Source: Camelus dromedarius (taxonomy: Eukaryota). From it: DNA of 64,000 nucleotides. Positions 1-64,000 of the stretch are shown one piece after another. Below the pieces are notes generated by a model. It saw nothing but the letters and a program-made list of their open reading frames with translations, was not told where the DNA came from and did no database searches. The position numbers and the translations under genes were made by a program. The stretch covers positions 7,440,001 through 7,504,000 of the forward strand of contig NC_087436.1 of NCBI RefSeq assembly GCF_036321535.1. Reading direction: 5' to 3'. Positions within the stretch are counted from its first letter, which is position 1; each line of letters starts with the position of its first letter.

Positions 1-442
1 ATCTGATGAAAGTTTATGTCTATATCTGTAAATAAATCTGTATCTGTATCCACATAAGCATGGAGGTTCAGGCAGGGATGGGAAAATGTCCCATCTTTCC
101 ATTTGTGCTTCAAAGACTGGCATTGGCCACCTTCCTAATTGAGCAATTAATGTCTGATGTGTATGTTTTAGCAAAGCATGTAAACATACACTTGGTTAAT
201 TTTCAGGTTTTCCTTTCTATTTTTTATTTTATTTATTTATACATTTATTGATTTATTATCTATCTACATATGTGTATATTTTATTTTATTTTATTACTAA
301 AAAATCACAAACTATACAAACTAAGCTACACTGGTGGTATATGTGTGTGGAAGCAGCATTTCCTCTGTGCTAGATTCCTTTTCCATTTGAAAACTGATAT
401 TCTTAACTGACTCATGACTTGAATTTTTAAAAATCTTTTTAT

Positions 443-2110
443 TATTTTTAATGTTTTAAATTGAAGTGTAGTTGATATACAACATTGTATAAGTTGCAAA
501 TGTACACTATAGTGATTCACAATTTTTAAAGGTAATAATCCATTTATAGTTATTTTAAAATACTGGCTATATTCCCAGTGTTGTACTATATTTTCTTGTA
601 GCTTATTTTATATCTATTAGTTTGTACCTCTTAATCTCCTACTCCTGTATTTGCACCCCCTCTTCCCTCTCCCTACTGGTAACCCCTAGTTTGTTCTCTA
701 TGTGAATCTGCTTCTTTCTTGTTATGTTCACTAGTTTGTTCTAATTTTTAGATTCCACATACAAGTGATATCATACAGTATTTGTCTTTCTCTGTCTCAC
801 TTATTTCACTTAGCATAATGCCCTATAAGTCCATTCATGTTGCTGCAAATGGCAAAATCTCATTCTTTTTTATCGCTGAGTAGTATTCCTTTGTATACCA
901 CTTCTTCTTTATCCAGTCATCTGTTGATGGACACTTAGGTTGCTTCCATAGCTTGGCTATTATAAATAATGCTCCTATGAGAATTGGGGTGCATGTATCT
1001 TTTTGAATTAGTGTTTTTTTGGGGGGGAGGGATATATACCCAGAAGTGAAACTGCTGGATCATAGGGTAGTTCTAATTTTTGGCGTTTTGAGAAACCTCC
1101 ATACTATTTTTCACAGTGGCTGCATCAATTTACATTCCCACCAGTATTGAGTGTACAGGGGTTGCCTTTTGTCCACATCCTCACCAACATTTGTTATTTG
1201 TGTTCTTTTTGATGATAGACATTCTGGCCAATAAGATATCTCACTGTGGTTCTCATTTCTAATTCCTTGATGATTAGTGATGTTGAGCATCTTTTCATGT
1301 GCTTGTTGGCCTTCTGCATTTCCTCTTTGGAAAAATGCTATTTCTTCGGCTCCTTTTTTAAATCAGGTTGTTTGCCAAAGCAAACAACAGATTCAATGCA
1401 ATCTTTATCAAAATGCCAATGACATTTTTTCACAGAACTAGAACAAAAAATTTAAAAATTTGTATGAAAACACAAAAGACCCCAAATAACTAAAATAATC
1501 TTAAGAGGAACAGAGCTGGAGGAATCAGGCTCCCTGACTTCAGACCATAATACAAAGCTACAGTAATCAAGACAGTATGGCACTGGCACAAAAAACAGAT
1601 ACATAGATCAATGCAACAGGACTGAAAAACCAGAAATAAACTCATGCACTTATGGTCAATTAATCTATGACACAGGAGACAAGAATATGCAGTGGAGAAA
1701 AGACAATCTCTTCCATAAGTGGTGCTAGGAAAACTGAACAGTTACATGGAAAAGAATGAAATTAGAACATTCTCTAACACTGTATACAAAAATAAACTCA
1801 AAATAGATTAAAGACCTAAATGTCAGACTAGATACCATAAAACTGCAAGAGGAAAACATAGGCAGAACACTCTCTGACATAAATCATAGCAGTGTCTTTG
1901 GGTCTGTCTCCCAAGCAAAGGAAATAAAAGCAAAAATGAACAAATGGGACCTAATTAAACTTAAACGCTTTTCCACAGGAAAGGAAATCATCAACAAAAT
2001 GAGAAGACAGCCTACTGAATGGGAAGAAATATTTGCAAATGATATATGACCAATAAGGGGTTAACATCCAACTTATATAAACAGCTCATCGAATTCCACA
2101 TCAGAAGAAA
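443..2110 (-). mobile_element. LINE-1 3' fragment with 5' inversion (twin priming)
   Basis: 443-1374 reads as antisense L1 3'UTR/ORF2 end. 1375-2110 reads as sense L1 ORF2 (..GGAATCAGGCTCCCTGACTTCAGAC..) and ends where the antisense arm resumes (CAAACAACCTGATT). Loose TSD AAAA(T/A)CTTTTTAT at ~430-442 and ~2110-2122. Confidence 0.85.
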
Positions 2111-2714
2111 AAAACTTTTTATGTAACTTTTTCCAGCATGAAAACCATTAAAATACTGAGAAAATTGCTTCAGATATCACTTCAACTGAATGTGTAGATA
2201 AACAACAAAAATGGACCTATCTTATGTATCAGAGATATTTCTTTCCAGTGATTTCATGATTAAGACTTCTATAAGCATAGTCAGCTTCAGTTTATGACCA
2301 TGTTTTATACAACATTAACCTCCTCGGGCCTCCATTCTGTGGTTACTAATTATTCTGTATTACTGTGTATACTTACATTTCATATGCTTGTAAACCTGAC
2401 CAAATAATTGCAGTACCTTCATTTTCTAATCAAAATCTCTCAGCCCTGCCTGTCTCCAGATTTCCTGGGACCCCTCACCTGTGTCCCAGTCCCAGTTTCT
2501 TTGTCTTGTCTGGAGAGGCCACTGCAGGATGTAACTTGCTATTTCTGCTCCTGTCCTTGAAAACGATGCTTCTCTCTGCTGATTCCTTTACTACTTACAG
2601 GGCTGTATTTTGCTATAACATGCTCTGTCTTGTTCATCATTTTATCCCAGCCCTCGGGATAGTATTTGGCAGGTAACTGTTCTGAAACTGTATGTAGGTT
2701 GTATGAACATTCAC

Positions 2715-2900
2715 ACATATTTACTGAGCGTCTAATATGTACCAACCCAGTGTCAGTAACTGAGGACACAACATGGACATGAGGGATGTTGGTCCCTCCC
2801 ACCCGGAGGGCGGTTTCAGTTCTCTGGAATATGCAGATGAGTGACCAGGCAACTGTCAATGCATCGTGGGATGCCAGGTGCCATGAGGGGGGAGTGCAGG
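2715..2900 (+). mobile_element. Degraded L2-like fragment
   Basis: ATTTACTGAGCGTCTAATATGTACCAA..GGTCCCTCCC.. resembles the L2 3' region as recalled. Confidence 0.5.
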
Positions 2901-3953
2901 GTGCTGGACACGCCAAAGGGGGACACCCAGCTTCTTCACGTAGGATCCCCCCAGGCTATGTTGGTCTGTAGAGAGCAGGTCACTTGGGTCAGATGTGTTT
3001 GGCTGGGGATGGACAGAAAAGGTCTTTTCTTCTCTGGGCCCAGGAATGCTGCCTCTTTGCACAAGTCTCTCCTTCAAAGAGAACTGAGTATCTCCACAAA
3101 TTCTAGGTCATTTCTGCTTTGGAGGTATAAAAAAAATGCATATTTTGAAAGTAGAAAACTAGTTCTTTGGAATACATTTCAGTTTCTAATTTACCACAAG
3201 AAAAATTCAGAGGAGAATTTAGATGTATCTTTTTTCCTTTACAAATGTAACATACTGAGCACAATGTCTGAAAACTACGATGAAAACCTAAGATTAATTC
3301 TTTTTCTTTTTGCAGAGCACTCGAGGAGAAAGTGCATCTCCCAATTCTTTTTAAGACCTACATTTCAGTGCTTTTTTTTTTTCTCTTCTTTTTTTGCTTG
3401 TTTAATCATTACTGGCAGGTGCACATGAGGATGTTGGTGGGGTTTCTTTCATTTCTGGCAAAGCATTTAGTATACAGTTTTATTTTTATGAAGTAAATTT
3501 CAATGGGACCAATATACTCTTTGGAACTCACTTAATATCACAGAGTGGGAGACCAGGATAAGAAACTCGTTTAAATGAACTTTTTTTTTCTCCTGTGCTG
3601 TATCATTCATATGCTAATATCCTGCCAAGTTTCAGTATGTATCCTAGTACTTTCGAAAGTATTTTATCTTCAGATGCCTCATTCGTGCTCATCAAAACAC
3701 AGTCAAATAAGAAAAATCTGGTTCACTTTCCAGCCCTTTTCTGATGAACACATTGTCACATTTTTACAAATAGAGTTAAAGTGTTTTATTAATTGCTTGA
3801 GTGTGTATATGAAACACATCAGCTACACTTTATTTAAATGAATAGAAATACATAGTATCTACACATTAAATAAAATTCCCCCAGGTTTTGGAAGTAAGTT
3901 TGTCAGAAAAATAGGACCAAGATTTTAACTATTATTAAAAATAGTAATATCAA

Positions 3954-4090
3954 GGTGGGGGTATAGCTCAGGGGTAGAGTGCCTGCTTAGCATGCACAAG
4001 GTCCTGGGTTCAATCCCCAGTGCCTCCATTAAAAATAAATAAAATAGATAAATAAATGTATTACCTTCCCCCTAAAAGTTAATAAGTAAA
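3954..4090 (+). mobile_element. tRNA-derived SINE, camelid Vic-1 type
   Basis: GGTGGGGGTATAGCTCAGGGGTAGAGTGCCTGCTTAGCATGCACAAGGTCCTGGGTTCAATCCCCAG. Pol III A box ~3964-3974, B box 4007-4017, (AAAT)n tail. Loose TSD AAAATA(G/C)TAAT. Confidence 0.85.
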
Positions 4091-4977
4091 TAAAATACTA
4101 ATGCTAGACTTACTATTTATATTATGACTAGAGGGTTTTTAAATTAATAGTAATGCATGCAGACTGTGTGAGTTCACAGATACAGTACATTTTTAAATAT
4201 ATATTTTTTCTAATGTAAACACTTGTTATTAAGCATGTTACCCTCTTTGGATAGAAGAAAATGGGTGTGCGTGAAATCTGTTCCTTTTCTCCAACCAGGG
4301 TGTCTTGTCAATGATCCCTAACGTCGTTTACTGTCATGTTATAGGTAGAAAATGGCAGTATTTATGGTGAACATGAAGGTCAATGAGAAGCTTTGATGGC
4401 CTCGAGGTGACCCCCTGGGCCTTGCCCGGCCGTCCAGGGACCCAGCCATCCAGGGCTGGGAGGCTCAATGTCTCAGCACTTCTGTGCACACTCAGGACAT
4501 GCCAGCTGGGAACACTAGACTCGTGTGCCAAGGGCAGGCCTGACAAAATCATGCCACATAACTACAAATGCAAACTTTGGGCTTTTTTTTCTCTTCTTTC
4601 TTTTTCTCCTTTTTCTCTTTCCTTCTTTCCTACTCTTTCCCTTTTTTAAAAAATGATATTCATGAGAATGCTTTTCTGAATAAAGCTAATAAAGCTTATT
4701 CTAAAATATTTGGATAATAAAAACAAACAAATAAAATAAAATTACCCCTAATTCCAATACCCCCTAATAACTGTGGTTAGACTACGTGTGTAAATTATGA
4801 TTATGTCGTACATAGTTTTCTGTGCTGCTTTTTTTTAAAACTGATGTTCTGTATACATTTCCCTATGTAACTGAACATAATTTTGTTTGTTGCAAGATAT
4901 TACATTAAGTGAATGTTCTGTCGTTGATTTTATAATTTATTTTGTTAATTAGAAGATTCTTATTTTTCCCTAGTATT

Positions 4978-5412
4978 TTTTTATTGAAGTACAGTCAGTT
5001 TGCAATGTTGTAGCAATTTCTGGTGCGCAGCATAATGCTTCAGTCATATAGGAACATACATCTATTCCTTTTCATATTCTTTTTCATTATAGGTTACTAT
5101 AAGATATTGAATATAGTTCCCTGTACTATGCAGTAGAAACTTGTTATTTATCTATTTTATATATGGTAGTTAGTATCTGCAAATCCTAAATTCCCAATGT
5201 ATCCTTTTCCACCCCCTTTCTACCCTGGTAACCATAAGTTTGTTTTCTATGTCTGTGAGTCTGTCTCTGTTTTGTAAATAAGTTCATTTGTGTCTTTTTT
5301 TTTTTTTAGATTCCACATATAAGTGATATCACATGGTATTTTTCTTTCTCCTTCTGTCTCACTTCACTTAGAATGACAGTCTCCAGGTCCATCCATGTTG
5401 CTGCAAATGCCA
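4978..5412 (-). mobile_element. 5'-truncated LINE-1 3' end
   Basis: Antisense L1 3'UTR (TTATTGAAGTACAGTC..TCCATCCATGTTGCTGCAAATG). TSD TTTTCCC(C)TAGTATT at ~4964-4977 and ~5413-5427. Confidence 0.9.
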
Positions 5413-7009
5413 TTTTCCCCTAGTATTGTAGCTAATGTGTTGATACATATCCTTAAACACAGTAAGGATGAATATCTAGAAGTTGAGTTGAGTTCTATTT
5501 TAGTCTCACTAGCTGCTGAAACATACCCCAAAATATTTGTGCTTAACTGGGGATGCTCTTGGTTCACATAAAGGCCAGTCAGGTTGAGGTGTGGTTTTGG
5601 GGGTGGGGGGGGCAGAGGGAAGGCCATTACTCAGTCCCAGAAAAATGGCGGCAGGTACTGCCCTTGTCACCATGTGGCTTTGGTGGTCACCAGGGAGCTG
5701 AGGCCCAACAACAGACTGGTGAAGAGAAGGAGAAGATGTAGATGGGTCAAGCCTGGAGGCAGAGCTCGGCCACAGCTGGACCACACCACATCACTAGGGG
5801 AGCTGGGAAGGCAATTCAGCTACCTAGTCGTCATCTCAAGATCACAGTTCTAAGCATATTTAAATTCCTCATCAATTATCCTAGGAAATATTTTACCCAA
5901 TGTATAGCCAAACAAAAATGTAGAAGAATGCTCGTTTTACCTCAACAATAATTGGCATATTTTTAAAAAGTTTTCTAGTCTTCAGGAAGAGTTAAAAAAA
6001 ATGCAGGACTTCTTTCTGTTGCTTTAAATAGCAACTCTTTGATTCCTAGTGAAGTTGAACATTTTCAATATGTTTATGGGCCATTTTTTTCTTTCTTTCT
6101 GAATTTTGAATTTATAAAGTTAAACATTTTTTCCTACTCAGGTGCACATCTTTTTCTTAGTAATTTGAAAAAGCTGCTTAGTAAAGTCAGGAAGATAATA
6201 GCACTTTTTTGATTGTTGATTTTTTGTTTTGAATCATTTTGAACTGATGACATTTTTCAGGAAAAAAGCCTGTAATTTTTATGGGATCAAATCTCATAGT
6301 GTATGTGTTCTGTCTCTTTTTCTGTGCCCAGCTCTTCTTTTCTAGCATGTTTTATTCCCTCTCTCTTTCTCTCTCTCGTTTTGTCCTCTTCTTAGTCCTT
6401 TTATTTCATCTTACACTCAGTCTGTTCCTGCTTTCCCCACTCTGATTATCACCCCCCAACATCACCCCTGCTCTGCCATCTCTATCAAAATTGACTGCTT
6501 CAGAGAGTCCTTCGGCTAAAAGAAGCTTTTAATTACATCTCTCATTATTAATACCCTTATTAAAATCCTTAATACGTGCCAGGAGCTCTTGAGTGCTTCA
6601 AATGCAGTATTTCATTTCATCTTAACATCACTTGGGTTAAAGAGGTTAGACCGCTTGTCCAAGGTCACACAACTGGTGAATAGCTGAGAATGGATCTGCA
6701 TCGCTGGAACTTGAAACATTCGAATCATTCTTCTGGGAGATAATTTGGGCAATGGCCTTTCCAATGCTACTTAAATTACAGTGTCGAGGTAGGATTCTCA
6801 GTGTGGTGGTGCTTGCGGCACAGATCCTAAGGCTCCCTTAACCCTAGAGTTTGAGTTTCCACCCAAAATCTGAAAATCTCTTTTCCAGAAGGTTCAGCCA
6901 CGAGGTATCCATTTCTTTCCATTCATCTTTGATGCAATGTTGCAGAATCAACTTTGATTCAAATGGAAAACCCTGTTACCCATCCCTTCAAGTAAAATGC
7001 CTTGCTTTT

Positions 7010-7772
7010 TTTTTTAACATTTTTATTGAGTTATAATCGTTTTATAATGTTGTGTCAAATTCCAGTGTAGAGCACAATTTTTCAATTATACATGAACATA
7101 CATACATTCATTGTCACATTTTTTTCACTGTGAGCTACCACAAGATCTTGTATATATTTCCCTGTGCTATACAGTATAATCTTGTTTACCTATTCTGCAT
7201 ATGCCTGTCAATATCTACAAATTTTGAAACCCCAGTCTGTCCCTTCCCACCCCCTGCCCCCTTGGCAATGACAAGTATGTATTCTATGTCTATGAGTCTG
7301 TTTCTGTTTTGTATTTATGTTTTGTTTAATTTTTTTTTTAGATTACTTATATGAGCGATCTCATATGATATTTTTCTTTCTCTTTCCAGCTTATTTCACT
7401 TAGAATGACATTCTCCAGGAGCATCCATGTTGCTGCAAATGGTGGTATGTTGTCAGTTTTTATGGCTGAATAGTATTCAATTGTATAGATATACCACAGC
7501 TTCTTTATCCAGTCATCTGTTGATGGACATTTAGGCTGTTTCCATGTCTTGGCTATTGTAAATAGTGCTGCTATGAACATTGGGGTGCAGGTGTCCTTTT
7601 GAAGTAGGGTTCCTTCTGGATATATGCCCAGGAGCAGGATTCCTGGGTTATAAGGTAAGTCTATTCCTAGTCTTTTGAGGAATCTCCATACTGTTTTCCA
7701 CAGTGGCTGCACCAAACTGCATTCCCACCAGCAGTGTAGGAGGGTTCCCTTTTCTCCACAGCCTCTCCAGGA
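7010..7772 (-). mobile_element. 5'-truncated young LINE-1 (ORF2 C-terminus + 3'UTR)
   Basis: ORF 7347-7715(-) [45 protein letters not shown] is the L1 ORF2p C-terminus. T tract at the left end. TSD TAAAATGCC(T/C)TGCTTTT at 6993-7009 and 7773-7789. Confidence 0.95.
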
Positions 7773-10644
7773 TAAAATGCCCTGCTTTTGAGACTTATTT
7801 CTAGGCTACATCCGAAATTGCTGGCATTGGTATTGGAGTTGACTAAACATCCTGTTGGCCCTCACGTCTTACAGCCTGATGGGGGAGGTTATCCACTTCC
7901 TATCCCTGGATTTGGACTATCTCCTTGTTCCTAAGATGGTAAGGATCTTGTGTTAACCTCTATTTCAGAATTCACATTTGACTCTGAATTCCCTGTTTGT
8001 TCAAGTCTTGTGGACCAGAAAGGTGTTGTAAAGATCTGAATCTCATCAGCGTGTTCTTTTCCTACACAAAACGATGGACTCTGAACAGATCCAGCGATGG
8101 TAAAGCTCAGTATGGAGGCTACTTGCATGACGTGTGGATTTAGGTATTTATGTTTCAAAATCAGGATCATTCTGGCCTTCCCACTCACTTCACTTTTAAG
8201 TTCTACAGCATCATTCACGTGGTTAACTGTGAGCATGATTATCCTTCCGTAGGACAGCTAGGTAAACGCTTATCCATTTTATTGTGTGTGTATTTTTGGT
8301 GGGGGAGGGGATGACAACATTCAGGTTTGATTGCATGCTGTTGATATAATTGTGAGAAGAAAACAAAGAAAACCGGAAACAGGCAACTGTTCCTCTCTGT
8401 GGTTGCAACATTTGATAGTAGGTAGAGTTTGAAACAGACCCGTCTGTAATAATTGAACCACCATTTTCTTTTTTACAGTGGGAGCGTAGCTCCAACAGAA
8501 CCAGGAAATATCACCGGAAATCAGCTGGGACTTTAAAATAGTCACATATCTTGTGACAATTAGCCTATAGAATTTTCTCATTACTTTAGAGTCTGATCCA
8601 GTAATTTCCTGGTCCACTGACAAGGCCATTCGTACATAGTCACAAAGAAAAATATTGTATTTAGAAGGCCTTCTGAATGAGAAATCTACTACTTCCTTTT
8701 ATGAATACTTTTTATATCAAAGAAATCAATATTAGGAAGTGTTTCTTTACATTTAATCTGAATTATAAGAAGCAATATTTACAACTCTCAGCAGCGTGGG
8801 TCACACTCTTAACACATCTTTAACTCATTTCATCTTTGCTTCTTGATATGTTCTCTAAATATAAGAAAATAAAGCTTTGAAAAGGAATGATATTTAACAC
8901 CTATATACAATGATTCTAAAATTATTTTTTTAAAAAAACTGTTTCAGCTAGGGAGCCAAGTGCTGTGTACAGAAATCTCAGATAAGGAGATATAAATATA
9001 TTCTTTCTGTTGATTTTGCTATTTTTGTTAAAGGTTGAAATTCCCTGAGAAGCCATCATTCCTGCTGCAAAAACAAAATTAAACTCAGTTCACTAGCTGT
9101 TAAATGCAGTTGCATTACCTTGAGTCAGAAGAACTTAATCCTTTCTTTAATTGTTTTCATCTACTTAAGTTTCTAATAAAATTCCTTAGACAAAAGTACA
9201 TTGTTCTTCTTTGGGTGGTAGTGGAAATTATGGGTCCTAAGTTTAATATCTGCAAAACATTTTCATTTTATAAGAAAGACTGATTTTGCTTAATATGCCC
9301 CACTAAAAATCTTTGTCTGCCTAAATGAGTTTGAGGTCATCTTTTTGCAAACTTTTTTAAAAAATGTAAGTCATATAGATTTTCCTTTTTTTAGTTGACT
9401 TTTTGGAGTACATTGGTTACAGCAGTATGAGTTTAAGGTAGTTGGAATGGGATGGAAATGTTGAGATGTATATATGTTTCCATAGAAATTACTCCATAAA
9501 TCTGTAAGAAATGCTCCGAGTGTGTTTGTGAATAATGTGTTGTGCTTCGAGTGGGATACATTTGTTCCTGGGCATATGCATTTTACAGAGCTCAGATTGA
9601 GTCTCCTGGATTGCACTGGAAAACATGTCAACTTTGTACAGTAGGTTTCTGGATATAGCACGTGTCTATTCAAGTTCAGTAACATAATCCAGTCTTCCTT
9701 TTGGGGCCAAAATGCTCATCTTTGACTGTACTCATTGTCATCCATCAAATCATATGAAAGTTACTGGATCAAAAACTAGATTTTCAGTTCCTAGAGCTTT
9801 TATAATACCCATACAACTCTGAATATTTCAAATGTATAGACTTTTTATAACACAGGAAACAGATTTTTATAACCTATTCCAGGCAACATTGTATATTTCA
9901 GAAGTCCTACGAATGTGATTCTATTCAGTTCCCCAAATCTCAAGAAAGTAGCATGTCTTTACAACAGACCCATGAGGGGGCCTATTTTTATGTTGTTGAA
10001 AGCTATTAGGAGTGTGATTGTGGCAAATCTCCTTAGAAGAGTGAAGAATATTCATGCAGAACTTTCTTCAAGTTCTTATTCAAAAACATTTGCTTGCAAG
10101 ATTACATCTATGCTAGACTAATGGGTTTTGGAATGGGGTGGGATTTTAAATTAGAATAATGTGTATCCTTTTTACTACTTTTTCTGAACGTTATTAACTT
10201 CCATGAATTAAAAAAAGACAACTGTGCAGACCTCTTTCAAGCTCACTTAAATTTCATCTAAGAAATAAATACAAAATATGTGCCCCCCCCCCCGGTGTAT
10301 ATTAAACGTAAGTTAGATTGATTTGAAATCTTAATGATAGGTTATTCAACTTTCTGCAAAACACAAGCCAATAATCACTCTGTCTATGCTCATTTTTAAT
10401 TAAAAAAACAAGAAATAGCATGATAGTCTTTTAACTCCATGGTTAATACTGTGGCAGATGCATAAAGTGATGCCTAAAAGGTTCATATACTGGAAACCAC
10501 TTCTCACTTTGTAGCAAATTAGTAAATAGGGTTTCTCCACGGGTGAAAGGGAGAAACCAATGGTTCTGCCTTTCGTAATGTACTGGTTTAACGTTAGGAA
10601 ACATACTAAATATATACCCTGTTATGGTTAAGAAATGTTAGTTA

Positions 10645-10880
10645 AGCGCACCAGATGGCGGCGCCCAGCGAAGTAGAGGCTCGTTCCTTTCCCCACTGCC
10701 CCTTTGGGCTAAAATCGCCGCGACCCCAGAGGCCGGGGGCCGGGCGGGGACAGGGGCACCTGCGTAGTTGGACCGCGAGCCTGCGCCCGGCCTGCGCCGC
10801 CCCCACCCGGCCCCGGCCCGGCCCGATCCCTTCCGGTCCCGGTCTCCTGGGTCTGACCCGTTGCCCGGCCGTGGTACGTC
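10645..10880 (+). promoter_or_regulatory. CpG-rich 5' segment of the RNF26 retrocopy with YY1/CTCF-like motif and GC boxes
   Basis: About 28 CpGs in ~235 bp by hand count. CCAGATGGCGGC at 10651-10662, GGGCGGGG at 10742-10749, CCGCCCC at 10797-10803. Confidence 0.55.
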
Positions 10881-13370
10881 AGCACCAGGCCTTCAAAGCT
10901 GAGGCTTCTCATCCAGCCCGGGATCACCGCCACTTTGGAAATGTTCGGCCTCTTTCCTCCCAAACAGCCCGCCTTCAAAACCGGGGCTCCTGGGCCGGTA
11001 CCTGGCTCCCTTTCCCTCACCCGAGACTCCACTTCCTTCCAACCCACTTCCTCAGATCCTCCCTGGATTGGAGCCTGCTCACTTCTCTTCCAAATTAATT
11101 CCTGAACTCCCCAAATATTGACAGCTCTGACACCCCCCTCAACCGGGAGCCAGACTTCCTTTTGGGTTAACCTCCGTAGCACCATCGTGGAGGCTGTGTG
11201 TTTGGCAGTGGACGGGGTGGGCCTGTTGCTGGATGTGCTGACCGTGGTGTTGGACCTCAGCTTCCTGCTGGTGTCCTCCCTCCTGGCCTCCCTGGCCTGG
11301 CTCCTGGCCTTCATCTGCAACCTGCCACACACGGTGCTGACTGGCCTTCCGCACTTGCGCCGCGGAGCCTGGCTTTCACTGCTGGCCTTGATTGAAGCCG
11401 TGGCCCGGTTCACCTCTGGGGGCTGCAGGCCTTGTGTACCATACTGTACAGCTGCTATTCTGGTCTGGAGAGCTTAAAGCTCCTGGGGCACCTGGACTCT
11501 CACGGGGCGCTTAGGAGCCGGAGACCCTGCACCGGGGCATCCTCAACGTGGTCTCCAATGGTCATGCTTTGCTGCGGCAGGCCTGTGGCATCTGTGCCAT
11601 TACCATGAGCCTGGTGGCCTGTGTGATCAATAGCCTGGTCAATATCTGCCTCATTGGCACTCAGAACCTCTTCTCCCTGGTGCTGGCCCTGTGAGATGCA
11701 GTGACGGGGTCGCTGTGGAGGATGACAGATGTGGTGGCTGCCTTCCTAGCCCATATTTCCAGCAGTGCTGTGGCCATGTCCATCCTCCTCTGGCCCCCCG
11801 CCAACTAGTACTGGAGCTTCTGGCCTCAGCTGCCCGAGTCCTGGCCAGCTGTGTGCTTGTCAATCTCACTGGCCTAGCGCTGCTGGCTTGTGTGCTGGCA
11901 GTGACGGTGATTGTGTTGCACCCGGACCTCACCCTGAGGCTAGCCACCCAGGTCCTCAGTCAGCTCCACGCCCAGCCATCCTACCACCGACTTGGAGAGG
12001 ATGTTGTATGGCTATCTCATCTAGCACTAGGCCTGGAGGCCTGATGCCACATCTGGAGCCAAAGCCTGCAGCTGGTGAGCTGGCCAAACCGGGGATGGGC
12101 ACCTGGGGCCCCCCAGGGTGGTCCTAGGAGGGTGCCCTCAGCCAGGACCTGGCGACAGGACACTTTTCTTGAAGTAGGGCTCAGATCAGAGGTAGAAGAG
12201 AAGGCAGTCAGGATGGCCTGGGTGACAGCTGCCCGGGGCCGGGAGAGGCTCAGCGTGGAGGAGCCTGTAGCTGGGCAAGACCCATGGAAGTTGCTGAAGG
12301 AGCAAGAGAAGCGGAAGAAGTGCGTCATCTGCCAGGACCAGAGCGAGACGGTGCTGCTTCTGCCTTGTCAGCACCTGTGCCTGTGTCAGGCCTGTTCCGA
12401 AATCCTGAAGCGCCACCCTGTCTACCACCGCAACTGCCCACTCTGCCACCGGGGCATTCTGCAGACCCTCAGCGTCTACCTCTGAAGACTCCCTCCCTGT
12501 CCGCCTGCCCCGCCATGCTCCACACAGCCACCTGCGCGAGGACAGCTGTAACACCCGATCTCTGGGTCCCAGACCGAATCTCCTCTGGCCCTCTGCTGAA
12601 CCTGAAGCCATACATCCCGGACTGTGACTTGGATGGGGGCAGGGTAACAGCTTTTCCTTACCTGGCGGGTCCCCGTGATGCTGAGTGTGGTGAGTGTGTC
12701 TCACCACTCAGTGTGAGACTCTGGACTCCCCTTCAGCTTGCCAGGGCCCAGCCAGATGCAAGTGTCTGGGGCTCCTCTTCTCTGCTTTTGGTGTTTCTGT
12801 TGGGGATTTGTAGGTTCTCTCCCTGCTCCCTCCTCACTCCCTCCCCAGCTTCTGCAGCCATACATATCAGTGTCGTTTGCGTGTTTTGGCAACCCTAAGG
12901 CCTTGGGATGATCTTGAACGTCTGCTTCCAGCTGGAGCCGCTGGGCCCTGGCAGGCTTTGGGGGGTAGTATCTCAGGTGCCCTTAAAGCTACCACTTGTA
13001 GCTGTCATGATCTTATGAGGCCCCCTCCCGACCTGATCCAACAGCTGGGATCAAGAGTTAACCCCGGGGATGTGTGTGTGTGTTTGCACCTGGCTTTGGG
13101 ACCGTGTACCCTCTGGCACCCCAGCACCACTGGGAGCCTCAGGAGGGACAGCGGATTTCTGCTCATACACCTTTCACTCCACACATCACAGAGAAAAGCG
13201 GTGTTCCACTTCTGTTGGTCTCTCCTTGGCACTGGGGAAGGCAGACTGCACATTCCACTAGGGTCCAAAAACAGAAGGGGCCAGGGTGTAGGGGCATGCA
13301 GCTTCCTGAGGGGTCTGTCTGGCCCAGGTTCCAGGGAATAAAGTTCTGTTATAGCTCTAAAAAAAAGAGA
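10645..13370 (+). pseudogene. RNF26: Processed pseudogene (retrocopy) of E3 ubiquitin ligase RNF26, full-length with 5'UTR, CDS remnant 11187-12485 and 3'UTR
   Basis: Translates to (V)EAVCLAVDGVGLLLDVLTVVLDLSFLLVSSLLASLAWLLAF.. and ..QDPWKLLKEQEKRKKCVICQDQSETVLLLPCQHLCLCQACSEILKRHPVYHRNCPLCHRGILQTLSVYL*, matching RNF26 as recalled. Lesions: ATG>GTG at 11187; 1-nt deletions at ~11423, ~11520, ~11798; TGG>TGA at 11692 and 12042. AATAAA 13337-13342, A tail 13359-13370. Perfect TSD AAGAAATGTTAGTTA at 10630-10644 and 13371-13385. Confidence 0.96.
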
Positions 13371-13519
13371 AAGAAATGTTAGTTATGTTTTTATTAAATT
13401 ATACGAGAAAAGTAGAATCAGGAGGCCAATGGCTGGGGTTTGACTGGTTTTGTTTGTTCATTTGATATTTGTTCAGTTGGAGTTGAGGTCTAAATGACTT
13501 TTCTTTTTCTTAAACCTAA

Positions 13520-13568
13520 ATTTTTTTTTTTATTGAAGTATGGTCAGTTATAATGTGTCAATTTCCAG
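13520..13568 (-). mobile_element. Very short L1 3'-terminal fragment
   Basis: T tract followed by TATTGAAGTATGGTCAGTTATAATGTGTCAATTTC, the same terminus as the 4978 element. Confidence 0.7.
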
Positions 13569-13569
13569 A

Positions 13570-13730
13570 AATTGACTTTGAATCAGAGCTTGGGCTATAG
13601 ACTGAAAGGTGCCTTGGCTTTCTAGTAGCTGCAAAAGCCTTTGGGCAAGTTATATATCCTTCACTAAGTTTTAGTTTTGTCCTCTTGTAATATGGAAATA
13701 ATATAACAATCCCTACTTCAAAGAACTGTG
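13570..13730 (+). mobile_element. MIR fragment
   Basis: GACTTTGAATCAGAGCTTGGG..CTTTGGGCAAGTTATATATCCTTCACTAAGTTTTAGTTTTGTCCTCTTGTAATATGGAAATAAT resembles the MIR core. Confidence 0.65.
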
Positions 13731-13749
13731 TGGTGTTGGGGGCCACATT

Positions 13750-15560
13750 TCTATTTTCCTTCTTTTACTATTTACTCTCCTCTGGGAATCTCACCAATTC
13801 TCAGGGATTTTAATCCCGTCTTTAAGAAAATGACGATGTCTCTAACACATGCCTCTCTTTTGTGCTTTAGATGCGCATTTCTACTTCTAACTTATTCATT
13901 TCCACTTGTATGTCTCACAGATGTCTAAAACCTAACATACCTCAAATTTTTCCTTGTTTTCCATTCAAAGAAATTATCTTTGATTCTTCCTGAAACTGAG
14001 TTGCCCTAAAACTGAGTTCCCCTGCCGAGTTTATGATTAATTTCTTTATTCAAAACTTTACTCCCTTTCTTGTCCCACCCCTGTTCTTCTCAGGATTGAG
14101 AAGAATCAAGGAAAAGAAAGGACTGAAACCTAGCAGGACCCCGCAGAGCCCTCCCAGGTACAAAAGACCCTCAGTGGCCCCTGTTTCTTATTTGTAGAAA
14201 AGGTTTTAATCTCCTAGACCTTCCCTGAGTCCCAAAGAATAGATCCAAGCAGTTACTAATTAGGGAAGTGAGGGAACACAGAAACAATGGAAAAATAGTT
14301 AAGTAGGAAAAGTGATGAAAATAGTTCAGAGATAAAACAGAGTCCTGATTCCTCCTCAAGGGATACACATAACAATCTGATGCATAACTTTGAGTTGTTC
14401 TGCAGAAACTAAGACTCCCACCATATGGCAGAGGGTGACCACAAGCACATAGACCCCAGACTGGTTAGAACCAGAAGATGGATGATTAAGATTTCTGAAG
14501 CACCACCTTGTTACCTCATCACCAATCAATCAGAGGGAAGTCATGCCCCTTGCAGCTCTCACCCTCAAGTTTGCTTTTTAAAATGCTTTGCTGAAATCCA
14601 CCAGGTCCTTTGAGCACTAGCTGCCCATTCTTCTTGCTGGGCGCCCTGCAATAAATGCTGTACTTCCCTTCACTACCACCTGGTGTCAGTGGATTGGTTT
14701 TGCTGCATTGAGGGTGACTGGATCCAAGTTCAGTTTGGTAACATTCCCTCCCTTAACCCCCCAGCACTGAGCCATTAACAGTCCTGATTCTATTTCTAAA
14801 ATAAAACTTTATTCTCTCCTTTCACCTCCAGTGCCAGCTCCTTAGTCAAACCACAACCATCTTCTGCTTAGACTGCTCCCAGAGTTTACAATCTAGTTTG
14901 TCTTTTCCTATTCCTGTGTCCCTCTTACCCAGTCTCCACGTTATTGCAGCTGAGATATCTGTAGCTCCTGAACCGCACCACATTCTGCTTTGCATTCTGT
15001 AGTGGCCTCCACTGAATTTAATATAAAGTACATAATTGTTACTACGGCTCACAAGGCTCTTCATGATTTCCTGGTGCTTATCTTGTCAGATTTAGGTTAT
15101 GCTACACCTCTTCAAGCTTGCCACACACAAGCCAGACTGTGCTTCCTTCAGTTCTGTGACCACTCCATGCTTTCTGGACCTGGCTGTTTGGTATAGGGCG
15201 TGCCCTTTGCATGGCACCCACCTCTTGCCTCACACTTCAGTCTAGCTCTTTATATGGTTTCTCACGTTAGGCTTAGTTTAAAGATGTCTCCCTCCGAGGT
15301 CCTCCCTGATGATCCTACCTGAAGAAGATCTTCTTGTGGGATTCTCTTTATCTCTTGTGAATTTCTATGACAAAATTACTTTATTATTTATTAGTTTGCT
15401 TTCTTTTTGATTTGTATTCTCCATGAGAAGTTAAGCCAAGTGAGGACATAAATAGTACCCGACTAGGTACCGTCTAGTCTGGGACATCACTCTCTACCCA
15501 GTAACTAGCACAGTCCCTGGCAAATAGTTGACACTGAAAAAAATACATGTTGTTTGAGTA
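13750..15560 (-). mobile_element. Old L2 element, interrupted by the LTR at 13991-14743
   Basis: L2-like motifs (TTCCACTTGTATGTCTCACAGATGTCTAAAACCTAACAT; CCACAACCATCTTCTGCTTAGACT; CTAGCACAGTCCCTGGCAAATAGTTGACACT) continue across the LTR. Confidence 0.65.
13991..14743 (+). mobile_element. ERV1-type solo LTR
   Basis: TG...CA termini (TGAAAC..GGTAACA), 4-bp TSD TTCC at 13987-13990 and 14744-14747, AATAAA ~14650. Homologous to the element at ~56500-57191. Confidence 0.8.
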
Positions 15561-18500
15561 TATTTACTGAGAAGATGCATGGAAAGACGATACACAGTGT
15601 CTTATTTACATCAAGTGTTTAGTAACTGCTATCTGAAAGAACCTGAGTTCTTACCTCTAATCCTGGTTGTAGGATAAGTGAGTGCTGGGTCCTGTTAAAA
15701 CAATAGTAATTGACCTTGATGGTGTCTGTTTGTTTGTTTGTTTGTTTACTCTTTATAGTTTTTTGGTAAAGTTAATTTTTTTCTCTTATATAATTTCCTG
15801 CCAAGAACATTTGAATGATGATTATAAAATAGCAGTATAGTAATAGGAGGGTTGATGGTCTTCAAATACATGAACTGACAGTCTTTTGATTCCATAGGTC
15901 AATTGTTGACTAATTATAAACATCACCAATCATCCAGTTCAGTTATAATCATTAAAATGCCTTGTAATCATTAAAACTCAGAAAGAAATAAGAGAAAATA
16001 AAAGAAAAATGGGTGAAATCGTGTTTTAGGCCCTCTTAAAAAAAACCCAAACTCCGAACTGATGACATTTTGTTACGTCTAAGAAGGATGACTGAGTAGT
16101 CTCTGTGGAGAGGTTGAGGTGAGGTGGGAGGTAACATGCTGTCCTGTCTCCTCGGCCAAGTCCACACGGCTGATGTTTGTCAGGTTGGCATCTGTAGCTC
16201 CGTTCTGAGGATGGTGTAACTTGTGATGTGGTCTCTTTCAGTTTGGGCAAAGCTCCACCTCCCCTCCACCGTGGGCCTCCGTGAACTTCTGCTTCTATTT
16301 TCACTCAGTCCAAGCCTGGGTAGGGGTGCAGGCTTCTCCGATGCAGCCCTTGCTATAAAGCACTCTGCTTTCCTAAGATATACTCCATATCTGCCTCCTT
16401 CTGCTGATACTGCTGGATTTCATCCACCCAAAAGGAATCAGATGGTGGCCCCTTGGGTTGATTTAGAGCAGTGTCAAAGGGAATCTCTTTTCACATCTTA
16501 GACAGAAGGTTGGGATGGGTGTCAGTATGTAAATACCTCCCAAACCACGGAAGACATTTCCCTTTCACTGAAATGAAGCCCCAGGAGAGGACAGTTGGAC
16601 ACAGATATTTGGATATTTGTTTTTCCCTCTCTCCTTCTCTCTCTCACCAATAATCTCCTTGAAGCAAAGGGAGGTTTATTTTACTCACCCTATTTTGTAG
16701 GATAAAACAGTGGTCTTATTTTCCCAAGAATAAGAGACACTTTATTTTAGGAGAATATAGGATGACGTAAGTCTTCCAGGCCTAGTCTCTCCTAGGTTGC
16801 TAAGGGGGAGGAGATAAGTGCATCTGAAGAATCCTTTCTCAAAACAACCACCCAACACCCTAGTCTGTAAGGAAATTTCTTCCTGCAAAATTCAATTTTG
16901 TTTAACAGGCAAAATATTACCAAGTCTTCCCTCTGATCCCTTTATATTCTTTCTTGAAAAGTTCTAAATGGATGCCTTTGGTTGAAAGATCAGATACTCA
17001 TAAAGGTAATCATAAAGGCAAAAGAGATAATTACGTTCATAATTGCCTAAATATAGCCTCCTTATACCTGGCATTCACACTGAACACAGAGTTAGAAGGA
17101 ACAGGGGAAGATTTGATACAGATGTTAATTTAGTCAAGAGGAAAAAATATGAAAAAAAATAGTGATCTTAAAAGGTATTTTGAGATGCCTTTGAGTTCAG
17201 TTCACCTTATATGAATGATGCTGGGTTAACAGGTAACTAGTTTCTCAAGTTCAAGGGGCTGAATATGAATCTGTCTTCAGTGAGCAGCATAGCCTGCTCT
17301 GGTTGGCAATATTTAAATTCAAAAGTTGTTGTCTGCTCAATCTTCTCAACCTCAAATTCTCCTCCGCCTACCCTATACACATTCAATCACTTGTCCCTGA
17401 TTTTGCCTGATTTAGTGAGGAGCAAGGTCTATGTAAAGAAGTTGCTCAGTCAGCACTTAGGAAAAAGAGGCAAAATTTGTAGCGTTGGCTTTGCTGGAAG
17501 ATAAGCTGTAAGGAAAGGCTGCAGTTATTAAACTAAGATAGTGAGTGTTAGCTGCCTTTGCCAAGAAGTTTATTATAATAGGATGTGGATCTTGTTAATT
17601 AACTCAGTAAAAAGTACTAAATCTAGAAGATCTTCTCTGGAAAGTATAGAAGAGGTGATGTATATGCTCTAAAGAGTGCTATAAAATCGGCACCTTTTCA
17701 TTCAAAAATGAGTAGTGCCTACTACGTGCAGCATACTCTGCTGGTGGGCAAGAGAAATTGTGCATTCACACCACCTGGAGGCACCACGATGCAGTATTTC
17801 AACGACAAAGTCAAGATCTGGGTACAAAAGAGAATTTTTTTAAAAGCAATATCAAGACTTAATTACACAGTGCTTGAAATGTCTGACCTACTTTGAGGTC
17901 GTAAAATTATCAACAGTGGATATTGAGTAAGGGAGCTTTTGAAGACTGAAGATACTTTTTGGAGTAATGGTGGGGTGATGGTGGTGTATGTCTAAATCTG
18001 TGCTCCCAAAAAGAGCTTGATAGGTGTCTGCAGGTGCTGTGGGAGAGGATGGATGGGTGTCAGACAGTGGGCAGAGCAATCGCAAGGCAGGAGGCTGCCA
18101 CTACCAGTCTAAGGTAGGGAAGCAGACGGAGGGAGGGAGTCGGGCGGCTTCTGTAACTTCACCGTGGTCCAATTCTACATGTGTAAATTGAAAATAATGT
18201 CTGTTTTGAACAGTTGTTGTACGTTCTAGCAAGATTATCCATGTTGAGTATATAGCTGACTGCCTGACACTTAAAGGTATTCAAAATTTAAGGCTAATTA
18301 TTTATTAATATTAAAGTAACAATAATTGTTCTTATATTCGCAGTCCTTCTCGCCCTGCCCCAATTATCTAGGGCTGGAACCGGCAATGGGGTCCTGACAG
18401 CAGTGTCCGGTTTCTAGATGCTGTCCTTTCTCGGTCAAGCTAAATGGGCATAGACCCAACTGGCTGGATAAAGCATTCAGGGCTTTGTCTCATTATGTAT

Positions 18501-19670
18501 CGGAAAGTGATTCCTTACTTTTCTGTTTTTTGGCCGTAGTGTCCATGGGTGTGATGGCTGTGCTCTCTCTTGTGCATGATTCACTCTCTAACTTTTGATG
18601 GAGGGTCGAGCAGCCTCCCCTGTTGGGCACAGAGACCTCAGATGATTCAAAAGTCAAACTGATATGAGAGTTTGATTCCTTCACTCTGAGAACATGGTGA
18701 GAACCTTTTCTTCTAGGAATACAGGAGCATGTGTGACTTCTTTCCAAGGAGAGAAAGGACTGCATTGCTGAGTTCCTCTCGCTTTGGGCGCCAGGTGCTG
18801 GGTCAGTGAAGACACGCAGGCTCCGTGAGACACTTAAGCTGCAGCGTCTTTGGATTTTGCTCCTGTTAACAAGACCAGAACCAAAACCCAATGAAGATTT
18901 AGGGAAAGACCAGTAATTAAACTTTTTCTTTTCTCTTAGCTTGGCCAGTATTTTGGATTCTTTTAATCTAAAACAAACAAACAAACATAACAACAAAAAA
19001 AACCCCCAAACCTTTAGAATTGGTCCAAATTCCTTTTTTGTTTGATTTGGTTTGGTTTGGTTTGGTTGAGATGAGGGTAGGTGACTTAACTATTTATAGG
19101 CCAGCCTGCTCTCAAATCTGTCTCCAGAATGCAGTAAAAATAGAAATGATCATTTTTTTTGTCCTTTGTTGATAAACAAATTGGTTGAAAATATTCAATG
19201 ATTCCCAAGAAGGTGTATATTGTTACCGGCCCACATTCTGAACTCTTTGGGGTTAGATGGGCATCTGGATTCCGAATCTTAGAAAGGCAATAAAGCGCAT
19301 GTGTTACATATTACATAACCTCGCCAGCAGCGTCTAGGCAACAGCTTACAATCAAAGCTGTTTCTATTTCTGTTACACTTCTGTGAAATATGCAAACGGT
19401 CCAGCGAAGAGGGCTGAAATAAAACCAACAGAGCCTCCCGTCAGTTCAGCATGGGTTTTTGGTGCCAAATTTGGTTGGGTTATGTCAACTTCTGCTCGTG
19501 AATGAGTTATAAAAACACATTTAGATTTTACAATCTTTAGATTTTGGAATTTCACCTGAGGGGTTGCTAACCTTATAATCCTAACTAACCAGATTGTACT
19601 TGGAAGTGAAAGATAGTGATGGAAGGTTTTCATTTGTGCCCAAATTGTACAAGTGTTTGGAACAATCCCA

Positions 19671-19760
19671 CTCACACAAAAGGGAGACGTTTAACACCTG
19701 AAACTCGCACTGTCTATCAACTACACTTCAATAAGAAACAAAATTAAAAAAAAAAAATAC
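19671..19760 (+). mobile_element. Short L1 3'-terminal fragment
   Basis: ..CACCTGAAACT..CAACTACACTTCAATAAG plus A tail, flanked by CAATCCCA on both sides. Confidence 0.55.
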
Positions 19761-21226
19761 CAATCCCAAATAGAGTGTTTCCTAAAATATTTTGTTAAAT
19801 GACAAAAGAAAGGTGAAGGAATGTAATGTAGTGTGCTAGAAGGAAGAAAGAAGAAAATAATTATATATGCAGGAAATAGCTCCAGATAGTTCCGAGAGAC
19901 ACTGTGTGGCCGTGGGGGGGGGGGGGGGAGGGGAGGGGTGACCATCATTTCTTTTATCTTTTGATTTTTGAATCAAATTGATTCAAATTGACTTCAACTA
20001 TGTATTCAACTATTCAAGTTTACTTTAAGACTTTTGTAAAATGTGAGTTCAACTTCAAAACTGAACAAGGCATCAAATAATAGGTGATGTGAGGTGATGG
20101 AAATCGGTAAACAGGTGAGGTGCTGGGGGAATCCTTTCACAACGCATGTCAAGTCATCACATTGTGCACTTTTATAAAACTTATAATTTTTTTTGTCAAA
20201 TACACTTCAATTTTAAAAATTTAGTAAATAATATAAAAATAAAAATAATCTAATTTGCATATGAAAAATAAGGCACCACTTCATCTGTGGAATTAAAGCA
20301 TTCAGTGCTGATAGGTGTATTTTAGATATTGCTGGTGGGGGTATCTTTTGTTAATGAACTTTCTAGAAACTTATATAGTGTATATGTGAAGAACCTTTTA
20401 AACGTGCAGACCCTTTAACCTAGTAATTCCACTTCTAGGAATCTATCTTAAAAAATAATAAAAAGACAAGCCAAAGATGGATATGACAAGATGTTCAAAT
20501 TGTATAATTTATAATGAGGGAATTGTTAACAGCCTATATATTCAACAACAGTGAATTGGTTAAATAAAATAGGATACGTTCGTATAAAAAAGAGGACGTT
20601 TAGAGACATCATGGACTATCAGACTACACATTTCAGAATTTGGGCACCCAGGGTCCTCTGGGTGCCTTTGTACATTAGAAGAAAGTAAATCTTCAATCTC
20701 AGCAAGTTGCCAAATAAGCTCTTGACTTCTGATGCTCCTTCAAGTCTGCTGCCATCTGCCTAGCCACCCCACTGCAGTACACAGCGCCTGCGTCCAGCTA
20801 CTCCTCCGTCAAAAAAATAAAGCATTACAACGTTTCTTCTCCCTCACTCTGCTCCAATTTTGAATTCACCGTCCGTTCGTTTTTTTTTTTTTCAACCACA
20901 AAAGCAGATCTCAAATACAGTCCACACAGACACTGAAGTGTTTATTAACACTGTTCATCTTATGTCATTTCTTAATATGCTTTAATGGTTTTTCCACTGC
21001 GCTTAGAATATAAACCAAAATTCTTCCCAAGAAGTATAATTTCCTGGACCATCTGGCCCTTGCCTATCTCTCCAACATTATTTACACGGCTCTCTTCTAC
21101 TTGCTTGCTATTCCTGGGGAACTCAAAATGATTTCTCTTTTAAGGCAATGTCCTACAGTTGGTGTGCTTGTCACCTCCAACTCCTTGTCCATATCCTGTT
21201 CATCTTTGTTTAAATGCTATGAACTT

Positions 21227-21264
21227 CTTTCTAAAAAAAAGAGAAACATTACCCTGAAAAAAAA
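21227..21264 (+). mobile_element. 38-bp A-tailed retro-insertion with 15-bp TSD
   Basis: AAATGCTATGAACTT at 21212-21226 and 21265-21279 brackets CTTTCTAAAAAAAAGAGAAACATTACCCTGAAAAAAAA. Confidence 0.75.
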
Positions 21265-23422
21265 AAATGCTATGAACTTAGACTTTCCGGGAAGCTCACT
21301 CTTACTTTTTCACAGTACCCTGATCTTTCACTTCAATTTATCACACTTTGATTATATGCTTATTTCTGTGCTTTTTGGCTAATGTCTGTCTCTTCCATTG
21401 GACCCTAAGACCCACAGATTTTTGGGGTCATGACTATGAGCTCAGTACTTGTCAGAGAGGCTGCCACGGGGTAGGAGCTCAGACGTGTTGAATAAATGAG
21501 CACGTGAATAAATGAAGAGCTTAATTGGTAGTGACTAACAGCTCACAAAGCAGTCTCACACTCATTATCACATTTAATCCCCAATCAACCGTGAGGTCAG
21601 CAGGACGGGTATTAGCTCTAGGTTACAGATAAACAGGCCAAACTTGAAAAGATTCTGTGATTTGATTCAAATTGCATAAGGCTGAGAATAATGTCTTAGA
21701 TTTTGCAATTCTTTGCCCATTCTTTTTATTCTTTTCATCCAACCCACTCTATCCTATTTCTCACTGAAGTCTTTGGAAATGAAAGTGGATTTTCAAATGA
21801 TGCTTACAGGTTTCAATAGGAAAACTTTGTACAACAGAGTTGTAGATGGCTATGTTACATTCCCGGAATGAATCTTGCTCCTAATCATTTCTTTTACCAA
21901 CTGGGGCTCTGCAAAGTTTCCGGGGAAGGAGATAACACAAAGGCAACTTACCTGGAGACTCAGAAACATACTTATAATATGATAAAAGAGTACCTAAGAT
22001 ATACTTAACCTTTTATACAAGTATGTGCTGAAGGATTGAAAATCAAGTAAAAGGAATGAAAATCTGCCTATTATAAGTGAGGAGTACCTGATACTGAAGT
22101 GAGAAATAAATGCATTTTCATATTATTTGCATGAGAGATCTCACTGGCGCCTTCTTTGTTGACTAGGGAGTGTCCTCGAGGTCTCATGCATGCTAAAACC
22201 TTGTAGACACAAATGAAGAATACACAATTGCTCCAAAATAATTCTGAATGAGGGCATAGACAAATAGAGTTGCATTTCAATGGCAGAAGGTTATCCCAGG
22301 AGACCAACCTCTTCTTGAATTCGTGTTTCTTACCTAGAAAGTGAAAGCCTTGAGTAGATGTTTCATAAAGTAATTTCAGTTCCTAATGTTCTTGGATCCA
22401 AGAATTGGGAGGGAGCTGCCCTAATTGTGAAGTCTTTAATATAAAACAGGCAAAGTGGACCGACCTGTGCCTCAACCTAATACCATTCTGTTTTTAAAAT
22501 GTTCTCCAACAGGTGTGTCACGTGAAGGCAAAGTTCTGTTGTAGATTTTGACCATTCCAGGTCAGGCTGCCTTCAGATGAGATGGCTAGATCACCAAACA
22601 GCATCTCTCAAAGTTTCAGTTCAAATCCACTAAGTCCCAGAAATGCGCTGAGAGTAAGAGACACAGTGTGGGTCAAAGGTGAAGAAGCTATTGCCAAGGA
22701 AAGACTTAATTACAGTGTACTTCCAAATATATGCTCTCCTCATCAGGGAATGTAGAAATTAGTTTTCCAGGAATGTGCTCACGAGCTGTCCCGTGGGAAG
22801 AGAAGTCTGATGGGAGAATGGCTGTGGGGCTGTGGGGCTTGTTGTGACGTTTATTTGCTCCTGATTCAGGAAAGGGTGAAGGTACAATGGTTTAAGCAGC
22901 TGGGACCTGAAATCACAGAGATCTGGTTTTGAATTCTGGCTCTGGCGTCTACTTGTCTTTGTGGTCTTGGAAAAATACTATTTGGTTTATGTCTTAGTCT
23001 ATAAAAATTCTAGGAATTGCTCCTCCTATAAATGAGACAATGTATGTAATTACTTCCATCCTGAAATGATACCTTTTGTCAAATAGGTTGTTTCTTATTC
23101 GGGAAAATTACTTCCATCTCAATACAAATTATCCACACTCCCAGGGCATAGCTAAAATGAAAAGAGAGAGAGGACAAAAAAGAAATTCATTATTAGAACA
23201 GTTATCAAGAAATGTTTACTTTAAGCTCTGATTATTTGTAATTGATCTGACTAATAAGGGATGATAATGCATCATTTGAGATAATAAAGAACTGCTTTAA
23301 TTATAATAATCCCCCCTCCCTTTTTTTTTCTTTTCTATTTTGTTTACTTCAGTCCCAATTTCTGAGCATTTATGTGGAGTTTTTTTTCCCACCTAAGCCC
23401 AAGCTTTCTGGGGTTGCTCTTT

Positions 23423-23713
23423 TTTTTTTTTTTTTTCTAGGTGACCTTTTTTTTTGAAAAAGGTTTTATGTTTATATATAATTTTATTGAAAGATAGTCA
23501 GTTTTCAATGTTGTGTCAATTTCTGGTGTACAGCACAGTGCTTCAGTCATACATGAACATACACATATTTGTTTTCATATTCTTTTTCACCATAAATTGC
23601 TATAAGATATTGACTATAGTTCCTTGTTCTATACAGTATAAACTTATTTATCTACTTTATATATATACTAGTTAGTATCTGCAAATCTCAAGCTCCCAAT
23701 TTATCCCTCCCCA
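23423..23713 (-). mobile_element. 5'-truncated LINE-1 3' end with compound tail
   Basis: Antisense L1 3'UTR. TSD CTGGGGT(T/G)GCTCTTT at 23408-23422 and 23714-23728. Confidence 0.85.
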
Positions 23714-25457
23714 CTGGGGTGGCTCTTTATTTTCACATGCTTACCTTTGGCTACAAAGCTCTCAAGTTGCAAAGCAGCAAATGCAGAGTGGTGATTGTCT
23801 GTAATTGTAAACCCACCCACTCTTCTTCCATTTTTGTTCATGGTAAGTAATCACATTCTTGTGCTCAGCTGGAGAGCCTCATGCACATTATAACTGGCAC
23901 TGAGGTTGCTCCTGGCTGCCACTTTTATTTTGGAAAAGTACTTAATAGGTAAAAACATGTAAATTCCCACACAAGCACTTCAGTTATTTGAATTTCTTAT
24001 ATGCAATTCTTGGAGAAATTGTGCACAGGCATTGGTCTTGATTCTCTAGATATAATTAGAAGTGTATTGCAGAGGAAATAATATGAGAATTGGCATCTTA
24101 GATCAGGCACCGAGGGAAGTGTTTTGTGAATGAAGAGGGATAGGAACAGTATAAATACTTTCTAAGCAAGTCCCAATTTCAAGCAATTTGCGGTGAGAAA
24201 CAAAGAAAGGTGGGATTGTTCAGTGCCTTTTGGGAAATGTTGATTTTATCACCAAGAATTTGACTAGATTGCTTAGGAAATCTTGATGTGGATACTTTTG
24301 GTTGCAGGCTACAAATGGAATAAGTAATTTCAGGAGCGACATATAAGTGTGGAAGAGTATGTACCAGAAGGACGAGCTTCTGCTGTTGTTTGCATCACAT
24401 TCTAGCATTTAAGGCCCCTCTGGGTATCAGGGTTTCTCTAGTATGAATCATGGAGCCCAAGGTCTGGAAATTGCTCAGAAGTTCCGATTGATTTCTTAAG
24501 ATTCTCTTTCAAATATAATGTACACGATCATATTAAAGAATTAGGAGAATTAACACAGGAAGGAATCCCTTTCAGTTTTGTTTAACTCAGCATTTCCCAA
24601 ATTTGTCTGGTGATGGAAACTTACTTTTCTGAGTAATAATGCCTATTAAAATCAAGGACACAAATAAAAGCAGCACTAGGTTGAGCATCGTCATAGAAGG
24701 GAATGCTTTAGCTGCAAATATTCACCTGGTAGTTAACACGTAACACCAATCACCTTTACAATATTAACACTCAACAATATGTCACTATGTATTAATTTTC
24801 AGATTACAGGGCCTCTCATTTTCCAGAGGACAGAAGCCTAATGAAATGAGGACAGTAATAATTATACTCATAGATATTATTTTTTGAAAGGCTATTAGGT
24901 GGCTGGCATTATACAAGCTATTGAAAATGTGAAAATTTATTTAAACTTCATAACAAGCCCATTAACCACACAGAGGTTATCTCTAACTTTAAACAAGAAA
25001 AGGGATTTTAGAATGTTAAACAACTTTGAAATCATACAATTGATTAAGGTAGATCTGGGATTTGGATCCATGTTTTCTGCTTCTTAATTATCTAGGCAAG
25101 AGTGGAGGGGGCAGGAGGTGAGACTCTGTAAGAGGAGGACCATCCCCACTGAAGTTTCTGTGCAGTGAGGGAGTGTGGCCAAGGTCCAAGAACACTGGGC
25201 TCCTAGAAAGATCGGTCAAGAGGCATGGGTGCGGAGGAAGGCACCCATATTTGGTCTGGTCAATAGTTCATCCATGCTGATGCTAATTATCAGACTATAG
25301 AATTATGTGGCTCAAAGAATTTCCTAAGCTTATGTCATGTATCACTTCATCTTTTGATAAATCAATCACATGGGTCCATTTTTCTGAGGGATCCCTCCCA
25401 ACACCTAGTTTTGCAGTAACACAGCAGGTAATTCTGTGCATTAATCTTATGAAGTTT

Positions 25458-25838
25458 TTAAGTGAAGTTGGACAAAGACAAATATGGTATTGTTTATACG
25501 TGGAATCTAAAAATAATGACACAGATGAACTTATTTCCACAACAGAAACAGACTTTCAAATATAGAACACACTTATGGTTACCAAAGGAGAAATGAGGAG
25601 AAAGGATTTATTGGGAGTTTGAGAATAGCAGATACACACTACTGTATATAAAATAGATAAACAACAAAGACCTGCTCTATAGCACAGGGGACTATATTCA
25701 ATAGCTTGTAATAACCTATAATCAAAAAGAATATGAAAAGAATATATATATATATATATATGTATATCTGAATCACCAGACTATCTGTACAGCAGAAACT
25801 AACACAACATTGTAAATCAACTGTACTTCAAAAAAAAA
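25458..25838 (+). mobile_element. 5'-truncated LINE-1 3' end
   Basis: Sense L1 3'UTR (GTGGAATCTAAAA..CTGCTCTATAGCACAGGG..CAACTGTACTTC + A tail). TSD AATCTTAT(G/A)AA(G/T)TTT at 25443-25457 and 25839-25853. Confidence 0.85.
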
Positions 25839-25999
25839 AATCTTATAAATTTTGTGTAGATGATGACTGGTTTATGATAAGGAAAACTCTTTTCCCAATG
25901 GAAAATTTAATTTGTGATTCTTAATTATGTGCATCTCTAAATCTCATTTTAAAAATGACTGAGCTAATTTTTATCTTAATAATTGCTGGTGAGTTAATG

Positions 26000-28900
26000 A
26001 AATCAATAAAATGTATGTTTATGTGTGTTTATATATAAGCGAAATAAATGAAAGAAATGATACAAGGACAGGAGGGAGAAATTAGGACTATTTCATGATT
26101 ACAAAGTACTCATACTACCCATGAAGTGGTCTGGTGTTATTTGGAAGTGGACTTGGATTAGCTGTAACTGCATTTTGCAAACTCTATGGCAACCACTAGA
26201 AAAAGTAAAAATAAATACAACCAATATGCTAAAAATGGAGAGTAATAGGAATCATAAAAAATGTTCAATTAAAATGACAAAAGGCACAAAAAAGAGTGAA
26301 AGATAAAACTGGGAATAAAGATCAAGGGCAATAAATAGAAAACAGTAGCAATTAATCCACTTGTATCAATAATCATTTTGCACACCAGTGGTCTAAATGT
26401 AACAATTAAAAGACACCGATTGTCAGAGTGGATCAAAAAACAAGATCCAGCTATATATGGTCTGCAAGAAACCCAATTTAAATATAAAGATACATATAGA
26501 TTAAAAGTAAATGGACGGAGGAAGACATACCATGATAAAACTAAATGAAAGAAATCAGGAAGAGCTATGTTAATTTCAGGCAAAGCAGACCTCAAAGTAA
26601 AGAGGATTATCTGGAATAAAGAAAAGCATTACATACTGATAAAGGGGATAGATAGTTCTCCAAGAAGACGTAACAATCATTAATGTCTAAGAACAGAGCG
26701 TCATAGTTAGGTGAGGCAAAAACAAATCAAATTGCAAAGAGAAATAGATGATTCTACTAGCATAGTTTGAGACTTTCAACACCCCTGAATCATAAATGGA
26801 TAGAACCAACAGTTAGAAAATCAGTAAAGACATAGCTGAGCACAGTAACACCATAACTCAAGTGCATATAACTGACATTTATAGACTGTTTCATCCAGAA
26901 ACAGCAGAATACACATTCTTTTCATGTTCACATGGAATAGTAACCCAGATAGATGACATCCTGGGTCATAAAATACACCTTAACAAACTTAATACAAATC
27001 ACACAAATCTGCTTTCAGACCACAATGGAATTAAACTAGAAATCAACAATAGAAAGATAATTGGAAAATATCAAACTACATGGAGTTTGAACAATTCACT
27101 TCTGAGTAACATATGAGTCAAGGGAAAACATCTGAAGAAAAATTTTTAAATATTTTGAACTAAATTAAAAAGAAACTACAACTTATCAAAATTTGTGGCA
27201 TGCTGCAAAAGCAGTGTTTAGAGAGAAATTTATAGCATTGAGCACATATTTTAGAAAGAAGAAAGATCTAAAATCAATAATCTAAATTTCCACTTTAGGA
27301 AAGTAGAAAAGGAAGAGTCAACTAAATCTAAAATAAGCAGAAGAAAAGAAAGAATAAGAATTAGAGCAGAAATCAATGAAATCAAAAACTGGAAATCAAA
27401 AGAAGAAATAAACAAAACCTAAGACTGGTTCTTAGTAAATATTAATAAAATCAATAAATTTCTAGCAAGGCTAACTAAGAAAATATTAGAGAGGACACAA
27501 ATTACTAATATCAGAAGTGAAAGAAAGAAAAATACCACAGATCCCATGGAAATTAAAAAGACAATGAAGGACTACTCTAGTCAATTCTACACCCACAAAT
27601 TGCATAACCTAAATGAAACGGTCCATTTCCTTGAAAGACACAATTTGCCAAGATTCACACAGAATAAATAGACAATCTGAATAGTCCTGTATCTATTAAA
27701 TAAATTAAATAAAAATTAATAACCTTCTAAAATAGAAAGCACGAGTCCCTGGTGCAAATTCACTGGTGAATTCTACCAAATATTTAAGGAAGAAATTATA
27801 CTAATTCTCTACACTCTTAGAGGACAGAAACCTAGAGACTACTTCCTAGGTCATTTTGTGAGGCCAACATTACCCCAACCCAAACCAAACAAAGACACTT
27901 AGAAAGGAAAACTACAGATCAATACATCTCATGAACACAGATGCAAAAATCCTTGACAAAATATTAGCAAATGGTATCCAACAATGTATAAAAAGAATTA
28001 TACGTCATAAATAAGTGTGATTTATACCAGTTATTCAAAGCTGATTCAACATTGGAAAACCAATTAATTTCATCAACAGACTTAAAAAGAAAAAAAACCA
28101 TACAATCCTATCAATAGATGCAAAAAAAAAAAAAAAGTATATTTGACAAAATCCAGCACACATTCATGTCAGAAACTCAGTAAACCAAGAATGAAAGGAA
28201 ATTTTCTCAACTTGATAACAAAAATCTATTAACAAATTGCAGCTAATGTTATAACTTGAAGCTTTTTCACTAAGATCAGGTACAAGGCAAGGATGTCCCC
28301 TCTCACCACTCCTTTAAACTTTGTACTGGAAGTCCTTGCTAATGAAAAAAGACGTGACAAGAAAATAAAGGTATTCAGGTTGAGAAGGAAGATATAAAAC
28401 TGTCTTTGCTCACAGAGGACATGCTCATCCATGTAGAAAATCCAAAAGAATCAACAAAAAAATCTCCTGGAACTAATGAGCCATTATAGTAAAGTTGCAG
28501 GTTATAGGACACAAAAGTCAGTTGGTTTCCTATATACCAGCAATGAACATATGGAACTTGAAATTAAAAACACATTTATATTACAAGATCTATATGAGGA
28601 AAACTACAAAACTCTGATGAACAAAATCAAAGAAGAACTAACTAAAGAAATATTCCATATTCATGGGTAAGAAGATAGAATGTTGTCAAGCTGTCAATTC
28701 TTCCCAACTTGATCTACAGATTCAGTGCAGTCCCAATCAAAATCCCAGAAAGTTATGTTGTGAATAACAAGAAACTGATTCTAAAGTTTAAATGGACAGA
28801 TAAAATACTCAGAATGGCCAACAAAATATTGAAGAAGAACAAAGTTGGAGGACTGATGCTACTTGATTTCAAAATGTACTATAAAACTAATACAATCGAG

Positions 28901-30115
28901 GCAGTGTGTGTGGTGTTGGTGAGAGAACAAATAGATCAATGGAGCAGAACAGAGAGCTCAGAACCAGACCCACACTAATATAAATAACTGGTCTTTGATA
29001 AAGGAGCAAAGGCAATATAATGGAGCAAAGGTAGTTTCTTCAACAAAGGATGCTGCAACAACTGGACACCTACATGCAAAATATACAAAGAACTCTTCAA
29101 ACTCCACAATAAGAAAACAAACAACCTGAATTTAAAAGGGTTAAAGATCTTAACAGACACTTGACCAACAAAGATGTATAAATGGCAAGTAAGCATATGA
29201 GACTGATACTCCACATCTTATGTCATCAAGGAAATGCAAATTAGAGCAGCAATAGACACCAATGCATGCCTATCAGAATGGCCACAGTCTGGAACACTGA
29301 CAACAGCAAGTGGTGGTGAAGACAGGGAGCAGTGCGGGTTTTCTCACCCTGCTGGTAGGAATGCAAAGCAGTACACTTTGGAAGACAGTTTGACAGTTTC
29401 TTACAAAACCAGACATACTCTTATGATACAATCCAGCAATTGTGCCCCTTGATATTTACCCAAAGTGTTGAAAAGCTTACATCCATGCCAAACCCTACAC
29501 ACAGATATTTATAGTAACTTTATTCATAATTGCCAAAACTTGGGTGCAACCAAAATGCCCTTCAGTAGGTGAATGGATATGTAAACTGTGGTCCATCCTG
29601 ACAATGAAATATTGTTCAGTGCCAAAAACAAATAGGCCATTGAGCCAGGAAAAGACATGGAGGAGGCAAATTCATATTGTTAAGTGAAGAAGCCAACCTG
29701 AAAAGGCTATCTATGCCGTATGATTCCGACCATATCACATTCTGGAAAAGGTAAAGCTGTTGAGACAGTAAAAAGTTTAGTAGCTGCCAGGAGTTGGAGG
29801 AGGAGGAGCAGAGGACAGAGGACTTTCAGGGGATTGAAAGCACTCTTTATGATATGATAATTGTGGGTGCATGTCCTTCACTAGACATTTGGCCAAATCC
29901 ATAGACTGTCAAACATCAAGAGTGAATCCTAATGTAAACTATGGACTTTGGCGATTATGATTTATCAATGTAGGCTTATCCACTGTGACAAATCTGTAAC
30001 TCTGGTGAGAGCTGTTGAGGTTGTGTGTGTGTGAGGGCAAGGTATATATGGGAAATCACTGTACTTCCCACTCAACTTTGCTGTGAACCTAAAACGGCTC
30101 TAAAAAGTGAAGTCC
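26000..30115 (+). mobile_element. Old LINE-1 (L1MC-like) with degraded ORF2 and internal deletions
   Basis: ORF2 remnants: DIYRLFHPETAEYTFFSCSHG..SDHNGIKLEINNRK (endonuclease) and IYRFSAVPIKIP..KNKVGGLMLLDFKMYYK. The 3' end GAGTGAATCCTAATGTAAACTATGGACTTTG..CTGTGAACCTAAAACGGCTCTAAAAA resembles L1MC1/2. Confidence 0.9.
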
Positions 30116-30119
30116 TCTG

Positions 30120-30177
30120 AGAAATTTAAATAGCCACACATGGCTAACGGCTACCATATTGGACAGCACACGTCTAG
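30120..30177. mobile_element. hAT-Charlie MER3/MER33-like terminal fragment
   Basis: AAATTTAAATAGCCACACATGGCTAACGGCTACCATATTGGACAGCACA..CTAG. Confidence 0.65.
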
Positions 30178-32096
30178 CAAACACTTTCATAGTCACCAAT
30201 TCTTTATTCACAACCTGAGTCTTATTCCATTTTTTTACAATGTTTTGGAAATTTTTGTTTACTTTTTAGTCATTTAAATTAAGTAGTCTTTAATACATTC
30301 TCCCTAAGTGGCAGCAAACCTCTTAGAGTCCTTTCTGATCCAAACCTCATATTAATACTGTCTGCAGACCTGCCCTTTTGACTATTATGGTGTTGATTTA
30401 TTTTTGGTGTTAACTTAATATTATTTAAGCAAGAGAAGTCATTTATCTTTTACTTTTTATTCCCGATCACTGCCTTTACTATAAGAGATATGTAGATTCA
30501 AAAGGCTGGCTAACTTATGGGTCCATGCAGTCAGAAATATTTACGTTTTTGGTTGATGACAATGAAGACACTCCACTGGGGACAAAAGTTTTCTTAAGAC
30601 CCCCCCCAAAATATGCCTTTAATGGCCTTTTCCATAAGTGAAATTAGATGGATTATTTGTTGCCTTGCAAACCTGGCTTTGTCCTAAGTTGCATAGAAAT
30701 GCATGTCTTGAGTGGCGAGAAGAAATCAGGACAGGTTGTATGTGTCCGTGGATTCCACCAGGGTGGTGTTCTGTGTCTTGTTACATTTTAGTGGTTTTTA
30801 CTCTCTAATTATAATTATTAACATCATTTTCTGAGCTTATAAAATAGTTGATTCACGGGACAGATACAAAAAGAGGAGAAATACCCTCAGAATTGGAAAA
30901 TTAATAATAAAAGAAGGAAGTGATAAAAGGGAAACAAGTGACAGAAAAGAAAAGAATAATGAACAAGTGTAAATGCAGATAAAACAGCTCGAAGGGTATT
31001 CTGTTGAGTGTTCAGTTAAAGTCTTTTTACCTGAAAGTAAAAACAAAGTAAAATAATAAGCTTCTAAAACTCTACTGCTGATTTCACAGCACAGTATCTC
31101 TCTCTTTGCATTATTTGTGGTGTGTGTTTTAATTTTTTACATGTTATTAAAAGTCATTAAATGACACATCTGCACAGTGGCTTTAAACCAGCAGTGAATA
31201 AACCTGCCATTTCAAGGTGCAAGTCGGAGATGCAGAGTTTCAGATAACCGAATGTAAATCCTTTATCAGATTTCAACTTGTGCAGGACTTGAAGTGAAAC
31301 ACTATGAAAACTTTAACTTGTTTTGTTATTGTCCTTAATACATTGTCCCTTAATACACTGACAGACATATTTACAAGCTAAATATGTATAGGAAATTACA
31401 AGTAAATCCTTTTTAACTTTGAAAAAAAAGTTCCATATATAGATACTATATTTTAGAAAAATGAAAAAAAAAGATAGGCACTTTTATTGATGGAAACGAT
31501 TTAATGAGAAAAAAATACTTCTAATTTTAGATATCTGTATTCTGTATGTCAAAGATGCATTCTCCATCTTTTGTCACTGCAGCTCTTCCAATAACTGGAT
31601 GGTAAATTTCAAGGCATGAATCCTATAGGAGAATGTGACATTTATTCACTCATTTGTGAGATAAAAATATGTCAAGACCCAGCATATGTCAGTTCCTGGG
31701 CTAGCTATTTGAGATTCAGAGAGTAAGTCATGACACCTGCCACCAAGATGCTCACAGTCTCCTTGAAGATTCTTTCAATGATTTTTTTTTTCTTTCTGGA
31801 AACAAACCATCAAGGTACTCATAAGATTGTGAAAAAGAGGCCATGCAGCAGTAGAAGAGAGGCTAAAGTTTGGGGCATAAGGAAAATTTTATCATAGGAG
31901 ACAATATCTGAGATAAGCCTTAAATGAGGGAATAGAGAAAGAGAGCGCTTTAAGTAGAAGCACATAAAAAGGCCTGATATATTCACGACACTTCCAGAAG
32001 TTCAGTATTGCAGGGTCAGTGGTTTATGTGGAGGCAGATAAGTAAGAAGCTTATAGCATCCAGATCTTACAAAATCTTGCGTGGCATGTTGAAGAG

Positions 32097-32109
32097 TTTC
32101 TTTCTTTTC

Positions 32110-32200
<91 letters not shown>

Positions 32201-32221
32201 TTCTTTCTTTCTTTCTCTCTT

Positions 32222-32253
<32 letters not shown>

Positions 32254-32269
32254 TCTTTCTTTTTTCTTT

Positions 32270-32349
<80 letters not shown>

Positions 32350-32423
32350 TCCTTCCTTCCTTCCTTCCTTCCTTCCTTCCTTCCTTCCTTCCTTCCTTCC
32401 CTTCTTTCTTTCTTTCTTTTTTT
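32097..32423. repeat. Compound polypyrimidine microsatellite (TTTC)n/(TC)n/(TTCC)n
   Basis: About 325 bp containing only T and C on the + strand. Confidence 0.98.
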
Positions 32424-33689
32424 GTGCATAGGCTATGGGGGAGTAGAGTTTAAAAATTCTACTCTTCATCTAGTTTATCAAAGGAGCTCTTTTAAAGTGT
32501 GTAGTGGGAAGTAATATGTCAGATCTCTAAATTAAAGCTACTTCGCCTTTTGGCAATTTGTTATTTGGTAGATCATTGGTATGGTCAAGAGAGATTATAT
32601 TCTAAGTGGTGTATAATCCTAAAGTCCACCCTTCCCTCTCTTTTGGGAGGTCAAGATACAAAAGGAATGGATGGTTATTTTATCAACAAATAAGGATATG
32701 AATATGAATTCTGTTTCCTTGAATATTAATCAGATCTGCCCTATCTAAGTAAACTTCTCTTTGGTTGGATCAATATGTGGACCTAGACCCCCGCTAGATC
32801 CTATACACTTTACTGCTGTCTCTCCACCCCGGGAAAGACTTCATGTCTGGATTTAAATCAATCGCCCTAAGTCTTTGCAGAAATACAGAAGTGTTTCTTT
32901 CAGATAAATGAAACTAAACAGTTTAAAAATTAAGATAAATATAACCACACAGTAATCTTTGCTTTCCCACTCCATTTCCTGATAAATCAGTCAGATAATC
33001 AAAACAATGGAAGATGTCTTGGGTCAATTAACATGATATAGTTGAAATACACTCACATACCAACTACACAGATGTCCCTCTTTGGCTTAAATTTCATTTT
33101 CTCTTAGCTAATTTTAAATAGAAGGAGTCTCATATTTTTAATGTTAAAAATAGGCAATTTTAATTTGATTTTTCAAATGAGAATCTATTTGAAAATCATC
33201 ATTTTGAAAATTTTTATGGAGGGATTTAGTTTTTCAGTTTTACTTTCTCAATCTTTTCTCACAGTACTTTATTAGTGAATTTAGCAATATTCTTCTGAAT
33301 TTAGCAATATTCTTCTGCATTGGCTCTTAATGTAAGTTAAAATAAATCAGTCATGGGAAATATATTTCTTTTCTAATGTGTGACGTCAGTCAGAGTCAGA
33401 AAATGGGCAGTTGTGAGATCTACATTTGAACTTTAGGTCAGGTTTACACAAATAACTCATTTTAGAATTATTAAACAATGTCATATGGACTTTGATGTAG
33501 ACAAATGATAAAATTCATATAAGTGTATAACTTAAAAAAATATACATTGGATTTCTTTGAGAACAAAAACAAAAATAAGCACATTAAAGGAAGATGCTGG
33601 AAAGGTCTGAAGATGAAGGCTTTGCAGTGATTAGTATCAGGGAGCTCTAAATGGTCTCACAGAAATCGTACAGGAGTTCCATGGACTAC

Positions 33690-34200
33690 TCCTTCATGGC
33701 CAGGCAACCAACCCCAAGGTTCCCGTGTTTCCCTGAGGACCGCTTGGCTGCTGCATACGCCTGGTGTGCCAGCATCAGTCTACCTCCCTTAGCCAAAATA
33801 GTGCTTACTGAATGGATATTAGGGATTCATGGAACTGGTTGGAGGCCAAAAATTACATTGAAAAATAGGAGCTTGGCAGCTTGGGAAGATCCCACAGGCA
33901 CAGTCATTCCCTCGAAACACTTTGATCCAAATGCTGATGACACTCTGGTGACTGTGACCTCCAGCCTCGAAACATGTCTGATCACTTAAAGTTCAAGGTC
34001 CAGGAAGATAGTTCTTGATGAGCCTGTTCAGTTAATCATGCTGGAGCAGGGAGAGCAAGCCACTGCTTTGGCTTCCTTAGTAAGAGGTGGGTGCCACCTT
34101 GAAAGGAGATACACAGGACCTTCAAAAGAAAGAGAATGGTGTTAATGGTGAGGGAAGTGTTTGAGGCTGGACAATTAACAAACACCAAATGTTTACTATA
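33690..34200. mobile_element. Old MaLR (MLT1-like) LTR fragment
   Basis: Degenerate MLT1-like motifs (GATATTAGGGATTCATGGAA..; CTGGAGCAGGGAGAGCAAG..; CAAATGTTTACTATA). Confidence 0.45.
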
Positions 34201-34576
34201 CAAATCTATCTTTTTGTTTCCCGTCCCTGGGATACATGCAATGGGCTTATGTATTAAAATTTATTTATTCATTTATGTCTTTATGTCTTTATGTCTTTAT
34301 TGGTGATGAGATGATGACTAACAATGTCTGTAAATCTCATAATAATGTTACTTCAGGCATATGCTGGCTCTAAACTAAAATATGTAGTGGGAAAAATACA
34401 TCAATTGTCAATCCTCTGATAATTTTTCTCTTCTGACACGTTTTTTTTCTTATCTTAACTTTATTCTTCCTTTGGCTTGTCTTCATTTATAAATTCATCT
34501 GCTTGTCTTTCCCCTTACTCCTCTCTTCTGACACCACCTTAAATTTGTTCCTTGAGGGCATTTGGACTAATATGGC

Positions 34577-35035
34577 TGTCTTCGATTGCGTTATCCAAGA
34601 ACTAGATCTTTATGTAAGGATTTGACTTTAAGTATTTTATTTGGGAGGTGATCCCAGGAAACTTCATCAAGGAGTGAGACCAGGAAGGGAAGGCTCCCAA
34701 TAAAGAGTGTGTAATCAAGTCACCACTACGGGTAATTGGAGTTTGACCCCACTGGGGAAATCTGAGAGCTGGGTTGTAGAACGCACACACCAGCGTGATT
34801 CCAGGTGAGCAGTATGAGATCTCAGGTACTTTATATTCCAGTTTTCACTGGTCATCGGTTTAGATTCTCCCAGGCCTCCCTGGTTTGCATACAGGTGGGC
34901 AAAATGAGCTCCTGGAAAACAGAGAAAGCCATAAGGCAATGAGGTACAGCCATGGTGGTTGGCATTCAGCCCACATGAAAGGAAACGGTAAGGATAAGGG
35001 GTTACCGGTGGGGCGCCAACAGCATCTCTGACAGT
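34577..35035. mobile_element. ERVL LTR (LTR33/LTR16-like)
   Basis: TGTCTT..GGATTTGACTTTAAGTATTTTATTTGGGAGGTGATCCCAGGAA..CCAACAGCATCTCTGACA. Confidence 0.65.
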
Positions 35036-35299
35036 AGGAGCGCCTCCTTGCTCCCTGACTCTAGGGATGCACCAGCTTTCGTATTGGCTACACTCAGCTG
35101 GAGTAAGAAAGGATTTCTGAGCAAGCACTGTAGAGTTGGGGAGTATCTGGGGACCCGGATGGCAATTTGGGGACCAAGATGGCAGTAAGCCATCAGCACC
35201 AAGGCTTGTACAGGGTGAGAAGATTCAGGAGAAAAGGGCAGTTGAGCCAGATAAGGTTAGTGACAATTAAGTAAACAGAGAGAAAGACAGAAAAGCTGG

Positions 35300-37377
35300 G
35301 AACAAAGAGGAAGCCACGGTGGATGCTGAAATGCTCTGGTTAGTACGCCCGTCGGGGCTGTGACCCTCATGCCAGATGCTGGGGTGTTGCTGGCTGATCA
35401 CCCAACTCTGAGCCCCTCTCTGGCAACTGCCTTTCACAGAGAGCTGTCCCACCTAGCGTTAAGCCACGTCCCCAGGAGCAACCACTTCTGGTGACTTGTT
35501 GATCTAGGGTTTCTAAAGCCCTTTCACTTCATTTGGGGGCATCTTTGAAGGGCCAGACATATTTCAGAGCTCTTCAGAGATTGGCCGAGGCCACTTTTGA
35601 GTCAGCATCATAGCTCAGTGTCTCCTGCCCAGTCTTGCTTGCCTCACTTCATTAAGGCAAGTTTTCATTATTCCCCTAATAACAATAACTGGGGCATTTA
35701 GGCTGTTTCCATGTTTTGGCTATTGTAAATAGTGCTGCTATGAACATTGGGGTGCAGGTGTCATCCTGAAGTAGGGTTCCTTCAGGATACAAGCCCAGGA
35801 GCGGGATTCCTGGGTCATACGGTAACTCTATTCCTAGTCTTTTGAGGAATCTCCACACTGTTTTCCATAGTGGCTGCACCAAACTGCATTCCCACCAGCA
35901 GTGTAGGAGAGTTCCCCTTTCTCCACGGCCTCTTCAGCATTTGTCATTTGTGGATTTTTGAATGACGGCCATTCTGACTGGTGTGAGGTGATACTTCATT
36001 GTAGTTTTGATTTGCATTTCTCTGATAATTAGTGATATTGAGCATTTTTTTCATGTGCCTTTTGATCATTTGTATGTCTTCCTTGGCGAATTGCTTGTTT
36101 AGGTCTTCTGCCCATTTTTGGATTGGGTTGTTCATTTTTTTTCTTATTGAGTCGTATGAGCTGCTTATATATTCTGGAGATCAAGCCTTTGTCGGTTTCA
36201 TTTGCAAAAATGTTCTCCCATTCCGTAGGTTGTCTTCTTGTTTTACTTATGGTTTCCTTTGCTGTGCAGAAGCTTGTAAGTTTCATTAGGTCCCATTTGT
36301 TTATTTTGCTTTTATTTCTTCTAGGAGAAAATTTCTGAAATGTATGTCAGATAATGTTTTGCCTATGTTTTCCTCTAGGAGGTTTATTGTATCTTGTCTT
36401 ATGTTTAAGTCTTTGATCCATTTTGAGTTGATTTTTGTATATGGTGTAAGGGAGTGTTTTAGCTTCATTGTTTTACATGCTGCTGTCCAGTTTTCCCAAC
36501 ACCATTTGCTGAAGAGGCTGTCTTTATACCATTGTATATTCTTGCCTCCTTTGTCAAAGATGAGTTGACCAAAAGTTTGTGGGTTCATTTCTGGGCTCTC
36601 TATTCTGTTCCATTGGTCTATATGTCTGTTTTGGTACCAATACCATGCTGTCTTGATGACTGTAGCTCTATAGTATTGTCTGAAGTCTGGGAGAGTTATT
36701 CCTCCAGCCTCTTTCTTTCTCTTCAGTAATGCTTTGGCAATTTTAGGTCTTTGATGGTTCCATATAAATTTTATTATGACTGGATAAAGAAGATGTGGTA
36801 TATTTATACAATGGAATACTACTCAGCCATAAAAACCGACAACATAATGGCATTTGCAGCAACATGGATGCTCCTGGAGAATGTCATTCTAAGTGAAGTA
36901 AGCCAGAAAGAGAAAGAAAAATACCATATGAGATCGCTCATATGTGGGATCTAAAAAAACAAAGACAAAAACAAACAAACAAACAAACAAAAACAAAGCA
37001 TAAATACAGGACAGAAATAGACTCATAGACAGAGAATACAGACTTGTGGTTGCCGGGGGGCGGAGGGTGGGAAGGGATAGACTGGGATTTCAAAATTGTA
37101 GAACAGATAAACAAGATTATACTGTATAGCACAGGGTAATATACACAAAATGTTATGGTAGCCCACAGAGAAAAAAATGTGACAATGAGTGTGTATATGT
37201 CCATGTATGACTGAAAAATTGTGCTGAACACTGGAATTTGACACAACATTGTAAAATGATTATAAATCAATAAAAAATGTTTAAAAAAAAAGCAAAAAAC
37301 CCCCCCAATAATTGGGGAAGCTCCTGCAGGCAAATTCCCTTCTGATAATCTGTTTTCTGGAAACTCCAACTGAAACA
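35300..37377. mobile_element. Second ERVL-type LTR, split by the L1 at 35695-37305
   Basis: LTR-like sequence at 35300-35694 resumes after the L1 as CTCCTGCAGGCAAATTCCCTTCTGATAATCTGTTTTCTGGAAACTCCAACTGAAACA. Confidence 0.55.
35695..37305 (+). mobile_element. Young LINE-1 with 5' inversion (twin priming)
   Basis: 35695-36775 is antisense ORF2 ([41 protein letters not shown]). 36776-37305 is sense ORF2 end ([19 protein letters not shown]), 3'UTR, AATAAA 37269 and A tail. TSD CAATAA(C/T)TGGGG at 35683-35694 and 37306-37317. Confidence 0.93.
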
Positions 37378-37571
37378 GAAACAACCGTGGGGGTAGACTG
37401 TTGACAAAGGTGGAAATAATGATACTTACCTGATTTGACACAAGCATAGTAGATGGCCATCACTGTGACTTGCGTTTATTTATTCTAGGCGCCCCCAGAA
37501 TTGAGTTCTGATGCTCAGTCTTAGCCCACATATAGTTGTTAGTGTTTATTGATGCACATCCTACTGGATTC

Positions 37572-37626
37572 TTTTTTTTTTTTTTAACATTTTTTATTGA
37601 TTCTACCATTTTGAAATCCCAGTCTA
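37572..37626 (-). mobile_element. Mini-L1 3' fragment with internal deletion
   Basis: T tract + AACATTTTTTATTGA joined directly to TTCTACCATTTTGAAATCCCAGTCTA. ATTCTT on both flanks. Confidence 0.7.
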
Positions 37627-38849
37627 TTCTTATACTGAACACGCAGCTCACTTTGAATTTTACTCTGTAACAAATACCAAATAAACGTTGACCCAGGGAG
37701 CATATGACAAAGAAATTGTTTCACGGGCTGTCATGGACAAAAGCAATTCAGAAAAGATGTGGAACGCACAAGCAGGGTTGTCGTCTAGGGAGTCTGGACT
37801 TGCGGAATGCATCACTCATTTGTCAAGTCTTATTTCGTTAGTGTCAATCCACTTTTTTTTTTTCTCATCAGTACTGGGAGGAAAATGCTGAGCAGGTTGT
37901 TGCAATTAGTTTTCTGTAAAAATAATGACTTGTATTCCTGGGAATCTTAATGTCACCTGGTTATTTACCTTCCGTGGCTTCTGGTTCACAGGCAGCTGAA
38001 GCCTGCTTTGGACTTAGTGGACATCTATTTTAGTGTGACGGTCTCCACCCCTGAAGTAAAAATCCTTTCCAGGGATGCTGCCTCACCTAAGCTGTGAAAT
38101 CACTTTTCTGCTGGATGAACTCAGATACCTTGAAAAGGCTCTCTCTTTTGCTCACAGTTTAAAACTCATTTCTTTTCTATTAATCTTAATATATTTTACA
38201 GTTCCTTAGGCTACAGAATAGGAATGAGTGTGAGAAAAAACACTGCTAATCTCAAAGTCTTCTTTTCTGAGGACTGGAAAATTAGGTTTGACCTTTTTTT
38301 TTTTCCCCCAGCAGACTGTCATGGAATAGACAGGGCATGTTATGGATTTGAGAAATAAAAGATCACATCAAGAAGGCTGGGACCAAAGACCCTTTACATA
38401 TACTCCTGGAAAAGTAAGAAGTTCCCGCTTCTCAGCCATATTCACTTTAGGCAGAAGATTTAATTGGAGAAGAGCCTTTAATTTGATTGTCTGGTATTAT
38501 TTTTATTTTTAGTCAAGAAAGTAAATCAGAGAAGCTTTAGAATTACCAAAGTGATCTCATGGACATAATGAGGTTAACAAGCTAAAATTAGGCTCTTGGG
38601 CTCAGAAAAGAAGATAATTCACTTATGAAAAGAATTATTAATTAAATGGAAGTGTCTTCATCCAAATAGCACAATTTGCTCGTCAGAGATGAGAAGCAGA
38701 GAGGGGCCTGAGGAGAGAAGATGATGATAATGTAATGTCTGAGATGAAGAATCAGTGCTCATTTGAACACTCCCACCTGCTTCAGCAGGCTGGAGGGGCT
38801 GGAGGAGGAGAGGTCCAACATTAGGAATTAGCTGTAAGAAAGACAGATA

Positions 38850-39087
38850 CAGGGCAGAGGGTGGGAAGGGATAGACTGGGATTTCAAAATTGTAGAATAG
38901 ATAAACAAGATTATACTGTATAGCACAGGGAAATATACACAAGATCTTATGGTAGCTCACAGAGAAAAAAATGTGACAATGAGTGTGTATATGTCCATGT
39001 ATGAAAAATTGTGCTGAACACTGGAATTTGACACAACATTGTAACATGATTATAAATCAATAAAAAGTGTTAAAAAAAAAAAAAACC
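38850..39087 (+). mobile_element. 5'-truncated young LINE-1 3'UTR
   Basis: Near-identical to 37060-37290. A tail. Perfect TSD AAGAAAGACAGATA at 38836-38849 and 39088-39101. Confidence 0.95.
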
Positions 39088-39139
39088 AAGAAAGACAGAT
39101 AACACCGTTCTCCTGGTATATAGCCCACCCTGTGAATCT

Positions 39140-39597
39140 GTGTGTGCTCCTTTCTTAGGACTGCCATGGCAGATGATCACAAACTCGGTGGTCTGCAACA
39201 ACAGGAATTTGTTCTGGAGGCTAGAAGTCCGAAATCAAGAGGTTGGCAGGACACTGTTAGTCTCTAAACGCTCTCAGGAGAGGTGTTTCCTTCTGGTGAG
39301 TACCAACTGCCTTTTCTTGGCTGGCAGCTGCATCATTGTAATCTCTGCATCCGAAGTCACTTGGAGTTCTCTGTCTCCATCTCTGTCTCTGTCTTCCCTC
39401 TTTTTCTCACTGTGTGCCTGCTTTCTGTTCCTATGAGGACAGCAGTCATTGGGTTAGGGCACACCCCATTCCAGTATGACCTCATCTTAATTCAACTAAT
39501 TACATCTTCAAAGACTCTATTTCCAAATAAGGTCACATTCCGAGGTTACTAGTGGATGTGAGTTTTTTTGGTGGGGACCAGTACACAACCCAGTACA
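39140..39597. mobile_element. MaLR LTR (MLT1A-C-like)
   Basis: GTTCTGGAGGCTAGAAGTCCGAAATCAAG..CCAGTATGACCTCATCTTAA..CTATTTCCAAATAAGGTCACATTC..CAACCCAGTACA. Confidence 0.8.
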
Positions 39598-39930
39598 CAG
39601 TGTAAAAAAAGTATCTCTGAGACATCTCTTCAAATCAAGACATTTCTTTGTGGTAAATGAAGAGATACTGACTTCTTGCCCTTTCTTCTTGGACACATGT
39701 TATAATAATTTAAAAAGAACATACAATCTGTAACCCTCTATGCATATTTGAGTTTCCTGATTAAAACTAAAGAGACATCTAGGGTAAAGCTCTTTAAACC
39801 TCGGTTCAATTTATTGTGTTTAATAATTCACTTGGAAATGAGACTGAGAATAATTAGTTCCTAGAAAATTGAAGGTATATTCTTTGAGCTTGAATTTGTG
39901 CTTAACTTTTAATACCAATGGGGCAATATA

Positions 39931-40626
39931 TACACACACACACACGTATATATATACACACACACACATACATACACACACACATATATGCACACACATG
40001 TGTATATATACACACACACGTATATATATATGTATTTAAACTGAAGTATAGCTGATTTATGCTTCACGTCTACAGCAAAGTGATTCAGTTGTATATACTT
40101 ATATATGTATATACTTTTTCAGATTTTTTTCTAGTGTAGGTTATTAAAGGATATTGAATATATTTCCCTGTGCTGTACAGTGGGTCCTTGTTGTTTATCT
40201 ATTTTACATATAGTAGTGTGTATCTGAAAATCCCAAATTCTCAATTTATCTCTCCCCAACTCCTTAACCCCTGGTAACCATAAGTTTGTTTTCTATGTCT
40301 GTGAGTCTCTTTCTGTTCTGTAAATAAGTTTGCTTTTATCCTTTTTTTTTAGATTCTACATATAAGTGATATGATATTTGTCTTTCTCTCTCTGACTTAC
40401 TTCACTTAGTATGATAATCTTTAGGTCCATCCATGTTGCCGCAAGTGGCATTATTTATTTCTTTTTTATGGCTGAGTAATATTCCATTGCATATATTCAT
40501 ATATACACATCTTGATCTATTCATACGTTGATGGACATTTAGGCTGTTCCCATGTCTTGGCTATTGTAAATAGTGCTGCTATGAACATTGGGGTGCATAT
40601 AGAGTTTTCACATTTTCTGGACATAA
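39931..40626 (-). mobile_element. LINE-1 3' end with (CA/TA)n microsatellite tail
   Basis: Antisense L1 3'UTR/ORF2 end. Microsatellite 39927-40035. TSD GGGCAAT(A/G)TA at 39921-39930 and 40627-40636. Confidence 0.85.
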
Positions 40627-40636
40627 GGGCAATGTA

Positions 40637-43600
40637 GTTTTTAGATCTATTGTAAAGTTGCAAATACAGTATAGAGAGTTTTCTTACATTCTGCATCTTG
40701 TTTCTCTTACTGTTAACATCTTACCTTGGTCTGAAACATTTGTTATAATCAGTGAACTGATATTCATGCATTATAGGATTGTACTTTTACATTTTCTTTA
40801 GTTTTTTTCTTTTGCTGTCCCAAGATCCAATCCAAGATAACAGGTTAACATTTAGTAGTTATATTTCCATGGAATACTTTTTTGCTGTGACCATTTCTCA
40901 GACTTTCCTTGTTTTCAGTGACCTTGACAATTTTTCAAGTACTGGACAGATATTTTGTAGAATGGCTTTCAGTTGGGTTTGTCTACCTTTTTTCTATTTT
41001 CCATGAATAGACGGGGGACATGTGTTTTGGGAGAAAGGTCACAGGGATAAATGACATTTTTATCAAATCACACCAAGGATACATATTCCCAGCATGACTT
41101 ATCACTGCCGATGCTAGCCATCATCACTTAGCTCAGATGCAGTTTGTCAGGTTTCTCTGACTTAGGTGAGCATTTTGCCCCCTTTCTATACTGTATTCTT
41201 TGCAAGGAAGTCCCTATGCTCAACCACACACTTAAGGACCAGGGAGTGGTGCTCCACCACCTTGAGGGGGCAGTGTCTACATAAATCATTCAGAATTCTT
41301 TCTGTGTTGGACTTTTGTCTGTTCCCACCCATTTATGTATTTGTTCAACTTTTGTCTATTCCCGCCCATTTATGTATTTGTTCAATCACCTATTTCGATG
41401 ACTAGGGGCTTATGGTATTTATTTCAGTCTTTGAGTTACAATCCAAAATGTTATCTGTTTTGCTGCTAGAATTGTTCTAGCCCTGGGAGCTTTTTCATTT
41501 GGCTCCCATGCCCCTTTTACAAGCCCTGTTCATTGTGTGTGCATGTGTGTGTGTGTTTAATATAGCTTTTCATTACTTTCTGGATGAATGATGCCCTGGG
41601 CTCCCATTGTATATTCATTCCCCAGGCCTAGAATTAACTGTTTCTTCAAGGGTTCCTGATTCTGTGCTGGGTGTGCTTTTGGCATTTAAACCCTCCCAGG
41701 CAATAGGTTTCTCTAAGTATTTCTGTCTCTCTCCATCTCTAGGAAATTAAACATGAGTCCCTGTTAATGGCACCAGCTCCAATCCATGACCACGTGGATC
41801 CTTCTGGCCTTCTCCCCTTGCTTATCTGTAAACTCCCCTCCAGCTCTGAGACTCCTGCCTCTACCATCTACAATCCATTCACTTATTTGCTCCATCCTGG
41901 CCTCTGTTTGGGTTTAAGGTTGTTACCCTGCACTCCTGTAAGAAACAGGCTTACCTACAGGAGTCCAGTGCGGGCTTACAGTTTCTTTTTTCCTACAATC
42001 TTACAGTCTCCACTCATTTCCAAAGTTACTTACATGAGAACATTTGCCCCTGCTCTCCCCAATGAAGTTAGGTCATACGTTTGTAATATGGTTGGTTTAG
42101 ATTCTCTTGCCATGGTTTGTGTTCTATCTTGGAATCCCCAACTGCCTTGATTTTTTGTTTGTTTATTTGTGTATATTAAGATTAACTTCTTGTGATGAAA
42201 AATTCTATGGGTTTTGACCAATTCATAGCATCTTGGGTCTAACACTATAGTACCATACAAAATACAGCACTAAAAATTCCTTTGTGCTTTACCTAATCCA
42301 TCCCCTGACAACCACTGGTCTGTTTCCCTTCTCTATAGTCTGTTCTTCAGAATGTTATATAAATGGAATTATAAAGGATGCTGCCTCTTCAGACTAGCTT
42401 CTCTCACTTAGCCATGTGTACTTAAAATTCATCCACATTGTTCTGTGGGTTGATGTTCATCCATTTGTATCACTGAGTAGCATTATGTGACGATACCATG
42501 GTGTGTTCATTTATTCAACTATTAAAATACATCTCAGTTAATCCAGTTTTTGATGGTGATGGTGGATAAAACTGATTCATTATTCACTTATGTGCAGGTT
42601 TTCTGTGTGGATGTGAGTTTTGAAATCAGTTGGCAAACACTGAAGTTGATCACCAGTCAGGTTACGTCTTGCTTTAGGAGAAACTGCCAAAATATCTTTC
42701 AAAGTGGTTATAACATTTTGCATTCCCCCCAGCGACGAATGGGAGGTCCTGTTGCTGCACATACTCATCAATGGATACTGTTGGATTTTGGGTTTAAACC
42801 ATTCCAGGAGGTGTGGAGTGGAATGCCATTGCCATTTAATTTGCATTTCCTTAACGGTAAATATGTTAGGATACTTTCATATGCTTGTTTACTGTCTGTA
42901 TTTTTTGGTGAGTTGTTTGTTTTTTGTTATTATTATTGAGGTTTAAGAGGTTTTATTATTATGTAATTTTGTATATTTTGTGTACAAGTCATTTATCTGA
43001 AAAGTTATTTGCCAATATTTTTCAGTCTGTGATTTCTCTTTTCATTCTCTTAACAGTGTTCTTTGCAGAGCAATTTTTTAAAAAAATAAAATTCCAGCTT
43101 ACACATTTTTTCTTTCAGGGACTGTGCTTTCGGTGTTGAAATGTGTCTAAACTCATCACCAAACTGCAGGTCATTCAGATTTTATCTCTTTTCTTCTAGA
43201 AGTTTTATAACTTTGCATTTTACTAGGTCAGTGGTATATTTTGAGTTAATATTAGTGTAAAATGTGTGGTCTGTGTCTGGTTTTTTCTTATTTTTTCTTT
43301 CTTTCTGTCTTAAAAACTACAGACTGACAATTATTTCAGCTGCATTTATGGTGAAGAGTCTTCTTGTATTATATCCATTATATGCCTTTTTGCTTTTGTC
43401 AAAAATCAGTTGACTTTATCCATGTGGGGCTATCTCTAAGCTCTATGTTTTATTCCACTGCAGTACGTGTCTTGGTTACTGTAGCTTTGTAGTAAATCTT
43501 CATGCTGCAGTAATCAATGTAGTGTGAGTCCTCCCACTTTGTTTTTCTTTTTCAGTATTGCATTTGCTTTTCTAGCATATAAATGTTGGAATCAGTTTGT

Positions 43601-45120
43601 TGTTATCACCAAAAAAGTTTGCTGGTACTTTGATGGGGTTGTATGAAATCTATATATCCATTTAGAAAAAGTTGACATCTTTACTATGTTGATTTTTCCA
43701 ATCCACAAACACAAAATATCTCTCCATTTACTTAGTTTTTCTTTGATGTCTTTCATCAATATTTTATCATTTTACCCTTTTGTGCAATTGTAAATTGTAT
43801 TTTAAAATTTAATATTCTAATTTTTCTTTACTGATATATAGGAAAGCAACTGACTTTTTAATATATTGGCCTTATATCCAGCTACCATGCTAAATTCACT
43901 AATTGTTCCAGAAGTTTTTTGTTGGCTACTTATTCTGTTGGCTATTTTTAGGGCTATCTACACAGACAGTCATGTCATCTGTGATTAAAGACTTTTATTC
44001 TTTCCTTTAAATTTTGTATACCTGTATTTTTCTCTTTCCTGTCTTATTGAATTAACTAGGACATCAGGTACAATGTTGAATAGGAACAAAGAAAGAGGAT
44101 ATCCTTGCCTTATTTCTGATCTCATGTGGAAAGCATTAGTTTCTCCCCACTAAATATGTTATCTACAAATTTTATATATATATGCATATATATACACATA
44201 TATATTCTTTATTAAGTAAAGGATATTCCTTTATGCTCCTAGTTTTCTTTTAAAGTTTTTTTTTAAGTGATTAATTTTTTCCAAATGGTTTTCTGCAATT
44301 ATTGGTATGATCATATATTTTTTCTTATTCGGAGTATAATGTGAGGCCACATCAGTTGATTTACGGATGCCAAGTCAGCCTTGCATTCTTGGTCATGATG
44401 TATTACCCTGTTTAACTTTGCTGGATTTAATTTGCTAACATATTATTAAGAGCTTTTTGTCTCTGTTCATGGGGGATATTGGTCCTTTGTAATATCTTTG
44501 CTTTGATATTAGAGTCATGTGGGGCTCATAAAATGAGTTGAGAAGTATTTCTTCTTTTATTTCCTGGAAGAGATTGTGGAAAATTGGTATTATTTCTTCA
44601 TAAAATATTTGGTAGAGTTAGTCACCATCTGGCCCTGGTGAGTTCTTTCTGTAAGAATATAAAATATTAATTCAATTTCTTTATTAGATGTGGGGATATT
44701 TATTCATTTCTTCTTGACTGTATTTTGGCAGTTTGAATGTTTGGTTCAGTTTATCAGAGCTGTCTAACTTGTGGGCATAGACTTGTTCACAGGATTTCCT
44801 TATTAACCTTTTAATGTGCACTGGGTCAGTATTGATAACTTCCCTTCTTTAGTTGCCAATATTGGTAATACATGTCTTCTTTCCTTCTCTGTCTCTCTCT
44901 GTCTTTTGTTTTTGTTTAGCCCACAAAGAGGTAACAATTTTTTTGGTCTTTTCAAAGAACCAGCTTTTGGATTCATTAATTGAGATTTTTTTTTTCCTAC
45001 TTTTCTGCTGTTTTCAATTCCATTGATTTTTGTTGTTGCTATTCTAATTTTTCATGATTTCCTTCCTTCTGAGTGTTTTAGCTCTTTGTTCTGTAGTTTC
45101 CTAGAGTGGGTGCTTAGGCT
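40637..45120 (-). mobile_element. Old LINE-1 (L1MC/L1MD-like), long 3'UTR and degraded ORF2
   Basis: T-rich antisense L1 motifs throughout (CCAAGATCCAATCCAAGATAAC; CTTGGTTACTGTAGCTTTGTAGTAAATCTT; GGTCTTTTCAAAGAACCAGCTTTTGG). Confidence 0.85.
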
Positions 45121-45388
45121 ATTGTGGCCAATGTACTTAATGCAAAATCAAGTTTCATGATGAGATATTTGGTAGATTGCTCTGAGAGACACCTGGAATT
45201 TGACCTTGTTTTTGCAAGGTTAGAAGGAATAGCAGTCATCAGCTGCCTTTGAAATTTCCGCCTTGGGTAATAGGCCAACACTGATCACATTGTTATTGAA
45301 GGTAGATGAAGAAAATAAAGGACTAAGAACAGAGTAAAGATTTATATAGTCAGATATAAGGTCAGTATGTTTTCAAAAGTATGGATGT

Positions 45389-46120
45389 ATGACTGGATAA
45401 AGAAGATGTGGTACACACACACATATACATACACATACACAATGGAATACACACACACATACAGATACACATACACAATGGAATACACACACACATACAC
45501 ATACATAATGGAATACACACACACAAACATACACATACACAATGGAATACACACACACATACACATACACAATGGAATACACACACACACACATACACAG
45601 TGGAATACACACACACACACACACACATACACAATGGAATACTACTCAGCCAATAAAAAGAATAAAATAATGCCATTTACAATAATACGATGGACCTGGG
45701 GATTGTCATTCTAAGTGAAATAAGCCAGGAAGAGAAAAAAATACTATATGATATCACTTATATGTGGAATCTAAGAAATCTGACACAAATTAATTTATTT
45801 ACAAAACAGAAACAGATTCCCAGACATAGAGAGCAACCTTATGGTTACCAAGGGGGAAAGAAGGTAGGGAGGGATACATTAGGAGTTTGGGATTTGCATG
45901 TACTAACTACTATATATAAAATAGATAAACAACAACGTCCTACTGTATAGCACAGGGAACTATGTTTAATATCTTGCAGTAGCTTATAATGAAAAAGAAT
46001 ATGAAAATGAATATATATATATATAACTGAATTACTCTGCTGTACACCAGAAATTAACACAACATTGTAAATTGACTATACTTCAATTAAAACACATACA
46101 CATATACACAAAATAAAAAA
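45389..46120 (+). mobile_element. 5'-truncated LINE-1 3' end carrying an internal minisatellite
   Basis: ATGACTGGATAAAGAAGATGTGG..GGAATACTACTCAGCC..GTGGAATCTAAG..ACATTGTAAATTGACTATACTTCAAT. Confidence 0.9.
45409..45642 (+). repeat. Minisatellite: 7 TGGAATAC anchors separated by CA/TA-rich spacers (28-36 bp period)
   Basis: TGGAA at ~45443, 45479, 45509, 45543, 45573, 45601, 45635. Confidence 0.92.
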
Positions 46121-47059
46121 TATATATGTGTATGTGCTATTTTTTCAGAAAGATTTTTTAATTTTCACTAAACTATGAATTATAAATATTTTTGTGATAA
46201 TATGTCTTTCTATAACCTCATTTATTGGTGGCATCATCTTTCATTGATGTATCTATACCATGTTATGTTACTGAATTTTCATTATAATGTTGTTTGCAAT
46301 GTTTTACAATGATAAATAACACCTTGGTGGGCATTCTTACAGTTTCATTGTTGTGTACATTTCAAATTATCTTATATGATAAAAGGTTAGAAACTGAATC
46401 GCTGGAGAAAGCATGTGCATATGAATAAAGCGTGTGATAAACAAAACCAAAAAAGAAAAAAAACACCCAAAGCAAAAAAATAAATAAAGGAAAATTCAAT
46501 TTCTTACCCTTTTGTGAGAATATGGGTTCTGCTTATGATTTCCACACGTTCCTGCTGACATGACAACCCCGGGATGGTATCAGAGTTATCTAGTGAACTC
46601 AGGATTTCAGACCACACAGAGGATAATGAGTTAGAATCCTCAGTGAGCCATCAACTCCCAGCCATCTGAACTGAGCAGAAAAAGACCCAACAGAAGCAAC
46701 ATTGTCCACAGCTGCCATCATTTTGCTATCGCAGGCTGATTTACAGGACCATGTGGCAGTTTCATACACTTATCTGGGTGTCGAATAGAATAAAGTTTAA
46801 AGACTGATTAATACAATAGTTCTGATGTCTCCTGAGGGGCTTGTTGCCGAGATGTTATCCATGCAGGCTCCTCGCTCCAGCTGAACAGAGGATGCCAGCG
46901 TTCCCTGTGATGTCCATCATCTACTTCGGAAAACATCAACTTTCTGAGAAGAGTGTACACATTTCTGCTGTTTACTTTGAAGGAGCATGCCTCTAGACAA
47001 ATGTCTATGATTTCTTTGTCTTGAGGCACAAATCATTTTATTTATTATTCATCACTTAT

Positions 47060-47630
47060 TTAATGATTATTTCATGGTTTATTTAATTCATTATTTACTT
47101 AAAAATATTGTTTACTCTGTATTAGGCACTGTTCTAGACCTCGCCCTCCTCAGGCCCTACTTTTTAGAGCCAGAGACATTGAAAAAAACAAGTAAATATG
47201 TAATATGATTGTGTTTAGCGATTGACACTAAGAAGATAAAAGCAGATTATGTGACTAGGTTAGATGTGATTGTGTGTGTGTGTGAGTGTATGTGTTCGGC
47301 AGGATGTCTAGAAAGGGTATTTGGGGGAAGCGATGTTTAATCAGAGACTTGGATGAACTAAAGGAATGAGCATTGTAAAGCTCTAAGGATAAAGGGTTCT
47401 AGGCGGTGGGGATAGCAAATGCAAAAGACCTAAGTAAGAATAAACACGGCGTCTCAGAGGGGCTGCTCCAGGGGACCTAGAGCAGAGCTGGGGATGGAGT
47501 GGTGGTCGGAAATGCAGGCAGGGGACAGAGCATGTAGTGCCTTTGAGACCACGTGGAATTTAGATGCAACATGGTGGGGAGTGTTTCCATCAGGGGAGTG
47601 AATGATTACTCTGGCAGCTGTGAAGAAAAT
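47060..47630 (+). mobile_element. L2 fragment
   Basis: TTCATTATTTACT..TATTAGGCACTGTTCTAGAC..GAGACTTGGATGA..GGGTTCTAGGCGGTGGGGATAGCAAATGCAAAAGACC..GATTACTCTGGCAGCTGTG. Confidence 0.7.
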
Positions 47631-48879
47631 CACTATTGACAAATTTGCTCGGCTCTGGATAAACAAGACACTGATATGTGGCATTTTGCTTGGATTTCAG
47701 AATGACTTGAACAGATACGGTGTTAAAAATAACGGTGGAGAAGTCCTGCTTTTCTTTAATATGGTGTTTTTAATGAACGCTGCGGGCTGAGATTCAGTGT
47801 GCTGGCATTAGAACCATCAAAGGGGCGGACAGGATTATTGCAGAGAATGACCAGTGATTTCAGTCTTACCTGGGTGGTTCTGAGATAATAATATAAGAAC
47901 GAATAGCCAGGACTGAAAATCAGCTCATACTGAAAAGCAATTGTGCCCTTGTGTCTGGAGAGAGTTAGTGTATCTCCAAGAACATTTGCAAACAGGTGGC
48001 CACTTGGAAACTAAGACAATGGAGTACCTTGAGTCCCAGTTTTGAGACTGAGACAAGCTTCCTGGACCTGCATCTTGGATATCTCATCTACCGGTCAATC
48101 TTTGAGCTATTGTCTCGGCAGCATGGAAACATTAATGTTGTCCATTCCTGGAACGAGAAATAATCCCACTGCTAATTAAAAGAGCACCATGTAGATATTT
48201 GAAGCTTTATAACTGTTTTAAGGTAGGGAGATAAAGGTTGGTTTCTGCAAAACTGGGTGATGATGGACGGTTACTGGGCTCTAAACCTGAAGCACTTGGG
48301 AGAACTATAACCCATCATTCATCCATCCTTCATCCCACCAGGCAAATCTTCTGTATCAAAAATTCATCAGATTCAATGCTCACTGTCAGGAGAAACTAAA
48401 TGTGTAACAAGTAGGTCCTAAAAGAATATAATTTGGTCCTGTGCTTCTTTCCAGGGTGCAATCTGGCTTACTCTCCTTTAATGTATGAATCTGCTACGGT
48501 TCTGCTCATGTTTTGTTTTGTTTTAAAATCTCTGAATTTTTCTGCCATCCCTACCACAGTGTTTCCCTTTAATTATTTATTTTTGTTTTGTTTCTCGGCG
48601 TTCTGGGCATTCAATAAATTGTGACTGTCTCGAGTAGTTGAACACTAATCTCACAGTCTATGAAAGTTTGGAAAGAGAATTTTTTTCTGTTTAATAACAT
48701 TAATGTTAGAGAGAGGACTCATTATGGAAAGTGTGGCAGTTCATTAATTTATGTAGTCTTTTTATTGATTCATTTGTTTGTTGTCTGACATTTAATAAAC
48801 GCCTGGTATGTATCCGGAGTAGTATTAGAGGACACGTTTATAAAGGTAAGTATTGCTCCTGTGCTAATGACTTCAAATC

Positions 48880-49260
48880 CTTGTCTTAAGCTCTGACTCT
48901 CCTTCTGAGCTCCTGACTGATACACAGAGCTCCCCACTCCCCGCCTTCACATCCATTTGTCACGCAGGTGGTTCAGACACAGCGTGTTCCTAAATTCCCA
49001 ATTTGGTTCGATTTGTGTGCCCTAATTCAGAAAGTACAATCACCATCTGCCTGATTGCCTAGACTGGAATTGGGAGAGTCACCCTACACTCCTCTACGAG
49101 TCCACAGTCCTGCGCCCAGGTCCAATTAATCACCGATATCCAAAGACGCTACCTGTACAGAATTCGTCTTTCAGGACTTCCCTGTCAGTTCCTTTGGTGC
49201 TGCTTTAGGTCAGGCATGACTTGTTTCTTAGCTCCACTCGCCTTTCTAACTGGTGGGTGT
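48880..49260 (-). mobile_element. L2 fragment
   Basis: CTCTGACTCTCCTTCTGAGCTCCTGACT..CACCATCTGCCTGATTGCCTAGACTGGAA..GTCACCCTACACTCCTC. Confidence 0.55.
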
Positions 49261-50706
49261 TTCGTGCTAGGAAAGCTAGTTATTTGCTAATAACTTATCA
49301 TTTTGAGATGATAACTCAGTAGAAGATCTCTGTGACTGAACAATTAAAAGTCTATTTAGGTTTTGATGTTTCATATAATGTAGGGTTTCCTCCACAAAAT
49401 GAATAATTACTACAAAATTGACATATATGCCTCCAGGGTTGTTTCAGCCTAAAAATGTTAGAGCTCTTAGTGTGATATTTAACCATTAAGGATCATTAAG
49501 ACGGTACAGCTTCCGAGAATAAGAGTCAAATTTTTCCCTTACACTGTGATCTTTGCCTTGTAATTTACATGTGTGACTCAGACTGAAATTTAAATGAAGC
49601 CTTTTTTGAAACCTTTGGCCCACCCCACTATCTCCCTTAAGCAAAGCTGCAGAATAGACCTAGCAGCCAGTTAGTCAGAAATGAATCAACACCCTCGTTC
49701 ACTTAACCCACTCGGTCAGTTGCCATTGCACAGAATAAATTCTTAACTTCTAGAATCTTCTAACTGTTTTAGTTCATGCCCTTTTTTTTTTTCCTGCAAG
49801 ATAGATTCAAATCTGCTTTATAGTTCCATTTATTTCTTTGTCCTGCTCTATTTTTGCTTTTCTAGGTCATAAATCCAGGAAAAGTTTCAAATGTCTTGGT
49901 CTTCACAATTCACGCGTGGTGGTAGATCGGATCTTTCAGCCTGGGCTGTAGCAATGTGTCAACTGAATGGGGGAAGGAAACCATAAACTTTGAACTGGAA
50001 GCCAAATGTACACAAATAAAAACTCTCTTATTTCTTCCGTAGTTCCATCTCTTACTAAGGAGCTTCTTTTATCATTGTCATGGATTTCGCTATGCTTCAG
50101 AAACATACTGCGGACTATTCAGTTGGAAAAACATGAAAAAAAAGAAGCTACTGAGAAAGTGCAGATATCAGTAGGCATCATTTTTTGTTAATTATCTTAT
50201 TTGTAGCTGACTTGTCATCTCTACCCTATTTTTCTATTGGATAGGCATGCTTTTTTGTTGCTGTTGTTTTTATAGACGTGGAGAAGATCAATGGATTAAT
50301 TGGTTGGGTGAATCAATAAGGTAGTAGAGAAGGCTTGTCTGTGACAGAAAGGAAAGCTGCCTGATTCTGAAAGCACAGCATTTCTGTTACCTATAAAGAA
50401 GAATTGTGGGTCTACAAATGACGAAGGGCCTCATCAGAATCGCCTGCCTCCTGTTTGATGTTGTAGGGAAAGTTGACAATAAGCGGAGTGGGCGTTTTCT
50501 CCTGCCTCCTTACTTTTCCTCAACTAAACATAATCCAAAACTCACAAATAAACCACGTGCAGTTCAGTGCCTTCAGTGACATCAGGAAACTGAACAGGCC
50601 CTCCGGCTCCGACTGCGACTTAGCCAGATGAGGAGAAGTCACCAACGAACACAAGTGACGTCTCAGAGGTGATGCTTGCTTTATGAGCTGCCATAGCGTG
50701 ATGCCA

Positions 50707-50721
50707 CCACAAGATGGCAGC
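50707..50721 (+). promoter_or_regulatory. Candidate CTCF site
   Basis: CCACAAGATGGCAGC closely fits the CTCF core CCASYAGRKGGCRSY. Motif match only. Confidence 0.45.
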
Positions 50722-50994
50722 GTTTCAGAACATGGGTATTTCTGACAGATGGCTGGTTAGCATGTCCCAGTTCCTGAAAGAAAAAATGGTGCTGGGAGAA
50801 GGAATGCCCTTATGTTTTTTCCCTCTTGACACACATGTTCCACACAAAAGAAATCACGGATGATTGATAGTAAAATCCTTGACAATGAAAAAAAAAAGGT
50901 AGAGTCATCATCCTTTAAGCAAGAAAGATCTAAAATTGTCTTCAGTAAGTTACTTTCTGCTCTCTCATGATATGTAACACACCATAAGATAAAG

Positions 50995-51305
50995 TACTAT
51001 CAGCCCCCTATAGCCGCATTTTTGGAAAAAAACAAAAACAAAAACAAGAAGTTCCAAAACACGAAACTTGAATTTGCTGTGTGGCAGCAACAATTTACAT
51101 AGCATTTGCATTGTGTCAGGCATTATAGGTAATCTAGAGATGATTTAAAATATATGGGAGGATGCGTGCAGTTGGTATGAGGTATTACAGGTAATCTAAC
51201 ACTACAGCATTTCACTCATATAAGAGACTTGGGTATCTGTGGCTTTTGATATTGGGGAGGGCTGGTAAGGAACCAATCCCTCACGGATACCATGAAATGA
51301 TTGTA
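50995..51305. mobile_element. TcMar-Tigger MITE (MER2/Tigger3-like)
   Basis: AACTTGAATTTGCTG..ATTTACATAGCATTT..GTAATCTAGAGATGATTTAAAATATATGGGAGGATG..AACCAATCCCTCACGGATAC..TGTA. Confidence 0.8.
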
Positions 51306-51922
51306 TATTATATAGTTAAAATGTTTGGTCTTTGGTTAAGGAATGTTTGGTTTTAAATCTTTACCCTCTTTCTTAATACCTGTGTTTTCCTAAACAAGTT
51401 AGCTAACTTCTCTAAGTGTCAATTTTCTCATATGTAAAATGAGTAAAATTACCTGCTTGATCACTTTACTGTGAGAACACTTTATTACTTTGTCACTTTA
51501 TTAAAGAAGATAATGTGTATGAGCACCTACTGAGCATTCAGTGGAGGGCAGTGATGAAGAAGAAAAGATCAATAAAATGGAGACTTCTTTCGGAGTAAGT
51601 TTAGAGTTCCTTTTCACAAGAAGATCAAAGACGTCCTGATAAGATGTGTTCCCTTCTAAAACTACAGACAGTCCTTAACTACATCTCAAAGTCTCACTGT
51701 TCTGACTTGCATTTTCTTAGTATTTCATATAGGTCTGGACTAGGGGTATTTAAAGCAGATCTATTCAAGCAGTATTATAAGAGCTACCACGTAGTGAGTA
51801 TACATGATGGCCCATATTTTGGTATGTGCTTTATAAGCAAGTTGAAAAACGACTAAAGTTACATAATTTAGAAACTACAAAGGTAGTATTTATTCATACC
51901 AAAACTCATGGTCTTAACCAAA

Positions 51923-51995
51923 TTTGATAAAGTTCTAAGTTGCAGATTTTCCTCTAAACTCCAGAGGAAAATCTGCAACTTAGAACTTTATCAAA
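51923..51995. repeat. Perfect inverted repeat, 33-bp arms and 7-nt loop
   Basis: TTTGATAAAGTTCTAAGTTGCAGATTTTCCTCT-AAACTCC-AGAGGAAAATCTGCAACTTAGAACTTTATCAAA. Confidence 0.97.
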
Positions 51996-54900
51996 AAAAG
52001 CTGGTGCCAGAAAGGTAGAGGTCTCTGGTATCTGAGGTGAGGTTTGGTATTGAGTTGGTGGATAAAATTGGAAAAACTCCATCGGAACCATAAACCACTT
52101 TGTGTTCCCTAGTTCTTCTTATTTTCAAGATCAAATCAAACTACCTGAACTCTTGTCAATGAGTTATGATGGGTCTGCAATAGTGGTTTGAGGGCTCCCT
52201 GTGGAAACCAGCTTCTCTGTGACTCAATATAATGTATCCAGTGTGAGCCCTCACAACTGCAGTTGACCTTGAACCAGTCATTGCTAATAAAAGACACAAC
52301 CCCAGTGACTTTCTGGGTATGAGTGATGGAGCACACTACACCATCCTGGGCTTTTAGGATGTACCCACCATATACTGATTGGAGTGGAACCTGGACCATG
52401 TGTAGCCTTGCATGTCTGCCCTCTTGCTAGTGGAAAATACTACAAATAATATGCTTGGTCCACTTGAAGCCATTATCAACCACGCGTGGTGACTTACTCT
52501 TCTACGAAAGCCAAGTCTTTCTTCCTCTGCATACGCAAACCATTTTTATGACTGGTAATCAAGGTTGAAATATTAGTGTTAATAGCATATACATTTAGTT
52601 CTGAAAAAGTTAGAAAGTGGTACTGGGCCCTGGCACTTCCCAAAACTCAGAATTCCTTTGTATTAAAAAAAACTCCAGCAATCTCATATATGCCCCTTGC
52701 CCAGTTCCTTGCTGATGATTCAGTCGGCCTTGGTCTTCTGTAAAAAGCTGCAACCTCTCTTGAGCAGAAAAAATAGATGAGAAAAACAACTGCTTTTTAC
52801 AGAAAAGGCAGAAGTAAAATGACATTTCAAAACTGGACAGGAGAGCATGAAACAGATCAAATATGCCTTTCGGTTGTGTGTTATTAACATGATCCACGAA
52901 CATAAGATGGAAACTCTCTCAACGCAAAGATTAAAGAAGCAAAGTTGAAGCAAGAAACAGTTTGTGTAGAAGGGGGAAGTACTCCAGTTGGGGTTGCTTG
53001 CTTTCCTTGTGAGGAAAGAGGGACATGGCCTTGGGGAGGTTTATATAAATGTGTTCAATGTATATATAACATGTATATACGTACTATATGTAATATGTGT
53101 ATATATGTGTATGCATATACACATATATGAACACACACATAAAAAAACTAGGTGACTGACCATATACCTGTTTCCTAGTTTGAGCTCATCACTTTTGATA
53201 TAACTTTGTTCCAATCAGTACGTTAACTAATAATTTGGCTTGGACCAGAATAAGAAAAGACACCCAATTCTGTGAAGCATAGTCCCGAAATTATACACTG
53301 AGGTCAGTTAAGAGCAGGGTAAGAAAAATCACTGAAGCTGGAAAGTTGGGTAGAAGGAATTTGTACTGATTTGATTAAAAAACCAGCTGAGTAGTTACTA
53401 TATTCAACATTGATGTTAGACTCTGTCTGCCAAGTAGAAATATGCCCCTGAAGACCATTACTTCTTTTGCAATCTGCCCGGAAATATCTGATAGAAAATG
53501 AAAAGCCATTATGGCTACCTGGTAGCAAGTCCACTTACAAATGACCCTGGAGCCCTCGGCAATGGGACCTGACTCTAAATCGTCCTTTCAGATTGTCATC
53601 CGGCCTGCTGGCTCTCCGCTCTCTGCCTACTCACATGTAACTGGGGAATGGGAGGCACTTATCTGTCTTGTTGAAAGCCCTGCGTGCTCATTTGATAACG
53701 GTTGCTTCACAAGAGCGCAAGAAAAAAAGTGCATTTGCTGTAACTATAAATTCACTCACTGGAGTGAGTACATCCTGTGTTTCGCAGCTGCACAAATAGA
53801 ATTGGCCAGAGTGGGTCGGACTGTCAGGACTTTTCTTAAAAAAAAAAAAAAAGCAATAAAATATACCTCTTCCTTCACCCTCTCCTCCTGACCTCTGTTA
53901 TCTTATTCATGAAAAGGACCCGTGAAAGGAGAAAGAAAGAAGAGACTAGCACTGAGGTCGGGGGAAAGGCACACACATTTGTATTCTTGGCAGAGGGAGA
54001 GTCTAAACATTAGGAGTAGATTTCACTTTCATAATCTAGTCATCCTTCAAGAATTCTCTTTCTGCCACCTGCAGTTCATTGTCCTCGTGGTCCTGTCACT
54101 GCACCTAAAAACAAAGACACTCATGGCTTTCTTGCTCTGACAAGCTGGTAGAGAGTCAAGTCTTCTTTTGCAGTGGAACCCTGCAAAGGGCCCATTTCCT
54201 GTTGATCTGATGAACTGCTTCTTTGTAAATATTCACCGCAGGTGGCCAGCTGATTTTCACAGACAGAGCAGACAGCAAAGGAGTCCATTTAGATGGAAGA
54301 ATTGAATGCAGGGGTTTTACGCTTCCATCCATTTTTTATGAATCATAAAAAATAAATGAACGCAACATCTGCAAATAATCAGAGAGATCTAAAACCATGT
54401 TTAGAGACGTAAAGAGAAGAATTTTCACCTCAGCAAGCATCCAGGAGGAGTGTTTTGCTAAAGTGCTGTCATCGTCATAAAAACAAAGATTGTCCATCTT
54501 TTATTAGCACTTCTGATTTAGAAGGCCAAAAGCACTTTGACTCATATGTGAAAATGAAAACACCCAAACCAAAACCTCTTTCTTTTCGGTAATAAATCTT
54601 TGTCTACTTCTGAGTGCTGTCTCATATACTTTTTTGGCACATTAGTAGCAAAACTCTTTCTTATAAACTGAAGCAAATACATTTTTATGCGGTGTCTTTG
54701 CAAGAATGCTTTATTTCTTAAGAAAAAAAAAAAAGAGGAGTAGGATTCAGTGAATCCATACGCAGCTGTTGCTTCAATGACTTGAAATTCTTTGAAGAAT
54801 TCAAATCATTGTTTTGCTAGTCAATATTGTATTAAAGCAGCTGAATACTAACAACAAAATTGATCATTGGAAATCGTATAACCTTGATAAAGCCTTTCCA

Positions 54901-56499
54901 ATTTAACATTACAAAATAGATGGGTTTCTTTCAGTCACTGCTAAAATGGGCATTCTGAGTTTCCTTTTATGTGGGAATGTTTCTAAGATGAAGGACCTGG
55001 CCCGAAGCCCCAGACGGAGCCAGGATTCAAATGATTGCATCCTTACTCCTGATCTTGCCTTTCTCTCCACCTAACAACAGCATCCAGCAAAGGAGCAGAT
55101 CAACGATAATGAAAACTTCCTCTTTGTCCCTGGAGTGTCAAAGAGAACAGGTGCACAGAGCAATAGCTGTAGCAACACGGGCTGCTTCTTGACCAAGACC
55201 TAGCCATTCTGGTGCGCAACACTGGGGCTATCTAGGAAGGCTGGTGGGGGGATGAAAACAGCAGTAAATAATGATGATGTCAGGGATGCCAGCCCTGTGG
55301 CATCTAAACACAAGCCATCTCAGCTCTGACACCGATTGGCTGTGTGACTTTCGGCTAATTACATAATACCTCTGTGCCTTCTCTTGGCTGCAAGCAAAAT
55401 GGGACTCAGAGGCAGAGCAGTCTCGCTTTCCACAGTTGTATTAAATCAGTCTTTGCCAACTAATCTCAAAACCTAGGTGCTCGGGGTGGCATTTTCTATA
55501 TTGATCTTCATTTTAAATCACGTTGGCATTTAAACAATTCTTTATTAGAGGACTTATTCATGGCCAACTTGTTTGGGAGAAAGTATGCTGGGCTTGAAAG
55601 CAATAACCAGTGTAGATGAGACCAATGTGCAGAGTGCCAAAGTGAATTTAAGGATTTTTAAAAGCTAAAGGGCATTTTTAATTTTTTTTTTTTAGAATAG
55701 TAGCCATTTAGAGGAAGTTTCAGCTGAGCCCAAATATCCCTGAATCAAGCCCTTCTGTACCCTTTCAGGAACTGCAATATGCTTATTCCAATAGTTTCTA
55801 TTAGTCACCTTGGGCTCTGTTTCTTATGTTAAATTAGCCCTGGACCCTGGTGCTCTGTCTGCAGCATCCACTGATGAAACAAACACAGAAATGTCCTCCT
55901 GGCCTTGCTGTGATCTGGTTACTTAGAATATTTGATTAAGGTTTTCGGCAAAGAAGCATATATTTACTCTTCACCCAACTTAGATTCTGTTAGGTCTTGC
56001 TTGTGCATAAATATCTAGAAATATCACACAGAAATACAGTAAATATTTTGCTAATTTTCTGTTTCATAGAGAATTTCAGGTCTGACTAGGACATAGCAGG
56101 ACATTTACCTTAAATGCCTCATTTTTCAAAGGAGAAAAGTCTAGTGCAAAGAGGATAATTGCCTGAGTCAAAGTAACTCAGCTTGTAAGAGTTGCTGGGA
56201 TGAGGAAGGGTTTGGGAAAAGAGTGAAGTCTTAGGATTGTGGGAATCAATAGTCAATGGCAAAGAATGGAGCCTTACAAATGATGCCTAAAAACTGTGTA
56301 ACATTGATGTACATAAAATAGACTTTACAGATTCCCACTGTTACTGAGCTACAGCAGAGAATGGTGGGGTCCCTCCTCCACTTTGGAAACATGTGCAGCA
56401 CGCCCTCAGATTTCACAGTGACACTTTATAATTTCTTATGCTCTTCTAAGACTTCCTTGGAAATTCATTTTGGTATCACTTAGACTATATAAAAATGTC

Positions 56500-57191
56500 A
56501 CGGTTGTCAAATGAGCAGCAGAACATGAGAGAAAGAGGGAGTTCTGCAAGACTGAGTAATGGAAACTGCAGCCTTGAAACTGATCAGGACCCTGCGGGGC
56601 CTTCCTGGGGACAGACACCCATGTGTCTCCCGCCTCTTCTTTGAAGAAAGGCTTTAGCCTCCTAGGCCTTCCCCGAGTTCCAAAGAGTAAATTTAATCAG
56701 AGAGGTGAGAAAATGCAGAAACAAAGGAAAAGAGTCAAGTGAGAGAAAATAATAATAGTTTAGTCATAAAACAGTCAAGGACTTTTAATTCCTCTTCAAG
56801 GGCTAGAGATAATACCCTGAGTTGTATCCTTGAGTTATTTTGCAAGTACTAAAATCCCTACCAGTTGGAGGAAGCTAACTGCATGATGACCACTAGCACT
56901 CAGATGGGCTGGAAACAGAAAGTGGATGACTGAGATTCTCAAAGCATCACTCTGTTACCTCACCATCATCCAAGAGCTGATCATGCACCCCATGACTCTC
57001 TACCCAACATTGTCTTTAAAAAGCCTTCCCTGAAAGCCATCAGAGGATTTCAGGTCTTTTGAGCGTGAGCTGCCCATTCTCCTTGCTTGGCACCTGCAAT
57101 AAACACTGTACTTTCCTTCACCACAACCCAGTGTTAATAGATTGGCTTTGCTTCAGGTTGGATAAGCAGAACCAAGGTTGGTTTGACAACA
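56500..57191 (+). mobile_element. ERV1-type solo LTR (same family as 13991-14743; 5' boundary approximate)
   Basis: Shared blocks CAGGACCC.GC.G.GCC, CTCCTAG.CCTTCCC.GAGT.CCAAAGA, GCTGCCCATTCT..CCTGCAATAAA..CTGTACTT. Ends ..ACAACA. Confidence 0.8.
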
Positions 57192-60100
57192 GCATCTGTA
57201 GTCAGAACTGATGAAGTCATGAGTCAGGAAAAAGATAATTAGACATATGACCTTTTATGTACTTGCTATTGAAGGATGATGGTTAAGGTTTTATAGCAGT
57301 GCACATACAAGTAAATTTTAGTTAGGTGGGGAGTGGGAGCACAGTGGTTGTACATCTACTTCAGGCATAAGAGGGCCAGGCAGGAGAGAGAGAATGTGGC
57401 ATTGGGTACTTTGAGTACTAACCATGATCAATTCAACATGGTTTCCAGGAATAACATGCTCAGAAGGATTCTGAGGCTCTGTGGCTTAATCACAAGATCA
57501 GTCCCCAAATATTGTCTCCCTTCTTCTTTTGACAGAAACCTTTAAATATGATTGTCTGAATAGCTTTCTTCAGGGAAATTCTCTTTCTTTTCTGTGACTC
57601 TTTGACTTGCTTCAGTGATATCTTGTAAGAGCTACTTCTCCACCTATTTTCTTTGCAGTTAATATTGCCCCAAAATCCTCATTCTATAGGTAGGATTTTT
57701 CTTATTTTTGTGACGTTCTTTTCCTACAGCCCTCCGTCCCCACCGCCACTGTTTCTGCAACTGTTTGTTACTTGCCTGAGATGGGCATGAAGCTAAACTT
57801 GCTACAACATAGACAACATGGACCTAACAAGCAGGAACTGTCAGTTGGTGTGGGTTTTGGGGTGATTCCAGCAGCCTGTCTGCTCATTTTCAAAAGAAAA
57901 CACATTATCAGCCAAGTTGAAGCTGGTCTCCTTAGAAAAAAATAAACAAATCTCTGACTGCTCTTATAAAACTCACAGATCTTGACAGAGGGAGTTCGAT
58001 GCTGCTGACAGATCATCAATTAGAGGGTGCATGTGTGAAAATGAATGTGGGAAGTGATTGGTATGTGGCTTTTTGGAGGGCTGACAATGGCTCTCACCAG
58101 ACTGGGAGACAAACTGGAATCCATTTCACACTCCTCTTTGGCTGAATCACAGCAGTGCTGGATTTCAAAGAGCAGGGACCCATTTACTAAGACTCAACAC
58201 CTCTTCCCTTTAATCCATGTCTGTATGTTCCAGAAAAGTACAATCATAAAATCAGTTAATACTCTATCTTGTCCTTGCTGAAGTATATTATTATTTATCC
58301 TCATGGTCTGCATTCGTTCTGCTGTAGCAACAGGGCATGGTTTACACTGCCGTGCTGCTGAGAGATTAACTAGATCCATGCCTACCACAGAGGAGATGGC
58401 TTTGATTCACCAAGGGATGGAGTTAAGGGCTCATGGGTGATTATTTCAAAATTAAAAAAAAAAAATTTAATCAGAATGACAAAATAAATCTCTTTTGAGT
58501 CCACCTATGTTGGAGCATTACGAATGTGTCAATAACTCAATAAGATGTGTTGGAAACAGAGAAGTGCAAAGGCAGGGTGTGTTGCACTGTGCTGCCCGGA
58601 GACTGTGTCTTGGGTAATTTTGTTATTTTCTTTGCGCTTTGGTAACATCAGTAAAGTGGGAATAATAGTACCTCCTTGGCAATCTGTTGTTAAGATTAGA
58701 GAGAACAAACACACACCAACACAATTAGTTGGTACCCAATTGGTACCTAATGGCTTGACTCTATATGATGACAACAACAAAACCCACAACACCAACAACC
58801 ATTTAGGGAGAAGCTGGCCACTAGAAGCCAATGGTGAAAGATACTGCACTTAAGAGTTCAGAAATGGACAGCTCTGTAGCCAGGTGTACCTGGAACCATT
58901 TCCACGTGTTAAATTCCTACACTTACCCCAAGGATTCCTCGTAATTCCTGTGCAGCATAGTCCAGAGGCATGGACCTCTGAATTTAATTGCCAGGCTGTA
59001 GATGGAGGCATTAAAAAAATAATAATCACCAAAAAGTTGTTACCTCTAGTAAATAAAATAAATGGCTTTATAGGTATTTTGCCTGGATTTTCACACAAAA
59101 AATTGGTTTTTGACTGACTGTATTTCTACTTTCTAGAAAAAGTAATTGAGGGACAGAGTTTTAAAATTATGTCAGCAAGAGGGACTCCGGGCTTTGTAAT
59201 CTCCAAATCTCCTGTCACCCATTATCACTCACGGCTTATCTTTTCTGTGTTTCTTTTCACTGGGAAGATGAATGTTTCGAACAAGCTGCAAGACGATGCC
59301 TAGTCACTCATCAGTGATTTAAAACATAAAATCTCCTTTTTGGTCTCCACCAAAGGCTTATGGTTTTAACAGGCTTGCGCATTTAGAGATTTTTAAGGGA
59401 TACAAGGAGAAAACTGAGTATTTGGTGGTACACATTTCCATGATAGTGGTAACATGTATTAGCAGAAAATAAATGCAATGCAAGGGTTAAAAATTGAGAA
59501 ACTTAAACGCATTATAGTCTTGCTTTGCTCATTTTTCAGAAATGAATTTAATTTAGTAAGACATTTTTCTTTGAGACAGGTAAAATTAAATTTATCCGGG
59601 ACAGAAAGATATTAAGAAGACCTATATAATTACTTAACTTTATACTGGTGGCTTTGAAAGCAATTTTAGAAGGTGTGTGTATATAGTCAATAAATCACAT
59701 TATTAGGGCCGCTTTAACTTGAATATATGTGAAGCCTTTACGCAACGTTTCTGGGGTATGATATATTTTAGTAACTTCCATCAATATTACCAAAAAGCTA
59801 AAAAAATAAAGATACTCAAGTTTTAATTAAACCCATCACACTGGTAACTGAATATGTAAATATTGCATTGAGTGATCAGGTTCACAGGAGGAACCCTTCT
59901 GAGAGTTGGTAATATTGAACTTGGTGACACAGCAGAGCTAATCTATGTGAGTGATTGTGTTTCTAAGAAGGAACAATGAGCTTAAAATAGAAATAAAAAG
60001 TGACCTGCAAGGTTGCTTGGAGCTTGGACTCTTTTTCTTGAGCTGCTTCTGATTGATATCTACTTCTTTTTCAGAGTGTAATCATAACTTACAGTATCTC

Positions 60101-62470
60101 TGCATTTAAAAATGCCAGGTTGAAAAATGCCAGCATGCTATTGGAGACACAAGCGTCTTCATAAGGACAAGAATCTTGGCGTCACTGAATTGCAACCCAA
60201 TTTACAGGACTTTCAGCTACATATCTGGATATGTACTGTTTGCTTCCAGGTAGATAATTGATAAATACAAAGATATCTCTGTTTTTTATGAACCTAGATT
60301 TATATCCTACAATTATCATTCCCACTCCTAATTGAACTTAAAAATCTTTTGTATCACAGAACAAAAACCAACAAGAGACTTACCCTATTTTAATAATTCC
60401 TTTCTGTACTCTCTTTGGCTGCATCTTAACACCCAAATCTTGAGAGGTAAGTGATGTTCAGAACCCAGAAACCCATGGTACTATATACTCTTCAGAAATT
60501 GGTTTAGCTGCTTCCTGGGCTGCAACTCATGTATCTGCCAAATGTGCTTTGTAGGGAAACAGAGCCGAGGGAAGTGAGTGCTGAAAAGGGGAGATGCCTG
60601 TTCTCAGCTGCAGAGGAGATTGGAAGGTGCAGATCTTCAGCTTCCTCAACCCAGCCCGCTAAGGTTGTATTCAAGGCGGCTTGGACCTCTTTTTGTCCAC
60701 CATTCAGCTCCCTACTGTGTGTCCCGCTTACACTTTAATATCTAGGGCTTTGCATTCAAGGTTCCATATGTAATTCAACAGATAGCATGGAAGCAGTCAC
60801 CTTATTTCCAAATGAATAATATTTGGAATTCCTTCCAATAGTGGCTAAAGCTATAGTTTGCAGCCGTTCATGGTTTTGGCAGATTTGCCTTGTCGGCTGC
60901 CTGATGTCTGCGGAAAACTCATCTCCTTTCAGACAATGTGTCTTTAGCCTTTTGTAGCTAGGTTCAAAGCAAGCACAGAAGGCAAGAGGTATAAGAAGCT
61001 GGTATCATGCAAATTCCAATTTAGTTTCCACAAGGTCTTGGGAGCACTGGCTATCACCATCAATCGCGGGTTATAAATGTGGGACATGGTCATTGTTGGG
61101 AAAACTGATTCTACAATCATCGTCTTGATTGCTAGTCTAAAGACAGTACCCACAGCATTGAATTTATGAGGGTCTTAAAAAGACAATCAGTTTAAAGAAC
61201 TTAACAAGTTTCAGGTATATAGAAATTAGTAAAGGTTAGTTATTGTTATAAATATAGTTTGATCTTTCCGGAAATTAGGTTCCAACCTTCTTAGATCTAT
61301 TAGAACATGAGTTAAAACATCCCCTCCCCTCACTGGCCCCCATCTCCGTACCCTATTTCCAGCAATTAGCCTGTTTTGTATTTCTTTTAGATTTGCAAGC
61401 TGGGATTCACTTTGCACTTAGAATGCTTGATGAGCTAGGAAATATTAATAAAGCAGCTTCTTATTCACCTACTCAAAACATCAAAATGTAACAGACTGAT
61501 TAAAGAGAAAGAAGACATGAATAAAATGACAGCATACACATTAAATTTTAATCAGTACAGGTTCATCTAAGACATGGGGCTGATGTGCTGGAAAGGAATT
61601 CTATTTAGGTCAGGAAGATGGCAGTGTTGTTTAAGAAGCTGGTTGAATCCATCCAGTTAGTGGAAAGGAAGTGGCAGGATTAGGACGTAAAGGTAAAAAC
61701 ACGTCTCGTCTCTTTAGCACAATCCTTTATACTTTTTGAGTCTCAAAGCTGGATGGTGTTTTTGATGTTAATGTATTTGGAATAAAAATGCGTATGAAAT
61801 TTAAAGAAATCTTGCTGAGATAGGATCCTAGGTCACCCATATTATTTAACTGAAGAAAAGTTCCCGGAAAGTCTGTGGGGACAGAGGTACCTGAAACAGC
61901 CCCTGTCTGTCAGAGGCAAGCAGTAAGATGAATTTCAAGTGACAAAATGTTTATTACAGAATGCTAGGCGATTGATTACTGTGAAATTGTACATTTTTTA
62001 AACAATGTTATTTAATTTATTCCTTCAAAGAAAGTGACAAATTTGTCACAATGAGAATAAAGCTATTTTAACTGTCTACCTGTAAGTGTTCCAATTCCTT
62101 AGCATGAAATTGAATGGAATTCACAGTCTGAACCCAACTTGCCTTATTGTCCACTTCCTTTATTTAAATTTCAATACCTCAGTTACCCAACAGAGTAACC
62201 AGGGTCCTCAACAGTAGGGGAGGGTGGGGAGGAGGGGGTTCATGCTAGAACAATCCACCCCTGTTTCTTTATGATCGAAGTGTACATAGCATTCAAGGCT
62301 GAACTCAAATATCTCATTCTAAAATCTTATCTGCTCTCGTATCATTTTGTCTTCCAGGAAAAGAGTAAAAACACCCTCTTTCCAAGCTGCTGACAATTTA
62401 TCTATATCTATCATTTGGAACATAGGACTTTTGCAAACTACAGAAAGTTGGTCGCTGAAGTTGCTGACGT

Positions 62471-62969
62471 TGTGAATAAAAATATATTGCCTGCCGTATC
62501 GGTGAAGAAAGGATGCTGCAGCCATCAACCACCAGCCACTTCTGCCGCCCCATTGGGGAGCAGGAGGGAACTCAGGATGCGGAGAAGCAGGCAGCCCAGC
62601 CTCTGCTTCCACCCACAGTGGTGCCCACTGAGGAGACTCAGGATGGGAAAGCACAGGACACCGGCCCTAGACAGCCAGGTGCACATCAAAGGAATGATTT
62701 CAATGAGCCCAGACCTTTGCACCATCCCACACACAGAAAAATACTAAATTCCTTAACCTGAGATATCTGGTTTTCCATAATTAACAGTAACTTTTTGATA
62801 TTTTATCTGGTCTTTGTCACAAAAACTCATCCTGGCTCCTCCCTTGCTTCTTTGGAGCAGTCCTTTAAAGCGGTCTGAGAGACTGTCTCCCAGGCTTGAA
62901 GTCTGCAGTAAGTCGTCAAATAAAACATAATTCTTAACTCGCAGGTCATGCACTGTTTTTTCAGTCAAA
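62471..62969 (+). mobile_element. ERV1-type LTR
   Basis: Starts TGTGAATAAAAATATATTGCCTGCCGTATC..GGATGCTGCAGCCATCAA. AATAAA 62919-62924. Ends ..TTTTCAGTCAAA. Confidence 0.8.
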
Positions 62970-63357
62970 GCCTTTGAGACACCCTGAAAGGAGTTCAGGG
63001 TGGAGATGAGGAGTGAGGCAGTCTTTGCTCTGGGAAAACTGGCAGAACAAGCCTTCAGATAGTTAGATGTTTTTAGGAGAAGATTTATTAGCCCAATTTC
63101 TTGCATTTTCTTATACTTAGAAAAGCACTAAAGTCATTAACAGAGACATCTGCTCCTCCTTTCTAGCAGCAAGCTTCTACTGAGATGAGTGCATGTATCC
63201 GCTTTCCCCAGTCACATATGTACTGACCTCCCCCTACCTCTATGGAGCAGTTCCTCAGAGCTATCTGAGAGGCCATCTCCTGGGCTATTGTTCTCAGTAA
63301 GTCCCCAAATAAAACTGAACTCACAACTCTTACGTTGTGCTTTTGATTTTGTCAATA
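62970..63357 (+). mobile_element. Second, related ERV1-type LTR (partial) abutting the first
   Basis: CACCCTGAAAGGAGTTCAGGGTGGAG..GGAGCAGTTCCTCAGAGCTATCTGAGAG..CAGTAAGTCCCCAAATAAAAC..GTCAATA. The 3' block is homologous to 62850-62969. Confidence 0.75.
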
Positions 63358-63479
63358 TTTTCATCTTTTATAATAATTATTAATGTATATTCCTTACAAA
63401 TCTGTAAAGTAATATGCTCATGAAGAGCAAAATACTTTGTCTTTTTATTATTATATAGACCATAGCCTGCTGACAGTCA

Positions 63480-63940
63480 TCTATTCATCTATTCATTTAG
63501 TAACTCAATTATTTACAAACTCTTTAGTTCCGTAAATGTTTCAAGGCATTGTGGATATTAAGTTGGGGGAGAGAGATACACACACAGAGACAGAGACAGA
63601 GAGTTCTTATTCTAAAGAGGTAATACTCTAGGAAGAGACAATATGTGAGTCAAGTAATGGTTTAAGTACAATGATATTTGAGATAAACAAATGATTCCGT
63701 ATGAGAGGAACAAAGGCTATTATACCTGAGAGATGGGAAGAGAGAGAGCAGAAGAGTTAGAGATGTGGGATGGAGCCATTGCGTACTGTGCAATATTTGG
63801 ATCTTATCCTAAAGTTGATGGGCACTTGCTCCAAAGTTTTAAGTTCCAAAGTTATACTCTCTAGTTACATAAAGGATGGCTCTTTGAAGTCTGATGATGG
63901 AGGTAGTGAGCTCAGCTTAAATGTTGTTGAGGTTAAAAAC
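63480..63940 (+). mobile_element. L2 fragment
   Basis: ATTCATCTATTCATTTAGTAAC..TTTGGATCTTATCCTAAAG..; degenerate L2 3' region. Confidence 0.5.
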
Positions 63941-64000
63941 AAAACAAAAACAACAAATAATAAAGCTCAATCTCAGACAGTAGGAAAGGTGCTGAAAAGG

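Follow-up and report, generated by a model that had tools for sequence, protein, structure and literature searches.

The window, by which we mean the whole 64,000-nucleotide stretch of DNA analyzed here, contains between positions 10645 and 13370 a processed pseudogene of RNF26 whose 5′ end is, by its sequence, a CpG island. The chief interest of the locus lies in an apparent gene conversion signature beside this island. Protection of the island in the germline is better supported than its exaptation as a live promoter, a proposal of the preliminary description that is unsupported given the neutral rate of change at island sites, the drift of its YY1 site and the failure to recognize a host gene. 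The reading that we consider probable is that of a neutral, self-maintaining orphan island, hypomethylated in sperm, that probably drew recombination. The features on which the argument rests are as follows (strand in brackets where one applies).

10557 to 10616 (+): host flank with CCAAT at 10557 and TATATA at 10611, 88 and 34 bases before the insert; weak
10630 to 10644 (+): 5′ target-site duplication, 15 bp, identical to 13371-13385
10645 to 13370 (+): full-length RNF26 retrocopy, recognized from target-site duplication, RING domain, ortholog alignments and A tail
10645 to 10880: CpG island core, from the TSS-proximal 5′UTR of the parent, 28 CpGs
10648 to 10662 (+): inherited YY1 site; at 10652, an A in orthologs completes a perfect YY1 match, where the copy has C
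10742 to 10747 (+) and 10797 to 10802 (−): two GC boxes
10881 to 11186 (+): remaining 5′UTR, CpG observed/expected (o/e) 0.44
11187 to 12485 (+): dead CDS with GTG start, three frameshifts and two stops
11187 to 11835: zone of AT>GC (W>S) excess adjoining the island, 15 W>S changes at 182 W sites and 3 non-CpG S>W changes at 154 sites
11836 to 12485: ordinary pseudogene decay, 6 W>S changes at 158 sites and 9 non-CpG S>W changes at 176
12486 to 13370 (+): 3′UTR, CpG o/e 0.25, including AATAAA and the A-rich tail
13371 to 13385 (+): 3′ target-site duplication, identical to 10630-10644

The insert is 2,726 bp long and comprises 5′UTR, CDS, 3′UTR and A tail, the poly(A) signal AATAAA occupying 13337-13342 and the A-rich tail the 12 nt of 13359-13370. 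RNF26 is a single-exon gene, and the copy is colinear with its mRNA. Translations of ortholog 5′UTRs align from 10641-10646 onward and none aligns upstream, which indicates that the retrocopy is full length; 2.7-2.8 kb is also the length of many Logan contigs encoding RNF26 in other mammals. The upstream promoter of the parent is missing, as ortholog translations that extend further upstream stop aligning, and about 18 bases of the ortholog 5′UTRs are absent from the copy just past the YY1 site, at approximately 10670-10683. The RING domain (PF13920) is still recognizable and the identity to cetartiodactyl RNF26 is 83%. The frame is disabled by the change of the ATG to GTG, by frameshifts near 11420, 11521 and 11797, and by TGA stops at 11692 and 12042. 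The target-site duplication, poly(A) signal and tail, colinearity and disabled frame identify an L1-mediated processed pseudogene, in agreement with the preliminary description of a dead RNF26 retrocopy. The duplication at 10630 is preceded by TT, resembling the TT/AAAA site of the L1 endonuclease. Between 0.91 and 0.95 of the words of 10300-13700 were present in 14 of the 24 runs listed, from 8 studies of one organism, so the locus is real genomic DNA and no assembly artefact. An LTR-like pair (14124-14707 and 56575-57155, 68% identical over 608 bases) has its first member starting about 740 bp beyond the 3′ end of the retrocopy.

In a tree of 28 proteins, the copy falls between the non-artiodactyls (support 99/96) and a group of a pig-like protein, ruminants, hippo and whales (90/69), which on this topology is the position of a camelid. 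Non-CpG divergence amounts to 39 of 672 informative CDS sites (5.8%), equivalent to an insertion age of 19-39 million years if rates between 3 and 1.5e-9 per year are assumed; at such rates, insertion into a camelid ancestor would date to roughly 20-40 million years ago. A common origin with the RNF26-like copy of hippo was considered and rejected: that copy groups with hippo RNF26 at 100/98, and of the 10 residues that it and the present copy have in common against a broad consensus, 6 also occur in the working gene of hippo. Degenerate RNF26-like copies occur separately in hippo, marmots, voles and others (P0004, P0060, P0067, P0091, P0092 and P0094 among them), and these show ordinary GC>AT decay.

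The changes sustained by the copy were counted against an ancestor that is a consensus of other mammals and not the camelid parent, so that some of them, most of all those in the UTR, may have arisen in the parent lineage. No camelid-named RNF26 protein was present among the proteins listed, and of 594 + 52 pattern matches to parental RNF26 DNA in metagenome contigs, none was confirmed. For the island, the ancestral state was read from translated RNF26 5′UTRs of other mammals, which enter protein collections as spurious gene calls in several frames of either strand. Back-calling used the bases that each residue dictates, in 21 of 32 such UTR proteins (P0221-P0252) sorted into 15 groups, P0249 being placed with P0221 despite a possible affiliation with P0251; the sources may include other RNF26 retrocopies, which the majority call across groups should absorb. 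This procedure recovered 188 of the 236 island positions, of which 13 differ from the copy; the other 48 had too few ortholog calls and were left out. For the CDS, the reference was a set of 19 named orthologs in which 394 of 433 residues are near-invariant, the remaining 39 being dropped. CDS counts skip 6 codons at frameshifts, and substitution-direction counts also omit 4 codons of ambiguous family.

The preliminary description of a CpG-rich 5′ end in an AT-rich, CpG-poor region is borne out. Within 10645-10880, 28 CpGs occur in 236 bp at a GC content of 74% and a CpG o/e of 0.87, compared with 38.6% and 0.24 for the window mean, and the richest 236-bp stretch outside the copy has 9 CpGs. 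The 5′ end satisfies both the rule of at least 200 bp, GC of at least 50% and o/e of at least 0.6 and that of 500 bp, 55% and 0.65, the 200-bp rule being satisfied across 10535-11065. Upstream, no significant CpG shore was detected, with 3 CpGs in 150 bp (p = 0.12) and 8 in 1,000 bp, as expected. Elsewhere in the window, a weak CpG-rich stretch at 50523-50750 also satisfies the 200-bp rule (9 CpGs in 236 bp).

The raw surplus of TG/CA in the CDS was rejected as evidence of decay, since codon usage and the history of the parent itself give rise to such an excess. With 38 CpGs left and survival of about 60%, the CDS would by arithmetic have started at an o/e of only about 0.45-0.5, so much of the contrast between island and body was inherited from the parent mRNA. 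The claim that the CDS had lost its CpGs is overstated: 10 of 24 Arg CGN CpGs were deaminated and 14 survive. Eight of the nine Arg sites that had been read as deamination products stand (R264Q, R276W, R279H, R288C, R289H, R293Q, R396Q and R422H), and the Trp of RTWR does not, being ancestral and normally present at this site in whale, hippo, deer, fox and bats. As a worst-case bound, if all 19 island TG/CA are taken as lost CpGs, the island keeps 28 of 47, equal to the CDS (p = 1.0); protection is therefore not provable from composition alone, and it was the ortholog read-out that settled the matter. By that read-out, 15 of the 19 TG/CA are ancestral in at least three ortholog groups, 3 are ancestral in two groups, and the last one marks a lost CpG. 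The dinucleotides of the island are likewise symmetric (CG 28/GC 29, TG 11/GT 11, CA 8/AC 9).

Measured against the proxy ancestor, CpG loss by deamination is unequal in the two segments, so the equal loss that would have counted against the preliminary description was not observed. The island lost 1 of its 24-26 ancestral CpGs in this way and the CDS 10 of its 24 Arg CpGs (Fisher p = 0.0016-0.0044); per base the figures are 1 of 45 island CpG bases and 12 of 60 CDS bases (p = 0.006), with R276 and R346 restored for the 12/60 and 10/24 counts. The island changes comprise one deamination (10782), one loss by transversion (10710) and two gains (10788, 10859), and CpG bases in the island changed no more often than its other G/C bases (1 of 45 and 3 of 99). 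In the remaining 5′UTR (10881-11186), none of 8 called CpG bases was deaminated and two CpGs were gained (10946, 11022). Arg CpG loss was 0 of 5 in the 5′ part of the CDS and 10 of 19 beyond residue 218 (p = 0.05); counted over all CpG bases, no gradient along the CDS is significant (p = 0.42-0.62). Because island CpG loss lies far below CDS Arg CpG loss, germline protection is supported: from insertion onward the island appears to have stayed mostly free of germline methylation, and the distal CDS, measured against the proxy ancestor, decayed as methylated DNA, as the preliminary description had proposed.

A second asymmetry concerns the direction of substitution outside CpGs. In the 5′ half of the CDS, W>S and non-CpG S>W changes number 15 and 3, and in the 3′ half 6 and 9 (p = 0.014). 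At the extremes, AT>GC and GC>AT changes occur at 10 of 86 and 1 of 68 sites within 11187-11500, compared with 4 of 89 and 6 of 86 within 12151-12485. This gradient emerged post hoc from 33 non-CpG substitutions; a split-free Spearman test gives p = 0.011, and p = 0.02-0.03 when the start codon and a codon beside a frameshift are removed. The W>S rate taken alone does not differ significantly between the CDS halves (p = 0.11). Equilibrium GC is 0.82 in the island and then 0.57, 0.89, 0.69, 0.47 and 0.39 in successive segments up to the end of the CDS, the middle UTR (0.57) breaking the trend, and is 0.81 for the 5′ and 0.43 for the 3′ half of the CDS on small counts. New CpGs have appeared as well, 4 called in the UTR and 6 at informative CDS sites.

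The skew is absent from the pooled controls. At the amino-acid level, AT>GC and GC>AT changes in the 5′ CDS half stand at 14:2 in the copy and at 15:28 in eight other RNF26-like copies pooled (p = 0.0004), the eight being drawn from 14 tallied "like" proteins so as to avoid close kin; the pooled proteins are non-independent, and their status as retrocopies rests on names ("RNF26-like") or on our choice. The corresponding ratio for 44 functional orthologs pooled is 31:68. The W>S changes strike residues that are near-invariant across the 19 orthologs, including the start Met. Sense-strand RNA editing by ADAR was rejected as their source, since both A>G (8) and T>C (6) changes are present. In the substitution record, the AT>GC excess that fades toward the 3′ end is the signature of GC-biased gene conversion at what would be a long-lived hotspot.

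The regulatory motifs named in the preliminary description are present, namely the GC boxes at 10742 and 10797 and a YY1/CTCF-like site at 10648-10662 with one mismatch to each consensus. The YY1 consensus CAANATGGCGGC has 3 matches in the window at this stringency, compared with 0.32 expected, and the CTCF consensus has 2, compared with 0.19 expected; a strict CTCF pattern has no match in the window, so that one mismatch had to be allowed. Position 10652 is A, giving a perfect YY1 site, in all 23 informative ortholog rows. The A>C change in the copy leaves it one mismatch off YY1 and reduces the mismatches to the CTCF core from 2 to 1. The YY1 consensus and its action just downstream of the start are described in PMC13017510. 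The only other CTCF-like/YY1-like site in the window, at 50707-50721, lies in the CpG-rich stretch at 50523-50750 and may be a genuine CTCF site or enhancer.

Across island sites that are invariant in at least 4 ortholog groups, 7 of 126 changed (5.6%), compared with 39 of 672 non-CpG CDS sites (p = 1.0), a sample that excludes strong constraint only and in which GC-biased gene conversion could mask some constraint. Divergence of the island at the neutral rate argues against strong selection and against refreshing by parental conversion. As for transcription, six RNA or RNA-like runs contain 0.22, 0.16, 0.14, 0.09, 0.09 and 0.09 of the locus words, where a parent 7-10% diverged would be expected to contribute approximately 0.03-0.08. 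These shares were rejected as evidence of transcription, as parent mRNA or DNA carry-over could account for them, and the run at 0.22 is a lead. The copy diverges by about 7% from the ortholog consensus, enough, it would seem, for reads to be told apart from those of the parent. By analogy with orphan islands, with 42-60% showing signs of initiation, some unselected transcription of the island is about an even bet.

The insertion site appears gene-poor. A comparison of the 249 ORFs of the rest of the window with Pfam, a test of low sensitivity that a very long intron would escape, returned none above the cut-off and two sub-threshold, and two exon-like ORFs had no Atlas match. Two segments without a Pfam or Atlas match deserve mention: a Ser/Thr-rich ORF of 126 codons on the minus strand (18496-18873) that follows a plausible splice acceptor and resembles a last exon, and a repeat-free stretch (7934-8698) with two minus-strand ORFs of more than 100 codons and several plus-strand splice-like sites. 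A tRNA-Ala-like element with an AT-rich tail at 3956-4029, the sole Rfam match in the window, is probably a simple tRNA-derived SINE, presumably comparable to the camelid vic-1 element, and fits the camelid placement of the copy. The name vic-1 is given to a camelid SINE family in PMC3531059. At approximately 32050-32450 lies a pyrimidine/purine simple repeat of the TTTC type, about 400 bp long.

According to the explanation that we favor, L1 inserted an RNF26 mRNA copy carrying the transcribed half of the parent's CpG island. The island would have stayed unmethylated in the germline, mainly in sperm, through its own sequence (CpG density and Sp1/YY1/CTCF-type sites), within a sloping shore of partial protection. 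Such an open, H3K4me3-type site may attract meiotic breaks of the PRDM9-independent kind, and GC-biased gene conversion would then add G, C and new CpGs, the island sustaining itself without selection. The AT>GC excess that fades with distance over approximately 1.2 kb from the island into the CDS, as measured against the proxy ancestor, is the observation that this scheme would explain. Weak transcripts would be possible, most likely in testis, and would require no selected function. More tentatively, and here we are doubtful, the 236-bp island may have founded a long-lived PRDM9-independent hotspot at which conversion feeds CpGs and turned the YY1 site into a CTCF site.

The principal rival holds that the island is an exapted element under selection, either a promoter (for an ncRNA or a distant gene) or a CTCF insulator, and that it stays unmethylated because it functions. 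On this view a CTCF site would have been made of the YY1 site by the A>C change at 10652, and the host flank would supply the CCAAT- and TATA-like boxes. The island is indeed intact after approximately 5.8% neutral divergence, its CTCF-like match has improved to a single mismatch, and CCAAT and TATATA stand at −88 and −34, although these boxes were found post hoc in AT-rich DNA. Signs of initiation are reported for 42% of human orphan islands, a share that rises to 60% when H3K4me3 is included (PMC2944787). Any new strong island stays unmethylated in male germ cells, however, so the survival of CpGs needs no function, and ortholog-invariant island sites have changed at the neutral rate, within the limited power of 126 sites. 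The YY1 site is off consensus, the parent's upstream promoter is missing and no host exon was recognized. A promoter derived from the parent is reported for approximately 3% of expressed retrocopies (PMC4772013), and SP1 motifs downstream of the start can repress (PMC13017510). We consider exaptation unlikely.

We hold it quite unlikely that there was no lasting protection or hotspot at all, in which case the contrast would be inherited, CpG-dense DNA would simply mutate more slowly, and the AT>GC changes would have their source in the lineage of the camelid parent, in a transient PRDM9 hotspot or in occasional parental conversion. The proxy ancestor, the small counts and a contrast largely inherited from a CDS of o/e near 0.5 all speak for such a reading, as does the suggestion that GC-rich DNA may deaminate less because of its high melting temperature (PMC11323403); the approximately ten-fold difference in CpG loss is in our judgement more than melting would readily produce. 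W>S changes at near-invariant residues and the start Met would not be expected in a working parent, and parental conversion would have cut the divergence of the island, yet that divergence is neutral. An imprinted or gametic DMR like CpG85, methylated in oocytes, unmethylated in sperm and possibly transcribed from one allele, would also account for low CpG loss, as male-germline hypomethylation is linked to lower deamination pressure (PMC3839921), and imprinted islands derived from retrocopies exist (PMC3839921, PMC4122923). We regard it as very unlikely here: where such maternal methylation is known, it goes with location in a host gene, of which a low-sensitivity search recognized none; the RB1 DMR stems from a coding exon of its parent and not from a 5′ island (PMC3839921, PMC4122923); and intermediate methylation was reported for 5 of 104 such intronic islands (PMC4122923).

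If the more tentative reading, which we doubt, is correct, retrocopies would seed hotspots and new regulatory sites without selection, by a self-reinforcing route. At ordinary promoters, the factors that may make a PRDM9-independent hotspot (hypomethylation, CpG density or real transcription) are entangled with selection. A full-length retrocopy is a natural, datable experiment that places an island in neutral DNA together with 2 kb of dead sequence of known ancestry, and the same test can be applied to every full-length retrocopy in any mammal, the degenerate RNF26-like copies of other mammals forming a ready comparison set. Spurious UTR gene calls in protein collections provide a reusable route to non-coding ancestral sequence. 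The surviving CpG island of a pseudogene is a sign of germline hypomethylation and not of exaptation.

The nearest precedents are other retrocopies. The intergenic PPP1R26 retrocopies of human and chimpanzee chromosome 22 likewise keep their 5′ island and have lost the CpGs of the body (Kanber et al., 2013; PMC3839921); there the exon-4 region was assayed for methylation, and no analysis of substitution direction was noted. For the RNF26 copy, protection has been given in numbers, and the island adjoins a W>S skew. CpG85 of PPP1R26P1, in RB1 intron 2, is also a retrocopy-borne island with its CpGs kept (PMC3839921, PMC4122923), but it originates from coding exon 4, is intronic and imprinted and is a proven promoter, while the RNF26 island derives from the 5′UTR and lies in no recognized host gene. 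Retrocopy-linked intronic islands are reported as approximately 75% methylated and 15% unmethylated in monocytes (PMC4122923), and PMC11295320 deals with how CpGs decay in non-coding retrocopies. Titles retrieved in our literature search, which most subscription papers lay outside, included none on the present RNF26 pseudogene.

The island behaves, as far as its substitutions tell, as a sperm-hypomethylated orphan island. Orphan islands, a class established from CAP-seq and data on chromatin (Illingworth et al., 2010; PMC2944787), similarly have promoter-like composition away from annotated promoters; the RNF26 island is an orphan by sequence, with a known origin in a dead gene copy. A new strong island, even one made of GFP, is unmethylated in male germ cells and methylated in soma, with protection that is independent of site and slopes off over shores of up to 2 kb (Grandi et al., 2015; PMC4509998). 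Those islands were engineered GFP inserts followed over mouse generations and have sloping shores, whereas the RNF26 island is natural, tens of millions of years old and without a detectable upstream shore.

With regard to recombination, GC peaks driven by it at starts are described in PMC11323403, and recombination at loci of conserved hypomethylation, as detected by the W>S signature, is strong in 33 of 52 mammals (Joseph et al., 2024; PMC11161765). None of the titles listed for PRDM9 and camelids concerned camelid PRDM9, and the word "camel" does not occur in the main text of PMC11161765. No report of a retrocopy-seeded hotspot of GC-biased gene conversion came up in the same range of literature, which most subscription papers again lay outside, the match obtained concerning tandem arrays by its title and the start of its abstract. 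The RNF26 locus resembles the loci of Joseph et al. in that non-CpG W>S changes are raised and S>W changes lowered, with a peak near a promoter-like hypomethylated feature. By this pattern it is a candidate PRDM9-independent hotspot. The loci of Joseph et al. are old, orthologous to mouse or dog hotspots and averaged over thousands, while the present case is a single lineage-specific island in neutral DNA. Retrocopies with a retained 5′ island are thus already known; a conversion signature beside such an island is apparently new.
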